Sequence record: MW373745.1 | DNA: 64,000 bases | Reading direction: 5' to 3' (one strand) | In this document: positions 1 through 64,000 of the stretch, piece by piece | How the letters are laid out: each line of letters begins with the position of its first letter | How positions within the stretch are numbered: the first letter of the stretch is position 1 | Made by a program: the position numbers and the translations under genes | Notes under the pieces: generated by a model | The model's database searches: none | What the model was told of the DNA's origin: nothing | What the model saw: the letters and a program-made list of their open reading frames with translations, nothing else

Positions 1-1
1 A

Positions 2-139
2 GCAAAGAAAGTATTGGATGATTGCCAGAAAATGGATATGGTGATTAAGCAAATGTCTGAAGAACTCGGTATACCAGAAGAGGTTATTAGAAATGGCAAG
101 TTTCAAAGAAAGGGCTATTTTAAGAATGGCTACATTTAG
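2..139 (+). CDS. 3' end of an ORF entering the window (HTH-like tail KQMSEELGIPEEVIRNG)
   Basis: Frame open from nt 2 to TAG at 137-139 (AKKVLDDC...GYFKNGYI*), translated by hand. Confidence 0.45.
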   Translation, partial: AKKVLDDCQKMDMVIKQMSEELGIPEEVIRNGKFQRKGYFKNGYI

Positions 140-644
140 ACACAATAACTTGTTATATTATGTTATAATTGAAAGGAGAAGGGGTGTCAAAGGTGACCAT
201 ACTTGTGTAGAACCACATTTTGGTGCTTTTGTAACTGATATAGAAAATATCTTAAAAATTTCTGATACTAAGCAATTGTTGTTACAACTCAAACACAGAA
301 AGGATATTTTAAAGATTTTAAACCCAGATAAAATAGAAACAAATTCTCAATTAGTTTTATCCTATGTATTAAGTGTTCTAAGAGATTATATTAAAGAACA
401 TTATACATTGTTTATTAAGCTTGTGACTAATGAAGAATTAATGAAAAAATATATAAAATTATTACCTTATGTTTGTACTGATTTAAAGTATACTCCTATA
501 GATATTTCAAATGAAATTAGAACGGATTTTGATGGAACTAGGAAGCGTTTTCTTGTGCTATTGCTCAGAAAATCAAAAGATTTAGACAAACAAGATGTAC
601 TAAAATCACTTAGTAATATCAATTTAAGTAATTATATATTATAA
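93..644 (+). CDS. hypothetical protein; real start may be GTG184 with a 2-nt frameshift near 205
   Basis: 183-aa ORF. Extended -10 TGTTATAAT (161-169) and AAGGAG (173-178) point to an out-of-frame GTG at 184. Confidence 0.5.
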   Translation: MASFKERAILRMATFRHNNLLYYVIIERRRGVKGDHTCVEPHFGAFVTDIENILKISDTKQLLLQLKHRKDILKILNPDKIETNSQLVLSYVLSVLRDYIKEHYTLFIKLVTNEELMKKYIKLLPYVCTDLKYTPIDISNEIRTDFDGTRKRFLVLLLRKSKDLDKQDVLKSLSNINLSNYIL

Positions 645-660
645 TAACAATAAAAGAGGT
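623..660 (+). promoter_or_regulatory. promoter TTTAAG-N11-TATAAT plus RBS for the nrdA C-half
   Basis: TTTAAG 623-628, TATAAT 640-645, AAGAGGT 654-660. Confidence 0.7.
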
Positions 661-663
661 GCT

Positions 664-762
664 ATGATAAAAATAACTAAAAAAACTGAAAAAATACCTG
701 TATACGATATAGAAGTTAAGGATAATCATAACTTTTTTGCAAATGGATTGTGTGTTCACAAT
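664..762 (+). other. split intein C fragment (IntC, 33 aa)
   Basis: VYDIEVKDNHNFFANGLCVHN followed by Cys(+1): intein blocks F and G ending His-Asn, directly after the start Met. Confidence 0.9.
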
Positions 763-1707
763 TGTGAAATATCTGTGCCTAGTCATAGTTTAGATAATTA
801 TAGGGGTATACCAGGAGAACTAGGAACTTGTATCTTAGGTAATATAAATTTTGGACATTCTAAAGAATCTGACATCCCAAAAGTTGCTGATTTCTTAGTT
901 AGGTTCTTAGATAATATGATTGATATTTCTGATTTTGCTATGCCAGAAATTGAATACTCAGCTACAAAACGTAGAACATTAGGTATTGGTGTTTCTAACT
1001 TATTTGGATATCTTGCTAAATCGAAATTATTTTACAATACAAAAGAAGCACGCGAACATATTAATGATTTAATGGAATTATTTTATTTTAACTTAGTTAA
1101 AACTTCAATAGATTTAGCAAAAGAACGAGGTGCTTGTGAATTATATAATGAATCTTTTTATAGTGATAATAAGTTTATATTCGAAAGATATTTAGAAGCT
1201 GGGATTAAACCTGAATTTAAAACAAAATTAGATTGGGAGTCACTTCGTGAAGAATTATCTAAATACGGTATGCGCCATTCAAGCTTGTCAGCTGTACCGC
1301 CCGCTGGGAACAGTTCAAAGCCAAGCTCAGCAACACCTGGTATCGAACCTCCAAGAGAATTAGTAACTATTAAAACAGAAAAAAGTTCTACTGTAAAACA
1401 GTTGGTTCCTTTCTATAAAACAGCCAAAAAATATTATACGACTGCTTGGGGTGTTGACTTTAATAATAAAGATTATCTTAAATTAGTGAGTACAATACAA
1501 AGATATGTAGATCAAAGTATTAGTACAAATCAATATTATAATATCGTAGAAACTAAAAAAGTTAATATTGAAGATGTTATAGAAGAATTTATAGAATGCT
1601 TCAATTTAGGTGTCAAATCATTGTATTATGCTAATTTTAGAACTACAGATGATGCAGATGGTGATCAAGTAATTGAAGGTTGTGGGTCTGGAGGTTGTAG
1701 CGTTTAA
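664..1707 (+). CDS. nrdA: ribonucleotide reductase class Ia alpha subunit, C-terminal half, fused to a split-intein C fragment
   Basis: CEI after the intein end, ELGTCILGNINF, RRTLGIGV, PPAGNSS, KSLYY (radical-relay Tyr pair), C-terminal GCGSGGC redox pair. Confidence 0.95.
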   Translation: MIKITKKTEKIPVYDIEVKDNHNFFANGLCVHNCEISVPSHSLDNYRGIPGELGTCILGNINFGHSKESDIPKVADFLVRFLDNMIDISDFAMPEIEYSATKRRTLGIGVSNLFGYLAKSKLFYNTKEAREHINDLMELFYFNLVKTSIDLAKERGACELYNESFYSDNKFIFERYLEAGIKPEFKTKLDWESLREELSKYGMRHSSLSAVPPAGNSSKPSSATPGIEPPRELVTIKTEKSSTVKQLVPFYKTAKKYYTTAWGVDFNNKDYLKLVSTIQRYVDQSISTNQYYNIVETKKVNIEDVIEEFIECFNLGVKSLYYANFRTTDDADGDQVIEGCGSGGCSV

Positions 1708-1717
1708 AAACTTTTAG

Positions 1718-1749
1718 GTTTAAGCTTTTAAGACTTTTTAAGCTTAAAC
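1718..1749 (+). terminator. hairpin after nrdA
   Basis: GTTTAAGCTT (1718-1727) and AAGCTTAAAC (1740-1749) form a perfect inverted repeat. Confidence 0.45.
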
Positions 1750-1777
1750 TTTAAGATTCGGTTTGTATTTCAGAAAC

Positions 1778-1801
1778 TTTTAAGTTATTTTATATTATAA
1801 T
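1778..1801 (+). promoter_or_regulatory. promoter TTTTAAG-N11-TATAAT
   Basis: Near-identical promoter/RBS cassette repeated at 7802-7853. Confidence 0.7.
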
Positions 1802-1829
1802 TATTTCATTAAAAGATAAAGGAGATAAA

Positions 1830-2510
1830 ATGAAACACATTACAAAAATATTTTTAGGATATAAAAACGACAAAGCATATTTCAATAGAACACAAAGACA
1901 AATTACGTGTGCTATCAAAAATCTTGAACGTTTAAAACCTTCATTTAATATTAACGAAGCTAGATTTGAAGAAATCTACGAAGCTAAACAAATTGAAACA
2001 AACCCAAATATACTTTATATTGCTGTTACAGACAAACAATATGTAATTGTAGCCAATAGTGATTGGCGCGGTAATATCACATTAGATTATAAAAATATTG
2101 ATTTTGGTGTAGAAAGAAGTCTACAAATATCAAGGCTTAAAAGATTATTTAGAGCTGGTGTTAGAATATGGAAATGTAATACTTACTTATATGATAGAAA
2201 ACGTAAATCCATAGGTTTGAAGAAACCTAGTCTTGAAGATCGTTTAGCAGAATATAAAAAATCTAAAATCAATGATTTTAACAAATATTGCTTAAATAAA
2301 TTAAAAAGTGTTAGTAATTTAAATCTAAATGTAAACAATATTGAAGATTTAGATTTTAATAATTTAGAAAAACAAATTGATTTTATGAAAGAGTTGTTAT
2401 ATTATACTAAAAAATATATTGCGAATGAAAAATATAAATTTTGTGATGAACCTTATTTTGAAAGCACAAAAAGAAAAACTATGAATGCTATTATAAATTT
2501 AAAGATTTGA
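1830..2510 (+). CDS. hypothetical protein
   Basis: 226-aa ORF with promoter and AAGGAG RBS. Confidence 0.8.
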   Translation: MKHITKIFLGYKNDKAYFNRTQRQITCAIKNLERLKPSFNINEARFEEIYEAKQIETNPNILYIAVTDKQYVIVANSDWRGNITLDYKNIDFGVERSLQISRLKRLFRAGVRIWKCNTYLYDRKRKSIGLKKPSLEDRLAEYKKSKINDFNKYCLNKLKSVSNLNLNVNNIEDLDFNNLEKQIDFMKELLYYTKKYIANEKYKFCDEPYFESTKRKTMNAIINLKI

Positions 2511-2547
2511 AATACATTCATAATCACACAAAAACTGGGATTAAACG

Positions 2548-3378
2548 ATGATATTAGATACTAAAGCAGATATATTAGTAACTCATAGTTTTCACTTTAA
2601 TAATACTAAAATGCACGGATTATCAGGACATTTATTTGAAGTATTAGATTATTACTGGTATTTTAAAAATAAAGGTGTTAATGTTAAATGTTTAATTCCA
2701 GAAGTAGTAACTAAAGAAACTTTTAATGATTTCGTAAAAGGACACTATAGTGTAGATTTTGATTTAAATGATATATATTTTTTAGATACTAAGATATTAG
2801 CAATTAAAGCTAGAAATATACTAGTAACCGATGGTGGGTATTGGTTTTTAAATCAATATAAGTCTAAATTACTAGGTAAAGTATTTTCGTTTGCTTGTGG
2901 TCCTAGTTTTTTAGAATCCGAAGATAAACCAGAATATGTGACTTTTTTAGCAGATCATAAAATATATCCTGGTTTGGGAATAAATTATACTAAGAAGGTG
3001 TTACCCCATTTAAATCATATACCAGGAGATAAACCTTTTGCTCATATTACTAAAAATTGTAGGGCATTATCAGAATCTCAAATAAAAGATCTAATAAGAG
3101 ATTATCCTGATATTGTAATGTATAGTGATTATTTGAATATACAGAATTCGACAAACAAACCTATCAAGAATTTTAATTTTAGTAAGTATGTGTATACGCC
3201 TATTATGAGACATTTTGATTGTTCACCTAGACTTATAATAGAATGTAGAATATTAGGTATAGATTTTGATTTATGGAATATCAATTATAAAGATCCTGGT
3301 TTAGAAAGACGTTTAGAAACAGATCTGGATCAATTTATATTGGATGGGTCCGACACAATTATAAATTATTTAGTTTAA
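2548..3378 (+). CDS. putative GT-B fold glycosyltransferase-like protein
   Basis: N-terminal HGLSGHLFEVLDYYWYFKNKGVNV and C-terminal YVYTP..DCSPRLIIECRILG resemble GT4-type motifs. Confidence 0.45.
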   Translation: MILDTKADILVTHSFHFNNTKMHGLSGHLFEVLDYYWYFKNKGVNVKCLIPEVVTKETFNDFVKGHYSVDFDLNDIYFLDTKILAIKARNILVTDGGYWFLNQYKSKLLGKVFSFACGPSFLESEDKPEYVTFLADHKIYPGLGINYTKKVLPHLNHIPGDKPFAHITKNCRALSESQIKDLIRDYPDIVMYSDYLNIQNSTNKPIKNFNFSKYVYTPIMRHFDCSPRLIIECRILGIDFDLWNINYKDPGLERRLETDLDQFILDGSDTIINYLV

Positions 3379-3404
3379 AGTTTAAAAGCACACAAAGGTT
3401 TAAA

Positions 3405-4415
3405 ATGAATAAAATAGACTTCTCGGGTTCTGAATGTTCATATGAAAAACTACTAAATGGAACATTAGAGTTTGAAGGTATTCGAGCTGCGATAATGACA
3501 ACCGATAAATGTTGTTTTAGTTGTGAATATTGTTGTAATTCAGGTTTTACAGATTTTAATGCTGCTAAAAATACTAAAAGCGAAGCAGATTTAAAATGTT
3601 TTAATTTGGTTAAAGCTATATTTCCTAGATTAAAATCCGCAGTTTTATGTGGTGGTGAACCACTAATGTGTGATTATCTTTATGATTATTTAGACTTATT
3701 TAAGGATCTAAAAGACGTAACAATTTTAACAAATCTATTATATATAAAAGATCATTATAAACGTCTAAAAGAATATAGAAACCTAGATTTAGTTACAACT
3801 TATCACGCTTCTCAAATTAATTCTAATCAATATATTGAAAGACTTAAATATTTCTTAGACATAGATTTACCAAAAGAAGTTAAATTATTTTTTAACCATA
3901 AAAAACCAGATTTAATAGAAAGAACTCAAAATGTTAAAGATTTCTTAGAATCTCAAGGATTTACTAATATTATTTGTACTCATATTTCAGGATTTGGTTT
4001 TAGTAATCCAAATAAAAATGTAGCAGGCGTTGACCTTAATGCAGATAGAGACTACGTAATGATTTCTCAAGGAACTAAGAAATATATGAATGAATCTGAG
4101 TTTGCGAGTCAAAATTATCTCGGTATGGTCTGCAATGGTTTGAGACTTCACGTTTACCCAGATAGAATCATTGAAAATTGTTCAAGAAAAACTTTGACTG
4201 TAGAAGAAGTTCTAAAGTTAAAAGATTATCAAGTTTGTAAATTCAAAAGTTGTAATGTTGGTATGTGTTTGAATTATTTTAATAAATACAATGTTAAATA
4301 CTTAAAGAATATCAATTTTAATTGTATAACACCTCAAATTGATTATGATGAAGAAACAATAAAAATATTAGATTGTTTGAATTTTTACGGAGTAGAAGAC
4401 TATGAAAAATATTGA
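3405..4415 (+). CDS. radical SAM protein
   Basis: CxxxCxxC (CCFSCEYC), GGEP motif, extra C-terminal cysteines. Confidence 0.9.
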   Translation: MNKIDFSGSECSYEKLLNGTLEFEGIRAAIMTTDKCCFSCEYCCNSGFTDFNAAKNTKSEADLKCFNLVKAIFPRLKSAVLCGGEPLMCDYLYDYLDLFKDLKDVTILTNLLYIKDHYKRLKEYRNLDLVTTYHASQINSNQYIERLKYFLDIDLPKEVKLFFNHKKPDLIERTQNVKDFLESQGFTNIICTHISGFGFSNPNKNVAGVDLNADRDYVMISQGTKKYMNESEFASQNYLGMVCNGLRLHVYPDRIIENCSRKTLTVEEVLKLKDYQVCKFKSCNVGMCLNYFNKYNVKYLKNINFNCITPQIDYDEETIKILDCLNFYGVEDYEKY

Positions 4416-4584
4416 TTTGTTAAGTTGGATTAGTACCATAAAAGATATTGAATTACTTGAATTCTTTGAGAATCTAAAAAATTCTAATAATTCTAATAAT
4501 TCTAATAATTCTAATAATTCTAATAATTATTCAGATGTGACACCAGACTTAATTGATGAATATATTAGAAAATATAATTTGTAG
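4402..4584 (+). CDS. small protein with (NSN)5 tract
   Basis: 60-aa ORF overlapping the radical SAM stop. Confidence 0.6.
   Translation: MKNIDLLSWISTIKDIELLEFFENLKNSNNSNNSNNSNNSNNYSDVTPDLIDEYIRKYNL
4480..4524 (+). repeat. 9-bp tandem repeat (AATTCTAAT)x5
   Basis: Five exact in-frame copies. Confidence 0.9.
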
Positions 4585-4639
4585 TTGACTGTAATTGATT
4601 TTTAAGATTCTATATTATATAATATTACAAGGAGATAAA

Positions 4640-4960
4640 ATGGATTCAGATTTTAAAGATTTTAGTAATGAATTGACTGACTTATTGAATAGTATAGATT
4701 TGAGTCAAAATTTCGATGATATTGTTAAATCATTGAATACAAAAAGTATAGTTAAAGAATTTATAACCGCAAAAATTATTGGAATAGATACCGATGGTAA
4801 TTATTTGTTTATTTATGTAGAATTTACAAATAATAAAAAAGTGCGTAGTATAGTAGGTTATTTTTATTGTTCTTATATTAATAATCAAGTAATTCTTGCT
4901 GAAGAAATGTACGATAAAAATTATAAATTATTTACTAATTCTGTGAGTTATTTAGTTTAA
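4640..4960 (+). CDS. hypothetical protein
   Basis: ATG4640 follows AAGGAG and a promoter at 4600-4623; ORF track start 4595 is probably too long. Confidence 0.75.
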   Translation: MDSDFKDFSNELTDLLNSIDLSQNFDDIVKSLNTKSIVKEFITAKIIGIDTDGNYLFIYVEFTNNKKVRSIVGYFYCSYINNQVILAEEMYDKNYKLFTNSVSYLV

Positions 4961-4979
4961 TACACAATACGGGATTTTA

Positions 4980-5171
4980 ATGATTTTAAATAATTTAAAT
5001 TTATTGATTTGTTCATTTATTATATTTTTTCTTTTTATTATTAGTGTTGTTGGTTTTTATTATATTAATGGTAAAAAGATCAATTGTGTTTATTTGTTTG
5101 CAATAATACCTTTGATTTCAATTTTAATACTATGGTGTTTACTCATTATACAAATATCAGTCAAAAATTAG
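4980..5171 (+). CDS. small two-TM membrane protein
   Basis: 63 aa, two hydrophobic stretches. Confidence 0.6.
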   Translation: MILNNLNLLICSFIIFFLFIISVVGFYYINGKKINCVYLFAIIPLISILILWCLLIIQISVKN

Positions 5172-5284
5172 CACCAAAGCTTAAAAAATGTTTAAAACGA
5201 ATAAATAATATAAAATCGTAAAATAAACTTGTTTTAAATAAGCTTAAAATCAGTTATTTAAGATTATTATATAATAGAGGTAAA

Positions 5285-5469
5285 ATGATTAAAAATCAAA
5301 AATACAAGAAATTTTTGAAAAAGTTTTGAAGGAAAAAGAAAATGAATATACGGATGAAAAATTAGAAGAAATAAGAAAAGAAAGAGAATATGTTGAATCT
5401 ATTATAAACGAGGGTATTGAAAAATCAGAAAATATTAAGATAGAAATATTAAGTGAAACTAATTTTTAG
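5285..5469 (+). pseudogene. frameshifted small gene sharing its 5' end with the 5607 gene
   Basis: TATAAT, GAGG RBS and ATG are present. A 1-nt loss near codon 5 shifts MIKN out of the frame KIQEIFEKVLKEKE...ETNF*. Confidence 0.5.
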
Positions 5470-5606
5470 AAGAAAATAAAAAATTAGATTTAGACATTAA
5501 AATATTTTTTCTTGTATAAAAACCAAATTCATAAGCAATGATGTATAATTTTAATCTTATTTTAAGATTATTATTATATAATAACAGAAATAAAAAAGGA
5601 GATAAA

Positions 5607-6146
5607 ATGATTAAAAACACAAAAATACAAGAAATAAAAGATTTTAACAATGATTTAATATCTAAAATGTTAAAAAATAATCCACATTTTGACTTAAAAG
5701 TAGACTATAGAACTCAATTTGTAGTTTTTAAAGACAACTCGATAATAGAAAGTGCTTATTATCCTACTAAAATAGCTACTTGTGAATATGGTGTAATTGA
5801 AGTAGATGAAGATGCTTCAGATGGCATCTCAATATCTCACAATAAAATAGAATTTTTTAGAAATGGTGTACCTAATGGTTTGGCAATAGAACTTATTGAG
5901 GATAATGAAACCAGAATCAAAATTAGATTTGATTTGCGAGATCGTAATATTTTCTATGAAAACTATTACGCTTGGGATTGTTTTGGAAAAAGAGCTTTCA
6001 CTTTTAGAAATGATTTAAATCGTTTTAATGATCGTTTTATGACTAAGATTAAACTTAAGAATTTTTTAACAAAAAACTTTGATTTATTTAAAGATTTTAT
6101 CAAAAGTTCTAATGAATATTTAGATTTTATTAATAAAAGTTTATAA
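5607..6146 (+). CDS. hypothetical protein
   Basis: ATG5607 follows AAGGAG and TATAAT (5577-5582). Confidence 0.8.
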   Translation: MIKNTKIQEIKDFNNDLISKMLKNNPHFDLKVDYRTQFVVFKDNSIIESAYYPTKIATCEYGVIEVDEDASDGISISHNKIEFFRNGVPNGLAIELIEDNETRIKIRFDLRDRNIFYENYYAWDCFGKRAFTFRNDLNRFNDRFMTKIKLKNFLTKNFDLFKDFIKSSNEYLDFINKSL

Positions 6147-6171
6147 TTAATTATAGTCAAAGGAGCTTAAA

Positions 6172-6423
6172 ATGGAAATAATTAAATCTGCAACTTCAGG
6201 TTTCATTAAATACACAATAACGTTATTTTTATTAGGATTTTTTTCAGGTATAGCTTTTACATTTTTTATGACTAAATGGTATTTCGAAGATCGTGGATCA
6301 ACTATAGGTTATGAAATTCAAAGAGCCAATATGATAAAAAATTGTATAAAAGAAGTTGACGTTTCCTTAGAAATAATGAAAGAAGAAAACTCGGTTATAG
6401 ATGCAACACAACCATTAAATTAA
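6172..6423 (+). CDS. single-TM membrane protein
   Basis: 83 aa, hydrophobic segment near the N-terminus, AAGGAG RBS. Confidence 0.7.
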   Translation: MEIIKSATSGFIKYTITLFLLGFFSGIAFTFFMTKWYFEDRGSTIGYEIQRANMIKNCIKEVDVSLEIMKEENSVIDATQPLN

Positions 6424-6459
6424 TATTAAATTAATTTTAAACTAAATATAGGATTTAAG

Positions 6460-6759
6460 ATGATTATTGAAATAAAAGATTTTCCATTAAATGTTAAGAG
6501 AGTAGTTTTAGAATTTGATGATTCTGGTGCTTGTACGATAGAACCAGAAACAAAAGTTAAAAAATCTAAGATTTCTAAACCTATTAAAGAAGTTGAAAAT
6601 GATTCAGCTGATATGACTGAAACTGAACCTGTTTTAGATATTAATTTTGGTTCTAAACCAGTAAAAGCATCAAACACAGAACCTATTGATAAAGTTGTAA
6701 TCCCGGATATAGAAAGAGAAGCTAACGTTTCAGCTACAATGCAAAACTTGAAACTATAA
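6460..6759 (+). CDS. hypothetical protein
   Basis: 99-aa ORF with AGGA RBS. Confidence 0.7.
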   Translation: MIIEIKDFPLNVKRVVLEFDDSGACTIEPETKVKKSKISKPIKEVENDSADMTETEPVLDINFGSKPVKASNTEPIDKVVIPDIEREANVSATMQNLKL

Positions 6760-6809
6760 AGTGTTATGTGTTAACACTATAGTGTAAAACTTAGAAGCTT
6801 AAGAATCTC

Positions 6810-7724
6810 TTAAGCTTCCGTAATTGCAAACTTATATAACATCGGAGTAGTTGCAGAATGTAAAGGGTGTATTGTATATGCATTTCTTGTAAATATACCT
6901 ACAGTTCTTTCACCTGATTTATAATTATAAGCAGTTGTTAAGTTCATACAATATGGGCTATAAATCAACGAATTAACACCCTTTTCTTTATGAGATTTTA
7001 AACCCACATAAGCATTATTATCATCAGGATTTGGATTTAAATAATATCTTGTATTATTAATCTTACCTAAGAAATAATCATTCGCTCTATTTTCATCTGT
7101 TGAGTCATCTATTCTTGAATAAGTAAAACTTAATGATAATATACCACCTACACCAGTTTGTGGAAGTATACAAAAACTATCGTATGTTCTAAAATTAGGT
7201 GAATTCATTTTAATAACTAAATCATTTACCTTTTTAGATATATGAAATAAGTTTGTTTCGGCATTTTGTTTAGAATCGTTGTTATCATCTAACGTAATAC
7301 CTTCTGATTCAACTGCATTTTCTTTAATAAGATTTATAATTTTTTCAGTTTCTTTGTGTGCTGCAGAAGACTTGACCCAGTTAATGAATAATTCTGGTGT
7401 TTGTTCATTTCCGGCTTTATTAAGATTACTTAAATTTAATAAATCTTCCCAAGCTTCCTGTGATATTTTGATAATAGATTTATTAGTATCAACATCAATT
7501 TGTTTTTTAATAATTTTAAATGTATCTTGAGTTTCTTGTCTTGCGAAAACATATCCAGATGGTTGCATCATAGGTTGAACTTCAGCAATGTGATGACCTA
7601 TAAACGATTTGATTTTATCTTTTAAGATATCACCTAACATAACTTGGTAAAAATCTGCATCTATACCTTCGCTAATTAAGTTTGTAGTCTCCTTAAGAGA
7701 ATTTTCTAATAATAGTTTATACAT
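6810..7724 (-). CDS. T4 gp23/gp24-like capsid (vertex) protein paralog
   Basis: EVQPMMQPSGYVFA resembles gp23 VQPM..PTG.VFA; C-terminal RTVGIFTRNAY; late-type AATAAATA upstream. Confidence 0.7.
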   Translation of the reverse strand: MYKLLLENSLKETTNLISEGIDADFYQVMLGDILKDKIKSFIGHHIAEVQPMMQPSGYVFARQETQDTFKIIKKQIDVDTNKSIIKISQEAWEDLLNLSNLNKAGNEQTPELFINWVKSSAAHKETEKIINLIKENAVESEGITLDDNNDSKQNAETNLFHISKKVNDLVIKMNSPNFRTYDSFCILPQTGVGGILSLSFTYSRIDDSTDENRANDYFLGKINNTRYYLNPNPDDNNAYVGLKSHKEKGVNSLIYSPYCMNLTTAYNYKSGERTVGIFTRNAYTIHPLHSATTPMLYKFAITEA

Positions 7725-7801
7725 TTTGGCCTCTATGTATTTTTAAGTTATTTATTATCTTAATTAACTTCGATATTTAGTATTTAGATTATTTAAGAAA
7801 C

Positions 7802-7825
7802 TTTTAAGTTATTTTATATTATAAT
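7802..7825 (+). promoter_or_regulatory. promoter TTTTAAG-N11-TATAAT
   Basis: Exact motif and spacing. Confidence 0.7.
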
Positions 7826-7853
7826 TATTTCATCAAAAGATAAAGGAGATTAA

Positions 7854-7967
7854 ATGAAAAACTTTAAATCAAAATTAGGTGATAATAGATTTACATTTGA
7901 CTTAGTTTACACAGTTGTAGCCGTAGTAATGATGATAGCATACCCAGCTTATTTTATTTGGGGTTAA
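7854..7967 (+). CDS. 37-aa membrane peptide, not in ORF track
   Basis: AAGGAG RBS; MKNFKSKLGDNRFTFDLVYTVVAVVMMIAYPAYFIWG*. Confidence 0.65.
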   Translation: MKNFKSKLGDNRFTFDLVYTVVAVVMMIAYPAYFIWG

Positions 7968-7968
7968 A

Positions 7969-8433
7969 ATGAACTTCGTAACCAAAGATTATATGTTAAC
8001 TGCAGAAATAGCGGATAAATTAAATATAAGTATGACTAATATTTCAAAATGGTATGTAAAATTTCCAGAGTCTGTTACTAATAAACATTTAGTAAGAATA
8101 GGTAATTGTGTGTTTGTTCACAGAGACTTTCCTAATTTAACTAAGAATATGAAAATTATTTTTAATGAACCCAGAATAGATTGGAGTAATAAATTACCAT
8201 TGAATTATATGATTAAAAATTTTAAAATTAATGTTGCTTATTGTGAAAAATATAATATAGGTCATAAAACAAGTTATATTTTTAAAACACATAGAAATCG
8301 TGTAATTCAAAAAGATTTTTTTGCATTTGACCCTAGTATTTTAAAATTATTAAAAGCTACTGAATTAGAATCAAGGAAGGTTGCTAGCTTAAATTCAATT
8401 CAAGTTTCAAAGAATTACTTCATTTGTTTTTGA
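7969..8433 (+). CDS. putative HTH DNA-binding protein
   Basis: N-terminal TAEIADKLNISMTNISKW. Confidence 0.55.
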   Translation: MNFVTKDYMLTAEIADKLNISMTNISKWYVKFPESVTNKHLVRIGNCVFVHRDFPNLTKNMKIIFNEPRIDWSNKLPLNYMIKNFKINVAYCEKYNIGHKTSYIFKTHRNRVIQKDFFAFDPSILKLLKATELESRKVASLNSIQVSKNYFICF

Positions 8434-8451
8434 TTATTTAAAGGAGTAAAA

Positions 8452-8700
8452 ATGGATTCAAAAAGCTTTATTAAAAAACAAGTTCTAAAAATCTTAAAAG
8501 TAACTAATATAGAAGAAGAAATTCTTCATAAAATGTTCGTAGATGAAGGTGTTGATGCCGATTTCTTGATACAAGTTCTGAAAGATCTACATAAAGAATC
8601 TAAAATTAAAGTTCTAATTAAATCTGATAATTGCTTGTTTGAATGGGATTCTCACAAGCCTTATATTAAAGGTGTTTATTATATAACTAGTAAAATGTAA
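8452..8700 (+). CDS. hypothetical protein
   Basis: 82 aa, AAGGAG RBS. Confidence 0.75.
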   Translation: MDSKSFIKKQVLKILKVTNIEEEILHKMFVDEGVDADFLIQVLKDLHKESKIKVLIKSDNCLFEWDSHKPYIKGVYYITSKM

Positions 8701-8713
8701 ACAAAGGTTCTAA

Positions 8714-9406
8714 ATGACAATATATAGTTTTTCGAAAATAGATACATATAAAAAATGCCCAAAACAATATTATTATAGATATATTGAAAAGGTTCCAGAA
8801 ACTCAAAAGAACCCAGCATTAAAAAAAGGTTCTGATATACACGAAATACTTGAGTTTCATAACACTGAAAAATACAATGAAGTTCTTAATTCAAAAGATC
8901 CAGAAATACAAAATATTACATTAAGATTTATTGATTCTGAATTAGGAAAAGAAATACTATCCAGAAAATCTTTAAGAGAATATGAATTATTCTTAGATTC
9001 TAATTATGAACCTTGTAGCAAAGATACTGCTATTTTTGTAGGCTATATTGATAGAATTAATACGACTGAAAATGGATTAGAGCTTATAGATTATAAAACA
9101 GGTAAATATAAAGAACCATCTTATCAAGATTTTACACAATTAATTTTATATAGTTTATATATATTTAAAAGACTTAAACTAAATGAAATAAAAATAAGAT
9201 ATGTTTATGTTGAACATCTTTTAGAAAATACTTTAAGTTTGTCTCAAGATTCTGCAATTTATTGGCAAGATAATCTTAATAATCAAATAAAATCTATTGA
9301 AAATTCTATTGAATCTAATACTTGGAATAGCAAACCAAATAAATTATGTCCTTGGTGTCCTTATGCAGGATTATGTCCAGATTTTAAAGGTAAACCTAAA
9401 TGTTAA
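8714..9406 (+). CDS. Cas4-like / RecB-family PD-(D/E)xK exonuclease with Fe-S cysteines
   Basis: YKKCPK; GYIDR...IDYKTG; QLILY; C-terminal CPWCPYAGLC. Confidence 0.85.
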   Translation: MTIYSFSKIDTYKKCPKQYYYRYIEKVPETQKNPALKKGSDIHEILEFHNTEKYNEVLNSKDPEIQNITLRFIDSELGKEILSRKSLREYELFLDSNYEPCSKDTAIFVGYIDRINTTENGLELIDYKTGKYKEPSYQDFTQLILYSLYIFKRLKLNEIKIRYVYVEHLLENTLSLSQDSAIYWQDNLNNQIKSIENSIESNTWNSKPNKLCPWCPYAGLCPDFKGKPKC

Positions 9407-10818
9407 AAAATAATTTTAAAAAATTAAACGAATCATTTAGTTTAATATCTTTAACTGATGACCAAAAAGCTAAATTAATATTTAAGAAAGATATTCGTTA
9501 TAATATATGGGCTCAAATGAATCCAAAATTAGCTTATGAATACTTCTATAAAGATTTCAACAACCAACAAATTGTACCAAACGGTGTTTTAGAATACCTG
9601 GGTATAACAACTAAACCAGAAATTAATGAAAAATTAGATTCGCAATTGGAAATAATTATAAAACATTTAGAACCATTTCCAGTTTATGATTATCAAAAAC
9701 AAGCTATAAAAGATGCTATGCAATTTCATAAGTTATTCATTAGAGCAGCCACAGGTGCTGGTAAAAGCGTCATTATTGGATTAATTGCTAAGATTCTAAT
9801 ATTAAAAAAATTAAAAGGTTTGATACTCGTTCCCAACATTTCACTAACAAATCAATTTAATAATGATTTAATAAATTATAAATTGGATATAGAAACAAGA
9901 TTAATAGGTGGTGAAAATAATATTAAATCTTTTGATAAACCATTAACAATTAGTACTTGGCAATCTGTTAAAAACTTTAAAGAAGCCTTAAATGATTTAG
10001 ATTTTATTATTGTAGATGAAGCACATACAGCCAAAGCAGATCAAATATTTGATATTTGTAATAAGTGTATTAATGCTAAGTATAAGATAGGTTTGACAGG
10101 GACTATTCCAGATAATGAAATAGATGCTATGAGATTAATAAGTATTTTTGGTTTACCAAGAACATATATTACACCCAGAGGTTTAATAGATAGAGGTCTG
10201 GCTACAAATGCTATTATTAATATAATAGATCTTAAATATAAATTTAATTTTGAAGGTGAATATTCAAGCCAATTGAAACAATTAAAAGAATACGATCCAA
10301 GAAATAATTTAATTCAAAGAATAGGCGATACTGTAGTCAGCAAAGGTAACACTTTAGTATTATTTTCTCATACTGAACACGGTCTAACTTTATTTTATAA
10401 GTTCTTGAAATCCAGAGGATTAAACTACGATAAAAAGACTTATAAAGATTTGGCGTTTCAACAAAGAAATAATGTATTTTTTATTAACGGAATGATAGAA
10501 GGTTCGCAAAGGGAAACTATTAGACAATTAATAGATTCAGTAAACAATGCTATCGTAGTTGCTAATTATGCGACAACTTCAACCGGAGTAAATATTAAGA
10601 ATTTACATAATTTAGTGCTTGCTAGTCCACTCAAAAGTTATGTCACAATAACTCAAAGTATTGGTAGATTATTAAGACTTCACGATTCTAAAGATATTGT
10701 TAATATATATGATATTGCTGATCACAATGGTTTTTTTAAGAAACAAATAAATGCTAGAATAACAAAATCTTATGAACCTGAAGGTTATGAAATAAAAAGA
10801 TTTACTTACAATATATAA
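9400..10818 (+). CDS. uvsW: UvsW-like SF2 DNA helicase
   Basis: ATGAGKS, DEAH, GLTGT, QSIGRLLR; T4 UvsW-like size. Confidence 0.9.
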   Translation: MLKNNFKKLNESFSLISLTDDQKAKLIFKKDIRYNIWAQMNPKLAYEYFYKDFNNQQIVPNGVLEYLGITTKPEINEKLDSQLEIIIKHLEPFPVYDYQKQAIKDAMQFHKLFIRAATGAGKSVIIGLIAKILILKKLKGLILVPNISLTNQFNNDLINYKLDIETRLIGGENNIKSFDKPLTISTWQSVKNFKEALNDLDFIIVDEAHTAKADQIFDICNKCINAKYKIGLTGTIPDNEIDAMRLISIFGLPRTYITPRGLIDRGLATNAIINIIDLKYKFNFEGEYSSQLKQLKEYDPRNNLIQRIGDTVVSKGNTLVLFSHTEHGLTLFYKFLKSRGLNYDKKTYKDLAFQQRNNVFFINGMIEGSQRETIRQLIDSVNNAIVVANYATTSTGVNIKNLHNLVLASPLKSYVTITQSIGRLLRLHDSKDIVNIYDIADHNGFFKKQINARITKSYEPEGYEIKRFTYNI

Positions 10819-10912
10819 CCAACTAAACTATTATAAAATATTATATTTTAATTTTAAACTAAAGTTCTAAAATTTCAGCAAGAATTAAGTTCAAATATAT
10901 TATAATTCTACA

Positions 10913-11006
10913 TAGCTGTTTAAAAGGGGATTGATAGTCACGGTGACGGTAAATACAATAAGGGTATTGTAGACCTAAGAGCTTCCTAGCAGCTCAAACC
11001 TTTTTT
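10913..11006 (+). ncRNA. candidate structured small RNA (multi-branch)
   Basis: Promoter at 10883-10906; closing stem AAAAGG/CCTTTT encloses three hairpins; ends in a T tract. Confidence 0.4.
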
Positions 11007-11106
11007 ACGGCTTAGATTAATTTTAAACTTAGATCTAAACTTGCTGCTATAGTGTTAAATATGTACTTTAGGTTTAAACTTAGAATTAATTTTAAAAGGA
11101 GATACA

Positions 11107-11535
11107 ATGTTAATACAAGTTAACGAAAATACAACTGTTAAATTATCAGCAGTTTGTAATATTAATGTTTTGAAAGACAAACAAGTTTTCAATATGTGTT
11201 ATACTTTCACAGATAAAAAAGGAGCAATGAGTGGTTATTATTATGTAGATAATAGTAATATAAACTATCAAAATTCTAAATACTTCAAAGAAAAATTCAT
11301 AGCAGTTCGTGGTATTGATAGATTAATATATATTAACACAGATTTTGTAAGCTTTATTAAAAAAGATTACGCAAATTACCCAAAAGTGGTAATTGGTTTT
11401 AGTCATAGTGTATTAAGACACAATGTCGAATCTTTTGCATTTGCACCCGAATATATGTATATTAGAACCAAACCTGAAGATTTAGATTCTACTTATGAAC
11501 AAATCTTAGAAGCTATTACAAATATTTCAAAATAA
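11107..11535 (+). CDS. hypothetical protein
   Basis: 142 aa, AAGGAG RBS. Confidence 0.8.
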   Translation: MLIQVNENTTVKLSAVCNINVLKDKQVFNMCYTFTDKKGAMSGYYYVDNSNINYQNSKYFKEKFIAVRGIDRLIYINTDFVSFIKKDYANYPKVVIGFSHSVLRHNVESFAFAPEYMYIRTKPEDLDSTYEQILEAITNISK

Positions 11536-11545
11536 GGAGGTAAAA

Positions 11546-12277
11546 ATGAGAGATGAATTTGATGATTTGTTAGCAAGCTTGTCAATAGAACCTGTTAAGA
11601 AACCTGAAATAGAATATCAAGAACCATTAGTTGTTAAACCTGCAAGCAACATAGAAGTTAATGGAGTAAACGAGCAAAACGCAGATTTAAATGATTTTGG
11701 TGATGTTCTTAACAGCATCGAATCAGGTGTTAGTAATACCAGCAATAATAACGAAAATATGGTAGCTAGCTCAGATTCAGAAGCTTTTAAGGAATATATA
11801 GATCTCAGAAATATTAAAAATGAATCAGATATTGAAGTTCCTGATTTAGTGGATACAATGCATTTAGAAGAAGCGCCAAGTTTAATACCAGAAGCACCTA
11901 GTGAACATACAAATCAAACACAAGAATCAAAACCAAGTGGTTACGAAGTCCCAGATATCAAGGGAACTATCAAAAGGGTACCAGATGTTGACGATTCTGA
12001 AAATAATGTTTATAAATTAGAAACTGAATATATTGATATTATATTAAGTTATGAAGAAGAATTAAAAGATCTTAAACGTCGTTTTAAACTTAATACATTA
12101 GAATATCAAGCAAAAGGTGTTCAGACTAGGTTAGTTATTAAAGCAGTTAAACAAGCAGCCAAAGACGCTAAAAAAGAAGGTTATATTATTAAAGATGAAA
12201 ATAGAATCCAAGAAAGAATTAATAATGATTCTAATTTATTAGGAAGAATTTGTTCAATTATTAATTCATCAATCTAA
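11546..12277 (+). CDS. acidic low-complexity protein with C-terminal GapR/DsbA-like DNA-binding domain
   Basis: YIDIILSYEEELKDLK...YQAKGVQTRLVIKAVK resembles the DUF2312/GapR pattern. Confidence 0.5.
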   Translation: MRDEFDDLLASLSIEPVKKPEIEYQEPLVVKPASNIEVNGVNEQNADLNDFGDVLNSIESGVSNTSNNNENMVASSDSEAFKEYIDLRNIKNESDIEVPDLVDTMHLEEAPSLIPEAPSEHTNQTQESKPSGYEVPDIKGTIKRVPDVDDSENNVYKLETEYIDIILSYEEELKDLKRRFKLNTLEYQAKGVQTRLVIKAVKQAAKDAKKEGYIIKDENRIQERINNDSNLLGRICSIINSSI

Positions 12278-12290
12278 AAGTTTAATAATA

Positions 12291-12334
12291 TTTTAAGATA
12301 TTTTAAGATATTTTAAGATATTTTATATTATAAT
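12291..12334 (+). promoter_or_regulatory. (TTTTAAGATA)x3 followed by TATAAT promoter
   Basis: Three 10-bp copies at 12291-12320; the last is N11 from TATAAT (12329-12334). Confidence 0.7.
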
Positions 12335-12358
12335 ACACTAAAGTTTAAAAGGAGATAT

Positions 12359-13687
12359 ATGGTTCACAAAAGTGTTCAAGATTATTTTCTAAATGAATTA
12401 ACTAATTATTCTTGTTATAGTACTTTAAGAATGATAGCTAGTTCTATTGATGGTTTAAAAAATTCAAGCAGAAAAATCATTAACACAGCATTAGACAAAA
12501 AATTAAATACAGAAACTAAAGTTAGTATATTTGATAATATGGTTCAAAGTTATACACAATACTTGCACGGTTCGTGTTCAGGTGTTATTCAAAATATGGC
12601 TGCAAGCTATACTGGTTCTAATAATATTCCATTGCTTGAAGGTAAAGGTAATTTTGGTTCGAGGTTTATTAATGAGCCAGCAGCACCAAGATATGTTTAT
12701 GTTAAAAATAAAAAATATATTAATGATTTATTTGATATTAAAGATGTCTTGATTTCTCAGAATTTTGAAGGTTCAGAAATAGAACCAGTATTTTACGTTC
12801 CAAGTTTGCCTATACTAGTTTTAAATGGTTCAATGAATGGTCTTGCTAGTGGTTTTAAACAGAATATTTTACCAAGATCTTTGGATTCAGTAATAAAATA
12901 TATTAAGACAGGTAATAAAGTTGATTTAAAGCCGTATATTGCAGGTTTTAAAGGGGCTGTTGAATTAGTAGAAGATACCAGTTCTAATAATACACAATGG
13001 AACTTTATAGGTGTTGTCGAAGTCAATAAAAATAAAGCAATTATAACAGAAATACCACCATTTATCGAGTATACAAAATATCTCGAAATATTAGATAATC
13101 TTGTAGAGACTAAAAAGATTAAAAATTATAAAGACTTGTCAGACCAAAGAAACCAAGAATTTAAATTCGAAGTTATATTTTTCGATAATATCTCTAAAGA
13201 GAAAGCTATCGATATATTAAAATTATCTAAAAGAGAAACAGAAATATATAATGCTTTGGATGAAAATAATCAAGTCAGAACTTTTGAAAATATTGAATCT
13301 ATAATTGATTATTACATAGACGTTAGAAAAAGATTTTTGGTTAAACAAAAAGATTTTGATTTAAAAGTTCTTGAAAATGATTTAAATATTAATATTCAAA
13401 AATTAAGATTTGTTAAATTAATCATTGATTCAGAGTTACAAATTATGAAAAGATCTAAAAAGGATATTGAATTGGATCTTGAAAGTAAAGAGTTTATTAA
13501 GTTTGAGAATAGTTATGATTATTTGCTTAAGTTACCAATACATTCGTTTACAAACGAAACTTTTGAAAAATTAGTACAAAATGCTAAAGAAATCAAAGCT
13601 AAATTTGAAACATTAAAAAATCTGGATACATTTAAAAATTATGTCGAATCTTTAGATTCTATTAAGAACATATTAACTAAAGCTTAA
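12359..13687 (+). CDS. type IIA DNA topoisomerase, T4 gp52-like (GyrA/ParC-like) subunit
   Basis: DGLKNSSRK, YLHG, GNFGSR, AAPRY (catalytic Tyr), LVLNG; 442 aa. Confidence 0.93.
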   Translation: MVHKSVQDYFLNELTNYSCYSTLRMIASSIDGLKNSSRKIINTALDKKLNTETKVSIFDNMVQSYTQYLHGSCSGVIQNMAASYTGSNNIPLLEGKGNFGSRFINEPAAPRYVYVKNKKYINDLFDIKDVLISQNFEGSEIEPVFYVPSLPILVLNGSMNGLASGFKQNILPRSLDSVIKYIKTGNKVDLKPYIAGFKGAVELVEDTSSNNTQWNFIGVVEVNKNKAIITEIPPFIEYTKYLEILDNLVETKKIKNYKDLSDQRNQEFKFEVIFFDNISKEKAIDILKLSKRETEIYNALDENNQVRTFENIESIIDYYIDVRKRFLVKQKDFDLKVLENDLNINIQKLRFVKLIIDSELQIMKRSKKDIELDLESKEFIKFENSYDYLLKLPIHSFTNETFEKLVQNAKEIKAKFETLKNLDTFKNYVESLDSIKNILTKA

Positions 13688-13698
13688 GAGGAGTTAAA

Positions 13699-14532
13699 AT
13701 GAGATACGAAGCTATAAACAATAAAACAAAAATTGAGGATTCTGAATTGGATATTATATCTACAAAAGATACGAGGCATTCATTATACAAAAAAAGTTTT
13801 AATTATACTAATTATACTTTAAATATCAATTCATTTGATCACGAAGAAGGTGAATTAGAAAATATTTTTGCTGATCTTAATGACGCTAATGAAGGTGATT
13901 CTATACAAATCTTTATAGCCAGTGTGGGTGGTTTTGCTAATGAACTTAATAGATTTACAAATATAATTAGAACAAAGTTCTATGGTAATGTAACAACAGT
14001 ATTAAACCCATTTGGATATTCTTGTGGTGCTATGATGTTCTTAATTGGTAATTCACGTGTAATTTATGAGAACTCAAGTATTATGTTCCATTCAGTAAGT
14101 TTTGGAGTTTCTGGTAAACATTCGGATGTTAAAACGCAATTTGATTTTTCTAATAAGTATTGGAATGAATATATGAAGTCATTATTAAATCCATATCTTA
14201 CCAAGAAAGAAATTGAATTATTAATAGATGGTGTTGAGTTTTGGTTCGATGCTTATGAAATGTGTAAACGTGGTATTGCTACTCATATTAATGTTTTTGG
14301 TTTAAGTATGAAAGCAGATGCTTATTGTGAGTACATAGATAATTTAGATTATAGAATAGAGTTTCTTGAATATATTATTAAAGAAGGTGACCTTGATTCT
14401 ATTGATTTACAAAGGGCTGAAATTGAGTTAGAACAAGCTAAAAAAGATGCTAAGAAAGCCAGCACTACTAAAACTACTAAAACTACTAAAACCACTACTA
14501 ATAATGAAATTGAGTCTAAAGATCTTAGCTAA
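13699..14532 (+). CDS. ClpP-like serine protease
   Basis: IASVGG, GYSCGAM (Ser), IMFHS (His); (TTK)3 repeat at 14464-14490. Confidence 0.75.
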   Translation: MRYEAINNKTKIEDSELDIISTKDTRHSLYKKSFNYTNYTLNINSFDHEEGELENIFADLNDANEGDSIQIFIASVGGFANELNRFTNIIRTKFYGNVTTVLNPFGYSCGAMMFLIGNSRVIYENSSIMFHSVSFGVSGKHSDVKTQFDFSNKYWNEYMKSLLNPYLTKKEIELLIDGVEFWFDAYEMCKRGIATHINVFGLSMKADAYCEYIDNLDYRIEFLEYIIKEGDLDSIDLQRAEIELEQAKKDAKKASTTKTTKTTKTTTNNEIESKDLS

Positions 14533-14604
14533 GATCTTTAGGCTTTAAGAATCTTTTTAGTTCAGCTATATTATAATCATATATAACACCTAAGGTAATA
14601 AAAT

Positions 14605-16878
14605 ATGAAAATAACAATCTTTGGAACTGCAAGTAAAAATGAAAAGTTTGCTAAGTCGCCATACGATGACAATTCTTTTATTTTTGAAACAATTGAAGTC
14701 CAAACGACTTACCAAGCATTTCAACTACTTGTTAATAATTTTTGTTTAAATATTGCCTTAGACTTAAAAGGACCTGGCAAATCCAGAAGATTAAAAACAG
14801 ATTTAGAACCTCATATAATTAAAACATTTGATCATTTATTATTTGATTTTGAATGCAAATCAGAGTTTAATAAAAATATGGCATTAGACTATTTTAAGAG
14901 CACACAATGCACTATCGGTCAATCCAGATCTTATGATGGTGTTAATAATTTTAATTTAAAAGGTATTATTAAAACAGCTCCAATGAGCTTAAAAGAACTA
15001 AAAGTTTTGCAAGCTAAAATTCAAAAAGAACTTTCTGAGTATGGTAAATATACTACTGATACATTAAGAATAACTTATTATACAGCGCCTTTGAATAAAG
15101 ATAATATACTCTTGGATAACCCAAACGGTTCTATGTTAATGCCTATAGGTACGAATGTTACAGATTACTATAATAACATAGATTTAGATTGTAAATTTAA
15201 TATTACCTCTAAAGAAACTACTGAAATATGCAAAACAATTTTTAAGAACCTGGGTTTTATCTTAGTAGATATCAATGCTAATGGTTCTATAAAATACACA
15301 AAAGATTCTGAAAATTATATTTGGTACCCAAATAATCCATATATTATGAATCATACTGAAAGTTATATGTCAGTAAATATTTGGAAAGAAGCTATAAAAT
15401 ATGAACCTACTTTTGATATAACTCCTTATATAGATTATAAAGCAGATATTGTAGTTGATAGAAACTTTACAGAAATTAAGTCTGAATTAGATTCAATTGT
15501 AGAAGCTTTTTTGTTTAAGCATAATGGTGCTCTGACTTTGAGAGCTCCTATGGGTTCGGGTAAAACAACTTTTATAGATAGAATTATAGAAGCAGCACTA
15601 GAGAGAGATTTTAAGGTTGCAATTATAACTAATAGAGTTACGTTAGCAGAAGATTACAAAAGAAAATATAAGAAGTTTTTATATTATAAAGATTATACTG
15701 ATGCTATTAAAGCCAAGGATTCTAAGAATTCTAACAACATAAGTGGTGAAGAAGCTATCAGACTTATTGAAAGTTATAGTAATGTTGACAACGTTAGTAA
15801 TTTAAATAATGCTAATACTAGTTTTGTCACAAAAACCAAAAAACCAAAAATAGTTAGATCAAAAGGTAAATCCTTAATTTGTCAATACGACAGTTTTAGA
15901 CATTTTGATTTAGATGACTACGACCTAATTATACTCGATGAGTTTATGAGTTTATTAATGCATACAAGATCTGCATTGAATAGTAAAACAGAGAACTTAA
16001 TAAAATTCTATACTGCTTTAAATAAAAAAGTTGTTGTAGCTGATGCATTTTTAAGTAAATACATTGTGGACAATATGTTTACTAAACCTTTAAATGTTGT
16101 TAGCTATACAAAAAATAATACAGAACTTTATAGTTGCAATGACAGCAATACCTTTTATACATTAATTAAAAATGCTTTAGATTCTAATAAAAAAATAACT
16201 ATTTCTACAACTAGTATAAAAGTTGTTGATATTATTAAACAAATGTGTTATATACTAAATAAAAAAATAATTATTTTTAATAAAGAAACCGGCTCAGTAT
16301 CAAAAAATATTATATATGATAAAATTAGGTCTAAAGAAGCGCTAGATTGTGATGTCTTTATTTACACTCCAGTGTTAACTGTAGGAGTTAACATTCTGAA
16401 TGATGTTGATATACATTTTCATTATGATAGTGCAAGTTCTACAGACGTTATTAGTTCTTTACAAATGTTAGGCAGAGCAAGATTTTCCAAAAAGATAATT
16501 TACTATGTTATGAACAAAAAATATAATGCTTGTATTAATTATGATTTATTAAAAACTACTGTAGAAAAAAAGCCTAAGGAGCATACTGATGATTCTAAAG
16601 ACAGAGATGTTGAATATAAGAGGGGAACTGTTAAAAATCTTTTATATCATTTTCACGTACCACCTGGCAAAGATTATCAAGAATTAAGCCATATTGGTAA
16701 AGCTTGTCTAAAAGTAGACGTTTTTAACAATATGACTTTATGTGACTATAAAAAATCTTTTGATGTTTTATTAAGTTTTAATTTCAGTAAGATACCTATT
16801 GAATTAAGAAAAATAGGTGGTGATATTTTGAAATTAATGAATATTAAAATACAGGATTCGAAAGATTCCGAGCTTTAG
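14605..16878 (+). CDS. origin-binding-type SF2 helicase with possible N-terminal primase-like domain
   Basis: APMGSGKT, ILDEF, TVGVNI, QMLGRAR. Confidence 0.7.
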   Translation: MKITIFGTASKNEKFAKSPYDDNSFIFETIEVQTTYQAFQLLVNNFCLNIALDLKGPGKSRRLKTDLEPHIIKTFDHLLFDFECKSEFNKNMALDYFKSTQCTIGQSRSYDGVNNFNLKGIIKTAPMSLKELKVLQAKIQKELSEYGKYTTDTLRITYYTAPLNKDNILLDNPNGSMLMPIGTNVTDYYNNIDLDCKFNITSKETTEICKTIFKNLGFILVDINANGSIKYTKDSENYIWYPNNPYIMNHTESYMSVNIWKEAIKYEPTFDITPYIDYKADIVVDRNFTEIKSELDSIVEAFLFKHNGALTLRAPMGSGKTTFIDRIIEAALERDFKVAIITNRVTLAEDYKRKYKKFLYYKDYTDAIKAKDSKNSNNISGEEAIRLIESYSNVDNVSNLNNANTSFVTKTKKPKIVRSKGKSLICQYDSFRHFDLDDYDLIILDEFMSLLMHTRSALNSKTENLIKFYTALNKKVVVADAFLSKYIVDNMFTKPLNVVSYTKNNTELYSCNDSNTFYTLIKNALDSNKKITISTTSIKVVDIIKQMCYILNKKIIIFNKETGSVSKNIIYDKIRSKEALDCDVFIYTPVLTVGVNILNDVDIHFHYDSASSTDVISSLQMLGRARFSKKIIYYVMNKKYNACINYDLLKTTVEKKPKEHTDDSKDRDVEYKRGTVKNLLYHFHVPPGKDYQELSHIGKACLKVDVFNNMTLCDYKKSFDVLLSFNFSKIPIELRKIGGDILKLMNIKIQDSKDSEL

Positions 16879-16937
16879 TTTAAGTTTAAAATTAGTCCAA
16901 ATATATTATAATTAAAAAATCAAATAAAGGAGTTGAA

Positions 16938-17363
16938 ATGCAATTAATAGATGGCTATTACACAGATTCTAATAACAATAAATGGGATTCTTCTATGTAT
17001 ACTGAAGAACAAGCGAAAGAAGCTTCTGAGTCTTTAGTAGTTTGTAAAGATTGTTTAAATTGTTTCAATTGTATTGATTGTTATAAATGTATTGATTGTA
17101 TTGATTGTTATAAATGCCGCGTTTCTAAAGATTGTATTGATTGTAAATCTTGTATTGATTGTATTGATTGTTATAAATGCCAAGGTTGCTTTAAATGCCA
17201 TAAATGCGTTTATTGTTTGGATTGTCACGAATGTGTGGATTGCAAGAGGTGTCGAGCTTCTATAGATTGTTTGAATTGCATTGAGTGTGCGAATACTTCG
17301 AATGAATCACATACTCGAAAATCACATACAGTATTAAAAATATATAAAATCTTAAATGCATAA
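16938..17363 (+). CDS. Cys-rich (Cxx)n repeat protein
   Basis: 26 Cys in strict 3-residue register over 84 aa. Confidence 0.8.
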   Translation: MQLIDGYYTDSNNNKWDSSMYTEEQAKEASESLVVCKDCLNCFNCIDCYKCIDCIDCYKCRVSKDCIDCKSCIDCIDCYKCQGCFKCHKCVYCLDCHECVDCKRCRASIDCLNCIECANTSNESHTRKSHTVLKIYKILNA

Positions 17364-17391
17364 AATCACAGATTCATAAATAAACTAAAAG

Positions 17392-17943
17392 GTGATAATG
17401 ATTTATATTACAAGTGATTTACATATATCTCATCAAAATATTATAAAATATACTGGTAGGTATATTGATGATGCTTTAGAATATTCAAAAGAAGTTCATA
17501 AGTATTTTAAATCTGTTTTAAAAGATTCTGATATTTTAATGTTTTTAGGAGATTTAGATTGTGGTCCTAATAAAAATATAGAATTCTTAAGACACTTTAT
17601 TAGTTCATTACCAAGCAAAAAAATTTTTGTAAGAGGTAACCACGACAAGTGGTTAGATACTGAAAGTATTTTATATATTGGATTTAGTGCAGTTTCTGAT
17701 ATCATTAGATATAAAGATACTTTGTTTTGTCATTATCCGTTAGATTCAAAATCAGTAATACCTAAAGAAGCTCCAGAGTTTTTAAAATCATATGATTTAA
17801 CTGGTATTAAAAAAATATATCACGGCCATACTCACAATAATTGGATAGTGGATTCTAAAGATGGTATTGAAAGAATTAATTGTTGTATAGACAGAAATCC
17901 AGAAGTTATTGGTGCTTTGATACCATTCGAGCCTAAGACTTAA
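17392..17943 (+). CDS. calcineurin-like metallophosphoesterase
   Basis: SDLH, LGD, GNHD, HYP, HGHTH. Confidence 0.9.
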   Translation: MIMIYITSDLHISHQNIIKYTGRYIDDALEYSKEVHKYFKSVLKDSDILMFLGDLDCGPNKNIEFLRHFISSLPSKKIFVRGNHDKWLDTESILYIGFSAVSDIIRYKDTLFCHYPLDSKSVIPKEAPEFLKSYDLTGIKKIYHGHTHNNWIVDSKDGIERINCCIDRNPEVIGALIPFEPKT

Positions 17944-17967
17944 AAGCTTAAAATAAAAGGATATTAA

Positions 17968-18153
17968 ATGAATAAAGTTTCTGAAGTTAAAAAAGTTACA
18001 AGAGTTTTCCAAGGAAAATCTGTGTATGATTGTTTAGTTCGTTGGAATGATGCTAATAAATTTGTGCCTTGTACAGTTGATATTCAAAATCCAGGTGACC
18101 TGAAGCCATTAGCAGATTACTTACTTAAACATAATCTTATCTCTGGTCTTTAA
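17968..18153 (+). CDS. hypothetical protein
   Basis: 61 aa, AAGGA RBS. Confidence 0.65.
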   Translation: MNKVSEVKKVTRVFQGKSVYDCLVRWNDANKFVPCTVDIQNPGDLKPLADYLLKHNLISGL

Positions 18154-18174
18154 TAAAAGACCTTACCAAGGTTC

Positions 18175-19194
18175 GTGATGCATAGTGATGTTATCCAAAC
18201 TCTAAGTTCAGCAGGCGCTTACTTACCTAATGACACTATATGTCCTAGAGCAAAACTAGACACTGGCACATACTGCAACTATCGTTGTTATTTTTGCTAT
18301 TACCAAAATGAGTTAGATAAAAAGACACCATTTGAAGTCATTAAAAAAAGAATAGATACTTTGTATAGTATAGGTTGTAGAGATTTTGATTTAAGTGGAG
18401 GCGAATCTTCCATACACCCAGATTTCTTTAAAATCCTAGAATATATTAAATCTTTGAATCCAGATAATAAAATATCTTGTTTGACAAATGGATCTAAATT
18501 TCAGAATAAAGATTTTCTTAAAAAAGCAAAAGATCTTGGGTTATCTGAAATATTATTTTCATTACATAGTGTTAATGAAACTCACGATAAAATAACTGGG
18601 ATAAAAAATTCTTATAATTATATAATTAAAGCTATTCATAATGCAAAGGATCTTGATATTGTTGTTAGATTAAATTCAACTATTACTGATGTAAATTATA
18701 AATTAGTTGATACTGAATATTTCGAAGTTGTTGAAAAATTAGAACCACTTGAAATGAATTTTCTACCATTGAATTATTTTAGTCAGAATTCAAAATCAAA
18801 AGGTGTTAATTATTCTGAGATTTTAGAACCTATAAAAAGATTTGTAGATTCATCAAGTATACCTTTGATCAATGTCCGATATGTCCCGTTTTGTTATATG
18901 ACTGGGTATGAGAAATACGTTGTAGGATATTATCAGCACATCTATGATATTTACGATTGGAATATTGCTATGTATGAATACTTAGAACCTAATTTAGTAA
19001 ATTTAGCAAAACAAGCTGCATCTAATAGACAAAAAAGTTATAGGAAATGTGATGCTTGTAGAACTTGTAAGTATTTTTATATCTGTGATGGTATTGAGCC
19101 TCAAGTTCTTAAAGCAGGTTGTGAATTTAAACCTATTCAAGGTTCTAAAATAAAAGATGTTAATACATTTAGAAAATCATTCTTTAATTTTTAG
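18175..19194 (+). CDS. radical SAM protein with C-terminal Cys cluster
   Basis: CNYRCYFC, SGGE, TNG, C-terminal CDACRTCKYFYICDG. Confidence 0.9.
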   Translation: MMHSDVIQTLSSAGAYLPNDTICPRAKLDTGTYCNYRCYFCYYQNELDKKTPFEVIKKRIDTLYSIGCRDFDLSGGESSIHPDFFKILEYIKSLNPDNKISCLTNGSKFQNKDFLKKAKDLGLSEILFSLHSVNETHDKITGIKNSYNYIIKAIHNAKDLDIVVRLNSTITDVNYKLVDTEYFEVVEKLEPLEMNFLPLNYFSQNSKSKGVNYSEILEPIKRFVDSSSIPLINVRYVPFCYMTGYEKYVVGYYQHIYDIYDWNIAMYEYLEPNLVNLAKQAASNRQKSYRKCDACRTCKYFYICDGIEPQVLKAGCEFKPIQGSKIKDVNTFRKSFFNF

Positions 19195-19268
19195 TTTATA
19201 GTTTTTGACCTTAAACTTTAGATTTTAAACTATAGTTTTATTTTTTTTAACATTTTAAAAGGAGTGTA

Positions 19269-19817
19269 ATGGATATTTCATTAATTATAGGACCTATGAG
19301 ATCTGGGAAATCACTTGAATTGTTAAGACAAGCAGAGAAACTTCATTTTAGTGACAAACCTTATGTTTTATATAGACCCAAAACTGACACAAGGGATTTT
19401 ATATCAAGAAGTTTTAGACCTAGTTTAGACTTAAATATACAATACTATAGCAATGAAAACTTCAGTGAATCTAAATATGATTATATATTATTAGATGAAT
19501 TTCAATTTTTTGAACCTGAAATTATTAATAATATATTAGAATCTAATAAAACATTTGTTTTATGTGCTTTACAAAGTGGTACTAATAATATCAATGAACC
19601 TTATAATGTAGAAGTCTTTAGAAATGTCAATAGAATTATGCCATTTTGTAGTGATATTAGATTGTTAACTAGTATATGTGAAAATTGTGGCAGTTCTTGT
19701 GCTACACACAGTTATACCGATGTTATCACTGTTTCTGATAATTATAAGATTCTTTGTAATAATTGTTTAGATTTTAAGATTTCAAATGCTGGTATTTTTA
19801 AGAGATTAAAAACTTGA
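19269..19817 (+). CDS. tk: thymidine kinase
   Basis: GPMRSGKS, LDEFQF, Zn-binding CENC...CNNC. Confidence 0.88.
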   Translation: MDISLIIGPMRSGKSLELLRQAEKLHFSDKPYVLYRPKTDTRDFISRSFRPSLDLNIQYYSNENFSESKYDYILLDEFQFFEPEIINNILESNKTFVLCALQSGTNNINEPYNVEVFRNVNRIMPFCSDIRLLTSICENCGSSCATHSYTDVITVSDNYKILCNNCLDFKISNAGIFKRLKT

Positions 19818-19990
19818 AGCATTTTTTATACTTTTTAATATTGCTTTAAGTTTTAAGCATTNNNNNNNNNNNNNNNNNNNNNNNNNNNNNNNNNNNNNNN
19901 NNNNNNNNNNNNNNNNNNNNNNNNNNNNNNNNNNNNNNNNNNNNNNNNNNNNNNNNNNNNNATATTTCATAGTATATACTATAGTATTAA
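19818..19990. repeat. ends of an ~85-bp repeat array flanking a 100-N gap
   Basis: 19818-19860 matches the unit at 50075/50160; 19971-19988 is the reverse complement of the unit core. Confidence 0.85.
19862..19961. other. assembly gap (100 N)
   Basis: N run. Confidence 1.
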
Positions 19991-20070
19991 TATTCGCTTA
20001 AAATTTTAAGTATATTTTAAGTATTTTCATAATATAATACTATCAATAGAATAAACAAAGGTTAAAAACA

Positions 20071-20952
20071 ATGAATAAAACCGATAAAATGATTGAAGCT
20101 ATCGAGGATACACTATTAAGTCCGGAAAATTTAGGAACACATTTCTATGTTTTAGAAACTATAAAAGGATTTAATTTCAGTATTAAGTTCGATAAAATAA
20201 ATAGCTCTATTAAATATTTTACTAAAAGTAAACCAATTAATTTTGAATCTAATAAAAGTCCAAAAATTAAAGCACTTAATGATACTATTGATGAAGTTAG
20301 TTTAATTAACAAATTGGTTGAATTGATTAATATTAAATACCCAGAAGATGACCATATTGAGTTCTTTTTGACATTATTTCCTATTGGAGTAAGCAAGTCT
20401 AATGATTCTGATACCGCAGGATATGCAGTCATAATGTATGACATTTTAGTCGGTTCAAAACCACTAGAATCCAAATATGAAGATTTTGATAATGTTTTAG
20501 ATTATTGCACTTTAGCTGGTATCAAAACGAATCCAATTATTAGAATTGCAACTGATTTAGATTCTGCTTTAAGTGTTCCTGTAAATGGTGATTCTATGAT
20601 TCCATATCTTTTCAATAATAGTTCGGAGTCGATACCTATGTATGGCATCACCATCAGACCTTATAAGGAATTGCAATACAAATTAAGATCTAAAACTCAT
20701 AGACTTATTATTGATCTTGATGAGTCTAATATGCCAGTAGGTTCTAAAACTGAAGATTCAGAATTTCTTAAATTTTTAAACATAGAATCATTAAATGTTG
20801 TAAAATCTCAAAATCCAAAAAATTTAGAAACAGAGCTAATATATTATATAATAGAAAAAATAAATGAAATAAAACACTTAAGTGTAGAAGAAATTAAAAA
20901 TCTAAAATCAAAGTACTCACAAAGAGTTAAAGATTTCATCTCTGTGAACTAA
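20071..20952 (+). CDS. Rnl2-like nucleotidyltransferase-fold protein with degenerate active site
   Basis: YVLETIKGFNFSI (cf. EKxHGxNFS), IMYDI, MYGITIRP (cf. EGxVIRP). Confidence 0.55.
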   Translation: MNKTDKMIEAIEDTLLSPENLGTHFYVLETIKGFNFSIKFDKINSSIKYFTKSKPINFESNKSPKIKALNDTIDEVSLINKLVELINIKYPEDDHIEFFLTLFPIGVSKSNDSDTAGYAVIMYDILVGSKPLESKYEDFDNVLDYCTLAGIKTNPIIRIATDLDSALSVPVNGDSMIPYLFNNSSESIPMYGITIRPYKELQYKLRSKTHRLIIDLDESNMPVGSKTEDSEFLKFLNIESLNVVKSQNPKNLETELIYYIIEKINEIKHLSVEEIKNLKSKYSQRVKDFISVN

Positions 20953-21013
20953 AACACTAAAATGTTAAGTTTAAAGAACTAAAATATAAATCGAAGAACG
21001 AAAGGTGTAAAAA

Positions 21014-21928
21014 TTGTCTATGAAATTTTTTGTAACCGGATCCAGTGGTTTCCTAGGATCTAACTTTATTAAAATACTATATTCATTGGATTCAAATCCA
21101 AGAGTAATTGGCTTAGATGTAAATCCAGGCGAATATACTGATAGTACACAAGGTATTAAAAATGCTAAGAAATCTGGGTTGCTTAAAAACTTAATTAAAA
21201 ATAGTGATATAGTTGTTCATTTTGCAAGCCATTTAGGCGTTCAAAATATTGTAGACAACCCAAACTTACCTTTTAAATCTTTTAAAAATGATAAAATTGT
21301 TGTAGACTTAGCCACTAAATACAATAAAAAGATTGTATATTTTTCTACTTCTGAAGTATATGGTGATTCTAAAGATTACTCAGAATCCAGTGATTTAATT
21401 ATAAGTTCTAAATTAAGATCTAATTATGCTTTAGAAAAACTTTTTATGGAAAGATATATCCAATCAAAAACAAATAATTATTTAATAATAAGACCTTTTA
21501 ATGTTTACGGTCCTGGTCAAAATCCAAATAATGGATTCATTGCTAAAGTATTAGCAGCAGCTTTCAATCCTAAAGAAGTGATTAAAATCAGAGTCGATGC
21601 TGAGCCAAAAACAGGGACTGAAAGATGCTATTGTTATGTAGATGACTTTAATAAAATTCTTTATAAATTAATTAAACAAAATGTCAGCGGTGTGTTTAAC
21701 ATAGGAAATCCTATGGCTAGAGCAAATCCATTAAATATCATAAAAATATTCAATGATTTTGGGTATAATATAAAATATAAATTCGAAACTATTGAAAATG
21801 AAAATGATTATGAAATACAAAGACGAGTTCCTAGTATTGTTAAATTAAGCGAAGTTGTTCATATCGATTTTACAAATTTAAAAACTGGTATTAAAAATAT
21901 TTTGTATTATATTGACCCACCATTTTGA
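21014..21928 (+). CDS. NAD-dependent nucleotide-sugar epimerase/dehydratase
   Basis: VTGSSGFLG, STSEVYG, YALEK (YxxxK), RPFNVYGPG. Confidence 0.92.
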   Translation: MSMKFFVTGSSGFLGSNFIKILYSLDSNPRVIGLDVNPGEYTDSTQGIKNAKKSGLLKNLIKNSDIVVHFASHLGVQNIVDNPNLPFKSFKNDKIVVDLATKYNKKIVYFSTSEVYGDSKDYSESSDLIISSKLRSNYALEKLFMERYIQSKTNNYLIIRPFNVYGPGQNPNNGFIAKVLAAAFNPKEVIKIRVDAEPKTGTERCYCYVDDFNKILYKLIKQNVSGVFNIGNPMARANPLNIIKIFNDFGYNIKYKFETIENENDYEIQRRVPSIVKLSEVVHIDFTNLKTGIKNILYYIDPPF

Positions 21929-21965
21929 GATAAAATTTAAAACCTAAAATCAACAAGGAGTAAAT

Positions 21966-22538
21966 ATGCTAAAACATTTAATAATTGCAGGTCATCCAGA
22001 TGATGAGGTAATTGGTTGTAGTTCTATACTACTAGAAGATTCTGTTGGTGTTCTATACATCACAAATGATTATAGTACTGCTAACACAGAACGTAATAAA
22101 GTCAAAGATAAATTAGCTTTGGATTATCAAAAATGTTTAAAATATTCATTTTTTAAAATGCCTGATATTAATGAATTAGCTGATAATATTAAAGACGTTT
22201 TAGACTCCATTAAACCAGAAAATGTTTATGTTCACCATCCAAAAGATTTGCATCAAGATCATAATACTATTACAAAAGCAACCCTAATAGCTGCTAGAAT
22301 GAATAGAAATGATTATATTAAATCTTTAAGTTATTATTATGTTGAAAATCCATTTGAATTAAAAGCTTGTGAATTTAAAAAAATAGATAAAGATGAAAAA
22401 CTTAAGTTTTTATCTAAATATAAAAAGTATATACCAGAAAATCATATCAAAACTATTTTAGCTTTTAATGAGTTCGTAGGGATTTATAGCAATTTAGGTT
22501 TTGCGGAGCCGTTTGAAGTTGTTTATAAGCGTTCTTAA
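21966..22538 (+). CDS. PIG-L/LmbE family deacetylase
   Basis: GHPDDE and HQDH metal motifs. Confidence 0.88.
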   Translation: MLKHLIIAGHPDDEVIGCSSILLEDSVGVLYITNDYSTANTERNKVKDKLALDYQKCLKYSFFKMPDINELADNIKDVLDSIKPENVYVHHPKDLHQDHNTITKATLIAARMNRNDYIKSLSYYYVENPFELKACEFKKIDKDEKLKFLSKYKKYIPENHIKTILAFNEFVGIYSNLGFAEPFEVVYKRS

Positions 22539-22570
22539 TTACATTAAATCTAAGAAAACCAAGGAAAATA

Positions 22571-23116
22571 ATGAGTGAAATTATAATGATTCACGAAGTA
22601 AATGATAAAGTTCTCAAAGCTGTAGAATCTTTAGACCCAGACAGCATAATCACATTTGATGATGGTTTATATACACAATTTCATTATAGAAGTCATTTTG
22701 CGTTATTTAAACGTGTTATATTCTTTGTAAATCCGTCCATAATTTGCGAATCTTCCGAGAAACAATCTAAAGAGTATATACAGTGCTATAACGCCCATAA
22801 AAAGGCATTTAAAGGCTGTTTTGAAAATTATATGACATTAGATCAAATTCAGCAAATTTCAAGGGAAAATATGTATAATTTTGAAATAGGTTCACATTCT
22901 TATAATCATAAATATTTTAAAGATTCTAAATCTTTAATAAAAGATATTCAAGATTCTTTAGATTTTTTTGAGAATCATAATATACCTATTAAATCATTTT
23001 GTTTTCCGTATAATCAAGATTCGAGAAACCCACATTTTACCCAAGCAGTTAAACTAAAGTTTAAAGATTTGGATATTTTTGGTAATAACAGAGTACCTAT
23101 CGAATCTAAGTTCTAA
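22571..23116 (+). CDS. NodB-type polysaccharide deacetylase
   Basis: TFDDG, IGSHSYNH, FCFPY. Confidence 0.85.
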   Translation: MSEIIMIHEVNDKVLKAVESLDPDSIITFDDGLYTQFHYRSHFALFKRVIFFVNPSIICESSEKQSKEYIQCYNAHKKAFKGCFENYMTLDQIQQISRENMYNFEIGSHSYNHKYFKDSKSLIKDIQDSLDFFENHNIPIKSFCFPYNQDSRNPHFTQAVKLKFKDLDIFGNNRVPIESKF

Positions 23117-23182
23117 ATATTAAATATTAGACTAAAGTCTTAGATTTTAGACTTTAACAATACAGCAAATTAAGGAGCTTAA

Positions 23183-23818
23183 GTGAAAAATATTAAAGTT
23201 AAATTAATAGCAGATTCTGGTATCAATGTTTTTATTGACGCTGTCAGAACTTGCTGGGATAGTCATAGTAAATGTGATACTAATGGTGATAATGTAGGAG
23301 AAAATGATAAAGCATTAATAGATAGAATAGTACACAAACATAAACACCATTCTACATTAGAACATTTGTTTTATAATTTTGAAATCACAGGAATTTCAAG
23401 ACTTTGTTTGCAAGAGTTGGCAAGACACAGAATGGCTTCATTCAGTGTTAAGAGTACAAGATATACACTAAAAGAACTTAGAGGTGCTGATATTTCTACA
23501 TTAGAAGATGCAAGTAAGTTTATTGTTTTAACTGATAATGAATTAGTAGATGCTGCAAGCCACAAAAACTTAAAAGAACTTCATAACATAGTCAATACAA
23601 ACGGTATTACCCAAGACTACGCCAAGTATTGTTTACCAGAATGTTACAGAACTTCATTAAGATTTTCTTTAAATGCTAGAAGTTTAAGAAATCTATTAGA
23701 ACTAAGATTATCTAAAGGTGCTCATTTCGAGATTCGGTATTTGGCTAAATTGTTGTTTGATGCATTACCAGATCTACACAAAGAATTAATTTTCAATGAT
23801 TTAGAATATTCAGAATAA
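23183..23818 (+). CDS. thyX: flavin-dependent thymidylate synthase
   Basis: HHSTLEH, QELARHRMASFSVKSTRY, NARSLRNLLELR; GTG start with AAGGAG. Confidence 0.95.
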   Translation: MKNIKVKLIADSGINVFIDAVRTCWDSHSKCDTNGDNVGENDKALIDRIVHKHKHHSTLEHLFYNFEITGISRLCLQELARHRMASFSVKSTRYTLKELRGADISTLEDASKFIVLTDNELVDAASHKNLKELHNIVNTNGITQDYAKYCLPECYRTSLRFSLNARSLRNLLELRLSKGAHFEIRYLAKLLFDALPDLHKELIFNDLEYSE

Positions 23819-23833
23819 ACATAAGGAGTTAAA

Positions 23834-24088
23834 ATGTATGTTACAAAAGAAGTAGACGTAGAAGTTGAAGTTGAATTAGATGAATTTAAAGACAATGACG
23901 TCTTAAGATATGCTAGGGATTTAATTGAAGTCGATAAATCTAAAATAGTATTTTTTGAGGGTCTTATAGAACCAGAATTTAATTTTGATTTTTTAAATGA
24001 TTTATATAATATAGAATACAAAAAAAATTATTTTGAATCATTTCCTAAGCATAAAAAATTAATTGATTTCATAAAAGCTAATTATTGA
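23834..24088 (+). CDS. hypothetical protein
   Basis: 84 aa, AAGGAG RBS. Confidence 0.75.
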   Translation: MYVTKEVDVEVEVELDEFKDNDVLRYARDLIEVDKSKIVFFEGLIEPEFNFDFLNDLYNIEYKKNYFESFPKHKKLIDFIKANY

Positions 24089-24123
24089 TTTTAAAGGCTT
24101 AGAGCTAAGAACCAAGGATTTTA

Positions 24124-25233
24124 ATGAACGTTTTATATAATAATGAATATATTGATTTTACAAAAGAACCTTTATTTTTTGGAACAGGTAAAAACTCACA
24201 AAGATATGATGTTATAAAATATCCTATCTTTGAAACTTTGTTTAAGAAAATGGCTGGTTTTGATTGGCAAGAAGATGAAGTACAGTGCACTAAAGATCAA
24301 GCAGATTTCAATATCTTAAATGAAGCAATGAAACATTCTTATACTAGAGTGTTAAACAAGTTAATTTTCTTAGATTCTATTCAAGGCAGGGGTTTATTAC
24401 AAACTATTGGATCTATTGTTACTAACCCAGAACTAGAAGTTTGTATGACAGAATGGCAAAGATTTGAAATTTCAAGACATTCAAGAAGTTACACTCATAT
24501 TCTTAGATCTGTTTATGCTAACCCAAGTAAGATATTTGATGAATCTTTTGAAATACCAGAATTATTAGAACTTGCAGATAGTATTTCAAAACCATATGAA
24601 GAAGCTTTTGAAGCTGTAACAAAGTATCATTTAGGATTAATAGATACTGAAGAAGTTAAAGTAAAAGTTCTTAATATGTTAGTCGAAATTAATATATTAG
24701 AAGGTGTTAGATTTTATTCTGGTTTTGCGACAATTTGGAGTATGCATTATAGCCAAGGGTTAATGGAAAGAACTGGCAAGATTTTACAATTAATTTGTAG
24801 AGATGAAAACCTACACTTAGCAATAACTCAAAATCTAATTAAGATATTGTCAAGATCTCCTGAAGAAGGCTTTATAAATGCTTGGAATTCTATTAAAGAT
24901 AATATAACTGATAGATATTTAGAAGCTGCTGATCAAGAGTTTAAGTGGATTGATTATTTGTTTAGTAAAGGTGCTTTCTTAGGTATGACACCAGAATTAG
25001 CCAAGAATTATATTAAATATCTTATTAATAAAAGATTAAAAGCTATTGGATTCAAAGAAGTTTTTGCTGGGTTTAATAAGAACCCTATACCTTGGGTGGA
25101 AACATATATTAATTATGATAAAAATGAAGTTCTCCCGCAAGAATCTGAAATAACAAATTATAAAATGGATATTTTAGACACTGAAATTAAAGATTCTGCT
25201 TTTGAAAGACTTAAGAAGAAATTAAAAATCTAA
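24124..25233 (+). CDS. nrdB: ribonucleotide reductase class Ia beta subunit
   Basis: FLDSIQ, EISRHSRSY, LEGVRFYSGF, RDENLH, PQESEITNY. Confidence 0.95.
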   Translation: MNVLYNNEYIDFTKEPLFFGTGKNSQRYDVIKYPIFETLFKKMAGFDWQEDEVQCTKDQADFNILNEAMKHSYTRVLNKLIFLDSIQGRGLLQTIGSIVTNPELEVCMTEWQRFEISRHSRSYTHILRSVYANPSKIFDESFEIPELLELADSISKPYEEAFEAVTKYHLGLIDTEEVKVKVLNMLVEINILEGVRFYSGFATIWSMHYSQGLMERTGKILQLICRDENLHLAITQNLIKILSRSPEEGFINAWNSIKDNITDRYLEAADQEFKWIDYLFSKGAFLGMTPELAKNYIKYLINKRLKAIGFKEVFAGFNKNPIPWVETYINYDKNEVLPQESEITNYKMDILDTEIKDSAFERLKKKLKI

Positions 25234-25414
25234 ATTTAATGCTTTGATGATATTTACTAGATCTGTAGTATTAAACTTAGTTCGTTTGTACTTTAGATCT
25301 AAATTTAACACTAAGTGTAAACTTCTAAGCTTGATAAATGTATAAAATATTTAAAAAAATAATTTTATTTTAAGTTTATTATTATAAAATTATATAAAAT
25401 TAAAAGGAGCAAAA

Positions 25415-25822
25415 ATGAAAGATTTAACAACAAAGTTTATTAATATTATGTTGAATAACAGCTACGATGAAGCTCTACACAACAAAATACAAGAAAAATT
25501 ATTTAGTTCCGATTTACAATGTTCAAATTGTGACACAGGTTTTGAATCATTTAGACTTGAACTCAATTGTTCAATTGATGAACTCAAATCAAAATTATTA
25601 GGTTGTGGATATCTTGACGACACTGACGAGGATTTGTGGGACTTTTTTAAGTTAAAAGATTCTGATGGTGATTCACAATGGGATAATTACGTTTACAGTT
25701 TACCTTCATCTATAAGAGAGTTAAGCAGCACTACATTTAGAATTAAAGACGGAAATACTATTGTTTTCTACGATATGGTTTGGGGTAACGAACAAACTTG
25801 CCATTTGACTTTTAAGAACTAG
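25415..25822 (+). CDS. hypothetical protein
   Basis: 135 aa, AAGGAG RBS. Confidence 0.75.
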   Translation: MKDLTTKFINIMLNNSYDEALHNKIQEKLFSSDLQCSNCDTGFESFRLELNCSIDELKSKLLGCGYLDDTDEDLWDFFKLKDSDGDSQWDNYVYSLPSSIRELSSTTFRIKDGNTIVFYDMVWGNEQTCHLTFKN

Positions 25823-25829
25823 TAAATAT

Positions 25830-25870
25830 TACACTTTAGTGTTAACGAACTTAAACGACACTAAAGTGTA
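25830..25870. terminator. 13-bp inverted repeat between convergent genes
   Basis: TACACTTTAGTGT (25830-25842) and ACACTAAAGTGTA (25858-25870). Confidence 0.55.
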
Positions 25871-25890
25871 AACTTCTAAGTTTGCTAGTA

Positions 25891-27039
25891 CTATTGAATA
25901 TCAGTATCCTTGAATCTTGATAAAATCAATTTTGTAATATAAAATTGTGAACTTTCTATTTTATCTATAAACCCAGTTAAAATATACTCACCAGAAATTT
26001 TAGTGTCTCCTTCTTGTGTTTCATTAGTATTTTCGTTAGATTTAAATAATACTTTGTATTTTGTGAATATTTCTGGTGCCTTAACAACTCCAGGTACTAC
26101 TAATTCTAACTTAGAATAATCTAAAAACGATTTATAAGTATCAGCAAAAATATTATCATCGTACAAATATTCTTGAGCTTGATATTCAAAACCATCGTGA
26201 TCTTGAGATTCTACTGGAACATCGAAATCTAAATCTTCAAGATTAATTTTCATAACTTTCATTGTTTTAGTAGCTTTATCAAATGCGATTATTTGTGATT
26301 TCGGTAATTTCAGAGCTTGGTTTGTGTTTATAATCTTCCTAGATAAAATATCATAAGGGTTGTTAGGATCTTTTTTAAAATCATCATATTGTATATTTTG
26401 AAGTTTTAAATTATTTGGTTTGAGTTCTTTATAAGGTTTCATAATAATTTTTTGTTTATCTTGAAATAATATCAATCCTTGTCTATCACATTCTTCAAAT
26501 ATGAAATCCAATACAGATTTTCGTGAAGTTAAAACGAAGTTTTCAATTACGATGTTGCTAGATAATTCCAATTTAACAGAATCTGGATTATATTTTAATT
26601 TTGGTTTAATATAAGTATCATATATATCTTTAAAAATATCTGAAAGTTTTTTATTTTTATATGTTTTAGCTATATATAATTTACTAAACAAATAAGATAT
26701 TAAATCTTGACCTTGTATTGTAAAACTGGATTTATCAGTTGTTTGAGTTTTATTATTTTTAACAACTTGAAACTCTCTTCTATAGTAACCTTCACTAGCA
26801 TCTAATATAAAAGGAATAAATCGCATATCGCCGGATTGATCTAAATAGTATTGTAAATCCGTGGTACCATTGACTGTAAAATAAGACAAGATGATAAAAC
26901 CATTGAATGAGATTTCACCAGATTTTGTTTCTCCAGTTTTTAATTCAAGTGATTTACTTGATTTATTATTAAGAATAGATAAAGTAAAATCTTTGACATC
27001 ACAAGCGTGAGAAAATAGACTTTGAGTTCCCGGATTCAT
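25891..27039 (-). CDS. putative baseplate hub / gp27-like tail protein
   Basis: 382 aa directly after the neck gene; VLDFIFEEC...LILFQD and ISGEYILTGF patterns typical of hub proteins. Confidence 0.5.
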   Translation of the reverse strand: MNPGTQSLFSHACDVKDFTLSILNNKSSKSLELKTGETKSGEISFNGFIILSYFTVNGTTDLQYYLDQSGDMRFIPFILDASEGYYRREFQVVKNNKTQTTDKSSFTIQGQDLISYLFSKLYIAKTYKNKKLSDIFKDIYDTYIKPKLKYNPDSVKLELSSNIVIENFVLTSRKSVLDFIFEECDRQGLILFQDKQKIIMKPYKELKPNNLKLQNIQYDDFKKDPNNPYDILSRKIINTNQALKLPKSQIIAFDKATKTMKVMKINLEDLDFDVPVESQDHDGFEYQAQEYLYDDNIFADTYKSFLDYSKLELVVPGVVKAPEIFTKYKVLFKSNENTNETQEGDTKISGEYILTGFIDKIESSQFYITKLILSRFKDTDIQ

Positions 27040-27734
27040 TAGAACCTACCAAATACATCATCAGAATTTGTATAAAAATCTTTTGTTTCTTGTTGTTGTT
27101 TATCTTTAATAGAACTCAATTCATCGAAATATTTTTCAAGCTCGTTATGCATATCTGTATTAGGTGTTTGCTTGTCTAATAATTCGTCAGATCTAATAAC
27201 AAAATCACTTTCAAGTTCATCAGATTTTTTAAATACATAAGTTTTACATTTAAATTTATAAACATTTTTATATTGATTATAAAGAAATACGTTATTTAAC
27301 CCAAAACAATCTAACGTAATTTCGGTAATTTCAAGAATCTTTCCACTTGGAACGATTATTAAAGATCCTATTAAATCGTGAATTCTGGAATCTGGTAAAG
27401 TTACATCGTATTCATTCTTAGAATTCATTGAAGATTGAACTAAATTAAATGTGGAAATTTTAGAAACATATAAACCTATACTTGTATCTAATGGGACACC
27501 AAATTGTGTTTGCAATCTTTCATATTGGTCAAACTCTTCTGAATTTTCTGGCATACCAAATATTTCAAAACAAGCTCTATTGTCCGCTTTAAAATGACTA
27601 AAATCACCAAATGTTAAATCCCTGTTAATTTTTTTGGTAATGATTAATTTAAGTGGAGCACCATAAAGTCTAATGAGTTCTTCGGTAACAGATCCACTCA
27701 GATCATATTCATTAGTATGCTGGTTAAAATTCAA
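27039..27734 (-). CDS. neck / head-completion protein, T4 gp14-like
   Basis: EELIRLYG, FG...D...LYVSK, GSLIIVPSGKILEIT; TTG start. Confidence 0.75.
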   Translation of the reverse strand: MNFNQHTNEYDLSGSVTEELIRLYGAPLKLIITKKINRDLTFGDFSHFKADNRACFEIFGMPENSEEFDQYERLQTQFGVPLDTSIGLYVSKISTFNLVQSSMNSKNEYDVTLPDSRIHDLIGSLIIVPSGKILEITEITLDCFGLNNVFLYNQYKNVYKFKCKTYVFKKSDELESDFVIRSDELLDKQTPNTDMHNELEKYFDELSSIKDKQQQETKDFYTNSDDVFGRF

Positions 27735-27756
27735 TTTTAAAGCCTCATTTTTGATA

Positions 27757-27784
27757 TATTTATTTTAAGTAATCAAAATAAATA
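27757..27784. promoter_or_regulatory. divergent late-type promoters (AATAAATA on both strands)
   Basis: Minus 27757-27764, plus 27777-27784; each 17-22 nt before a structural gene. Confidence 0.55.
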
Positions 27785-27801
27785 AAATCAAAAGGTTCAA
27801 G

Positions 27802-30800
27802 ATGGACAGCACAGATAATTCTAAAGTTACAAGTATTGAAACAAATCAATATATAAAAAATCCAAAATATACTACAAAGGAAGCTATTGATAAATTTGTT
27901 CACCTATTGATCCTGGGTAGATACACTGAAAAAGATTTATCAGATGCTTTGAACTATTGCTTAATACGTAGTACAGAAAGTTTTGACAGCATAGATTCTA
28001 TAAAAAAAGCTATAGAAGAACTTAAGAAAGATTCAGAAGCTTTTAAAATATTCATAGATAATACAAATAAACTTTTAGATGCTATCCAAGATATTAATAA
28101 AGAACAAACTGCTGAAATTGATAAAATTAATGAATTCTTAAAAACAGCAGTAACTTTAGATACTGAACAGACTATTGTAGGAACTAAAACATTTAATAAG
28201 ATTTATGTTCCAAATCCTACAGAATCTAAACAAGCTGCTAACGCTCAGTATGTTATAGATTATGTTAAAGATCAATTAAGTAAAACTATTGGAGATTTAA
28301 ATAATTTAAAAACTGAATCTAAAGATTTAATTATTAATGCTATTAACGAAGTTCTTGACAATTTAAATGCTTATAAAGAAACTATAAATGAAACTGCTAT
28401 TAATCAAATGATTGATACTAAGTTAAATCCATTAATAGAAAGAATCACGACAATTGAATCTACTGCGGATTACACCAAAGAATTAGCAGAAGCTAATAAG
28501 CAAGCTATTGAAGATTTAAATACAAAAGTAGTTGATAATACTAGTGATATAACGGATATCAATAGAAGACTTGAAGAAGCTGTTTTCTATAGTAAAATTG
28601 ATGATACTCGCAAAACTATACAACTTAAAAATTATGATAGCATTTCCGGTGTTAGTACTACTGGTGAAGGTATCAATATTGCTATGGTTTCTAAATGGGA
28701 TAAAGTAGATTTAGGATCTACCCAAATTCCTATTAACTTAAATGGGTCAGAAACCAGACCAACTTATAACGATTCTAAAGAAATAGCTTTAATGGATGAT
28801 GTTAAGTTGAAAGCAGATGCTAGCAATGTTTATAATAAATCTGAAATTGATACTAAATTAGATACTAAAGCAGATTCAAATACAGTTTATAATAAAGAAG
28901 ATTCTGACGCTAGATTTGTTAGTTTAACTGAGAATCAAAACATTCAAGGCAATAAAGTTATAGAAGGTATTTGGGAATTTAATGGAATATTGTCTAAACC
29001 AAAACAATTAGCAACTACCGAATATGTGGTAAATTATGCTAAAACATATGCTAACCAAAAAGTCGGAGATTTGGCAAGTCTTAAAACAGAAGCTAAAGAT
29101 ACAGCAGTGTCTGCTATCAACGAATTATTTGATAAGATTGAATCTGGTAATACAGATGAGCCAGTTGATACTTATACAAAACAAGAAATAGATGCTAAAT
29201 TAGAAACTAAAGCAGATGTTGACAATGTTTATAATAAATCTGAAATTGATTCAAAACTTGATCTTAAAGCAGACGCTGGCAGTGTCTATAACAAATCAGA
29301 GATTGATCATAAATTTGAAAACATAACTATTGATGATATTAATTATGCGAAGTTAGGTGAGGAAAATACTTTTATTCAAGAACAAAACATAAAACAAGTA
29401 AATATAAGTGATGAACCTACACTAGATACCCATGTAATTACTTTAAAATATTTTAAAGATAATTCTAGTGGTGGTATTTCTCCAGCTGATTATGTAACCA
29501 AGACTGAATTTACAAGTGGTATTAATAACAAAGCTGATAAAAATCATACACACGTTGTAGCTGATATAACAGATTTAAATTTAGATAGACTTGCTACAAA
29601 AGAAGAAACATATACTAAACAAGAAATAGATAATAAAATAGATGCAATAGTACCACCTGAAATTGACTTAACTCATTATGCAAAGAAAGATGCAGCTAAT
29701 ATTTTTACAAAAGCTAATACTTTTACAGAAGCACCTTCGGTAGAAGTAGATGCAACACTAGATAATCACGTTATTAGAAAAAAACAATTTGACAATAGCA
29801 TAAAAGAAATAAATGATAAAGTTAAATCTGTTGTTGGTGATTTAAATTCATTAAATAATGAAGTTTCTAAAGATAATTTAGTTAATGCTATAAATAGTGT
29901 GGATGATAAGTTCAAAACAACGGCTAAAACTAATGAATCAAATACATTTACAGGGGATCAAACTTATTTAGACAATATTTTACTAGAATCTGTTCCTTCT
30001 GAAAGAAATCACGCAGTTAATTTGGGATATATTTTAGACAATCCTGGAGGTATAAAACTCCCTGATCATACAGCACTTACACAGAATTCTGTTACAGAAA
30101 TAACTTTTGGATATGCAAATCCAGTATCATATTCTGCACAAACATTAAAAAATGTATTCTTAAAAGACATTATAGGTAATGATTATAAAGCTATTATGGC
30201 AGATAATAAGTCTTTTACAGTAAGCCCTTCAGAAGAAACAGTTGTAATATTATCTAGAGTAGATTATTTAAACAATATAGATTTTAAGTTTGATATTACT
30301 AAAACTTCAGAGCAACTTAAAGAGTATGAGCTTAAAGAAGGTGAAGTAAGAGTTATATTATCTTATGATACTGTTTCTGTTTATAGTAACGGTTACGGAT
30401 ATGGAGCTATGTTTTCTAGAAACGCTAATAAAAAAGACGGAGATTTAATATATGATTATTATTTTGGAAGTCAAAATGATATAACAAATAATAGAAAAGT
30501 ATCTATAAAAATAGATAAACTTGGCATTAATACTCCGGATATTGTAAGTATATCTATGACCACAAATGGTTCAGAAAAACTTACAGTTAAAACTGATGAA
30601 CTAAATCCTATAGAAAACATTTATGATTCTGCAGATATGACTTATATTCATACTCCTGTAAGCAAAACTGTAGGAGATGTTCTGTATAGTAATATATCTC
30701 AAGCAATCAAATCAATACATTTATTAGAAAATAATATATGTTCTTTAAAGCCTGCAGATATGGAATTACAACTTGTAAGACTTAAAGAATTTAAACAAAC

Positions 30801-33072
30801 AATAAATAATATATTGCAATCTATGTTTGATGAGAGCCCTGTAACTCTAAAAAATGGAGATTACATAGATGTTTCATTTAGTGGTAGTGCAAGCTATGGA
30901 ACAGGATATTGTGGGTATGTTAATATAAAAGATACTATAAGAGATATTACATATAAAGCTTATAAAGTATCTTCAAATGCTTTTAATACAACTAGTGGAA
31001 CTAAAGTTATTGCAGTTCTCACTTCTGATAATAGTAAAACAAATGTAACTTATTCTGATAGTGTATCAACATTAGAATCTTATGAAGTAGCAGAAAATGA
31101 GATATTATTAGAAATATCATTTTCAACTGCTAAGCAATATTCTGCTGAATACGGGTATGGAGCTATGTTAGAATATTGGGGTTCTGTATCTGATTTATGT
31201 TATGATTATTATATGGGTTCAAACCTAGATATGAACTGTCCATTTAAAATAACACTACTAAAGATAGGAAGCTCTGTTAAAGCAGATACTATACAAATAG
31301 GAGCACCTTCGTATTGGGCTAGTTCGTTAGTAATACACTTAAGAAAAAATACAGGAAAAATTATAGACTTTCTAGTTTCAACTGGTAGAAAAGTAATAGG
31401 TAGAGACGGAACTGAGAGTGGTTCTGTATATGATATAGTAGATAAAGCTTTAAAACCTTTAAAAGTATTAACATCTGATGCTCATCAAGAAATAAATGGT
31501 GTAACTAGATTTAATAACAAAGCTTATTTAAACATAGATAGTAATAAAATTACAGATGATAAGCAGATTATAAATAAAGAATATCTTGATGGAAGTATAA
31601 AGACTACAACTAAAGATATCATAAATGAAACTCCTATAATACCTTTTACAAATATTGAAGGTAAGAATACTAAAAATATAAGACTTAAAATATATGCAAA
31701 AACTGATAGCTCTAGTTACTCCACTGGAGATACAGTTGTAGTAAGTAATCTTAAAGTTAAGCTTAAAGGAGATACTGAGTTTCTTAAACCTGTTGGAGTT
31801 GAAGTTACTGACAGAAGTAATCAAAAAGTAGGATTAAACTTAACAGGAGATGACACTGTATATAAAGATGATATTGCTATTACAGAAACAAAACCTTCAG
31901 GATTTAATATCTCAAGTATTGATTTATCTAGTGGTAGTAATGCTGTAGCTACAGTAAAAACAAATGGTGTATACGATTATAGTGGAGTATATGAGATTTG
32001 TAATCCTTTCAGAGAGTATAATAAAAAATATTGCGTATTTTTAAGTTCTGATGGATTAAAAAATCCTTACTATCAAGTAACTTTAGAAAGCTCTAAAGAA
32101 GTAGAAAATATACAATTACAATTATATGGAACAAGTGCTACCAATCCTTTATTATACTCTAAAGAATGTATAATAGAAATATACACTGATGATACACTTA
32201 TAAGGTCGTTTAATATAAAAAATAAAAACGATAATACAAATAAACCTATTAATATTAAACTAGATTTTAAAGATGGAGTTTCTTTAATTCCTATAGAAGA
32301 GGCTGTATATAATTTAAAAAATATTATAGATAATAACTCATCTATTTTATCTGGAAATGGAAAACCTTCATTTTCACTAAACCCTAATAAAATAGGCTCT
32401 CTATACTCTGATACAACAAATAAAGCTGTATATATGTGTATAGACAATACTTTTGGTGCTAATAAATGGGTGAATATAGTAACAGGTGATGAAATTAAAC
32501 CAAACCTTAGAAAAATAGAAATCACTTGTAATGTAAACTTAAGAAGTGGATATTATGGCGGTTGTATGAGCGGTGTTAAAATAGGATTTGATAACGGGTA
32601 TGCTTCTACAAAACAAATAGTTAAAGGATTAAATAATGGTCAGATATTATGGTCATTAGACGGTTTAGGTAATCTAGCTAGTTATTCTGAAGTAGGTTCT
32701 TTATCTCCTAGTGGTAATGATATCAAAGGTGATGTTACTACTACTGGAATATATAACGACCCTTCATATCATTGTGTTACTAATATATTCAAAGAGTATC
32801 TTGGAAATGCTGACCAGTGTTCATTATGGTCTGACGCTAGCACTAAACAATTAAAAATAACATTAATATCTGAAAAAGTCCCTAATAAAATTACTTATGT
32901 AGGTAACGGACATTATGGTCAGACTTCTGTATCTGATGTAAAAGCTATATGGTATTATGTAAATGATGACGGTATGAAAGTAGAAGAGTCTGTAGATAAT
33001 GAACTTGAAGTTAGTGTTAATAGTTCAGAAACAAACGATAGTTCTTATATATATGCGTTCAATATAAATTAG
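27802..33072 (+). CDS. large tail fibre / receptor-binding-like protein
   Basis: 1756 aa; repeats KADxxxVYNKSEID, GDLxxLxxExKDxxxxAINE and AKxxxxNxF; duplicated YGYGAM..YDYYxGS domain. Confidence 0.7.
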   Translation: MDSTDNSKVTSIETNQYIKNPKYTTKEAIDKFVHLLILGRYTEKDLSDALNYCLIRSTESFDSIDSIKKAIEELKKDSEAFKIFIDNTNKLLDAIQDINKEQTAEIDKINEFLKTAVTLDTEQTIVGTKTFNKIYVPNPTESKQAANAQYVIDYVKDQLSKTIGDLNNLKTESKDLIINAINEVLDNLNAYKETINETAINQMIDTKLNPLIERITTIESTADYTKELAEANKQAIEDLNTKVVDNTSDITDINRRLEEAVFYSKIDDTRKTIQLKNYDSISGVSTTGEGINIAMVSKWDKVDLGSTQIPINLNGSETRPTYNDSKEIALMDDVKLKADASNVYNKSEIDTKLDTKADSNTVYNKEDSDARFVSLTENQNIQGNKVIEGIWEFNGILSKPKQLATTEYVVNYAKTYANQKVGDLASLKTEAKDTAVSAINELFDKIESGNTDEPVDTYTKQEIDAKLETKADVDNVYNKSEIDSKLDLKADAGSVYNKSEIDHKFENITIDDINYAKLGEENTFIQEQNIKQVNISDEPTLDTHVITLKYFKDNSSGGISPADYVTKTEFTSGINNKADKNHTHVVADITDLNLDRLATKEETYTKQEIDNKIDAIVPPEIDLTHYAKKDAANIFTKANTFTEAPSVEVDATLDNHVIRKKQFDNSIKEINDKVKSVVGDLNSLNNEVSKDNLVNAINSVDDKFKTTAKTNESNTFTGDQTYLDNILLESVPSERNHAVNLGYILDNPGGIKLPDHTALTQNSVTEITFGYANPVSYSAQTLKNVFLKDIIGNDYKAIMADNKSFTVSPSEETVVILSRVDYLNNIDFKFDITKTSEQLKEYELKEGEVRVILSYDTVSVYSNGYGYGAMFSRNANKKDGDLIYDYYFGSQNDITNNRKVSIKIDKLGINTPDIVSISMTTNGSEKLTVKTDELNPIENIYDSADMTYIHTPVSKTVGDVLYSNISQAIKSIHLLENNICSLKPADMELQLVRLKEFKQTINNILQSMFDESPVTLKNGDYIDVSFSGSASYGTGYCGYVNIKDTIRDITYKAYKVSSNAFNTTSGTKVIAVLTSDNSKTNVTYSDSVSTLESYEVAENEILLEISFSTAKQYSAEYGYGAMLEYWGSVSDLCYDYYMGSNLDMNCPFKITLLKIGSSVKADTIQIGAPSYWASSLVIHLRKNTGKIIDFLVSTGRKVIGRDGTESGSVYDIVDKALKPLKVLTSDAHQEINGVTRFNNKAYLNIDSNKITDDKQIINKEYLDGSIKTTTKDIINETPIIPFTNIEGKNTKNIRLKIYAKTDSSSYSTGDTVVVSNLKVKLKGDTEFLKPVGVEVTDRSNQKVGLNLTGDDTVYKDDIAITETKPSGFNISSIDLSSGSNAVATVKTNGVYDYSGVYEICNPFREYNKKYCVFLSSDGLKNPYYQVTLESSKEVENIQLQLYGTSATNPLLYSKECIIEIYTDDTLIRSFNIKNKNDNTNKPINIKLDFKDGVSLIPIEEAVYNLKNIIDNNSSILSGNGKPSFSLNPNKIGSLYSDTTNKAVYMCIDNTFGANKWVNIVTGDEIKPNLRKIEITCNVNLRSGYYGGCMSGVKIGFDNGYASTKQIVKGLNNGQILWSLDGLGNLASYSEVGSLSPSGNDIKGDVTTTGIYNDPSYHCVTNIFKEYLGNADQCSLWSDASTKQLKITLISEKVPNKITYVGNGHYGQTSVSDVKAIWYYVNDDGMKVEESVDNELEVSVNSSETNDSSYIYAFNIN

Positions 33073-33254
33073 ATATGTAAGGCTGTATTAATGATAGTGC
33101 CAACTAAAGACTTTTTAAAAGATATTATTTGGAAACATCATTATTATTTTTTGATTCATTTTATTAAAGAAAACAGAGATATTTATATTGTCTTTATAAT
33201 TATAAATAAAGTTCGATAAATATAATTGTAATTTTATATTTATAGGATTGTACA

Positions 33255-33347
33255 ATGATAGAACCAAAAAGAGAGCCTACACAAGAATTTTTTGTATGTT
33301 TATTAAAAGAACCTAGATGGGCTAGTATTGAAGCCGAGGATTCTTAA
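33255..33347 (+). CDS. 30-aa ORF coupled to the gp15 gene (TAATG overlap)
   Basis: AGGA RBS; MIEPKREPTQEFFVCLLKEPRWASIEAEDS*. Confidence 0.4.
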   Translation: MIEPKREPTQEFFVCLLKEPRWASIEAEDS

Positions 33348-34705
33348 TGGCTTTCTTTCATTTTAATACCCTAAGAAAATATACTGGAGCTTTGATACAT
33401 TTATTTTCTAATTTAGAAATACAAACTATTCAAAGTAATGGTAAACCATTGTATTCTATAGTTCCTATTCAGTATGCTAACAGGGAAAGATTTGATATTT
33501 ATAGTCAATTATCTTATAATCAAATGTTTAATGGTAATACTCAAGTTTTACCCAGAGGTATACTTTTGTTTACTGGTATGAATGCTAATATCAACAGAGC
33601 AAAAAATAAATTTGCTAAGATATATAGAAAATCACAAATAATTAAAGGTGAAACTAAAAAATTAAATTATCAATTCAATTCAGTTCCTTATGATTTTACT
33701 TATCAAGTAATTATACAATGTCGTGGAATGAATGAAGCTAGTATGATATTAGAACAAGTCGCTAGTTATTTTAATCCTAGTTATTGTTTAAGAATTAAAG
33801 AAGTAGATTTACCAGATTTTGGAGATACCTCTTGTATATTAGAATTAAACTCGACTAGTGTAGATCAAGAATCTATGGATGAATTAAGTACTAATATTGT
33901 AACTTGCACTTTTGATTTAACCTTAAGAGGTAATATATACCCAGCAATAAAAGAACAACATTTAATAGAATTAGTTCAATTGTTTATGAGTACTGATTTA
34001 CCAGAATCTACTGAAGCTAATCCAGTAGTCACGAGAGTTTATTCCGAAGGTTCTAAAGAAACAGAATCTGGTATTCAAACTTTTATAAATCAATACAAAG
34101 CGGTTATTAAGGATATAGAATTCAACCAAGATTATTTACTCTGTAAAATAGATTCTGAATGTGAGAAACTTATTAAATTTAAATTTAATTGGTGGGTCAA
34201 TGGCATCAAACAAGACAGCGAAATTGAAAAATTACATTATGCACCACGAGATGGTGATATTGTAAAAGTTCAAGCATTTACTGATATTGTTGAGAGTGAT
34301 ATCTTTGAAAAAGAATTCTATTCTGATGAACCAAGATATGATTTAATTATTAATGATTTAATTAGGGATGAAAAATTCTTAGAATGTGATTTTACTGACA
34401 GTAATCCATCAAATATTAAATATACATTTGAATGGTTTATAAACGGTGAAAAATTAGATTTAACACAACGAATTATTAAATATAAATCTAAAGTTAGCTT
34501 TGATTGTGAATGTATTATTAGAAGCTCTGATGGTAGAGAAGCTAAATATTTTAAACATTTTCATAATAATGAAATAATTTTTAAAGATTCTTTTAAAATA
34601 AAAGATTCTATGAAACTCGAGCTCAAAACAGAGTTGAAATCTATAGCCATTGGCTACAACGATTCAATGGGTTTCGATACTAATAATGATTCAAATGATA
34701 ATTAA
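33347..34705 (+). CDS. tail sheath stabilizer/terminator, T4 gp15-like, with C-terminal extension
   Basis: FHFNTLRKYT..LFS, VPIQYA, VPYDF, LEQVASYFNP; two W-x-x-NG repeats in the extension. Confidence 0.8.
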   Translation: MAFFHFNTLRKYTGALIHLFSNLEIQTIQSNGKPLYSIVPIQYANRERFDIYSQLSYNQMFNGNTQVLPRGILLFTGMNANINRAKNKFAKIYRKSQIIKGETKKLNYQFNSVPYDFTYQVIIQCRGMNEASMILEQVASYFNPSYCLRIKEVDLPDFGDTSCILELNSTSVDQESMDELSTNIVTCTFDLTLRGNIYPAIKEQHLIELVQLFMSTDLPESTEANPVVTRVYSEGSKETESGIQTFINQYKAVIKDIEFNQDYLLCKIDSECEKLIKFKFNWWVNGIKQDSEIEKLHYAPRDGDIVKVQAFTDIVESDIFEKEFYSDEPRYDLIINDLIRDEKFLECDFTDSNPSNIKYTFEWFINGEKLDLTQRIIKYKSKVSFDCECIIRSSDGREAKYFKHFHNNEIIFKDSFKIKDSMKLELKTELKSIAIGYNDSMGFDTNNDSNDN

Positions 34706-34713
34706 GGTTTAGA

Positions 34714-35466
34714 ATGGGTACTTTTTCATTTTCATTATCGGATATAAAGAAACAATTAGGTCCTGGTTTAGGAGTTAGATCAAATGCTTACTTACTAGAA
34801 GTTGCTGTAGTAGGTGCTGTTTCTAAAAAATTAGCAGTTCTTTGCCAAAGCACAGCATTACCTGAAAGAAATATTGGAACCACTGACATATTCTACAAAG
34901 GTAGAAAATATAAAATGCGTGGTGAAACAGACTTAAGTGGTACTTACACTATTAATATAACTGATGATTCTGAAATGAAACTTAGAAGAATGTTCGATAG
35001 CTGGATGAGAGAAGTAGATAATACCACACCTAAAGGGACTAATGCTTTAGCAGGCTTATTTGGTGGTGCTATGGGTGACTTAATGGAGGTAGCTAATGGA
35101 ACTTTGAAAGCGGTTAATGAAATTAAATCTGCTTGGGAGTTTGATGGTGGTGTTTCTTGGCTTAAAAATATGATTATGGGCAAGCCACTACCAGCAAATT
35201 ATCAAACAACCGTAAACATTTGGCAATTAACCAAAGTCAAAGAAAAACTATATGGGTATGCTTTGACTAATGCTTTTCCTATTGAAGTAGGTGCAGTAGA
35301 AGTTTCTGATGAAAATGAAAATCAGTTATCTATGTTTAGTGTAACTTTTGCATATTCAGATTTTGAACCTATTGAAGATAAAGGTGTAATTGGACAAATA
35401 GTTGATACTGTAATAGGCCAAGAAGGTCAAGAAATTGTACAAGGTGTTGAAAATCTATTGGATTAA
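34714..35466 (+). CDS. tail tube protein, T4 gp19/gp54-like
   Basis: CQSTALPERNIG, YKGRKYKMRG, FDSWM, NAFPIEVGAV, FSVTFAYS. Confidence 0.8.
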   Translation: MGTFSFSLSDIKKQLGPGLGVRSNAYLLEVAVVGAVSKKLAVLCQSTALPERNIGTTDIFYKGRKYKMRGETDLSGTYTINITDDSEMKLRRMFDSWMREVDNTTPKGTNALAGLFGGAMGDLMEVANGTLKAVNEIKSAWEFDGGVSWLKNMIMGKPLPANYQTTVNIWQLTKVKEKLYGYALTNAFPIEVGAVEVSDENENQLSMFSVTFAYSDFEPIEDKGVIGQIVDTVIGQEGQEIVQGVENLLD

Positions 35467-35673
35467 ATATTCTTTAGATTTAAAAATTTTTAAGTTTTAA
35501 TATTATATAATATGTGAAAAATTTAAATTTAAAAGATTTAACACTGTAGTGTAAATTATTAAAAATAACACTGTAGTGTTAATTATTGAATATACTAAAA
35601 CTGCTAAAATCACTAAAAATTTAAGAATATTTTAAGGATTAATACATTATAATAACATTGTAAAGGAGATCAA

Positions 35674-36180
35674 ATGGATATTTCAATTAAAGAAATACAA
35701 CCAAGTCCTGAACAATTGAAGCAATACAAAGCTCAAAGAATAACACAAAGAAAACGCATCGTAAAAGGTGGGTTTGAGCACGTTCTCGTAACTTCGGATT
35801 CTGACTTAGATGGTATTCATATAGGCGCTTTATTGATGGGGTTTATAGAAAGATTTAGGCCGGAATACAAAGGTAGATTTGGTCGGTTTAACACGCCTGT
35901 TAAAATGGTTTTAAAAGGCGAAACTCCTATTAAATGGACTTATGACATCACAGAAGAGTTACCGGTTAAATCCGGTGAAAATGCGAAGTATTTCAAAGGT
36001 TTAGGATCTTGGCAAAAAGAATTATTAGATTTTGTTATTAAGAAGGATGGATTAGAAAATATGATCGATGTCTATGATTTCGATAATATTAATATAATTA
36101 ATGACTTCTTAGGCTCTGAAGAGAGTGATAAAAGAAAGAATTATATTAGAAATCATTCTTTTAGTATAGCAAGTCTGTAA
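35674..36180 (+). CDS. type IIA topoisomerase small subunit, T4 gp60-like (Toprim C-terminal part)
   Basis: DSDLDG, TP, YFKGLGS, RKNYI; own promoter at 35630-35653. Confidence 0.85.
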   Translation: MDISIKEIQPSPEQLKQYKAQRITQRKRIVKGGFEHVLVTSDSDLDGIHIGALLMGFIERFRPEYKGRFGRFNTPVKMVLKGETPIKWTYDITEELPVKSGENAKYFKGLGSWQKELLDFVIKKDGLENMIDVYDFDNINIINDFLGSEESDKRKNYIRNHSFSIASL

Positions 36181-36353
36181 TTATTTGATTGTTTTACATT
36201 TTGGTGATTTAATTTGATTCTAAGTTTTAAACTTTAGTTTATAATTTAAAGTTTATAATATAATAGAATCAATATTAAATTAAGTTTTTTAATTTTTTAT
36301 AATTGGTTTTAATATAATAGATTAAAACTGATTAATTTTTTTAAAGGATATTT

Positions 36354-37283
36354 ATGGACATTAATTTTGATTGGAATTCAATGAATGCGGGAGCTAACCC
36401 ATTCGAATCTAAAAGTTATGAAAGTGATACTCGTTTTTATACCCTAGCAAAAGATGAAAATGGTAATGGTGCAGCTTTAATTAGATTCTTACCTAGTGAA
36501 GTTCACGAAAATGGCTCAATGAGTACCATTATGAAAGTATTCAAATACAATGTTAGATCTAAAACTTCTAAAAGATTTATAGCTGAGTGGAGTCCAAGTA
36601 CAATTGGTTTACCTGACCCAATTCAAGAAAAGTGGGCGTCTCTTTGGAATGCTGGCAAACAAGATGAAGCAAGAAGATATGCAAGGTCTACAAGATACAT
36701 TGCTAATATTAAAGTTATTAAAGATCCAAAAAACCCAGCAAATGAAGGTAAAATTTTCTTACTTGATATGTCACAAACACTTGGTGAGAAAATTAAATCT
36801 ATTTTAACACCAAATGAACAAGAATTAGCACTAGGTGCTGTTGCTAAAAATCTTTTTGATCCTATAAAAGGATTTAACTTTAAATTGATTGCAACTAAAG
36901 GTGCCAATGGGTTTATAGAATATTCAAAAAGTGATGCTGAAGCAAATCCAAGTGCAATTTATAATAGTGTAGAAGAAGCAGTAGCAGATATTAAAAATAA
37001 TGCTTATAAATTGTCAGATTGGCAAAAACCAGAAAGCTACAAATCTTACGAAGCATTAAAAGAATTGCTAGATGGTTTGGATACACCAGTAGAATCTAAC
37101 AATTTAGATTCAATGGTTCAAGCAGCGCCAGTAACAAGTTTTGCTGAACCGGAAGCACCAACAGTACGCATTAAAACAGCACCAGTACGCATTAAAACAG
37201 CACCAGATGCACCAGAAGCTAAAGCGCCAAGTGCTAACCAAGCAGATAATCTTGATGATTTGATGGCTGACTTATTAAAGTAA
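36354..37283 (+). CDS. single-stranded DNA-binding protein, T4 gp32-like
   Basis: KDENGNGAALIRFLP, YIANIKVIKDP..P.NEGKIFL, FDPIKG.NFKL, acidic LDDLMADL tail; 21-bp duplication at 37162-37203. Confidence 0.9.
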   Translation: MDINFDWNSMNAGANPFESKSYESDTRFYTLAKDENGNGAALIRFLPSEVHENGSMSTIMKVFKYNVRSKTSKRFIAEWSPSTIGLPDPIQEKWASLWNAGKQDEARRYARSTRYIANIKVIKDPKNPANEGKIFLLDMSQTLGEKIKSILTPNEQELALGAVAKNLFDPIKGFNFKLIATKGANGFIEYSKSDAEANPSAIYNSVEEAVADIKNNAYKLSDWQKPESYKSYEALKELLDGLDTPVESNNLDSMVQAAPVTSFAEPEAPTVRIKTAPVRIKTAPDAPEAKAPSANQADNLDDLMADLLK

Positions 37284-37323
37284 CTTATAGAAGCTCTGAT
37301 GGGCTTCTTCTCAAGGAAGAATT

Positions 37324-37596
37324 ATGATCGATATCGAAAACTTTAAACCACTTCAAGATTTTGTTCTAATAAAAACAGAACCTGTTAAATTTGAAACTGA
37401 ATCTGGCATCATTACAAAAATACAAAAATCAAATCTTTATGACCGACCAACCAAAGGTGTTGTAATTAAACAAGGGCCTAAATGTCAATATGATTTGGTT
37501 AATAAAACAGTTCAATGGGATATCACAAAAGGTCAAGATATTGAAGAAAATTATATTCTTTTGACTGAGGATTCAATACTAGGAATTATAGAGTAA
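37324..37596 (+). CDS. GroES-like co-chaperonin
   Basis: KPLQDFVLIK, TESGII, GVVIKQGP, ILLTEDSILGII. Confidence 0.85.
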   Translation: MIDIENFKPLQDFVLIKTEPVKFETESGIITKIQKSNLYDRPTKGVVIKQGPKCQYDLVNKTVQWDITKGQDIEENYILLTEDSILGIIE

Positions 37597-38046
37597 ATGA
37601 GAGCTCAGCTTTTTGAATTGCACCAAGAACTCAATATCAAGGATAATATAATCTTGTTACATTGTGATATGTTTCCTTATGCAGGAAAGAACATCATAAA
37701 TTTACGTATACAAGAACAAACTATGATTAATGTAGCAGCTGGTATTGCATATACTGGCAAACCAGTTATAATCTATGGAGTTCTTGGATTTGTTTTTCTT
37801 AAAGCTCTGGAGCAAATTAAGTTTAGTATATTAGATTTTAGTGCGAAATATGCTCCAATAATTATGTATAATGCTGGATATACTGGGTGTTATGAAATGT
37901 ATGGCAAAGGCCACATTTTCAAAGAAGAATTAGATCTTTGTAAAGTTTATAATATTGAATATTTCAAACCTAATAAAGAAAATTTTAAAGGTTTGATAAA
38001 AGATTGTTTAAAAACAAATGGTTTCAAATATATTTTGATATATTAA
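37597..38046 (+). CDS. transketolase-like pyrimidine-binding domain protein
   Basis: IQEQTMINVAAGIAYTGKPV, KALEQIK, GH...E. Confidence 0.75.
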   Translation: MRAQLFELHQELNIKDNIILLHCDMFPYAGKNIINLRIQEQTMINVAAGIAYTGKPVIIYGVLGFVFLKALEQIKFSILDFSAKYAPIIMYNAGYTGCYEMYGKGHIFKEELDLCKVYNIEYFKPNKENFKGLIKDCLKTNGFKYILIY

Positions 38047-38135
38047 ATCATTAAGCTTTTAAGCTTTAGCTTATAGTTATTAAACATTTTAAGCTTTAGC
38101 TTTATTTTTTAAAACTTTTATAGCTTTAAATTAAA

Positions 38136-38143
38136 AATAAATA
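38136..38143 (+). promoter_or_regulatory. late-type promoter AATAAATA
   Basis: 21 nt before ATG38165; the same octamer precedes known structural genes. Confidence 0.5.
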
Positions 38144-38164
38144 ATTTAAAACTCAGGAATTTTA

Positions 38165-39769
38165 ATGAAAGAATTAGTAGCATCGTGGCTAGCACGCAGA
38201 TTTACAGATAATGACTTTAGAAGTGTTCTCAAAAATGTCGTTCTAAAAGATGGTATAGGTAAAGGCACCAAACGCCCAGATAATGCTACCAATTTTGTGA
38301 ATACAAAAACTGGTGAATTAATAGAACCTACTAAAATTCGTGAATTTATCAAAGCTATGAATGTGGAGGTTCAAACTCGCAATAATTTCTATAAAGGTAA
38401 TACCGATTATCAAAATGTTTCACAAGTTCCACAAAATGGTGTTTTGCAGGGTTCTGTAGTTTTAAGCACACCTTATACTGCTATGCAGGTTGTTTTAGAA
38501 TCATTTGTAGGTGATGGAATTATAAATTTTGGAACCGCAGTCCAAGCAGATTTTAATCAAGTTAAATTAAATCAAAAATCTTTATTTTTAGCACACGGTA
38601 ATTATTTTGCAAGATTAGAATTTACAGCAAGTGCGATTGCTAATATTTCTGGTGGTGTAAGATTAACTTATAATCAGTCTCAACTTTGGTATGATCAAGG
38701 TAGATCAGAAGTTAATATTAATTATGATGCTTTAACAAAAATATTAGCTCTTGAAGATTTTACTGACGTAGAAATTGGTATAGCAGATTTTAGTTCTAAG
38801 AAAATTAAATGGTTTAATAACGTTAAACTTAAAGCAAGTACATTAAAATTCACAGTTTCTCAAAATACAGAAAACGCTAATAAAACAGTTCAAAAACGTA
38901 TAGTTTCTGGGTATTTAGATTTTACAATTGATCAAACTATTGAAGATACAATATCTGAGAAATTAAAAGGTGCTTTGATCACAGCTGCTAGATTCAATAA
39001 ATTCAAACAATTATTAAATAAAGCTGAAGTTGCTTGTTTATGTGATTGTAATTATTGTACTTGTGATTGTAATTATTGTACTTGTGATTGTAATTATTGT
39101 ACTTGTAATTGCAATTATTGTACTTGTGATTGTAATTATTGTACTTGTGATTGTAATTATTGTACTTGTAATAATAATAAAGAATACACTGATAGGGTTA
39201 ATTATTGGCATGGTGTTGTTTGTACTTGTAATGCGAATATTACTTGCCAAACTCAAGGTCCTGGATATACACCAGTTTATGAAAACAAATATATGACTGA
39301 GTGTTCTTGCCAAGGGGATAGAAGTGTTCCGCAATACAACCAATACGGTCAAATATATGGTTATGCGTGTAGATGTAATGCTAACTGGATTAATTCTGTT
39401 AGACAACACGCTACCGTAACTCAAGTATGTTCTTGTAACGTTGATAAACAATGGACTAAAAATATTACAGGTAAACCAATTTGGGATAAAAAATCTACAG
39501 GTCAAATCGATAATATTGTCAACAACAATACTTCAAATTCACAAACAAGTACTACTGTAAGAGTTTGTGTTTGTGATACAAACGTCACAATAGCTGCACA
39601 ATGTGCTACAAATAGAACAATGGCTTATGTTGATGGGTCAACTGGAAGTCAAGGCGGTTACAGATGTGTTTGCGATATCAACACAAATAGACAAATTGCT
39701 TGTTCTGCTAATAGAGAATATAAATATGTCACTGACTATACTCAATTTCAAAACAAACAATACAATTAA
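38165..39769 (+). CDS. probable virion protein with Cys-rich C-terminus, (CDCNYCT)6 plus CxC repeats
   Basis: No Cys in the first ~290 aa, 35 Cys in the remainder. Confidence 0.85.
   Translation: MKELVASWLARRFTDNDFRSVLKNVVLKDGIGKGTKRPDNATNFVNTKTGELIEPTKIREFIKAMNVEVQTRNNFYKGNTDYQNVSQVPQNGVLQGSVVLSTPYTAMQVVLESFVGDGIINFGTAVQADFNQVKLNQKSLFLAHGNYFARLEFTASAIANISGGVRLTYNQSQLWYDQGRSEVNINYDALTKILALEDFTDVEIGIADFSSKKIKWFNNVKLKASTLKFTVSQNTENANKTVQKRIVSGYLDFTIDQTIEDTISEKLKGALITAARFNKFKQLLNKAEVACLCDCNYCTCDCNYCTCDCNYCTCNCNYCTCDCNYCTCDCNYCTCNNNKEYTDRVNYWHGVVCTCNANITCQTQGPGYTPVYENKYMTECSCQGDRSVPQYNQYGQIYGYACRCNANWINSVRQHATVTQVCSCNVDKQWTKNITGKPIWDKKSTGQIDNIVNNNTSNSQTSTTVRVCVCDTNVTIAAQCATNRTMAYVDGSTGSQGGYRCVCDINTNRQIACSANREYKYVTDYTQFQNKQYN
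39041..39166 (+). repeat. 21-bp tandem repeat x6 (TGTGATTGTAATTATTGTACT)
   Basis: Five identical units and one variant (unit 4, CNCNYCT). Confidence 0.95.
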
Positions 39770-40027
39770 AACTCAATTAACATATAATCAGCTTGAAGTT
39801 CTTAAAAAGAGCTTCAATGCTTTTTAAAAATTTAAGATCAGAGATTTAAAACTAAAGTTTAAATTTTAAAATATTAAAGCATTTTTATATAAAATTATAC
39901 AAATAGATATAATTTTATATCAAATATTATATATTCTGGACTTAAAAGTATATTAAACTAAATAAATATAGAAATTATTTTAGAATTTTCAAAAATTGAA
40001 AGTTTTGAAATTTAAATATAATAAAAC

Positions 40028-40062
40028 GAGAAATAAAGAAACTACCAATTTCTTTATTTCTC
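40028..40062 (+). other. perfect 14-bp hairpin upstream of tnpB
   Basis: GAGAAATAAAGAAA - 7 nt loop - TTTCTTTATTTCTC. Confidence 0.8.
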
Positions 40063-40084
40063 TAATTTTAAACATAGGATTGAT

Positions 40085-41503
40085 ATGTCTAAAACTAAAA
40101 GTATTTATAATGAAGAGATACAAAATATTATAACAATCAAGCTAGACTATAAGTCTTCTGATACAGAAAGAATACTTGATTGTATCAAAAACTACAACTC
40201 TCTTTTTAGATCAACATATTCATTTTATCAGCAAGTTCCTGACTTAAAACAAGCAGAAACAACAAGACTTCAATCTAGATTGAATAATATTTTTCTTGAT
40301 AAGTGGTTTTTTAACTCAGCTGTTTTTGATGTTAAAAGTTTTAAGAACAAGAAAAAGAAAGATGAAAAAGTTATATTTGGTGGTAAAAAGAATTTCTTTG
40401 ATAGATTAAAAGGAAAAATTTCAAGAGAAGAATACCAACTAAAAAGACTGCTTCCTCTATATAGTGTAGGTGAAGCATCTAAGAATGGAAATAGAAAATC
40501 CCAAATAGAAGATGAAAATACAATAATTTTTAAAGTCTCAAGAAAAGAACATATCACTCTAAAATTAAATGGAACTTCTAAGAGATATAGAGATTATTTG
40601 AATCAGCTGATTACTTTACAAATAAACAAATCTATACCGATAACCTACAAGCTAGATACCAAATATGTTTATATCAGCTTCGACTTGAATAAACTCAAAC
40701 ACAATTTAAAAGTACAAGATAAGATTAAAGACAGAGTATTTGGTATTGATCTAAATCCCAACTACATTGGATATTCAGTAGTAGATTGGAAAAACGATGG
40801 ATCTTATAAAATCATAAAAACGGGTTCTATTTCTTTAAAAGCTCTAAATGATTATGATGATTCTTTAAAAGGACAAGGGTATTCTGGACAAAGTAAAGAA
40901 AGAAAATACATTTCAAATAAAAGAAATCACGAAATCATACAAATAGTCCATCAGCTATCTAAGTTAGCAAATCATTTTGGGTGTGAGATTTTTAGCTTAG
41001 AATACCTTAATACGAAGCAAGGAGATAAAGAAAAAGGAACTAAGTTCAACAAACTCTGTAATAATCAGTGGTGTAGAAGTCTTTTAGTTTCACAAATAAA
41101 GAAAATGAATTGTCTATACAAGATTAGAACTCTAGAGGTTCAACCTCAATATAGTTCATTTATTGGAAATCTTGTATATAGAGTTCATCAGCTTCCTGAT
41201 TATGTTCTAGCAAGTATAGAAATAGGAAGAAGGGGATATGAATTCTACCATCAATATATCTTAAAAGATAAAAAGATGGAGAAGAATATCATCTTTGGAA
41301 ACTATGAAAAAGATAAAAATCTTTATTATCTATCATTGGAAGAAATCGGTATTAAAGAGTCTTTTAATAGTTTTATGGAGATGTATTCTTTTGTAAAAAA
41401 TTCTAAATTGAGATATAGAGTTTCTCTAGATGATATAGATTCATCTAGAGTTTTCAGGAAACTTTTTATAAAATCTTATACGGAATTTTATAATTTTTTA
41501 TAA
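40085..41503 (+). mobile_element. tnpB: IS200/IS605-type TnpB-like RuvC nuclease, no adjacent transposase
   Basis: RuvC I GIDLN, RuvC II SLEYL, YSSFIG in place of the Zn finger, RuvC III PDYVLASIEIGRRG. Confidence 0.8.
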
Positions 41504-41582
41504 GTTTTATATGAAGTTTATATCTTTTTAAGTCAAAATATATTATAATTATTTTATCAAAGCTGTATATAAAGGAGATATA

Positions 41583-42662
41583 ATGAATTATTTAGAACTT
41601 AAAAATATGGCGGAGAATTTAAAAGATTCTAATTATAGGTCAACAAAATTAAACGATTTTAAATTCTATACTTATATATTGTCAGATTATAAAAACTTCA
41701 AAGAAAATAATACTTTTTTCATAAGAGGTTTAATGATAGATTCTAAATCTATATTAAACAAAGATACTTTAGCACCTGGTATATCGATACCAATACCAAA
41801 ATTCTTTAATATTAATGAAAATGAAGATTGGATATTACCAGATTCTACAAATCTTGAAGATTTCACTATAGTGACAAAATACGATGGTTCTTTAATGATA
41901 CCTTATGAATATGATGGTATAAAATTTAGAACTAAAATGTCTATTGACAACGATCAAACTAAATTAGCTAATAAGTATATCAAAAATAATCCAGATATAT
42001 TAGATCTAATAAAAAATAATCCAGGTACCCAGTACTTTTTCGAGTTGATATCACCTTTAAATAGAATAGTGGTAGACTATAATAAAACTGAATTAAAATT
42101 AATAGCTGAATTAAATCTTAGAACATTAGAATTTAAAATTCACGAAACTAACGAGTTTAATTTTAAAGATTTAAATATTAGGACTCTAAAAGATCTTAAA
42201 GATTATATAAACACCATATCTAATTACGAAGGTGTTATATTGCAGCATAAAGTAACTAAAAAAGTCTACAAGTTAAAAACACAAGAATATTTAGACTTAC
42301 ATAATACTGTAACTAATTTAGATTTAAAAGTGATATACAAAATGATATTAGAAGAAACTATAGATGATGTGTTACCAAAATTATCGCCAGAAGCTGTGGC
42401 TTATGTTGATTCTGTATCTAATTCAGTAAAAGTTAAGTTAAATGAAATATTAGATTCTATAGATTCTAATTATATTAAAGCTAAAGATCTTGAAGCTCCA
42501 GCTTTATATATAAAAGATTTGAATATAGATCCTATAGCCAAAGATTGTTTATTTAAATTATGTAGAAATAAACTTAATTTAGACAACGTCTTAGATCAAG
42601 TTAAAAAATCTATGTTAAAATATAACAAATTGCGAGATATTAAGGTTTTTTTAAAGCTATAA
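41583..42662 (+). CDS. RNA ligase 1 (T4 RnlA-like)
   Basis: PKFFNINE, TKYDGSL, FELISP.NRIVVDY, EGVIL, KLK; promoter at 41526-41549. Confidence 0.88.
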   Translation: MNYLELKNMAENLKDSNYRSTKLNDFKFYTYILSDYKNFKENNTFFIRGLMIDSKSILNKDTLAPGISIPIPKFFNINENEDWILPDSTNLEDFTIVTKYDGSLMIPYEYDGIKFRTKMSIDNDQTKLANKYIKNNPDILDLIKNNPGTQYFFELISPLNRIVVDYNKTELKLIAELNLRTLEFKIHETNEFNFKDLNIRTLKDLKDYINTISNYEGVILQHKVTKKVYKLKTQEYLDLHNTVTNLDLKVIYKMILEETIDDVLPKLSPEAVAYVDSVSNSVKVKLNEILDSIDSNYIKAKDLEAPALYIKDLNIDPIAKDCLFKLCRNKLNLDNVLDQVKKSMLKYNKLRDIKVFLKL

Positions 42663-42716
42663 ATTATATAATATTAAAATCAAGTCTTAAATCAATCTTT
42701 AAAAGGTTTTTCTTAA

Positions 42717-42806
42717 ATGAATTCATTTATATATTATATTGCAGTTTACGGCGGGATAAGTGCGATTTTGAGTGTTTTTGCAGTATATATTTCTCATAAG
42801 TTTTAA
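42717..42806 (+). CDS. 29-aa hydrophobic peptide, not in ORF track
   Basis: MNSFIYYIAVYGGISAILSVFAVYISHKF*, AAGG upstream. Confidence 0.45.
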   Translation: MNSFIYYIAVYGGISAILSVFAVYISHKF

Positions 42807-42815
42807 AGGTATAAA

Positions 42816-43229
42816 ATGAACACAATTAAACTAACTTGGAATGATGTTCACCAAGCTTTGCATAATCTTACAAATGAAGTAGATCTTAAAAATTTTGATT
42901 GTATAATAACTCCCAATAGAGGCGGATTAATAATAACTAGTATGTTGCAATACACCCAGGGTGTTAAATTACCTGTTTATGTAATTAATAATTCTGATGT
43001 AATCAATATTCAAAATTATAAAAAAGTTTTATTTTTAGATGATATTAACGATACAAGTAAAACAATATTTAAAATCCAAAAAGTTTTCAATGGTCTCATA
43101 ACATTTAAAACATTATTTGAAAGATATAATAGTCCATTTAAAACTGAGACTATCAATATCATCTTGAATGATGTTTGGTTAATTTTTCCTTGGGATATTA
43201 ACCCAGAAGTTTTAAATCTAAGAAAGTGA
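42816..43229 (+). CDS. type I phosphoribosyltransferase (purine PRT-like)
   Basis: NRGGL, VLFLDDINDTSKT, WLIFPWD. Confidence 0.82.
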   Translation: MNTIKLTWNDVHQALHNLTNEVDLKNFDCIITPNRGGLIITSMLQYTQGVKLPVYVINNSDVINIQNYKKVLFLDDINDTSKTIFKIQKVFNGLITFKTLFERYNSPFKTETINIILNDVWLIFPWDINPEVLNLRK

Positions 43230-43238
43230 GTAATTAAT

Positions 43239-43580
43239 ATGCTAGTACCAAAAATAATCAGAAATTCAAAAGTTTATAGATTTATAAAAAATATCATTAA
43301 ATTCAGAAATGAATTAATAATTTGGAGACCTTATGAGCCAATATTTGATTTAAAATTGATTTATAAAATGCTTAAAATCAAAAGAGAATATTGGCTTGAT
43401 GATTGTGGTGGGGCAGCTTATGAAGGTATGGAAAAAGAATTAGATACTTTAAATAGACTCTTAAATGAGTTAGACTTAGTATTTAAATATTCATATGATG
43501 GTGATGGCCAAACTGCTATGATCCATTTTGACATTTTTATGGAAATATATAAGAAAAATGCTTTTAAATTTTGGTGTTGA
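43239..43580 (+). CDS. hypothetical protein
   Basis: 113-aa ORF. Confidence 0.7.
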   Translation: MLVPKIIRNSKVYRFIKNIIKFRNELIIWRPYEPIFDLKLIYKMLKIKREYWLDDCGGAAYEGMEKELDTLNRLLNELDLVFKYSYDGDGQTAMIHFDIFMEIYKKNAFKFWC

Positions 43581-43669
43581 TATGACAATGCGTGTTAGAA
43601 TCTAAAAATACTAAAATATTTAAATTGCATTTAATCATAAATACTATATAATATATCTAAAGGAGAATT

Positions 43670-44839
43670 ATGGAATATTTACCAAAATCTCAAGGACCTA
43701 AAAAACTTTATAATTTTGATATTAATATGACTCAAGCGTGTACACTAAGATGTACATACTGTATTCAAGATTTTAATAAACAAAAATTTGAAAAATTATC
43801 ACCAGAACTTACTAAAAAAATGATAGAAAAGTTTGATTTTCTATTGAATTCAGTAGAATTCAATAAACATTATGATGGTATTAGAATTTCATTCTGGGGT
43901 GGGGAACCCACAACTAACCTAGAAGGTGTTAAAGAGTTTGTAGAATACTATAGACACAACCCAAAAGTTTGTTTCTTTATGTATTCAAATGGTTATAAAT
44001 ACAACCACGTTTTTGATTACTTAGAAACATTTAAGTATATGCCAAATGTCGGGTCAGAACCAAAATTCTTGACTCAAATATCTTATGATGGAATGGCAAG
44101 TCACGATTCAGATAGACTTAATTTACAAGGTAAGGGCTCAGCACAACAAGTTAAAGAAACTGTTTTTGAACTAGCAAAAAGAAATATACCTTTTATTGTA
44201 CATCCTACGATTGCAGCTAAGAATTTCGATAAGATTGCTATTAATTATTTCGAATTTAAAAGAATGTCCGATGTCTTAGGTATTGAACTTAATTATAACC
44301 CTACGATAGACTATATGTCTAAATATGATTTTACAAAAGAACAATTAGAAGCATTGACAAATACTTTAAAAGAAGAATTCTTAAAAATACGTGATGCTGA
44401 AGTTGAGTTCTTTAAAAGAAAAGGATATTTTAATTTTGGTTGGATGAATCCAAATAGAAGTATTTGTACAGCAGGTGATGGCTATTCTGGTATTGAATTG
44501 GATGGTAAAATGTATGCTTGTCACGGTGTTTTTAGTGAAGAATATAAACCAAATAATGTTTTAAATGATATTAATTTTGAGAATGTAAAATTTACTGAAA
44601 CATTGATTAAGAGCTCACAAGATCATAGAAAAATATTAAATGAAAATATGCCCAAAGCTTGCCAAGAATGTTTTACACATTATTGTTTAAAATGTAATTC
44701 TACAAAATTTGGTATTTCTAATAAAGAAACCTACGCAGAAAGATGGACTGATTATAGTTGCCAACCTGGTTTATGTTATATGTTTAAATTCATAGGTAAA
44801 TATAGAATAGCTTTGATGAAATATATTCAAGCTTCTTAG
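43670..44839 (+). CDS. radical SAM protein with SPASM-like C-terminal domain
   Basis: CTLRCTYC, WGGEP, SYDG; CTAG..DGKMYACH..CQEC...CLKC...C. Confidence 0.92.
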   Translation: MEYLPKSQGPKKLYNFDINMTQACTLRCTYCIQDFNKQKFEKLSPELTKKMIEKFDFLLNSVEFNKHYDGIRISFWGGEPTTNLEGVKEFVEYYRHNPKVCFFMYSNGYKYNHVFDYLETFKYMPNVGSEPKFLTQISYDGMASHDSDRLNLQGKGSAQQVKETVFELAKRNIPFIVHPTIAAKNFDKIAINYFEFKRMSDVLGIELNYNPTIDYMSKYDFTKEQLEALTNTLKEEFLKIRDAEVEFFKRKGYFNFGWMNPNRSICTAGDGYSGIELDGKMYACHGVFSEEYKPNNVLNDINFENVKFTETLIKSSQDHRKILNENMPKACQECFTHYCLKCNSTKFGISNKETYAERWTDYSCQPGLCYMFKFIGKYRIALMKYIQAS

Positions 44840-44941
44840 AATTCTAAAATAGTTCTAAATTGACACTATAGTGTTCTATTTTAGAACTATACTGACATAT
44901 ACCAGAATCCAAAAATAAATATACAAAAAGTAGGATTTATT

Positions 44942-47900
44942 TTGAGTATAATAAAATCAACTGCTAGGGGTATTAGAGGTACTTATAGAGCAGGCAAAAA
45001 TGCAGTTAATAGTGTTAATTCTGCTTATAATAGTGCTGTTAGTGGTATAAACAAAGTAAATTCTGCTTTAGATCCTATGAATACAGTTAGAAGTGCTACT
45101 CAAAGACTCAATAACTGGATGGATTCGGATTCTAAAGTATCTAAGACAACTCAAAAAAATAATGATTCAATTGTTAGTGAATTAAACAACGTAGCCAATG
45201 AAGTTGTTAGTGCAGCCAAAGCTTTAGATCCTATGAATGCTAGAAAATTAACAGAAATTTCAGAATCTCTTAAAAATATTTCAAAACAAATCTCGGATAT
45301 TAAAAAAGGATTAATAGATAATCAAGATACAGAAATAAGACACCAAGGTTTTGATAAAAACGTTCAAAATGTTTCAGAATCTAAAGTAAATGTACCTCAG
45401 AATAAAAGTTTTTTTGATAAACTTTTAGGTTGGTTAGGAGGTTTATTAGGTATATCGGCAGGTGCTTTATTACCATTATTGGGATCATTAGGAAGTTTTT
45501 TAACAAAGCCTTTAGATTTCATTTTAGATCTATTAAAAGGTGGTATTAATAAATTATGGACTTTATTTGAGCCATTATTAGGCCCTATTATAGACCCTTT
45601 AAAAAATGGATTTGAATTCTTAAAAAATAAATGGAACTCATTAGTAGATTTTATTAATAAAAAAATTAATATTGGTGATAAATGGAAAATCTCAGATAAT
45701 GATAATCCAAAAAATCCAAAATCACCAAAAGTAAGTTCATCTAATCCAGCTAAAGAACAATCTTGGATGTCTAAGAAATGGGATTCTTTTAAAGGTGCTA
45801 TGCAAAATGGATATGATTGGGCTTCACAAAAAGTAGATGATTTAAAATCATATGCTAGTAAGAAATATCAAGATATTAAAAATTCTAAAGTAGGTAAAAT
45901 TATATCTGCAGGATATGATAAATTAAAAGCAGCACAAAAATATATTGTAGAAAAAGCTATTGAAGGATTTGATGCTGTTAAAAATATGGTAAGCTCTGCT
46001 TGGGATTCAGCAGTTAAAGCAGCACAAAAAGGCTTTAATATGCTTAAAAAGTTTGCTTTAGCTCCTATGGAGAAATTTGTTAGTTCAGTAGGTAAGAAAC
46101 TATTTGGAAGTTCTAAGTTATTTTCAGTTCTACCTAGTATACTTGGAAATCTTGAAAAAATAGGAGCAAGATTAGCTGCTAGTGGTGCTAAAATAGCTTC
46201 AAAAGCTTTACCAGGTGTTGGGTTTGCTGTAGGTATATACCAAGCTTGGGATTTCTTTACTCGTGGTAGATGGGTATTGGGTTCAATAGCAGCACTTAGT
46301 GCTTGTATTTCATTATTACCAGGTATTGGTGGGATCATATCTATGTGTTTAGACTTAGGTTTATTTGCTACTGATATTATAACAAGTCCAGATGATGTAG
46401 ATAATCTTAATAAAGAACAAAATGATTTAGTAAATACAGCAAATAAAATGGTTCAAAATAATGATACTGGAGGTATTTTAGAACCAAGTCAAGTAGAAAA
46501 AGATAAAGCACAATCTGGAGTTCAAGATTCAAGTTCTAATTCAAGTTCAAGTAATAAAGGATTAAATGCTAAAGTACTTGATGGTAAATCTGCTAACGAT
46601 TTTGCTGCTTCGTATACACCACATAAAGTGGATTCTAACGGAACCGTTATAGCTGCTAAAACAGGTTCTATATATAAAGGTTTGACCTGGGTAGAATCTG
46701 AAAAATATGATGCTGAAAAGCAAGCTTATTTTAAGAAACGTGAAGAAAAAGAAGCACAATTAGATGCGCTTTTTGAACAAGGTCAAAAAGCTATGAATTC
46801 TGGAGATACTGAAACCTTTAATAAATTAGTTACACAAAGAAATAAATTATCTGATGAATTATCTAAAATGAGCTTAGATTCTATCGATTCTAAATATCAA
46901 GCTATTGGACAAGCAAGAATTAAAAAATTGCAAAGCCAAGGAGCTAATGCAGATTTATCGGTATTTAGAACTAATGGAGATTCAAGTACTAGTTCAGGGG
47001 GAACTGATACAAAACCAGATTCTACAAATGCTAGTGCTAGTGTAGCTTCGCAAGCTTCTGGTTCAATCTCTCCGGCGCAAGTTCAAGGAGCTCAATCCAC
47101 AGAAGCCCAAGGCTCGAGTTCAGGAGGATCTCCAGGAGCAAGAGCTGCAGCAGAATTCAGTAAAAAATATAACTTAGGAACTAGAGCAACAGGCGCTTGC
47201 GCCAAGTATGTTAGATCTTATTTGATGGCAGCAGGATATCCATTATCTGGTTGGCCAGTAGCAGCTGCAGATTATATAAATTTCTTACCTAAATATGGTT
47301 TTACACCAGTTCAAGGTAGAGCTTCACAAATAAGCCCAGAAGTAGGTGACATTTCAATAACCCAGAGATTTGGAAATCACAAATATGGGCATATTGCTAT
47401 TTGGAATGGTTCTAATTGGGTTTCAGATTTTAAACAAAACTCAGTTTCAATTTATAGAGACGTAAATGCTTTCGGTGGGCCGGATGCTAATATAACTATT
47501 CTAAGAGATACTTCAGGTCAAAATCCATCTCAAGAACTTGTAAATCAACAATTATCCAATATGAATAGTTCTTTTAAAGTTGCATTAGGGGGTGGAGGTG
47601 CTAAAGGTGCTGTTTATAGTTTGGATTCTGGAGTTTCAAATGTTGTTACAAATACAGCAGGCGCTGCAGCTAGTGTTATAAGTTCTGGTGTAAGTAGTAT
47701 CCAATCTTTTGCTAATGCTAATTCTATTACAACCAGAAAATCTTTAACTCAAATGTATACAGAATCTGGATTAAGTACTAGTTTTGGGTCAAGTTCAGCC
47801 CCACAAGCTGCTAGCCCAGCTGCAAATTCAACACCAAAAGAAACAAAAGCAGATATTAAGCCAGCTTCAAAACCAGTAGCGTCAGTCCCACAAGCTGCTA

Positions 47901-48505
47901 GCCCAGCTGCAAATTCAACACCAAAAGAAACAAAAGCAGATATTAAGCCAGCTTCAAAACCAGTAGCGTCAGCTCCAAAAGCAGTTCCTAAAGCTGCTAG
48001 CTATGGTACACCACACAGAGGTCAATATGATGCAGAAACAATGGAAGACTTCAACAACTTAGGAGATAACTTTAGTAAATCCAAATCACCAATTTCTTTA
48101 CCTGGAGATTCGAAATCTAACGTTCAAACTAACAATGCTGGCTCAGTAGTACCAGTAACTCCTGTAGTTAATATAAAGAATAATTCATCTCCAAGTGATT
48201 ATTCTTGGGCTTCTAAAAACAGTTTTAAAATTGCTAGAATGTTTGGGTTAGATGGCATCAGCGATTACGAAATACTTAATGAAGGTTCAGAATCTGACTT
48301 TTTACAATCTTATGGTATGTCTAAAAGACAAGCAATTCAATCAGCAGGGTTAAACAATACAGTACAAACCAAAGTTGCTAGTAATGTTAAAACAAAAGAT
48401 GTGATACCAGCTGTCAATAAAACCCAAATAAATAATACCAATATACAGACTAAAACAAAAGAAACTTCTAATAAAGATTTGACTGATTCTTTTGTTTTGA
48501 GCTAA
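44942..48505 (+). CDS. baseplate hub / tape-measure-like protein with CHAP-like amidase domain
   Basis: 1187 aa; GACAKYVRSYL...GDI...YGHIAIWNGSNWVSDFKQ; precedes gp48 and gp53; AATAAATA at 44914. Confidence 0.7.
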   Translation: MSIIKSTARGIRGTYRAGKNAVNSVNSAYNSAVSGINKVNSALDPMNTVRSATQRLNNWMDSDSKVSKTTQKNNDSIVSELNNVANEVVSAAKALDPMNARKLTEISESLKNISKQISDIKKGLIDNQDTEIRHQGFDKNVQNVSESKVNVPQNKSFFDKLLGWLGGLLGISAGALLPLLGSLGSFLTKPLDFILDLLKGGINKLWTLFEPLLGPIIDPLKNGFEFLKNKWNSLVDFINKKINIGDKWKISDNDNPKNPKSPKVSSSNPAKEQSWMSKKWDSFKGAMQNGYDWASQKVDDLKSYASKKYQDIKNSKVGKIISAGYDKLKAAQKYIVEKAIEGFDAVKNMVSSAWDSAVKAAQKGFNMLKKFALAPMEKFVSSVGKKLFGSSKLFSVLPSILGNLEKIGARLAASGAKIASKALPGVGFAVGIYQAWDFFTRGRWVLGSIAALSACISLLPGIGGIISMCLDLGLFATDIITSPDDVDNLNKEQNDLVNTANKMVQNNDTGGILEPSQVEKDKAQSGVQDSSSNSSSSNKGLNAKVLDGKSANDFAASYTPHKVDSNGTVIAAKTGSIYKGLTWVESEKYDAEKQAYFKKREEKEAQLDALFEQGQKAMNSGDTETFNKLVTQRNKLSDELSKMSLDSIDSKYQAIGQARIKKLQSQGANADLSVFRTNGDSSTSSGGTDTKPDSTNASASVASQASGSISPAQVQGAQSTEAQGSSSGGSPGARAAAEFSKKYNLGTRATGACAKYVRSYLMAAGYPLSGWPVAAADYINFLPKYGFTPVQGRASQISPEVGDISITQRFGNHKYGHIAIWNGSNWVSDFKQNSVSIYRDVNAFGGPDANITILRDTSGQNPSQELVNQQLSNMNSSFKVALGGGGAKGAVYSLDSGVSNVVTNTAGAAASVISSGVSSIQSFANANSITTRKSLTQMYTESGLSTSFGSSSAPQAASPAANSTPKETKADIKPASKPVASVPQAASPAANSTPKETKADIKPASKPVASAPKAVPKAASYGTPHRGQYDAETMEDFNNLGDNFSKSKSPISLPGDSKSNVQTNNAGSVVPVTPVVNIKNNSSPSDYSWASKNSFKIARMFGLDGISDYEILNEGSESDFLQSYGMSKRQAIQSAGLNNTVQTKVASNVKTKDVIPAVNKTQINNTNIQTKTKETSNKDLTDSFVLS
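47801..47974 (+). repeat. 87-bp tandem duplication (29 aa)
   Basis: PQAASPAANSTPKETKADIKPASKPVAS twice. Confidence 0.95.
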
Positions 48506-48532
48506 GGTTCATTAAATGCAAAGGATTAAATT

Positions 48533-49465
48533 TTGGGATTATTTGGTTCTGTCAGTAGTGTTATTTCAGGTGTTGATTTACCAAAAGCTACGAAAACTTT
48601 CTCGGCCAACAATGGTGCTGAAATTCTAAAATTTACCAAATCTTTAGAATCTGATAATTTTAAACACAAACAAATAATATTGACTGTTTATGACCCAAAT
48701 GATTTCTATAAAAAAGTCAAAGATGCTATTGGTCAAAAAATGTCAAGCCTGATGACAGCAGGAACTTCAGCATTTTCTGGTGATGGGTATGATTCTTCAG
48801 ATGCTAGCCAAACTCTAAAAGATGCTGGTCAAGACATTGTAGATATGTCAGCAGTCAATATATTATATACAATACATTTACCATTAATGAATGCGTTCCA
48901 AGAACAAAACTCTCATAATTATTCTGAAGATACTGGTATTTTAGGTTCTATGTCAAATGCTGCTAATGAATTATCAAGTACAGCTAGTTCTGGTATAATT
49001 GAAGCTTATGGTAGATTTGGAGATTTTGGTGGAAATACAGATAATATGGCATTTGCTCCGCAACTACCACAAGTAGATCCATTAAAATGGCAAAACTTTA
49101 AAGGTTCTAACTTAAGAACATTTCAATTTACTTTTAAAATATCTCCCAGAAACATAGATGAAGCTTCTAATATGATGCGAATATTTTGGTTATTAAAAAG
49201 AAGTTCATACCCTAAAAAAGAAGCTGGTGGTGTCTTATTGATACCGCCTGCAAGAATAGGTGTCCAATTTTCAAACCCACTGCTACATAAGTTGATAGCT
49301 CCTGGTATTTGTGTAATAGATGGTGTTTCTATGGTTTATGAAAACGGTGATGATATTGCTGTGACATTAGATGGAGTTCCAAAGAAAATAGAGTTTACAT
49401 TATCATTAAAAGAATTCCGTCAAAAATACCAGGATGATTGGAATTTTGAAAATGCTAGTCTATAG
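48533..49465 (+). CDS. baseplate tail-tube cap, T4 gp48-like
   Basis: LRTFQFTFKISPRN..EA..., CVIDGVSMVY, IEFTLSLKE. Confidence 0.75.
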   Translation: MGLFGSVSSVISGVDLPKATKTFSANNGAEILKFTKSLESDNFKHKQIILTVYDPNDFYKKVKDAIGQKMSSLMTAGTSAFSGDGYDSSDASQTLKDAGQDIVDMSAVNILYTIHLPLMNAFQEQNSHNYSEDTGILGSMSNAANELSSTASSGIIEAYGRFGDFGGNTDNMAFAPQLPQVDPLKWQNFKGSNLRTFQFTFKISPRNIDEASNMMRIFWLLKRSSYPKKEAGGVLLIPPARIGVQFSNPLLHKLIAPGICVIDGVSMVYENGDDIAVTLDGVPKKIEFTLSLKEFRQKYQDDWNFENASL

Positions 49466-49473
49466 GAGTTAGA

Positions 49474-49965
49474 ATGTATATTAGTAAGCAACTTACAAAT
49501 TATTTAGATAATTATTCGTTCAGTGAAGCTAATAAAACTGAAGCAGAAGTTTGTAATGTTAGAGATTACAGGTCTATGGATTATAGCACTATAACAAAAT
49601 ATATTAATGATTCTAATACTATTAATGTTAAAATAAATGCAAATGATTTCATTGAAAGTGTTTCTAATAGATTGTATAATGATCCTAATTTATGGGATTT
49701 ATTAATGCTTATTAATAATAAAGATGCCTTGAGTGATATGCCTTATGATAATGATAGAATAGCAGATATGGCTGACGAATTGATAGCCAATTATTTTAAT
49801 AATCCTGAGAAACCATACCAAGGTAATGTTACTGAACAATTAATAACCGAATACAGGGAATATTTGATAGATTTATTGACACAAAAGAATTATCAAAATA
49901 TGATTATAAAAGCTTTAGACCCTGCTTATTTGGGTGACTTCTTAAGACTTTTTAAGTACAAATAA
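49474..49965 (+). CDS. baseplate wedge protein, T4 gp53-like
   Basis: ESVSNRLYNDPNLWDLLMLINN. Confidence 0.78.
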   Translation: MYISKQLTNYLDNYSFSEANKTEAEVCNVRDYRSMDYSTITKYINDSNTINVKINANDFIESVSNRLYNDPNLWDLLMLINNKDALSDMPYDNDRIADMADELIANYFNNPEKPYQGNVTEQLITEYREYLIDLLTQKNYQNMIIKALDPAYLGDFLRLFKYK

Positions 49966-49977
49966 TTTAATAAGCCA

Positions 49978-50220
49978 AGCATTTTTTATACTTTTTAATA
50001 TTAGTTTAAGCTTTGCTTTAAGTTTTAAGCATATGCTGGGATATAATACTATAGTATATACTACTAAAAACCTTAGCATTTTTTATACTTTTTAATATTG
50101 CTTTAAGTTTTAAGCATATACTAGGATATAATACTATAGTATATACTATTAAAAAGCCAAGCATTTTTTATACTTTTTAATATTGCTTTAAGTTTTAGAC
50201 TTATACTATAGTATATACCT
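49978..50220 (+). repeat. ~85-bp tandem repeat array running into the gap
   Basis: Units start at 49978, 50075 and 50160; core palindrome ATACTATAGTAT at 50046, 50131 and 50203. Confidence 0.92.
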
Positions 50221-50320
50221 NNNNNNNNNNNNNNNNNNNNNNNNNNNNNNNNNNNNNNNNNNNNNNNNNNNNNNNNNNNNNNNNNNNNNNNNNNNNNNNN
50301 NNNNNNNNNNNNNNNNNNNN
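50221..50320. other. assembly gap (100 N)
   Basis: N run. Confidence 1.
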
Positions 50321-50335
50321 CAAAACGAAGTTATT

Positions 50336-50767
50336 TTGTATATTGATGAAAATTCGATAAAAGAAAAGCCAAAGGCAAATAAAACAGAACAAATACAAAC
50401 GCAAGATGATTTTAAGCCTTTAAATTTAGAAACCATAGAGCAAGAACTCACACAAAAAACTATCAAAGATTTAGAAAATTTAGGCATTTATAATCCTTTA
50501 GAAAATGATATTATTAAAACTTATGTTAAAAATCTCATTTTTTTAGAATGCACAAGCAAGGAAATGGAGAAAAAAGGTTTTACAACAAGCACAGATAAAG
50601 GAACGCCTATTGTAACGCCTGAACTTATAGCTTTTAATTCTTTGACTAAAAATATTATAGGCTTAGCAAAAGTTTTAGGCATAGGCTCTCCAAATCGTGC
50701 AAGGCTAAATTTAAAAGATAAAAAAGAAAAATCAGCTTTTGATGTGCTTTTAGAAGATGAAAGTTAA
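50336..50767 (+). CDS. terminase small subunit (P27-like), 5' end probably lost in the gap
   Basis: GTPIVTPEL...LAKVLGIGSPNRARL; the frame is open back to the N run. Confidence 0.8.
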   Translation: MYIDENSIKEKPKANKTEQIQTQDDFKPLNLETIEQELTQKTIKDLENLGIYNPLENDIIKTYVKNLIFLECTSKEMEKKGFTTSTDKGTPIVTPELIAFNSLTKNIIGLAKVLGIGSPNRARLNLKDKKEKSAFDVLLEDES

Positions 50768-50770
50768 ATT

Positions 50771-52396
50771 ATGGATAAATTAAGAGCAAGAGAAGATATA
50801 TTAAATTACGCTTTAGCTTATATTAAACAAAAAAACAAAGAATTTGAAAACTCGCCCTTTTATATTGATGAGAAAATAGCTAAAAAAGCGGTTTTATTTA
50901 TTTCTCTTTTAAAGCACACCGATGGCGAATTAGCCGGTAAGCCCTTTCAGCTTTTAAATTTTCAAATCGAGTTTATCATCGATATCATCGCCACTTATTC
51001 TAAGGAAAAAAACGCCAGAAGATACTCTTACGCTTTGCTTTTTATCCCAAGAAAAAATGGTAAAACAGAGTTAATCGGAGCTATTTTGCTTTATTTTTTA
51101 TTTATTGATAAAGAAAAGGGTAAAAAAATATATTGTGCCGCAAATGAAACCGAACAAGCAAAATTAGTTTTTAATGCTGCTTCATCTATGGTAAGCCAAG
51201 AAGAAGAATTAAATAAAATGTGCTATCAATATAAAACCTATAGAGAAATCCGTAAGAAAAACGCTAAATTTGAAGATTTTATAAAGGTTCTAACAGCTAC
51301 AAGTGAGACAAAAGACGGCTTAAGACCTTATGTTTTTATTTACGATGAGCTTCACGCTGCCAAAAATGGGGATTTATATAAGGTTTTAGAAGAAGGAACG
51401 GCAAGTCGTGTAAATTCTTTATGTATAGTCATTTCAACAGCAGGATATAATCATTTTGGAGAGATGAAAAAGCAATATGATTATTGCAAACAAGTTAAAA
51501 ATGGCATTATAAACGACCCATCAACTTATGCAAAGATTTATGAGCCTGATGCTGATGATGATTGGAACGATGAAAAAACTTGGATCAAAGTTAATCCTGC
51601 TTTGGGTTATGGCGTAAAGCTTGAAAAATTAAGAGAATATTATCAAAAAGCTTTAGCAAACGCAAATGATGAGGTGAGTTTTAAAACAAAACATTTAAAT
51701 ATATGGACTTCAAATGCTACTTCTTTTATAAAAGATGATGATTTTTTAAAATGCAGTTTTAAAGAACTTGATTTAAAAGGCGATGTTTATGTTGGACTTG
51801 ATCTATCTGCTACCACTGATTTAACTGCTTTAGCTTTAATTTGCGAAGTGGATAAAATCTTACATGTGGATTTTAAATTTTATGCACCAGAACTTAGTGC
51901 AAGAGAGAGAAGTAAAAGAGATAAAGTGCCTTATTTAGAATGGGCAAAACTTGGCTTTTTAACTCTAACGCCAGGTAATAGTGTTGATTATGACTATTTA
52001 ATTAACGATATCTTAGCTCTAAATAAAAAATTAAATATCAAAATGATAGGTTATGATCCATGGAATAGTTTAGAAGTAGCCAAAAAGTTAAGCGATGAAA
52101 ATATAGAGTGCGTTCAGATTAGACAAGGTTTTGCAAGTATTAGCGAACCTTTAAAAGAATACCAAATCAGAGTTTTAAAACAAACTTTAAATCACAATAA
52201 CAATCCTATTTTTAGATGGTGTAATTCAAATTTAGTTATTGATCAAGATGCAAGAGAAAACATAAAGCCTGATAAGAAAAAATCAAGTGAAAGGATAGAT
52301 GCAATTTCGGCTTTAGTCACTGCAATCGCCACTAAAAACAGCATAGAAAAACCAAAAATCAATGTTTATGAAAAAAGAGGTATAAGGTTTTTATAG
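50771..52396 (+). CDS. terminase large subunit
   Basis: IPRKNGKT, YDELH, ISTAG, GLDLS, GYDPW, RIDAISA. Confidence 0.95.
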   Translation: MDKLRAREDILNYALAYIKQKNKEFENSPFYIDEKIAKKAVLFISLLKHTDGELAGKPFQLLNFQIEFIIDIIATYSKEKNARRYSYALLFIPRKNGKTELIGAILLYFLFIDKEKGKKIYCAANETEQAKLVFNAASSMVSQEEELNKMCYQYKTYREIRKKNAKFEDFIKVLTATSETKDGLRPYVFIYDELHAAKNGDLYKVLEEGTASRVNSLCIVISTAGYNHFGEMKKQYDYCKQVKNGIINDPSTYAKIYEPDADDDWNDEKTWIKVNPALGYGVKLEKLREYYQKALANANDEVSFKTKHLNIWTSNATSFIKDDDFLKCSFKELDLKGDVYVGLDLSATTDLTALALICEVDKILHVDFKFYAPELSARERSKRDKVPYLEWAKLGFLTLTPGNSVDYDYLINDILALNKKLNIKMIGYDPWNSLEVAKKLSDENIECVQIRQGFASISEPLKEYQIRVLKQTLNHNNNPIFRWCNSNLVIDQDARENIKPDKKKSSERIDAISALVTAIATKNSIEKPKINVYEKRGIRFL

Positions 52397-52450
52397 CTTA
52401 ATAAATTTAGAAGTAAAAATGAGTAAAATTATATTTTTCAAGGAGTTTTT

Positions 52451-52885
52451 TTGATAAATTGTAATGATAAATTTGATAAATGGAATAATGAAAAGAAAAA
52501 ACTACAAATAAAAGAAAATAAAATAATAAGCATAGGTAAGATTTATTGGGTTAGCATAGGACAAAATATAGGCAGTGAAGTTTATGGAAAACATAATGAC
52601 TTCAAAAGACCGGTTTTAGTTTTAAACAAAATATACATTGAGGATTATGTTAATCTTTTTGTTGGCGTTCCATTAACAAGCAAAATAGAAAATAAAACAG
52701 GTTTTCTTTATCATCACTTCACAGATAGTAAAAACAGAAAGCAAGTAGCTCTATTATCACAAGTAAGAACCTTTGATACTAAAAGAATAATAAGTTATTA
52801 TAATGGAAAAATCAAAAAAGAAGATTTAGAAACAATTAGAGAAAAAATAACAAAGAAAATAATATCCCCGCACATGGCGGGGTAA
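52451..52885 (+). CDS. PemK/MazF-family endoribonuclease toxin, orphan
   Basis: IYWVSIGQNIGSEVYGK..KRPVLV, VPLTS, LSQVRTFDTKR; AAGGAG plus TTG start. Confidence 0.85.
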   Translation: MINCNDKFDKWNNEKKKLQIKENKIISIGKIYWVSIGQNIGSEVYGKHNDFKRPVLVLNKIYIEDYVNLFVGVPLTSKIENKTGFLYHHFTDSKNRKQVALLSQVRTFDTKRIISYYNGKIKKEDLETIREKITKKIISPHMAG

Positions 52886-52976
52886 CTCGTAAATGAGCCA
52901 ACTCTCCTTATCAGAAGAAGTCTAAAACCTACTTTTAAAGTTTTACAATTCTTATGATCACTGAGAAATTATATCA
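52850..52976 (-). ncRNA. candidate antisense RNA convergent on pemK
   Basis: Minus-strand TGATATAAT (52976-52968); CCCCGC/GCGGGG hairpin (52866-52882) followed by a U-rich tract on the minus strand. Confidence 0.45.
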
Positions 52977-52989
52977 TTTTTTTTATAAA

Positions 52990-53022
52990 ACGCACTTTAA
53001 CGCCTCAAACTTTTTTTAAAAT
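52990..53022 (+). promoter_or_regulatory. 33-bp conserved prophage promoter/operator motif, copy 1
   Basis: ACGCAYTTTAACGCCTYAAA..TTTT..TAAAAT; also at 55216 and 63902. Confidence 0.7.
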
Positions 53023-53044
53023 AAGTAAAAAATAAAGGTTTTGC

Positions 53045-54217
53045 ATGTTCAATAAAATAAGATCATTATTTACAAAAAAAGCACGAAATAATGAATTTGT
53101 TAATAGCTTAGAAATTTTATTAGAAGATAAAATAAAAGCTGAGGAACTTTCAGCAGTAATTGCCGCAATCTCAAATATTAGCGAGACCATAGCATCTTTG
53201 CCATTAAATTTATATCAAAGAACAACTGATGGATCAAAACTAGCCTCTAATCACCCCTTATATGAACTCATCAAAATCGCACCAAATGAAACAATGACAC
53301 CTTTTACACTCTTTGAGGCTTTTATGGTACAAATGTTAATTTATGGCAATGGTTTTTTATATCCTGTTAAAAAAAGAAACGGGGTGATTAATTCTATAGA
53401 ACTCATAGAAAATAAAGACATTAATATCTTTAAAATGAATGGAAAGTATTTTTATCAAGCTTACTCAAAAAATGGCAGTATTGTTTTAAATTATGATGAG
53501 GTTTTAAATGTGCCTTATCATACTAAAGATGGAGTAAAAGGTATCGCACCGCTTAGAAAAAGCAAAAATACCACAGAACTTGCAACAGCTATAGAACAGC
53601 ACGGACTTAGCTTTTTTAAAAATGGAAGTTTTACAAGTGGCGTTATATCTGTACCAAATGAATTAAGCGAAGAGGCATATTCGAGATTAAAACAATCCTT
53701 TAAAGAAAATTATAGCCAAAAAAAAGCTTATAATATTTCTATTTTAGAGGGTGGAGCAAGTTATGCACAAACTACAAGTGCGAATAAAAATAGCCAGTTT
53801 TTAGAAAGCAAACAATTTCAAGTGATAGAAATCGCAAGACTTTTTAATATCCCACCGCACAAACTTGGAGATTTAAGTCGTGCGACTTTTTCAAATATCG
53901 AACAACAAGAGACAAATTATATGGTGCAAACCATAACACCTCTAACAACTAAAATCGAACAAGCCCTAAATCGCTTTTTATTAAACCAAAATGAAAGAAA
54001 AGAATTTTATTTTAAATTCAATATCAACGCTATTTTAAGAGCTGATAGTTCTTCAAGGTGGGAAAGCTATGTAAAAGCTTTAAGTAATGGCGTGATGAGT
54101 ATAAACGAAGTAAGAGCCTTGGAAGAAATGAACCCAATTGATAATGGAAACGATCATTTAATACCGCTTAATCTCGCCAAAATAGATGAAAAAGACACAC
54201 AAAAAGGCAATCAATGA
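53045..54217 (+). CDS. portal protein, HK97 family
   Basis: SETIASLPL, GNGFLY, GIAP, ILEGG, IARLFNIPP, SINEVRALEEMNP. Confidence 0.95.
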   Translation: MFNKIRSLFTKKARNNEFVNSLEILLEDKIKAEELSAVIAAISNISETIASLPLNLYQRTTDGSKLASNHPLYELIKIAPNETMTPFTLFEAFMVQMLIYGNGFLYPVKKRNGVINSIELIENKDINIFKMNGKYFYQAYSKNGSIVLNYDEVLNVPYHTKDGVKGIAPLRKSKNTTELATAIEQHGLSFFKNGSFTSGVISVPNELSEEAYSRLKQSFKENYSQKKAYNISILEGGASYAQTTSANKNSQFLESKQFQVIEIARLFNIPPHKLGDLSRATFSNIEQQETNYMVQTITPLTTKIEQALNRFLLNQNERKEFYFKFNINAILRADSSSRWESYVKALSNGVMSINEVRALEEMNPIDNGNDHLIPLNLAKIDEKDTQKGNQ

Positions 54218-54756
54218 TAGAAGTAAAAGGCTTGAACGAATTAATGAAAGATTTGCAAAGCATAAGTAAAAAAGCTTTGCCAAATGCGGCTAAAAAAGGA
54301 GCTTTAGAAGTAGCAAAAGAAATCACAAATGATTATAAAAAGAATATTCCTAAACAAAGTGGACTTTTAAAGCAAAGTGTTAAGGCAGTTTCTAGTTATA
54401 CTTTAGAAAAAGGTGTTTATCGTGCTGCTTCGGTTGTTTTTAGAATGAAAAAAGTAGGTATAAAAAGATTTGAAAAATTAAAAAATGCTAAAAAATGGAC
54501 ACAAGCAAAGAAAAATGAGAGAAAACAAAGAATGGATTATTTTGCGAGTGCGTATTATGCTCATTTTATAGAGTATGGATTTTTTCATAAAGGCGGAGTG
54601 AAAAAAAGTGCAAAAGGAAAACCAAATATAAGCGGAAAAAACACTTTTGTAAAAGGCACTTATACCATGCAAAAAGCAAAAGAGAAAATAGACCCAAAAA
54701 TGCAAAGCTTGGTTACAACAAAACTAAATGCTGAGTTAGACAAATTAGGATTTTAA
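54214..54756 (+). CDS. HK97 gp10-like tail completion protein
   Basis: IEVKGLNELMKDL, SGLLKQS, YAHFIEYG. Confidence 0.85.
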   Translation: MIEVKGLNELMKDLQSISKKALPNAAKKGALEVAKEITNDYKKNIPKQSGLLKQSVKAVSSYTLEKGVYRAASVVFRMKKVGIKRFEKLKNAKKWTQAKKNERKQRMDYFASAYYAHFIEYGFFHKGGVKKSAKGKPNISGKNTFVKGTYTMQKAKEKIDPKMQSLVTTKLNAELDKLGF

Positions 54757-55107
54757 ATGAAGGAATTTTTAAGCGATTTTTTAATGGGACTAAGCAAGGA
54801 ATTAAATATAGAAATTTACCCACTTTCAAGGCAAAAAACAAAGCTAGAAAAAGCATTTTTAATTTATGAAATCACAAGCGAAGAATTAAATTTAAGTATA
54901 GATGATAAAATCTTAAGCAAAGAATTAGAAATTAATTTGAGCCTTTATACTCCAAAATACAAAGATTTAAGAGAGTTAAAAAGCAAAATTGAAAGTTTTA
55001 TTTTAAAATTTTATAAAAAACCTATTGAAATTTTAATACATGGAGAAGATAAAGATGAAGAGAGTGGATTTTTTACGAGTGAGATTTTTATCACTTATCG
55101 TTTATAA
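54757..55107 (+). CDS. putative tail terminator
   Basis: 116 aa, between the gp10-like gene and the major tail gene. Confidence 0.55.
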   Translation: MKEFLSDFLMGLSKELNIEIYPLSRQKTKLEKAFLIYEITSEELNLSIDDKILSKELEINLSLYTPKYKDLRELKSKIESFILKFYKKPIEILIHGEDKDEESGFFTSEIFITYRL

Positions 55108-55215
55108 ATTTCTTTTCTATGTCCTACTTCAAGACAAAGAATAGTTAATTTTTCATCAACAAAAAATTAGAAAATAAAATACAAAAATATAGTTTTATGA
55201 AAAATATCTCTTAAT

Positions 55216-55248
55216 ACGCATTTTAACGCCTTAAACTTTTTATAAAAT
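55216..55248 (+). promoter_or_regulatory. 33-bp conserved prophage motif, copy 2
   Basis: Same sequence and spacing as copy 1. Confidence 0.7.
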
Positions 55249-55278
55249 CTCCTTACATTACTTATATAAGGAGAAAAG

Positions 55279-56259
55279 ATGTCAAAAGACAAAATAATTA
55301 CAGATGCCCCTGATGTGCAAGGGCTTAGAGTTTTAGTTTTATCTCGTGCTATGGAAAGTTTAGGAAAAGAAGCTATTCAAGCAGGATTTTTAACAAGTAT
55401 TTCAGGTCTTAAAGGTGGAACTAGAGAAAGTCAAAAACTAAGCCCAATCAACGATAGAGATTATGAAGAAATCAACGCAGTGGGCAAAAAAACTTCAGCT
55501 ACTGTAAATATGAATTTACTTTATAAATTTGTTAAAGATGGTAATTTAGAAAGCTATGAGGGGGTAAATTATTTAGAAAAAGCTTTTGAAGAAAATGAAG
55601 AAGTTTTTATCATCGTAGAGATTAATGATGAGAGAAAAACCATGCTTAAAATCAAAATGAAATTAACAGGCTTTGAGCTTCAAAGCGAAGCAAATAATAA
55701 ATTCAGTGCAAATATCACAGCAGAAAAAATAGGCGAAGCTAAAGACATCACACCTTTTAGATTTGAAGAAAGTCAAAATATAGAACACAGTACAAAAGCT
55801 TTAAATGTGGGCGATGTGATGAGTGATAAAAAAGGTAAAATTATTTATTTTTACCCAAAAGAAAGCACACTTGAAAAACCAGAATTAAACGATGAAAGAA
55901 TGGTTTATGTTTTTGATGAGGTGCGAGGTGTTGTACCAAATCCTAGTACACAAACTTTTAACGAAAACAATGAATTTATAACCACAAAAGAAGCTGATAA
56001 AGTTTGGGAAAAAGAAAATGATGAAAATATTATTCATGAAAGCAAAACCGAACCAGAACAAGGGCAGACTTATGAGGAATTAAAAGGAAAAACATTATAT
56101 TTTTATCCAAACGCCTTAACACTTCTTTATCCTGCAAATGAAGATATTCGCAAAAAATACACCATAGATCAAAGCTCAGGCATAGCAAGTGAAGCCACAA
56201 TGCAAACTTTTTTAAATGGAAAATTTAGCGATGCTTTAAGAAAAGGAGGTAAAAAATGA
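55279..56259 (+). CDS. major tail protein with duplicated C-terminal accessory domain
   Basis: Position; tail-tube-like first ~155 aa; KGKIIYFYP / KGKTLYFYP repeats. Confidence 0.65.
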   Translation: MSKDKIITDAPDVQGLRVLVLSRAMESLGKEAIQAGFLTSISGLKGGTRESQKLSPINDRDYEEINAVGKKTSATVNMNLLYKFVKDGNLESYEGVNYLEKAFEENEEVFIIVEINDERKTMLKIKMKLTGFELQSEANNKFSANITAEKIGEAKDITPFRFEESQNIEHSTKALNVGDVMSDKKGKIIYFYPKESTLEKPELNDERMVYVFDEVRGVVPNPSTQTFNENNEFITTKEADKVWEKENDENIIHESKTEPEQGQTYEELKGKTLYFYPNALTLLYPANEDIRKKYTIDQSSGIASEATMQTFLNGKFSDALRKGGKK

Positions 56260-56612
56260 AATTCAATGACTTTTTAAAACAACATTCTTTAAGAGAAAAA
56301 GAAATTTTAATCGAAGGTATTGATGAAAAATTCACAATTCGCCAACTTTCTATGCTCGAACAATTAGAGATTATGGAAAAAAATGGCATAGAAATACAAG
56401 AAAATAAAGATGATAAAATCAGCATCGATTTTATTAAGAAGAATTCAAATTTTAGAAAAGAAATCATCTTAAAGTGTTTAGTAGCTCCAAAAATCGATGA
56501 AAAAACCTTTGATAATCTCAATCAAGAGGGTTTAAACATTATCGCAAAAGTCGCAGACGAAATTTTAAAATTTACAAATGAAGTCCCAAAGCAAGAGAGC
56601 AAGGGCGATTAA
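56256..56612 (+). CDS. tail assembly chaperone (gpG-like)
   Basis: Position; TIRQLS motif; slippery site near the 3' end. Confidence 0.75.
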   Translation: MKFNDFLKQHSLREKEILIEGIDEKFTIRQLSMLEQLEIMEKNGIEIQENKDDKISIDFIKKNSNFRKEIILKCLVAPKIDEKTFDNLNQEGLNIIAKVADEILKFTNEVPKQESKGD

Positions 56613-56908
56613 TTTATCGCCTTGCCCTTGCATTAGGAAAAACCATAGGCGAGTTAGAACAAAGTATAACACAAAGTGAGTTTAACGAGTGGATGTATTT
56701 CTTAAGCACCGAGCCTTTAGCAAGTGATAGAAACGAAATGCAAATGAGTATTTTACTTAATATGTTAGCTTCTTTTATGGGTGTAAAATCGACTAATGAA
56801 GACTTTTTATTATGCTCTCATTTAAAACATACTAAGCAAAATACTAACGAAAATCAAAAAATCGATATTAAAAAATTACAAGATGACTTTTTAAGTCTTT
56901 TAGGATAG
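56256..56908 (+). CDS. gpGT-like fusion by -1 programmed frameshift at C_CCA_AAG (56585-56591)
   Basis: The -1 frame opens at 56582 and reads ...IYRLALALGKTIGELEQSITQSEFNEWM...; hairpin at 56599-56625. Confidence 0.8.
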
Positions 56909-57238
56909 ATGATGATTTATTTCTATATTGAATTCTTTTTCGTTTGGATAATTTTGCAAAATTTGCTTAAATTCTTTCGTATAATCATCGCCAAAAGCAT
57001 TATTTTTGATAGCAAATTCCAAAGCAAAAGCACTCATAAGCACACTTTTACCTTGCTTTGTTTTTATGAAATTTTCATGAGCTTCTTTAAAGGCGATAAG
57101 CTCTTTTTCGCAACTTTTATAATCATTAAGAAATTTTTCATTTTTAAATATTTTTTGGCTTTTGCTCCACATCAGAAAAAAGACAAAACAAATAAAAACA
57201 AAAGCAAAAAAATTAAGCTCTATATATGGAAAAAACAT
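56900..57238 (-). CDS. moron-like single-TM protein on the opposite strand
   Basis: 112 aa, N-terminal hydrophobic segment, between GT and the tape measure gene. Confidence 0.65.
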   Translation of the reverse strand: MFFPYIELNFFAFVFICFVFFLMWSKSQKIFKNEKFLNDYKSCEKELIAFKEAHENFIKTKQGKSVLMSAFALEFAIKNNAFGDDYTKEFKQILQNYPNEKEFNIEINHHLS

Positions 57239-57297
57239 AATTTAAAAACTCCATTTTTTATCTTAAATTCTACTCAAAAAAACTAAAAGGAACATAA

Positions 57298-60200
57298 ATG
57301 GCTAAAAATGTTAAAATCGGCGTTAGCGTAGATACAAATAGCGGTGTAGCGAGTATTGGAGGTTTAAATAAAAGTTTTAATCAATTAGGAAATGCTACAC
57401 AAACAACAAATAAATACATAAAAGATATAGAAAAAAGCTTTTTAGGACTTTCAAAAAGCGTAATTGACATGAACGCCCATTTAACACAAGCTTATCAGGG
57501 TTATAAAACTTTAGCACTTGATATAAAAAATTTTGGTAGCTCTTTTATAGAAGCAAGTAAAAGTTTTGAGACTGCAAAAACTCAACTTGCTTTTATAACA
57601 GCCACCACGCATTCAAATATTGATACCACAGGAAAAGCCATATCACAACTTGAAAAATGGAAAGCCGCTACAAAAAGCAGTGAAAAAACCTTTAAAGATT
57701 TTAATGATTTGCATACTAAAACAGGCTATTCTTTGCAGGATTTATCAAGTATGTTTCAATCTTTTGCCTCCACAGCTTTAAATAATATGAGCTTTGATGA
57801 AGCTAAAAAAGCTTTTGAAAGTATTATGATAGCAACCTCAAATACTTCCATGAGTGCTAATCAACTTTCAATTACTATGGATAGTTTAGGAGCTGGGGCA
57901 TTTAGCGCAAGTGGAGATTTAAGAAGATTTGCTGAAAGTTTAGGTATTACAAATGATGCTATGAGCGAAGCAAAGAAAAATGGTAAGCTTTTTGATTTAT
58001 TTATAGAAAAAACCAAAGAGTTAACAAAATATACAGACTACACAACGCAAACCTATGAAAAGCAAATGCAAAAATTTGAAGCTAATATGCAAATGTTACA
58101 AGCTGAAATTTCAAAACCTATTTTTGATACTCTTAAAAGCTCGCTTATAGATATAAACACTTATATTAAAGATAATGAAAAAGAAATTAAAGCGGGCATT
58201 AAAGCTATTACCGAATTTGCTACTTCTTTTAAAGATTTGGCTATTGGTGCAGGACTTGCTTATGTAGCTTTTAAAAGTTTTAATTCTTTTAAGAATTCAT
58301 CTTTTTTTACAAGTCTTAGTAATGGTATTAAGAATGTTAAAAAAGATTATGATGATTTAATAATAAAACAAAAAGAAATGAAAGAACTTGTTATAAATCA
58401 AAGGAATTTAAAATTTCAAGCACAAAGCTTTAAAGATGCTATCAAAGATTTAGAAAGATTGCAAAGCCTTATGCCACAAAAAGCAAAAGAGGTTAGCAAT
58501 TTAGCTCCTTTTTATTCTACAAGCCAAAAAACAATGATAAGTGCTGAAAAAATGCTACTCCAACAAGAAGCCCTTAAAAATATAAGAAATTTAGAAGAAG
58601 AGATTAAGAAAAATGAAACTTTAATTAATGAAAGTATCTTAAAAAGAAATCCTTTGTTAAGCACCATAAAAGGCACTATGAGTAATTTAGCAAATTCTGC
58701 TTTAAATTTTACAAAGGCTTTAGCTCCAACTGCTGGGCTTATAGCTTTGATGACTTTTATAGAAAAGCTTTATACGAATTGGGATAATTTTGACAAAGCT
58801 TTAGAAAAAACATCAAAAAGAAAGCTAGAAAACAAAAGTTCAAAAGAATTAGATGAGTATGTTAAAAATCTTAAAAGTCAAATGGATGCCTTAGAAGCAA
58901 ATGGAAGTGTTTTGGGAGCTCAAATCACATCAAAATTAGATTTTTGGTATATAAAAGAAGGTGTAGAAAGTGTTTTAAAAGGCACTGATTATATGTTTGA
59001 AAGTGTTACCGGAAAACAGCTAAAAATGAATAAAGAAGCTAGAAAAGCTTACGAACAAATACAGGCAAATTTAAAACTAGCCGAAGAAGCCGCCAAAAAA
59101 GCAAAGGAGCAAGAATTTAAACTAGAAGCTATTGATAATCTCCCTGCTAGTGTTAGCAAAGCCATGGAAAGTTTGAAAGCTTTAAGGATACCGCAAAGCA
59201 CAGAAGAACAAGCCGAAAATTTAAGAAAACAATATGAGCTTATCAGCGAAACCATACAACAAATCACGAATAATGCAAATTGGAATAAAGACTTAGCAAA
59301 ATTAGAGCAATATAACGCTTTAGTAGCTCAAAGAACGCATTATGAAGAATATATAAATAAACAAGAAGAGCAAAGATTAAAAAAAGAAAAAGAAATCGCC
59401 AATCAAAAACTGGCAGAACGCATCAAAGAACAAAATGAAGCCTTAAAAGAAATTTCACAAATAGGCATGAGTGAATACGATAAAAAATTAAGCCAAATTA
59501 ATGAAAAATTAAAAGTATGGAAAAAGTTAGGCATTGATAAAAACAAATTAAAACAAGCAGAAGAAAGCCTTAAAATTAATCTTGATCTAGAAAGTGCAAA
59601 TAAAGACTTTGAAGATACTAAAAATTTAATGATTGAATTTTATGAAAGTATAGAAAATAAGCAGGAAGCTTGGGCATTAAAAGAAATTGAGCTAAGAGAC
59701 AAATACAGCAAATTATTAAGTGAAAATCTCATCAAAGAAGAAGATTTTAAAAAGATGATAAAAGCCAATAAAGACGCTTATTTTCAAATGGGCAAAGACA
59801 GTAAAAAAGCCATGAGCGAAGTAGAAAAAAACTATAATCAAATGATAGCAAATATGCAAAAAACGATAGAAAGTAGCTTTTTTGATGTTATAAATGGGAA
59901 AATAAAAACCTTAAAAGATTTGTTTAAAGATTTAGGAAAAACCATTTTACAAGATTTTTTAAGTCCTTATATTTCATCACTTAGTGGCTTTTTATCTAAG
60001 GCAGGAGCTGGAGTATTGAGCGGTTTAATGCCTAATTTTGCTTTTGGTAATGTGAATTCACACTCGCAAACAAATGCTTTTAGCTCAGTTGTTGAATTTG
60101 CTAAAAATCAAGGTTTAAATTTAAATAGTGATGGCAAATATCAAGGTGTGGTTAATGGTGTTGAGGTAGTCATGGATAAAACAGGCACCATAGAAAAAGG

Positions 60201-62997
60201 AAATAATGCTTTTAATAATGTGAGTAATATTATAGAGGGTGCAAGTAAATTAGATGGCATTATGAGTGGCGAATGGATAGATAAAGCGGGCGCCACTTAT
60301 GATAAAGTTATGAATTGGTTTGGCAGTAGTCAAAATGCAGGAAGTGAAATAAGTTTTAGTGATGCTTTAAATGCGGATGGTTTTAGTGATTTTTTAAGTT
60401 CAAGTTCTGATATTAGCACTACTATTGAAAATTCAAGCACAAATATTATAGATAGTATAGGCAATGGCTTTAATTCTTTATTTGATAATTTACAAGGTTA
60501 TATCAATTCAATAGGCACTTTTGGCAGTAATCTTTTAGCTAATGGTTCAGCTTATTTGGCAAATTTTTTAGGACTTGGTGCAAGCTTTACAAACGGTGCT
60601 TCTTTGGCGGGTATGGGATTAAGTGGTGCAAGTAATGCTTTATCTCTTGGTTTTGGTGGGGGCTTGGGCTATATAGGTGGCACTTTAGCTAATGCAGCAA
60701 TGGGCGGACTTCTAGGTTATGGCATAGGAAGCTTAGGTGATTGGCTTTTTAAGGCTGATACTCACGCAGGAACAGGTGGTGCGATAGGTGGTGCATTAGG
60801 TAGTATTATAATGCCTGGCATTGGAACTATAGTAGGTGGGCTTTTAGGATCAGTCATTGGCGGTATTTTTGGAAAAACCAAAGTAACAGGAAGCGGCTTA
60901 CAACTTTGGGAAAATATAAATTTTAGTGATTTTTTTACAAATTCTAATTTGCAAGGTTATGTAGACTATCAAAAGAAAGGATGGTTTAGTAAAAAAAGCT
61001 GGACAGAGTATAATAATTTAAGTGATAAAAAAATCAAAGAAATCAATCGTGTTTTAGAAAACCAATACGCAACACTTGTAAAATTAAATGCCAATTTAGA
61101 TAAGTTTGAATTAGTAGCTGGAAAATACGCTAATAATTCTTTATTTGATACGGCTTTGCCTACTGCACTTTTAAAAAGCTTTTTAAATATCGATGATAAA
61201 AGCGAAATCGATGCACAAATTGTAGCAATACAAGAAAAGGCAAAAGCAAATAATATAAGCTATGCCCAGCAACTTTCTAATCAATTTGGTACTTTTATGC
61301 AAATGCAAACTAGCATTTTAAATCAAATTTATAAAAATGATCCAACAAAACAAGCAAAAATAGCTTATGATGATACCATGTATGCTTTAAAAACTGCGAT
61401 GAGAAATTCCACAGGTGGATTTAGTCTTTTTGGATTAAGTGAAGAAAGCTTTAAAGATTTAGGACAACTTAGTGCCGAAGCACTTAATAAAGCTTTCAAT
61501 GAGAGCTTAAGGCAAGATTTTAGCCCTGAGAATTTAGAAATTTGGCAACAATTAACACAAGCTTATACGCAAGCACAAGAACAAGTTAAAAATCTTTTAA
61601 ATTCTATCATACAAAAAACACAAGAACTTATGCAAATCAATCAAAGCTTTTTAAGTGCTAATGGTATTTCAAGTAGTATTTTTGAAGTTAATCATCTAAT
61701 GAATTCTTACGCAACCTTAATGAGCGGTTTAAAAGATGATTTAAATGATAGCGAAAAAGAAATGCTAAAGGATATTTTTAGTGCTAATGATAAGCTTTTA
61801 AGTTTAGGTTATGAGGGTTTAAATGAATTTTTAAGCACGGGTAATACTGAACTTAGAAAACAGCTTGTAGATATCATTACACAATTTAAACAAATAAGCG
61901 ACAAACAAGGCGGTTTAATCTTTTCAAGCGAACATTTAAACAAACTCGCTGAGGTAGAAAAGCTTATTAATGCGTATGAGAACAAAGATGAAAGCAAAGA
62001 AGCAGATCAAGTAAGGTTAAATGAAAATAATAAACTTTTAAGTAAATTAAATAGCGAACTTGGTATTTTAAGTTCTTTGGGTTCTTTTAGCACTAATTTA
62101 ATCAATCAAAGCATAGCTACAAGCGAGAGCGTGGCGCTAAACTACGATAAAATTTTAAAACAAGCTAAAAATGATTTTAAAAATGGCAATCTTACAAGTT
62201 CAAGCTTTAGTGCCTTGCAAAACGCTGCAACGCAAAAAGCAAACGAGATCAAAAATCAAGCTTCAAGCTTTGCAGAGTATCAACTACAAATGCTTAAAAT
62301 GGCAAATGAAATGAAAGATTTAGGTGGTGAGGCAGATTTAAATTCAATACAAGATAAAATAGAAGCCATTACAGAAGAAAATAAAAAATTACAAGAAAAG
62401 TTAGATCAAACTTTAAAAGACACTTCTAATATGACTTTAGAAGAGTTAAAAGAGTATAAAAAAACTCTTATTGCACAAAGTGAAGCAGAAATTGCAAAAA
62501 TGATCGAGTATTTAGGCGAAGAAAGCCCTATGGCTAAATATTTACAAGAAACGATTAAATCTATAAAAGATGGCGCCTCTCTTACAGAAACAACGCTTAA
62601 AAATTTAGAATATGCACTTTTGCAATATCAAAATAATCAGGTAAATATAGATAAAGATTTAAATAATGAGATTAAAAATCCTTACAAAAAAATGAAAGCT
62701 TTTGCAGATGGCGGGATAGTTACACGCCCTACAAATGCTTTAATTGGAGAGAATGGTTATCCTGAGGCTGTAATTCCTTTAAAAAATGGCAAAGGTTTAA
62801 AAATCGATGCAAGTGGAGTTTTTGAAAAAATAGGCATCGCTTTTGAAAAAGCTATTAATAAAGGTTTTAATTCTTTTGAAGAAAAACTAGACTTAATCGC
62901 TTCAAAAATTGACAATGTAGATAAAAGTGTAAAAAGAGCAAATATGGATTTAAGTATTTTAACTAAACAAACTAGAGAAATTGCAGAAAATATTTAA
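57298..62997 (+). CDS. tail tape measure protein
   Basis: 1899 aa, helical, Gly-rich hydrophobic stretch, C-terminal FADGGIVTRPT..GE.G.PEAVIPL. Confidence 0.92.
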   Translation: MAKNVKIGVSVDTNSGVASIGGLNKSFNQLGNATQTTNKYIKDIEKSFLGLSKSVIDMNAHLTQAYQGYKTLALDIKNFGSSFIEASKSFETAKTQLAFITATTHSNIDTTGKAISQLEKWKAATKSSEKTFKDFNDLHTKTGYSLQDLSSMFQSFASTALNNMSFDEAKKAFESIMIATSNTSMSANQLSITMDSLGAGAFSASGDLRRFAESLGITNDAMSEAKKNGKLFDLFIEKTKELTKYTDYTTQTYEKQMQKFEANMQMLQAEISKPIFDTLKSSLIDINTYIKDNEKEIKAGIKAITEFATSFKDLAIGAGLAYVAFKSFNSFKNSSFFTSLSNGIKNVKKDYDDLIIKQKEMKELVINQRNLKFQAQSFKDAIKDLERLQSLMPQKAKEVSNLAPFYSTSQKTMISAEKMLLQQEALKNIRNLEEEIKKNETLINESILKRNPLLSTIKGTMSNLANSALNFTKALAPTAGLIALMTFIEKLYTNWDNFDKALEKTSKRKLENKSSKELDEYVKNLKSQMDALEANGSVLGAQITSKLDFWYIKEGVESVLKGTDYMFESVTGKQLKMNKEARKAYEQIQANLKLAEEAAKKAKEQEFKLEAIDNLPASVSKAMESLKALRIPQSTEEQAENLRKQYELISETIQQITNNANWNKDLAKLEQYNALVAQRTHYEEYINKQEEQRLKKEKEIANQKLAERIKEQNEALKEISQIGMSEYDKKLSQINEKLKVWKKLGIDKNKLKQAEESLKINLDLESANKDFEDTKNLMIEFYESIENKQEAWALKEIELRDKYSKLLSENLIKEEDFKKMIKANKDAYFQMGKDSKKAMSEVEKNYNQMIANMQKTIESSFFDVINGKIKTLKDLFKDLGKTILQDFLSPYISSLSGFLSKAGAGVLSGLMPNFAFGNVNSHSQTNAFSSVVEFAKNQGLNLNSDGKYQGVVNGVEVVMDKTGTIEKGNNAFNNVSNIIEGASKLDGIMSGEWIDKAGATYDKVMNWFGSSQNAGSEISFSDALNADGFSDFLSSSSDISTTIENSSTNIIDSIGNGFNSLFDNLQGYINSIGTFGSNLLANGSAYLANFLGLGASFTNGASLAGMGLSGASNALSLGFGGGLGYIGGTLANAAMGGLLGYGIGSLGDWLFKADTHAGTGGAIGGALGSIIMPGIGTIVGGLLGSVIGGIFGKTKVTGSGLQLWENINFSDFFTNSNLQGYVDYQKKGWFSKKSWTEYNNLSDKKIKEINRVLENQYATLVKLNANLDKFELVAGKYANNSLFDTALPTALLKSFLNIDDKSEIDAQIVAIQEKAKANNISYAQQLSNQFGTFMQMQTSILNQIYKNDPTKQAKIAYDDTMYALKTAMRNSTGGFSLFGLSEESFKDLGQLSAEALNKAFNESLRQDFSPENLEIWQQLTQAYTQAQEQVKNLLNSIIQKTQELMQINQSFLSANGISSSIFEVNHLMNSYATLMSGLKDDLNDSEKEMLKDIFSANDKLLSLGYEGLNEFLSTGNTELRKQLVDIITQFKQISDKQGGLIFSSEHLNKLAEVEKLINAYENKDESKEADQVRLNENNKLLSKLNSELGILSSLGSFSTNLINQSIATSESVALNYDKILKQAKNDFKNGNLTSSSFSALQNAATQKANEIKNQASSFAEYQLQMLKMANEMKDLGGEADLNSIQDKIEAITEENKKLQEKLDQTLKDTSNMTLEELKEYKKTLIAQSEAEIAKMIEYLGEESPMAKYLQETIKSIKDGASLTETTLKNLEYALLQYQNNQVNIDKDLNNEIKNPYKKMKAFADGGIVTRPTNALIGENGYPEAVIPLKNGKGLKIDASGVFEKIGIAFEKAINKGFNSFEEKLDLIASKIDNVDKSVKRANMDLSILTKQTREIAENI

Positions 62998-63009
62998 TAA
63001 GGAAAGAAG

Positions 63010-63879
63010 ATGACTATAATTAAACCTTTAGAATTTGAAGTTTTACAAAATTTAGCTAAAAAAGATGAAACGCCTTTATGGGATAAGGAAGTAAGTTATA
63101 AAAATAATGAAAAAGTGCAATTTAAAGGTTTTGTTTGGGTAAGTGCAAGTGATGAAGATACGCATGAAGAACCTGATGTGTATTTTGATAAATGGGTTAA
63201 ATTTGCACCCATCAATGAAAATGCTTTTTTTGATGATGAATTAAATACTCAAACAAAATGCGATAAAGCTTGGAGTGTAAAATTGAAAGTAGATGGGGTA
63301 TTTGATACTTTAGCATTTTTAAATTTAGATGTTTCAAAAATAAAGATAGAAACATTAGATGGCAAAATCATTTATGAAAAATCAATGTATTATAAAAAAT
63401 CTCGCACTTGGTGGGAATATTTTTTTAGCAAATTTAAAGTCAATAAAGAAGATTTTGTGTTTTTACCTTATCCTATTAACTCAGAAATTTTAATAAGTTT
63501 TGAGCCTGCTAAAATAGGGTGTAATGTAGGACATATTTTAATAGGAAAAAAAGAATTTGCAGGTGTTACAATCTATCCTGCAAATAGCACTTATATAAAT
63601 TACTCAAAAACTTCAACAAATGAATGGGGAGTAACAAATGTAGTAACTGGTAAGAAAGCAAAATACTTAGAATTTATAGTTGCTGTAGAAAAAAAAGACT
63701 TTGATTATTATGATGATTTAATAGCAGGACTTTATAATACTAAAGCCTTATTTATAGGAGATGAAAGCGAATTGGGCTTTAAAAAATTAACTACTTTTGG
63801 AATTTTAAAAGATTATTCTGCACCTTTAGAGGATCAAGATTATATGCAATATAAACTAAATATTCAAGGTTTGATTTAA
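63010..63879 (+). CDS. putative distal tail / minor tail protein
   Basis: 289 aa directly after the tape measure gene. Confidence 0.55.
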   Translation: MTIIKPLEFEVLQNLAKKDETPLWDKEVSYKNNEKVQFKGFVWVSASDEDTHEEPDVYFDKWVKFAPINENAFFDDELNTQTKCDKAWSVKLKVDGVFDTLAFLNLDVSKIKIETLDGKIIYEKSMYYKKSRTWWEYFFSKFKVNKEDFVFLPYPINSEILISFEPAKIGCNVGHILIGKKEFAGVTIYPANSTYINYSKTSTNEWGVTNVVTGKKAKYLEFIVAVEKKDFDYYDDLIAGLYNTKALFIGDESELGFKKLTTFGILKDYSAPLEDQDYMQYKLNIQGLI

Positions 63880-63901
63880 AAAATAAAAAATATCTTCTAA
63901 C

Positions 63902-63934
63902 ACGCACTTTAACGCCTTAAAAATTTTCTAAAAT
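63902..63934 (+). promoter_or_regulatory. 33-bp conserved prophage motif, copy 3
   Basis: Same sequence and spacing as copies 1 and 2. Confidence 0.7.
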
Positions 63935-63964
63935 CCTTATAAAACTTCAAAAAAGGATTTTAAA

Positions 63965-64000
63965 ATGAGTTTTAAAAACATAAGAGCAGATACCGCAAGA
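63965..64000 (+). CDS. 5' end of an ORF leaving the window
   Basis: AAGGA RBS, ATG63965, MSFKNIRADTAR... Confidence 0.55.
   Translation, partial: MSFKNIRADTAR

Follow-up and report, generated by a model that had tools for sequence, protein, structure and literature searches.

Campylobacter phage CJLB-13 (Firehammervirus) carries an open reading frame (ORF) that opens with the last residues of an intein and continues as the C-terminal part of a class Ia ribonucleotide reductase (RNR) large subunit, NrdA. Where is the rest of the enzyme encoded, and how could one working protein come from such a gene? We analysed a 64,000-nucleotide stretch of record MW373745.1 (the window). The record is flagged 'UNVERIFIED, partial genome', and the locus was checked against assembled contigs (Logan). 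We think it highly probable that nrdA of this phage is a 'fractured' gene, in which two genes specify the RNR large subunit and the products are rejoined after translation via a split intein.

Results

The downstream half of nrdA

The ORF at 664..1707 (+) specifies 347 aa, a 33-aa IntC joined to the final 314 aa of class Ia NrdA (Table 1). The IntC has the motifs VYDIEV, NHNFFANG and VHN, followed by the Cys+1 of CEI. In Pfam, ORF residues 2-33 match the Intein_splicing model over its final 32 positions, and the 523-position RNR barrel domain is matched over positions 222-522 by residues 43-322 (E = 1.6e-56); the assignment is far beyond chance. The motifs CEI, GTCILGN, LYYAN and CGSGGC can be read in the sequence. 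From what is known of E. coli NrdA, we take the Glu of CEI to be the equivalent of E441; the C-extein presumably also holds the second redox Cys, the YY radical-transfer pair and the C-terminal Cys pair (in the CGSGGC tail).

An earlier note had this ORF open with intein blocks F and G behind a TAA at 625 that closes the frame, and the ORF and Pfam analyses bore this out, coordinates included. The stop-to-stop frame opens at 628, after the in-frame TAA at 625-627. The Shine-Dalgarno sequence in front of the IntC ATG is invariant in 8 copies of the element, and the annotation of phage F379 places the ribosome binding site there. F379 has an identical copy of the whole ORF (100%), and the copies in six further phages share 93-99% identity with it.

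Table 1. Features of the nrdA locus of CJLB-13, with nrdB, in window coordinates.
Feature	Position	Strand	Remarks
Inner ORF 1, 3' end	1..139	+	L004 3765..4139; 124 aa, relatives 111-113 aa
Inner ORF 2	93..644	+	183 aa, relatives 215-217 aa; candidate mobility or endonuclease gene
Promoter-like motif TTTAAGT-N5-TATATTATAAT	623..645	+	Within 3' end of inner ORF 2
Shine-Dalgarno AAGAGGT	653..659	+	4 nt 5' of IntC-gene ATG
IntC, 33 aa	664..762	+	Intein blocks F and G, His-Asn at end
NrdA C-extein, 314 aa + stop	763..1707	+	First residues Cys+1, Glu-Ile
Second intein site PPAGN/SSKPS, empty	1311..1312		Occupied in relatives
nrdB, RNR small subunit, intact	24124..25233	+	Ribonuc_red_sm, E = 3.8e-48

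The upstream half and its intein fragment

An nrdA N-half ending in NLC plus an IntN had been predicted to lie upstream, and it was found in the same genome, outside the window. This gene begins about 1.8 kb 5' of the window, and its stop lies 218 nt before the window's first base. Its 534-aa product consists of a 438-aa N-extein with the NLC end and a 96-aa IntN. Pfam recognised the ATP-cone, Ribonuc_red_lgN and barrel positions 2-213 in it, and the domains of class Ia NrdA (ATP-cone, all-alpha, ten-stranded barrel) are complete across the two halves. The IntN starts with CLAGD(T), has the block B motif TSDH, and matched PT-HINT (E = 1.6e-10) and Intein_splicing (E = 1.5e-7). Its closest relative of solved structure is the NrdJ-1 split intein (8ubs, E = 3.9e-8), with gp41-1 also matched; those of the IntC are Spl DnaX, gp41-1 and NrdJ-1. 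These relatives are split or mini inteins; alignment against known split inteins was among the checks that the earlier note had proposed.

From the TAG after the IntN to the IntC ATG there are 880 bp, which hold two small orphan ORFs. The translation signals of the two halves are separate, a stop after the IntN and a Shine-Dalgarno sequence and ATG for the IntC, and invariant in the 8 copies.

Empty, contiguous and split alleles

In alignments, the NrdA proteins of phages CP220 and CP21 read uninterrupted across NLC-CEI, so the insert consists of exactly the IntN, the two ORFs and the IntC. The CP220 allele reads NLCCEI there, the NLCxEI spacing of class Ia enzymes, in agreement with the earlier claim that the split falls directly after the thiyl-radical Cys. 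The CJLB-13 exteins are colinear with, and near-identical to, the one-piece CP220 NrdA, and colinearity also holds against P0034, an uncultured relative (locus L012).

In P0034, NrdA is encoded in one piece, and a contiguous mini-intein occupies the NLC/CEI site. This intein is homologous to both CJLB-13 halves (131 aa, versus 96 + 33 aa); it has 57% identity to the IntN, and its C-terminal part aligns with the IntC. The alignment locates the break in the CJLB-13 intein in a loop with DTIV on one side and IKITKK on the other. In contrast to the CJLB-13 intein, that of P0034 is in one piece, lacks the cassette and is cis-splicing. A contiguous intein of the P0034 type is likely to be the ancestral state.

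At the second nrdA site (site 2; Table 1), CP220, CPt10 and others have a contiguous mini-intein of 146 aa, and WX1 has a split version whose gap ORF specifies 372 aa; contiguous and split forms thus interconvert within this group. Six nrdA intein queries returned no further intein pieces within the window.

A promoter-like motif before the downstream half

The earlier note read a promoter here from TTTAAG (623-628), TATAAT (640-645, 11 nt apart) and AAGAGGT, all of which are present. The site proved to belong to a phage motif, TTwAGw-N5-TATATTATAAT, that recurs close to genes and is strand-specific, and enrichment supports calling it promoter-like: the 11-mer has 8 exact copies in the window against 0.92 expected, every one of them on the + strand, with TTwAGw at a fixed spacing and followed by a Shine-Dalgarno sequence and ATG. 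For this group of phages it is a strong promoter-like motif, and it may drive transcription of the C-half. It is kept, with 1-nt variants, in 8 of 8 copies of the element, a conservation that is partly confounded, since these bases overlap the end of the inner ORF 2 coding sequence. A sigma-70 promoter was rejected as a candidate; the 11-nt spacer is unlike sigma-70, and a generic scan found 32 sites versus 28 expected, none of them canonical at this position. Hairpins at the starts of the inner ORFs and the IntC gene were no better than shuffles (z-scores -0.2 to +1.2).

Distribution and selection

The same split arrangement occurs in 8 phage genomes; contigs L006-L008 have it too, as do contigs from runs X1 and X7. 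The phage genomes come from several laboratories and countries and have identical stops, starts and frame relations, which are shared by metagenome contigs that have diverged to about 88% nucleotide identity. Between lineages that both carry the split, the exteins have a dN/dS of 0.02-0.05 (0.03-0.05 for CJLB-13 and L006, with dS over the exteins of 0.58-0.86), the IntC one of 0.02 and the IntN one of 0.15. The exteins and intein halves of the 8 genomes and 3 contigs have no frameshift or stop, and the intein residues Cys1, TxxH, HN and Cys+1 are kept in all copies. The two-gene arrangement is real and under selection.

Discussion

A model for the assembly of NrdA

We propose the following model. 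A class Ia nrdA is broken one residue past the thiyl-radical Cys by a mini-intein, itself split by a two-ORF cassette inserted in the loop where inteins usually host an endonuclease. A HINT domain would form as the IntN, which is acidic (net -5), pairs and folds with the IntC, whose N-terminus is basic (net +3 over 11 aa). Class 1 protein trans-splicing would follow, with Cys1, the T-x-x-H of block B, the His-Asn at the end of the IntC and Cys+1 taking part. This would yield a 752-aa NrdA (about 86 kDa) with the NLCCEI active site found in the one-piece gene of sister phages, and it could partner the NrdB that the window encodes intact. For the downstream half there is a Shine-Dalgarno sequence of its own, as well as the phage promoter-like motif borne by the 3' end of the cassette. 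Trans-splicing of the two halves is thus predicted from sequence, with purifying selection on the catalytic residues as indirect support.

The role of the inner ORFs

Inner ORF 1 begins 236 nt 5' of the window and overlaps the final 19 nt of the IntN gene. It is intact in all copies, with dN/dS of 0.30-0.36; for inner ORF 2 the values are 0.12-0.20. In the CJLB-13 copy of inner ORF 2, two GCAAGTTTyAAAGAA repeats flank an in-frame loss of 102 bp that follows codon 1. Inner ORF 1 had no match in Pfam, PHROG or NCBIfam, and its AF2 model (pLDDT 63) had no significant fold match, nor did that of inner ORF 2 (pLDDT 51). A word-index homology search and a full-library profile search with the inner ORFs gave nothing usable. 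A Cap4 nuclease lead (atlas score 0.92, 142 shared features) fell below the tool's reliability guide and was dropped.

It is quite possible that these ORFs are unrelated cargo in the intein loop, for example a regulator or host-takeover genes, and that the element is immobile and vertically inherited. Pfam, PHROGs, NCBIfam, the protein atlas, AF2 and Foldseek against the PDB revealed no nuclease family, motif or fold in either ORF. Among Campylobacter phages, inner ORF 2 is restricted to this element; its two distant homologues are free-standing in phage-like contigs, and the flanking ORFs that we scanned included no recognisable split gene. Insert and exteins have also diverged equally between CJLB-13 and L006. 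Identity is about 85-92% throughout, with no co-conversion or homing gradient around the insert, so the lower dS of the insert is left uninterpreted.

Against the cargo reading stands a presence/absence polymorphism of the insert among close relatives, CP220 (empty) and CPt10 being 96-98% identical in this region. The empty and occupied alleles differ by 3 silent changes clustered in two codons beside the insertion point; the empty CP220-type site reads AAT TTG TGC/TGT GAA, and the occupied-type flank has CTT TGT. Moreover, the gaps at nrdA sites 0 and 2 hold HNH-like ORFs, so gaps in nrdA are typically filled by mobility genes. The HNH motif of these ORFs was seen by eye; Pfam gave no HNH match for them. 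They form a different family from the site-1 ORFs, and no relatedness between the two was found. It is tempting to speculate that the inner ORFs are a new, possibly two-subunit homing endonuclease or mobility system that targets the NLC/CEI codons of nrdA and brought the promoter of the downstream half, but we regard this as somewhat doubtful. The cassette may make the element mobile. If the inner ORFs are such a system, the two halves would be served by different promoter types, so that trans-splicing would in addition gate the timing of phage RNR activity.

Are the halves spliced?

The intein halves might only dimerise, leaving the NrdA pieces to function unligated. This has a precedent in the nrdA-a/nrdA-b genes of Aeromonas phage Aeh1, whose two-piece NrdA functions without splicing (Friedrich 2007; Crona 2010, PMC3045599). 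In CJLB-13, however, the break is in the active-site loop, between the C439 and E441 equivalents, where a folded 129-aa HINT domain would occupy the catalytic centre. Cys1, the block B His and the terminal Asn, which only the splicing chemistry requires, do not vary among diverged copies or in the contiguous homologue, and the dN/dS of the IntC is just 0.02. Non-covalent assembly is therefore improbable, and we favour covalent ligation by the split intein.

A third explanation is that nrdA was wrecked by insertions and is a degenerating pseudogene, the phage relying on host RNR. Dwivedi et al. 2013 described nrdA of CPt10 as a 'highly interrupted remnant ... present pseudogene'. In the CPt10 record the gene is flagged likewise, and some phages have as many as three intervening elements in nrdA. 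Annotators have called the locus 'disrupted' (CPt10), an 'intein' (IBB_35) or a pseudogene. The low dN/dS of the exteins between lineages that both carry the split, a sign of strong purifying selection, contradicts this published reading. The open frames, the full set of intein catalytic residues and the near-identity of the exteins to the one-piece CP220 NrdA also argue against it, and we consider decay very unlikely.

Finally, a sequencing or assembly artefact, in which the stops are homopolymer errors in a contiguous intein with an embedded endonuclease, is hardly credible. In its favour are the AT-richness of the genome (27.8% GC), which has many runs of A, the unverified status of the CJLB-13 record and the IBB_35 annotation of the entire 1369 bp as a single 'intein'. 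Against it, the inner ORFs lie in other frames with overlapping start and stop signals, the Shine-Dalgarno sequence and ATG of the IntC are conserved, and recurrence of the same stops, starts and frames across the 8 phages and in several metagenome contigs of independent origin excludes the assembly error that the earlier note had already thought unlikely.

Implications

This analysis corrects the view in the literature of a decaying nrdA pseudogene in these phages. In some of them (WX1, L007), NrdA would require two or three splicing events. The phage set offers an empty allele, a split site 1, and a site 2 in both contiguous and split form; the contiguous site 1 is found in a distant uncultured relative. 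With these allele forms, mixed infections could directly test how split inteins arise, whether the cassette homes and what it costs to trans-splice an essential enzyme.

Comparison with known systems

The nrdA of CJLB-13 is a further example of the 'fractured genes' of Dassa et al. 2009 (PMC2677866), a known kind of arrangement rather than a novel mechanism. A conserved gene for a DNA-metabolism enzyme is cut by a split intein in a phage, and it counts as fractured because two ORFs, which the earlier note had not mentioned, lie between the halves. Most fractured genes are known from metagenome fragments alone; here the gene is found in cultured, closely related Campylobacter phages.

A close parallel is NrdJ-1, the split intein of a fractured RNR gene from ocean metagenomes described in the same paper. 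Both systems combine a phage-type RNR catalytic subunit, a naturally split mini-intein, a gene between the halves and a short IntC, and both inteins sit one residue C-terminal of the thiyl-radical Cys. The host protein of NrdJ-1 is a class II NrdJ, whereas that of CJLB-13 is a class Ia NrdA, and sequence similarity is distant. The +1 residue is Ser in NrdJ-1 and Cys in CJLB-13. The intervening genes of NrdJ-1 are recognisable GIY-YIG/Vsr-like endonucleases with a start-sequestering hairpin, in contrast to the two orphan ORFs, with no hairpin, of CJLB-13.

NrdA-1 to NrdA-7 of the GOS data (Dassa et al. 2009) share class I NrdA, overall architecture and phage origin with our case. Their inteins lie directly N-terminal to the thiyl-radical Cys, whereas that of CJLB-13 lies one residue C-terminal (NLC/C), and they come from cyanophage-like metagenome fragments rather than a cultured phage. 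Aeh1 also has a two-gene nrdA (nrdA-a/mobE/nrdA-b; Friedrich 2007; Crona 2010, PMC3045599), with a mobile-endonuclease gene between the halves, in one transcription unit of a T4-like phage. Unlike CJLB-13, it has no intein, its halves assemble non-covalently, and the gene between them encodes an HNH endonuclease.

The cysteine-less split intein in PolB1 of CP21 (PMC12707363, 2025) is likewise from a Firehammervirus, interrupts a replication-related gene and has been mined for protein engineering. Its host gene is a DNA polymerase, and it lacks Cys and belongs to another lineage than the CJLB-13 nrdA intein. Fast splicing by the latter is suggested only by analogy with the NrdJ-1/gp41-1 type. 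As a Cys-dependent 96/33-aa pair related to NrdJ-1 and gp41-1, it is a candidate tool for protein ligation.

A split intein in nrdA

The window is 100% identical to MW373745.1, the record of phage CJLB-13, from base 124001, and has a G+C content of 27.8%. CJLB-13 is a Firehammervirus; this genus comprises the CP220-like 'group II' Campylobacter myoviruses, and 18 other records of the group match the window at 92-99.9%. Two radical SAM proteins are encoded at 3405-4415 (the third gene downstream from nrdA) and 18175-19194; such proteins are a hallmark of the group. The minus-strand ORF at 6810-7724 (304 aa) stands alone among plus-strand replication genes; it has a weak Gp23 major-capsid-like match (E = 2e-8).

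Our analysis supports the presence of a naturally split intein in nrdA, which makes this a fractured gene whose N-half lies just beyond the window. The earlier note had described a C-half ORF opening with intein blocks F and G, closed upstream by TAA and preceded by TTTAAG, TATAAT and AAGAGGT, and each of these was found where it had been placed (see table). The first 33 residues of the ORF hold blocks F and G (VYDIEV, NHNFFANG, VHN), residues 2-33 align with the last 32 positions of Intein_splicing (Pfam), and residues 43-322 cover positions 222-522 of the 523-position RNR barrel domain (Pfam, E = 1.6e-56). No IntN-like sequence occurs within the 64,000-nt window. The N-half that the note expected outside it, ending in NLC and an IntN, is present in the same record; its gene ends 218 nt upstream of the window's first base, which leaves 880 nt to the IntC start codon. 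It comprises an ATP-cone, the RNR all-alpha domain and barrel positions 2-213, and then reads ...YMTNLC, CLAGDTIVE ... TSDHKF ... and a stop. The last 96 residues, the IntN, match PT-HINT (E = 1.6e-10) and Intein_splicing (E = 1.5e-7). Split intein halves usually bear opposite charges, and the net charges of -5 for the IntN and +3 for the first 11 IntC residues show this complementarity.

The one-piece NrdA of the sister phage CP220 aligns with both halves and is continuous over ...YMTNLC-CEISVPSH..., so the insertion is exactly the IntN, two inner ORFs and the IntC. The same alignment bears out the placement of the split after the thiyl-radical Cys, the breakpoint lying one residue past it (NLC/CEI, here site 1). 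The predicted product of trans-splicing would have NLCCEI, with the N-L-C-x-E spacing of class Ia enzymes.

Searching with the IntN region also recovered P0034, an uncultured relative's NrdA of 864 aa in one piece. It carries a homologous contiguous mini-intein of 131 aa in the same position, 57% identical to the IntN. When the split halves are aligned to P0034, the break maps to the loop that separates ...DTIV from IKITKK..., the usual position of the endonuclease domain in inteins. The coding sequence of the last six IntN residues, ECSSRI, overlaps inner ORF 1. The simplest history suggested by these alignments would be invasion of a contiguous mini-intein by a two-ORF cassette.

Features of the nrdA locus and related sites (L004 is the stretch of the record upstream of the window; window coordinate = L004 coordinate - 4000)
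Feature	Coordinates	Strand	Remarks
N-extein + IntN gene, 534 aa	L004 2179..3783		upstream of window
Inner ORF 1, 124 aa	window -235..139		19-nt overlap with IntN stop
Inner ORF 2, 183 aa	window 93..644		47-nt overlap with inner ORF 1
TTTAAG	623-628
In-frame upstream stop TAA of IntC gene	625-627
TATAAT	640-645
AAGAGGT	653-659
IntC + NrdA C-extein ORF, 347 aa	664..1707	+	blocks F/G, then CEISVPSH
nrdB	24124-25233		partner gene of nrdA, intact
Site 2, PPAGN/SSKPS	window 1311/1312		empty in CJLB-13
Site 2 in CP220	L003 6547-6990		contiguous
Site 2 in WX1	L014 3765-6335		split
Site 0, N-extein, in IBB_35	L005 1366-1872		contiguous 169-aa annotated intein
Site 0, split form	L007 1422-4691, L008 191-2426		C. 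coli-associated contigs; 348/371-aa gap ORF
TTwAGw-N5-TATATTATAAT, 8 exact + 1 relaxed	625-645, 1781-1801, 7805-7825, 10886-10906, 12314-12334, 14557-14577, 16892-16912, 35633-35653, 41529-41549	+	SD+ATG downstream

Distribution and selection

Eight phages (CJLB-13, F379, CJLB-12, CPt10, CP20, WX1, IBB_35 and CC_R7) have the identical four-gene order, stops and starts, and the arrangement recurs in L006, L007 and L008, which are metagenome or isolate-associated contigs, and in others from runs X1 and X7, all of this further support coming from assembled contigs. This recurrence excludes an assembly frameshift, which the earlier note had already judged unlikely. Site 1 is empty in CP220, CP21, CJLB-14 and one contig of run X2.

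Previous descriptions of the locus differ. Carvalho et al. 2012 reported 'two inteins', and the IBB_35 record marks the entire 1369-bp element as 'intein'. In the CPt10 record the gene is described as disrupted by two CDS, and Dwivedi et al. 2013 interpreted it as a 'highly interrupted remnant ... pseudogene'. We compared CJLB-13 with L006, two lineages that both have the split, by Nei-Gojobori dN/dS. The ratio was 0.03 for the N-extein (dS 0.84), 0.04-0.05 for the C-extein, 0.02 for the IntC (seven silent changes, one replacement) and 0.15 for the IntN; pairwise values among CJLB-13, L006 and L008 were 0.30-0.36 for inner ORF 1 and 0.12-0.20 for inner ORF 2. Every part is under purifying selection, which is very strong on the exteins. 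Cys1, T-x-x-H, His-Asn and Cys+1 are invariant. The low dN/dS, these catalytic residues and the intact nrdB counter the pseudogene reading of these phages' nrdA, which should be corrected.

The inner cassette

Both inner ORFs are intact in all copies. Searches by family, motif and fold allowed no assignment for either. Among Campylobacter phages, ORF 2 occurs only within the site-1 element; two distant free-standing homologues lie on phage-like contigs. In CJLB-13, ORF 2 lacks 102 bp in frame near its start (at 110/111), between two GCAAGTTTyAAAGAA direct repeats, which removes 34 N-terminal residues of a 217-aa ORF and adds 11 codons to inner ORF 1. Every other copy retains the 102 bp, including contigs of runs X1, X7 and X20, and CPt10 has a 1-nt deletion within the same N-terminal stretch.

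Presence of the site-1 element is polymorphic among phages 96-98% identical in the region. The junction codons (L004 3487-3492 versus L003 5995-6000) are TTG TGC when empty and CTT TGT in five of six occupied loci. Most occupied sites thus differ silently from empty ones at three of 6 nt at the insertion point and at none of the other 84 flanking bases, which is suggestive of a polymorphism in endonuclease target or immunity. Together these patterns hint indirectly at cassette mobility; between CJLB-13 and L006 there is no divergence gradient around the insert, which counts against recent homing.

A recurrent promoter-like motif

The IntC gene had been credited with its own promoter. As a sigma-70 promoter this fails: the 11-nt spacer between TTTAAG and TATAAT is not sigma-70-like, and a generic sigma-70 scan found nothing at the site and no overall enrichment. 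What stands is a putative promoter of another kind. The 11-mer TATATTATAAT, which includes TATAAT, is found eight times over the whole window, where 0.92 copies would be expected, and none of 100 shuffles reached that number; all eight lie on the plus strand. Each has TTwAGw (TTTAAG at the IntC gene) exactly 5 nt upstream, and an SD and then a start codon 9-22 nt downstream. A relaxed pattern gives nine plus-strand and no minus-strand sites against 0.44 expected. Enrichment, strand bias, fixed spacing and the downstream SD and start mark the element upstream of IntC as a single instance of a gene-proximal motif that recurs in this phage and most likely represents a class of phage promoters. 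We found no description of it in the Campylobacter phage papers searched. Repeated (C)TTTTAAG units lie immediately upstream of two motif copies (1708-1790 and 12279-12323; for example, three tandem ATATTTTAAG units ahead of 12324), and may be phage-regulator binding sites or an UP-like element.

The IntC copy sits within the 3′-terminal part of inner ORF 2. All eight element copies examined retain it, allowing for single-base variants; the coding sequence that overlaps it partly confounds this conservation. The N-half gene and inner ORFs have no such motif, and no start-sequestering hairpins were found at the element. A motif borne by the cassette agrees with the proposal that expression signals for the downstream half come from the invading element (Dassa et al. 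2009, PMC2677866).

Other intein sites in nrdA

The nrdA of these phages is an intein hotspot, with two sites besides site 1. In CP220, CPt10 and others, site 2 is occupied by a contiguous mini-intein of 146 aa. WX1 has the same intein in split form (108-aa IntN, 372-aa gap ORF, 35-aa IntC), so that its NrdA is encoded by three genes and would need two trans-splicing events. The gap ORFs of site 0 and of WX1 site 2 are homologous (E = 9e-14; both phrog_5104) and have a common D-H...N...N block near the C terminus, of HNH-like appearance when judged by eye, with no support from Pfam. The site-1 inner ORFs are unrelated to them. P0035, an unrelated 646-aa metagenome P-loop protein, combines a contiguous mini-intein with a further IntN-like segment downstream, which runs directly into a C-terminal region with an HNH-like motif; this second segment may be an IntN fused with its endonuclease.

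Comparison with known systems

We found no description of the nrdA element as a split intein in the literature searched. A different split intein, in PolB1 of phage CP21 of the same genus, was published in 2025 (PMC12707363). Cultured phages here offer the empty, contiguous and split states of an intein, and the orphan two-ORF cassette and the promoter-like motif it bears add further interest.

Alignment with known split inteins, proposed in the earlier note, gave matches of both halves to NrdJ-1 and gp41-1: among solved structures the IntN is closest to NrdJ-1 (8ubs, E = 3.9e-8), and the IntC also matches Spl DnaX. The plan is that of the fractured genes of Dassa et al. 2009 (PMC2677866), a split intein in a phage DNA-metabolism gene with a free-standing gene between the halves. 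Their set includes seven NrdA and two NrdJ loci, with NrdA inteins directly N-terminal of the thiyl Cys and NrdJ inteins one residue further towards the C terminus. Unlike those NrdA loci, the Campylobacter phage NrdA carries its intein at the NrdJ-type point.

Follow-up and report, generated by a model that had tools for sequence, protein, structure and literature searches.

Radical SAM/SPASM enzymes modify cysteine-rich peptides and a few enzymes. QhpD/QhpC and anSME are examples in which SPASM enzymes modify whole proteins, and QhpD installs Cys-to-Asp/Glu thioethers within a protein subunit. To our knowledge, no radical SAM/SPASM enzyme matures a virus particle protein. Some phage fibres and spikes bind iron through HxH motifs, as in T4 gp37 and the spike tips of P2 and phi92. 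We know of no S74-folded stalk that consists of CxCN repeats or that is paired with a radical SAM enzyme.

Here we analyzed a 64,000-nucleotide stretch of DNA, 100% identical to Campylobacter phage CJLB-13 (Firehammervirus) and referred to below as the window. It encodes a 534-residue protein with a dense array of cysteines and a radical SAM/SPASM enzyme whose gene begins 3.9 kb past the stop codon of the first (Table 1). A first-pass annotation made from the sequence had proposed that the two form a RiPP-like system acting on a virion protein. Our comparisons across phage genomes and metagenomes support that interpretation as a whole and define more closely which part of the protein is linked to the enzyme.

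Table 1. Features of the CJLB-13 window around the cysteine-repeat and radical SAM/SPASM genes.
Feature	Position	Strand	Basis or remark
AATAAATA octamer, possible late-type promoter element	38136..38143	+	29 nt upstream of the 38165 start codon
Cys-repeat virion protein gene, 534 aa	38165..39769	+	ORF; ~60.1 kDa
Cys-free N-terminal domain, ~aa 1-264	38165..38956	+	AF2 model: mixed helix and beta-sandwich
Amphipathic helix, aa 265-290	38957..39034	+	Part of the conserved module; runs into the repeats
Heptad Cys array, aa 291-335	39035..39169	+	Six C-[D/N]-C-N-Y-C-T units
C-terminal region, aa 353-513	39221..39703	+	Sequence; six dispersed C-x-C-[N/D/Q]-x-[N/D] units
Terminator-like hairpin just 3' of the Cys-protein gene	39793..39817	+	Consensus scan only
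Inserted 472-aa ORF, weakly TnpB-like	40085..41503	+	Genome comparison and profile search
RnlA-type RNA ligase ('tail fibre attachment catalyst' family)	41583..42662	+	PF09511; phrog_562
Phosphoribosyltransferase-like protein, 137 aa	42816..43229	+	Family search
113-aa ORF directly upstream of the radical SAM gene	43239..43580	+	phrog_25482, function unassigned
Radical SAM/SPASM enzyme, 389 aa, proposed maturase of the Cys-repeat module	43670..44839	+	PF04055 and PF13353

Results

The cysteine-repeat protein

The composition described in the annotation was confirmed in the open reading frame: the protein has 534 residues, its first ~290 residues are free of cysteine, and it contains 35 cysteines in total, the first being residue 291. 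The short helical segment that was said to precede the repeats is predicted at residues 274-289, directly N-terminal to them. The array had been written as (CDCNYCT)6 followed by six CxC units. Both counts are right, but the heptad is not uniform: between residues 293 and 334 there are five copies of CDCNYCT and one of CNCNYCT. At the DNA level, the heptads correspond to a 21-bp tandem repeat (39041-39169; 6.1 copies, 96% match). The dispersed CxC units are at residues 353, 380, 402, 422, 468 and 501, all fit the pattern given in Table 1, and are kept in orthologues down to 35% identity.

The protein belongs to phrog_26958, which has no function assigned, and has no match in Pfam and NCBIfam. 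Its AF2 model has a mean pLDDT of 47; the values are 55-85 across residues ~40-290 and 22-35, which is low confidence, in the cysteine half. A Foldseek comparison of the model with the PDB returned nothing below E 0.02 and no significant fold match.

The cysteine-repeat module is under active host-phage selection, since the heptad number differs between close orthologues (1 to 6 copies among orthologues of the 534-residue protein) and spacers in Campylobacter concisus CRISPR arrays target the repeat.

The claim that this is a virion protein was borne out in a related phage. Gene 3-9 of phage IBB_35, with a product of 60,318 Da, was detected in virions by mass spectrometry with 2.6% coverage (PMC3322345, Table S2). 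Synteny and the recomputed mass identify this product as the 93%-identical orthologue of the 534-residue protein; presence in the particle has been demonstrated for this orthologue only.

Neighboring genes in the window

The octamer AATAAATA upstream of the cysteine-protein gene is possibly a late-type promoter element. As the annotation had noted, it is shared with other genes: three large genes, starting at 27802, 38165 and 44942, have it 25-29 nt ahead of their start codons. Across the window it is not enriched, with 15 sites observed and 33 expected, and the argument from the octamer is weak.

Part of the distance between the two genes is taken up by an insertion that had been called TnpB. 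The insertion itself is clear from genome comparison: the ORF is present in CJLB-13 and F379 and absent from CP21, CP220, CPt10 and others. Its identity as TnpB is weakly supported by a single sub-threshold match to TIGR01766 (E 0.0018, 18.7 bits, cutoff 32), and no match was found in Pfam, PHROG or the PDB. The 113-residue ORF preceding the enzyme gene matched no Pfam or NCBIfam family. Small ORFs also come before the enzyme gene in other phages; the 113-residue ORF did not match them even at E 10, and those of the relatives were assigned to no Pfam family.

The two further radical SAM genes that had been reported in the window are located at 3405-4415 and 18175-19194. A second enzyme type ('rSAM-A'), which belongs to a conserved operon, was searched for in the window and not found. 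The window also contains a second Cys-rich ORF, with cysteine at every third residue; no convincing relatives of it were found among the retrieved loci.

The radical SAM/SPASM enzyme

The gene downstream of the repeat protein encodes a complete radical SAM/SPASM enzyme, in agreement with the original assignment. It scores 39.5 bits against PF04055 (cutoff 29.5). The CX3CX2C motif is formed by C24, C28 and C31, which are invariant in 14 family members. The SPASM cysteines are arranged as C266-X12-G279-X4-C284, followed by C331, C334, C339 and C342 and then by C369, and all seven are invariant in the same 14 members, although the score against the Pfam SPASM model is 17.1, under the cutoff of 21.5. 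With only seven cysteines after the core, the enzyme would, by comparison with CteB, have an open auxiliary-cluster site for a substrate cysteine.

The closest solved relatives of the enzyme are the thioether-forming CteB (5wgg, 1e-19) and then anSME. Its best NCBIfam model is PapB (77.6 bits, cutoff 340), the SCIFF maturase model gives 47.2 (cutoff 425), and it is far under the cutoffs of every curated maturase family in NCBIfam. An RRE (PqqD-like) domain is absent from the enzyme, and no stand-alone RRE was recognized nearby. Alignments start at residue ~11-18 of the enzyme but at residue ~100 of CteB and of the ScfB models.

Genomic linkage of repeat and enzyme

The annotation had named co-occurrence of (CxCxxCx)n proteins with this enzyme family as a check on its reading. 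We examined the co-occurrence in both directions in three collections, including metagenome loci and IMG/VR, and the outcome was strongly positive. In 116 metagenome loci that contain the repeat, the fraction with at least one radical SAM gene increases with the length of visible flank, from 9/36 below 2 kb to 21/29 at 2-5 kb, 20/22 at 5-9 kb and 28/29 at 9 kb and above. The family of the CJLB-13 enzyme itself is present in 21 of the 29 loci of this last group. Searching from repeat to enzyme in IMG/VR gave results similar to those of the metagenome set. For the 108 loci that have both genes, the distance to the nearest radical SAM gene has a median of 375 nt and does not exceed 1 kb in 89 of them; this gene shares the strand of the repeat gene in 107 loci and lies upstream of it in 85. 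In the reverse direction, searching with the enzyme led to ~43 non-Campylobacter loci in IMG/VR, of which 41 have an ORF of at least 120 residues with at least 8 cysteines starting no more than 150 nt downstream, and 34 of these 41 ORFs contain at least three CxC[N/D] units.

The linked enzymes are diverse: clustering gives 32 groups at 50% identity and 18 at 40%, and the enzyme subclade follows the repeat type. The linkage was seen in contexts as different as T4-like contigs and an SU10-type contig. In P0011, a full-length relative of 35% identity, and in P0016, a family enzyme lies 18-45 nt upstream. The closest relative of the enzyme (61% identical) has a 450-residue, six-heptad orthologue of the 534-residue protein 0.9 kb downstream. 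The P0011 and P0016 loci and the locus of the 61%-identical enzyme all keep the linked genes, indicating that the pairing survives rearrangement. At the level of sequence comparison, the linkage tracks the module and not the whole gene. A literature search that included the motif letters found no description of the repeat-enzyme pairing.

Several observations count against the proposed role of the enzyme as maturase. The Firehammervirus genes are separated by 2.3-3.9 kb of DNA that contains unrelated genes. Next to the gene of the full-length relative P0028 lies a different radical SAM gene, and P0013 has no radical SAM gene in the 3.5 kb visible upstream. In addition, relatives usually have two to ten radical SAM genes, which counts against assigning the role to one enzyme.

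Inheritance of a mobile two-gene cassette could account for part of the linkage. In the extreme case, the two genes would have no functional link and would merely travel together on an inherited mobile accessory island. Many of the loci come from related T4-like environmental phages that have a broader gene repertoire in common, as such an island would predict. We give this explanation very little credence, however, because the linkage holds at 25-35% enzyme identity, outlasts gene-order inversion and transfer into an SU10-type context, and follows a module of 66 columns in otherwise non-homologous proteins.

The gene content of some loci bears on another explanation, in which the radical SAM clusters make or attach a different group, such as a sugar or a cofactor-derived group, and the cysteines or asparagines of the repeat are attachment sites only. 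On this view the enzyme of the CJLB-13 family would produce the group and not crosslink the protein chain. The large clusters in L120 and L123 mix radical SAM genes with genes for a GT2 glycosyltransferase and for UDP-glucose dehydrogenase-like, epimerase and transketolase-like proteins, and epimerase and PIG-L/LmbE-type genes occur in the window and in relatives. This explanation seems improbable to us: the family enzyme is a SPASM protein nearest to modifiers of peptides and proteins, its gene directly abuts the Cys-protein gene in many loci, and Firehammervirus retains only the enzyme of this family nearby.

The module across phage proteins

The module, a short amphipathic helix followed by CxCN repeats, was found in at least 225 protein clusters at 50% identity with unrelated N-terminal domains. 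In hhalign comparisons, homology between these proteins is confined to the helix and repeats and covers 66 columns; phmmer and hhalign matches always start at the helix. The N-terminal domain of the 534-residue protein has no homology by hhalign to the N-termini of other module-bearing proteins. Shared N-terminal motifs, suggested by resemblance to the eye, were considered and dropped, as hhalign homology extends only over the helix and repeats. Across 240 distinct helix segments, positions -19, -14, -11, -7 and -4 are hydrophobic in 78-96%, and asparagines occupy positions -13 and -6. The repeats occur as tandem hexads, with two cysteines per unit, or as heptads or octads, with three, and number 1 to 25.

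In relatives, a Peptidase_S74 fibre-folding chaperone domain often lies directly after the repeat (PF13884, 24-32 bits, cutoff 22), which adds to the case for a virion protein. The 534-residue protein itself has no S74 domain in Pfam, and the S74-type partners matched cultured phages only in the generic S74 domain. The AF2 model of a short module protein, P0085, shows short beta strands with a period of ~7 at low confidence (pLDDT 55-66), and Foldseek returned only non-significant beta-helix and antifreeze-type matches. The beta-strand model of this repeat is a hint only.

These features could be explained without enzymatic modification if the CxC units formed a metal or disulfide stalk on the axis of a trimer and the radical SAM enzymes acted elsewhere. 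With the CxC spacing, the two thiols of a unit would point to the same side of a beta strand, and the dispersed units, 20-45 residues apart, resemble the HxH layout of gp37 and gpV. S74 chaperones alone are enough to fold other fibre stalks, and the beta-repeat model of P0085 was obtained without any crosslink. We consider a stalk of this kind unlikely, since it leaves unexplained the near-universal, same-strand, sub-kilobase linkage to one enzyme family across 18-32 deep enzyme clusters and unrelated protein contexts, and comparisons with Pfam and Foldseek revealed no sequence or fold similarity to HxH fibres.

Alternatively, the repeat protein may serve the enzymes, for instance as a reservoir or scaffold of Fe-S clusters or sulfur for radical SAM proteins. 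Its cysteine density is very high, up to ten Fe-S enzymes co-occur with the repeat, and Fe-S assembly genes are present in those marine T4-like genomes that have many radical SAM genes (PMC5332604). On the other hand, the IBB_35 orthologue is found in virions, a fibre-folding domain immediately follows the repeat in relatives, the repeat number is variable in the manner of a spacer, and the invariant asparagine has no obvious part in cluster binding. A reservoir or scaffold is therefore very improbable in our judgment.

Discussion

On balance, we lean toward the explanation that the 534-residue protein is a fibre-type structural protein of the virion and that the radical SAM/SPASM enzyme is its dedicated maturase, most probably installing thioether-type crosslinks. 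The maturase reading is based on the tight same-strand linkage seen in both directions, the deep enzyme clusters, the way the linkage follows the module, the set of SPASM cysteines, and the virion and S74 context. From the linkage we infer a relationship of enzyme and substrate. Thioether crosslinks are our best guess for the chemistry, and a trimeric, beta-type architecture is what we would expect of the stalk.

In the mechanism that we propose, a lineage-specific N-terminal domain is combined with a portable helix/C-x-C-N module in the C-terminal half of a fibre-type protein. The short coiled-coil-like helix and the C-x-C-N units most likely would form the axial stalk of a trimer. The enzyme would modify the cysteine units either ahead of assembly or in its course, most probably by joining a cysteine sulfur to a neighboring residue, for which the invariant Asn/Asp is the obvious acceptor. 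The outcome would be a covalently stapled, very stable stalk.

We propose more tentatively that, in many phage lineages, dedicated radical SAM/SPASM enzymes covalently staple fibre stalks made of CxCN repeats. Such stapling would account for the up to a dozen radical SAM genes in Campylobacter group II phages and in marine and freshwater T4-like phages. If the pairing is one of enzyme and substrate, a concrete function can be assigned to the radical SAM genes whose presence has been a puzzle in phage genomics since 2010 (PMC2853527; PMC5332604), and enzyme-installed crosslinks would join the known means of virion stabilization. The module proteins would constitute a large substrate family for radical SAM/SPASM chemistry, and their modification would amount to a RiPP-like pathway that operates at protein scale and matures a structural protein. 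Among 50,697 phage records, 33 match the enzyme, 15 of them from Firehammervirus, and both genes are matched by Firehammervirus records only. The CJLB-13 window thus points to an experimental system, and Firehammervirus would be the only cultured model.

Comparison with known systems

The best structural and curated matches of the enzyme are to CteB/SCIFF and PapB/freyrasin, thioether-forming maturases of cysteine-rich peptides, with which it shares a radical SAM core and a SPASM domain. The pairs have in common repeated cysteine motifs near Asp/Asn and an adjacent, co-oriented gene. The phage enzyme differs in its sub-cutoff scores and in lacking an N-terminal RRE, and its pair has no leader protease or exporter. 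The substrates of CteB and PapB are peptides of less than 100 residues, whereas the module-bearing partners of the phage enzymes are structural proteins of 150-830 residues. Nor do these partners have the short, removable leader of a RiPP precursor: the conserved helix is internal to a large protein, and there is no evident protease. The term 'RiPP' of the first-pass description fits only loosely, given the size of the structural partner and an enzyme without an RRE.

QhpD and anSME, like the phage enzyme, are SPASM enzymes without an RRE, and the proposed phage substrate is likewise a protein and not a peptide. The anSME model aligns with the enzyme from end to end at 60 bits and the QhpD model gives 44 bits, both of which are low scores. 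Their substrates are unrelated to the repeat protein, and the phage context is viral and structural.

Among virion proteins, the S74-folded stalks (endosialidase, T5 pb1 and similar) provide the closest positional match, as the cysteine repeat of the relatives is at exactly the position of the trimeric stalk, N-terminal to S74. The HxH proteins T4 gp37 (tip), P2 gpV and phi92 gp138 have i, i+2 ligand pairs along the fibre axis, comparable to the CxC units dispersed in the last 180 residues of the 534-residue protein. The residue is histidine in these fibres and cysteine in the phage protein, and the HxH systems have no dedicated enzyme. Finally, covalent reinforcement of the virion would be shared with HK97-type capsids if our main explanation holds. 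The HK97 crosslinks are autocatalytic isopeptide bonds in capsids, whereas the crosslinks proposed here would be made by an enzyme, in a fibre-type protein.

The Cys-repeat protein and its gene region

The window matches Campylobacter phage CJLB-13 at 100% identity and, over the region, other Firehammervirus (group II) phages at 93-99.7%. The first-pass annotation had confined the Cys residues of the Cys-repeat protein to the part after ~290 residues, as (CDCNYCT)6 and six further CxC units. The position of the first Cys agrees with this, and six heptads are present, although one departs from the proposed unit. The six downstream units also exist, and 6/6 match C-x-C-[N/D/Q]-x-[N/D]. Orthologues carry 1 to 6 heptads and retain the dispersed CxC units throughout. 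Timms et al. listed the heptad-coding repeat as the sole intragenic repeat of CP220 and CPt10 (PMC2853527). The protein matches no Pfam or NCBIfam model and belongs to a PHROG without functional annotation.

Features of the window discussed in the text
Feature	Position	Strand	Description
Cys-repeat protein gene	38165-39769	+	534 aa, 35 Cys, first at residue 291
Heptad array	residues 293-334		six units: five CDCNYCT, one CNCNYCT
21-bp tandem repeat encoding the heptads	39041-39169		6.1 copies, 96% match
AATAAATA octamer sites	27777, 38136, 44914		25, 29 and 28 nt before starts of large genes (1756, 534 and 1187 aa)
Radical SAM enzyme gene	43670-44839	+	389 aa; core PF04055, PF13353
Other radical SAM gene	3405-4415
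Other radical SAM gene	18175-19194	+
Second Cys-rich ORF	16938-17363	+	141 aa, 26 Cys, Cys at each third residue
ORF immediately 5' of the Cys-repeat protein gene	37597-38046		149 aa
TnpB-related ORF (match below threshold)	40085-41503		472 aa

The protein had been proposed to be a virion component. Consistent with this, the syntenic gene 3-9 of phage IBB_35 (1605 nt, 60,318 Da) is among 38 particle proteins detected by ESI-MS/MS, with 2.6% coverage (PMC3322345); we recomputed a mass of 60,317 Da from its ORF. A terminator-like hairpin lies directly 3' of the Cys-repeat protein gene. The octamer said to precede several structural genes does stand ahead of three large genes, in A-rich surroundings shared by all three sites, but its count in the window is below chance expectation. 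Together with its A-rich context it may be a late-type promoter.

The 149-aa ORF has a weak transketolase pyrimidine-binding match; transketolase-like ORFs also lie beside a distant radical SAM/Cys-protein cluster (L123, 20059-20903). The 472-aa ORF, whose single match is TnpB-related, occurs among 15 relatives in CJLB-13 and F379 only, and in F379 it is two CDSs annotated 'putative endonuclease'.

Spread of the module

When 1.84 billion representatives were scanned in full with HMMER (E up to 0.001), 225 clusters were matched, nearly all restricted to query residues ~265-338, the module of a short amphipathic helix and Cys repeats. A word-indexed search found full-length relatives down to 21-40% identity and many unrelated proteins with the same repeat, some bearing Hint or Peptidase_S74 (S74, a fibre-folding chaperone) domains. 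Set against 25 short module proteins by profile-profile comparison, the window family aligned over 66 columns only, covering helix and repeats (probability 100%). Over runs of at least two strict C.C..C. heptads (a pattern defined by its three Cys) in the proteins found by these searches, Asn occupies position 4 in 90%, Tyr position 5 in 88% and Thr position 7 in 77%. Across 240 distinct segments, hydrophobic residues in the 20 positions ahead of the first Cys follow an a/d-like pattern, and Asn stands at -13 and -6.

The AF2 model of the Cys-repeat protein has moderate confidence at residues 40-290, not in the Cys half, and in that of P0085, a short module protein, the repeat forms short strands recurring about every 7 residues (pLDDT 55-66). 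Foldseek returned no significant match for either model. A stalk held by metal or disulfides is one account of such a repeat, and we consider it unlikely, if worth weighing.

As further module contexts, the metagenome proteins P0035 and P0039 have Cys heptads fused straight to intein-like Hint domains (PF13403 on P0039). In Campylobacter concisus, one spacer of a CRISPR array with 26 repeat copies (L125, 2383-2421) contains the heptad-coding DNA pattern, suggesting host targeting of this repeat in related phages. The pattern has a second match in this species (L127, 7086-7124).

The radical SAM enzyme

As first annotated, the gene 3' of the array encodes a SPASM-type radical SAM enzyme: C24, C28, C31 and seven later Cys in SPASM spacing are invariant when it is aligned with 13 relatives. 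Among curated models it scores best with PapB (77.6 bits against a cutoff of 340), anSME and ScfB-like ones, all far under cutoff, and its family profile matches the solved structures CteB (5wgg, 1e-19), 8vpo and anSME, in that order. Because the alignments start ~100 residues into the CteB and ScfB models, the enzyme lacks an RRE, the leader-binding domain of RiPP maturases. That the Cys-repeat protein is an Fe-S helper seems to us distinctly improbable.

Two more radical SAM genes had been noted, and both are present. The first (3405-4415) has weak best matches to anaerobic ribonucleotide reductase activase-type models. The other lies 0.8 kb downstream of the second Cys-rich ORF (phrog_15341, without functional annotation), with a metallophosphatase gene in between; the two may be a second Cys-substrate/enzyme pair. 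In the CP21 record (L002), the annotation divides the radical SAM and RnlA orthologues into two CDSs apiece, with a single break in each; both genes are unbroken in the window.

Linkage of module and enzyme

Co-occurrence, the check proposed with the first-pass annotation, was found in both directions. A back-translated two-heptad DNA pattern retrieved 41 IMG/VR loci, at least 120 metagenome loci and 5 genome loci, which were scored with an HMM for the family of the window enzyme. Of 38 non-Campylobacter IMG/VR viral loci with the repeat, 30 have one or more radical SAM genes and 17 a family enzyme (at least 284 bits); the 8 loci with no radical SAM gene are short or have the Cys gene at the locus end. 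Among the matches listed for metagenomes, the share with a radical SAM gene climbs with visible flank, up to 28/29, and 21/29 of this longest-flank group have the family enzyme. Where both genes are present, among the matches listed, the closest radical SAM gene lies a median of 375 nt away, on the same strand in 107/108 loci.

Reciprocally, 41 of ~43 non-Campylobacter loci retrieved via the enzyme show a Cys-bearing ORF that begins at most 150 nt downstream; 34 of these carry three or more CxC[N/D] units, and an S74 domain start is seen in 20. S74 in Cys-repeat relatives scores above the Pfam cutoff. As background, only 33/50,697 phage records give any match to the enzyme. A frequent order (L049-L091, around 8500-12000 of each locus) is radical SAM A (~310-370 aa), a Cys-poor small ORF (72-126 aa), family enzyme and Cys-repeat protein. 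Eighteen of the small ORFs form one family, with no Pfam assignment and no counterpart found within the window.

Among direct relatives, the family enzyme lies 18-45 nt upstream of P0011 (35% identity, full length) and P0016, and the nearest enzyme relative, P0217 (61% identity), has a 450-aa six-heptad orthologue 0.9 kb downstream. P0028 adjoins a radical SAM gene of another kind, and upstream of P0013 the visible 3.5 kb contains no radical SAM gene. Independently chosen S74-type proteins lie within clusters of 5-10 radical SAM genes (20-kb loci); the contig of one of them also carries genes for an SU10-type capsid and an Mtd_N fibre. Clustered at 50% identity, the linked enzymes fall into 32 groups, and at 40% into 18; repeats of the aromatic heptad or octad type pair with enzymes nearest the window's, and hexads with remoter enzymes. 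The linkage tracks the module through unrelated proteins, gene rearrangements and deep divergence, which argues for a functional tie; hitch-hiking of the two genes is very improbable.

Around S74-type Cys-heptad proteins in L120, L121 and L123, 8-10 radical SAM genes per 20 kb are interspersed with GT2 glycosyltransferase, UDP-glucose dehydrogenase-like, epimerase and transketolase-like genes.

Possible function

In the literature searched we found no description of the Cys-repeat/radical SAM pairing; prior papers go no further than remarking on numerous radical SAM genes (PMC2853527, PMC5332604). Given the enzyme class, the S74 context and the virion context, the best reading, which we favour by a modest degree, is that the enzyme is a maturase of a fibre stalk. 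It is improbable that a different group is attached to the repeat. By analogy with the nearest characterised enzymes, the fibre-stalk maturase would install thioether crosslinks to the invariant Asn/Asp.
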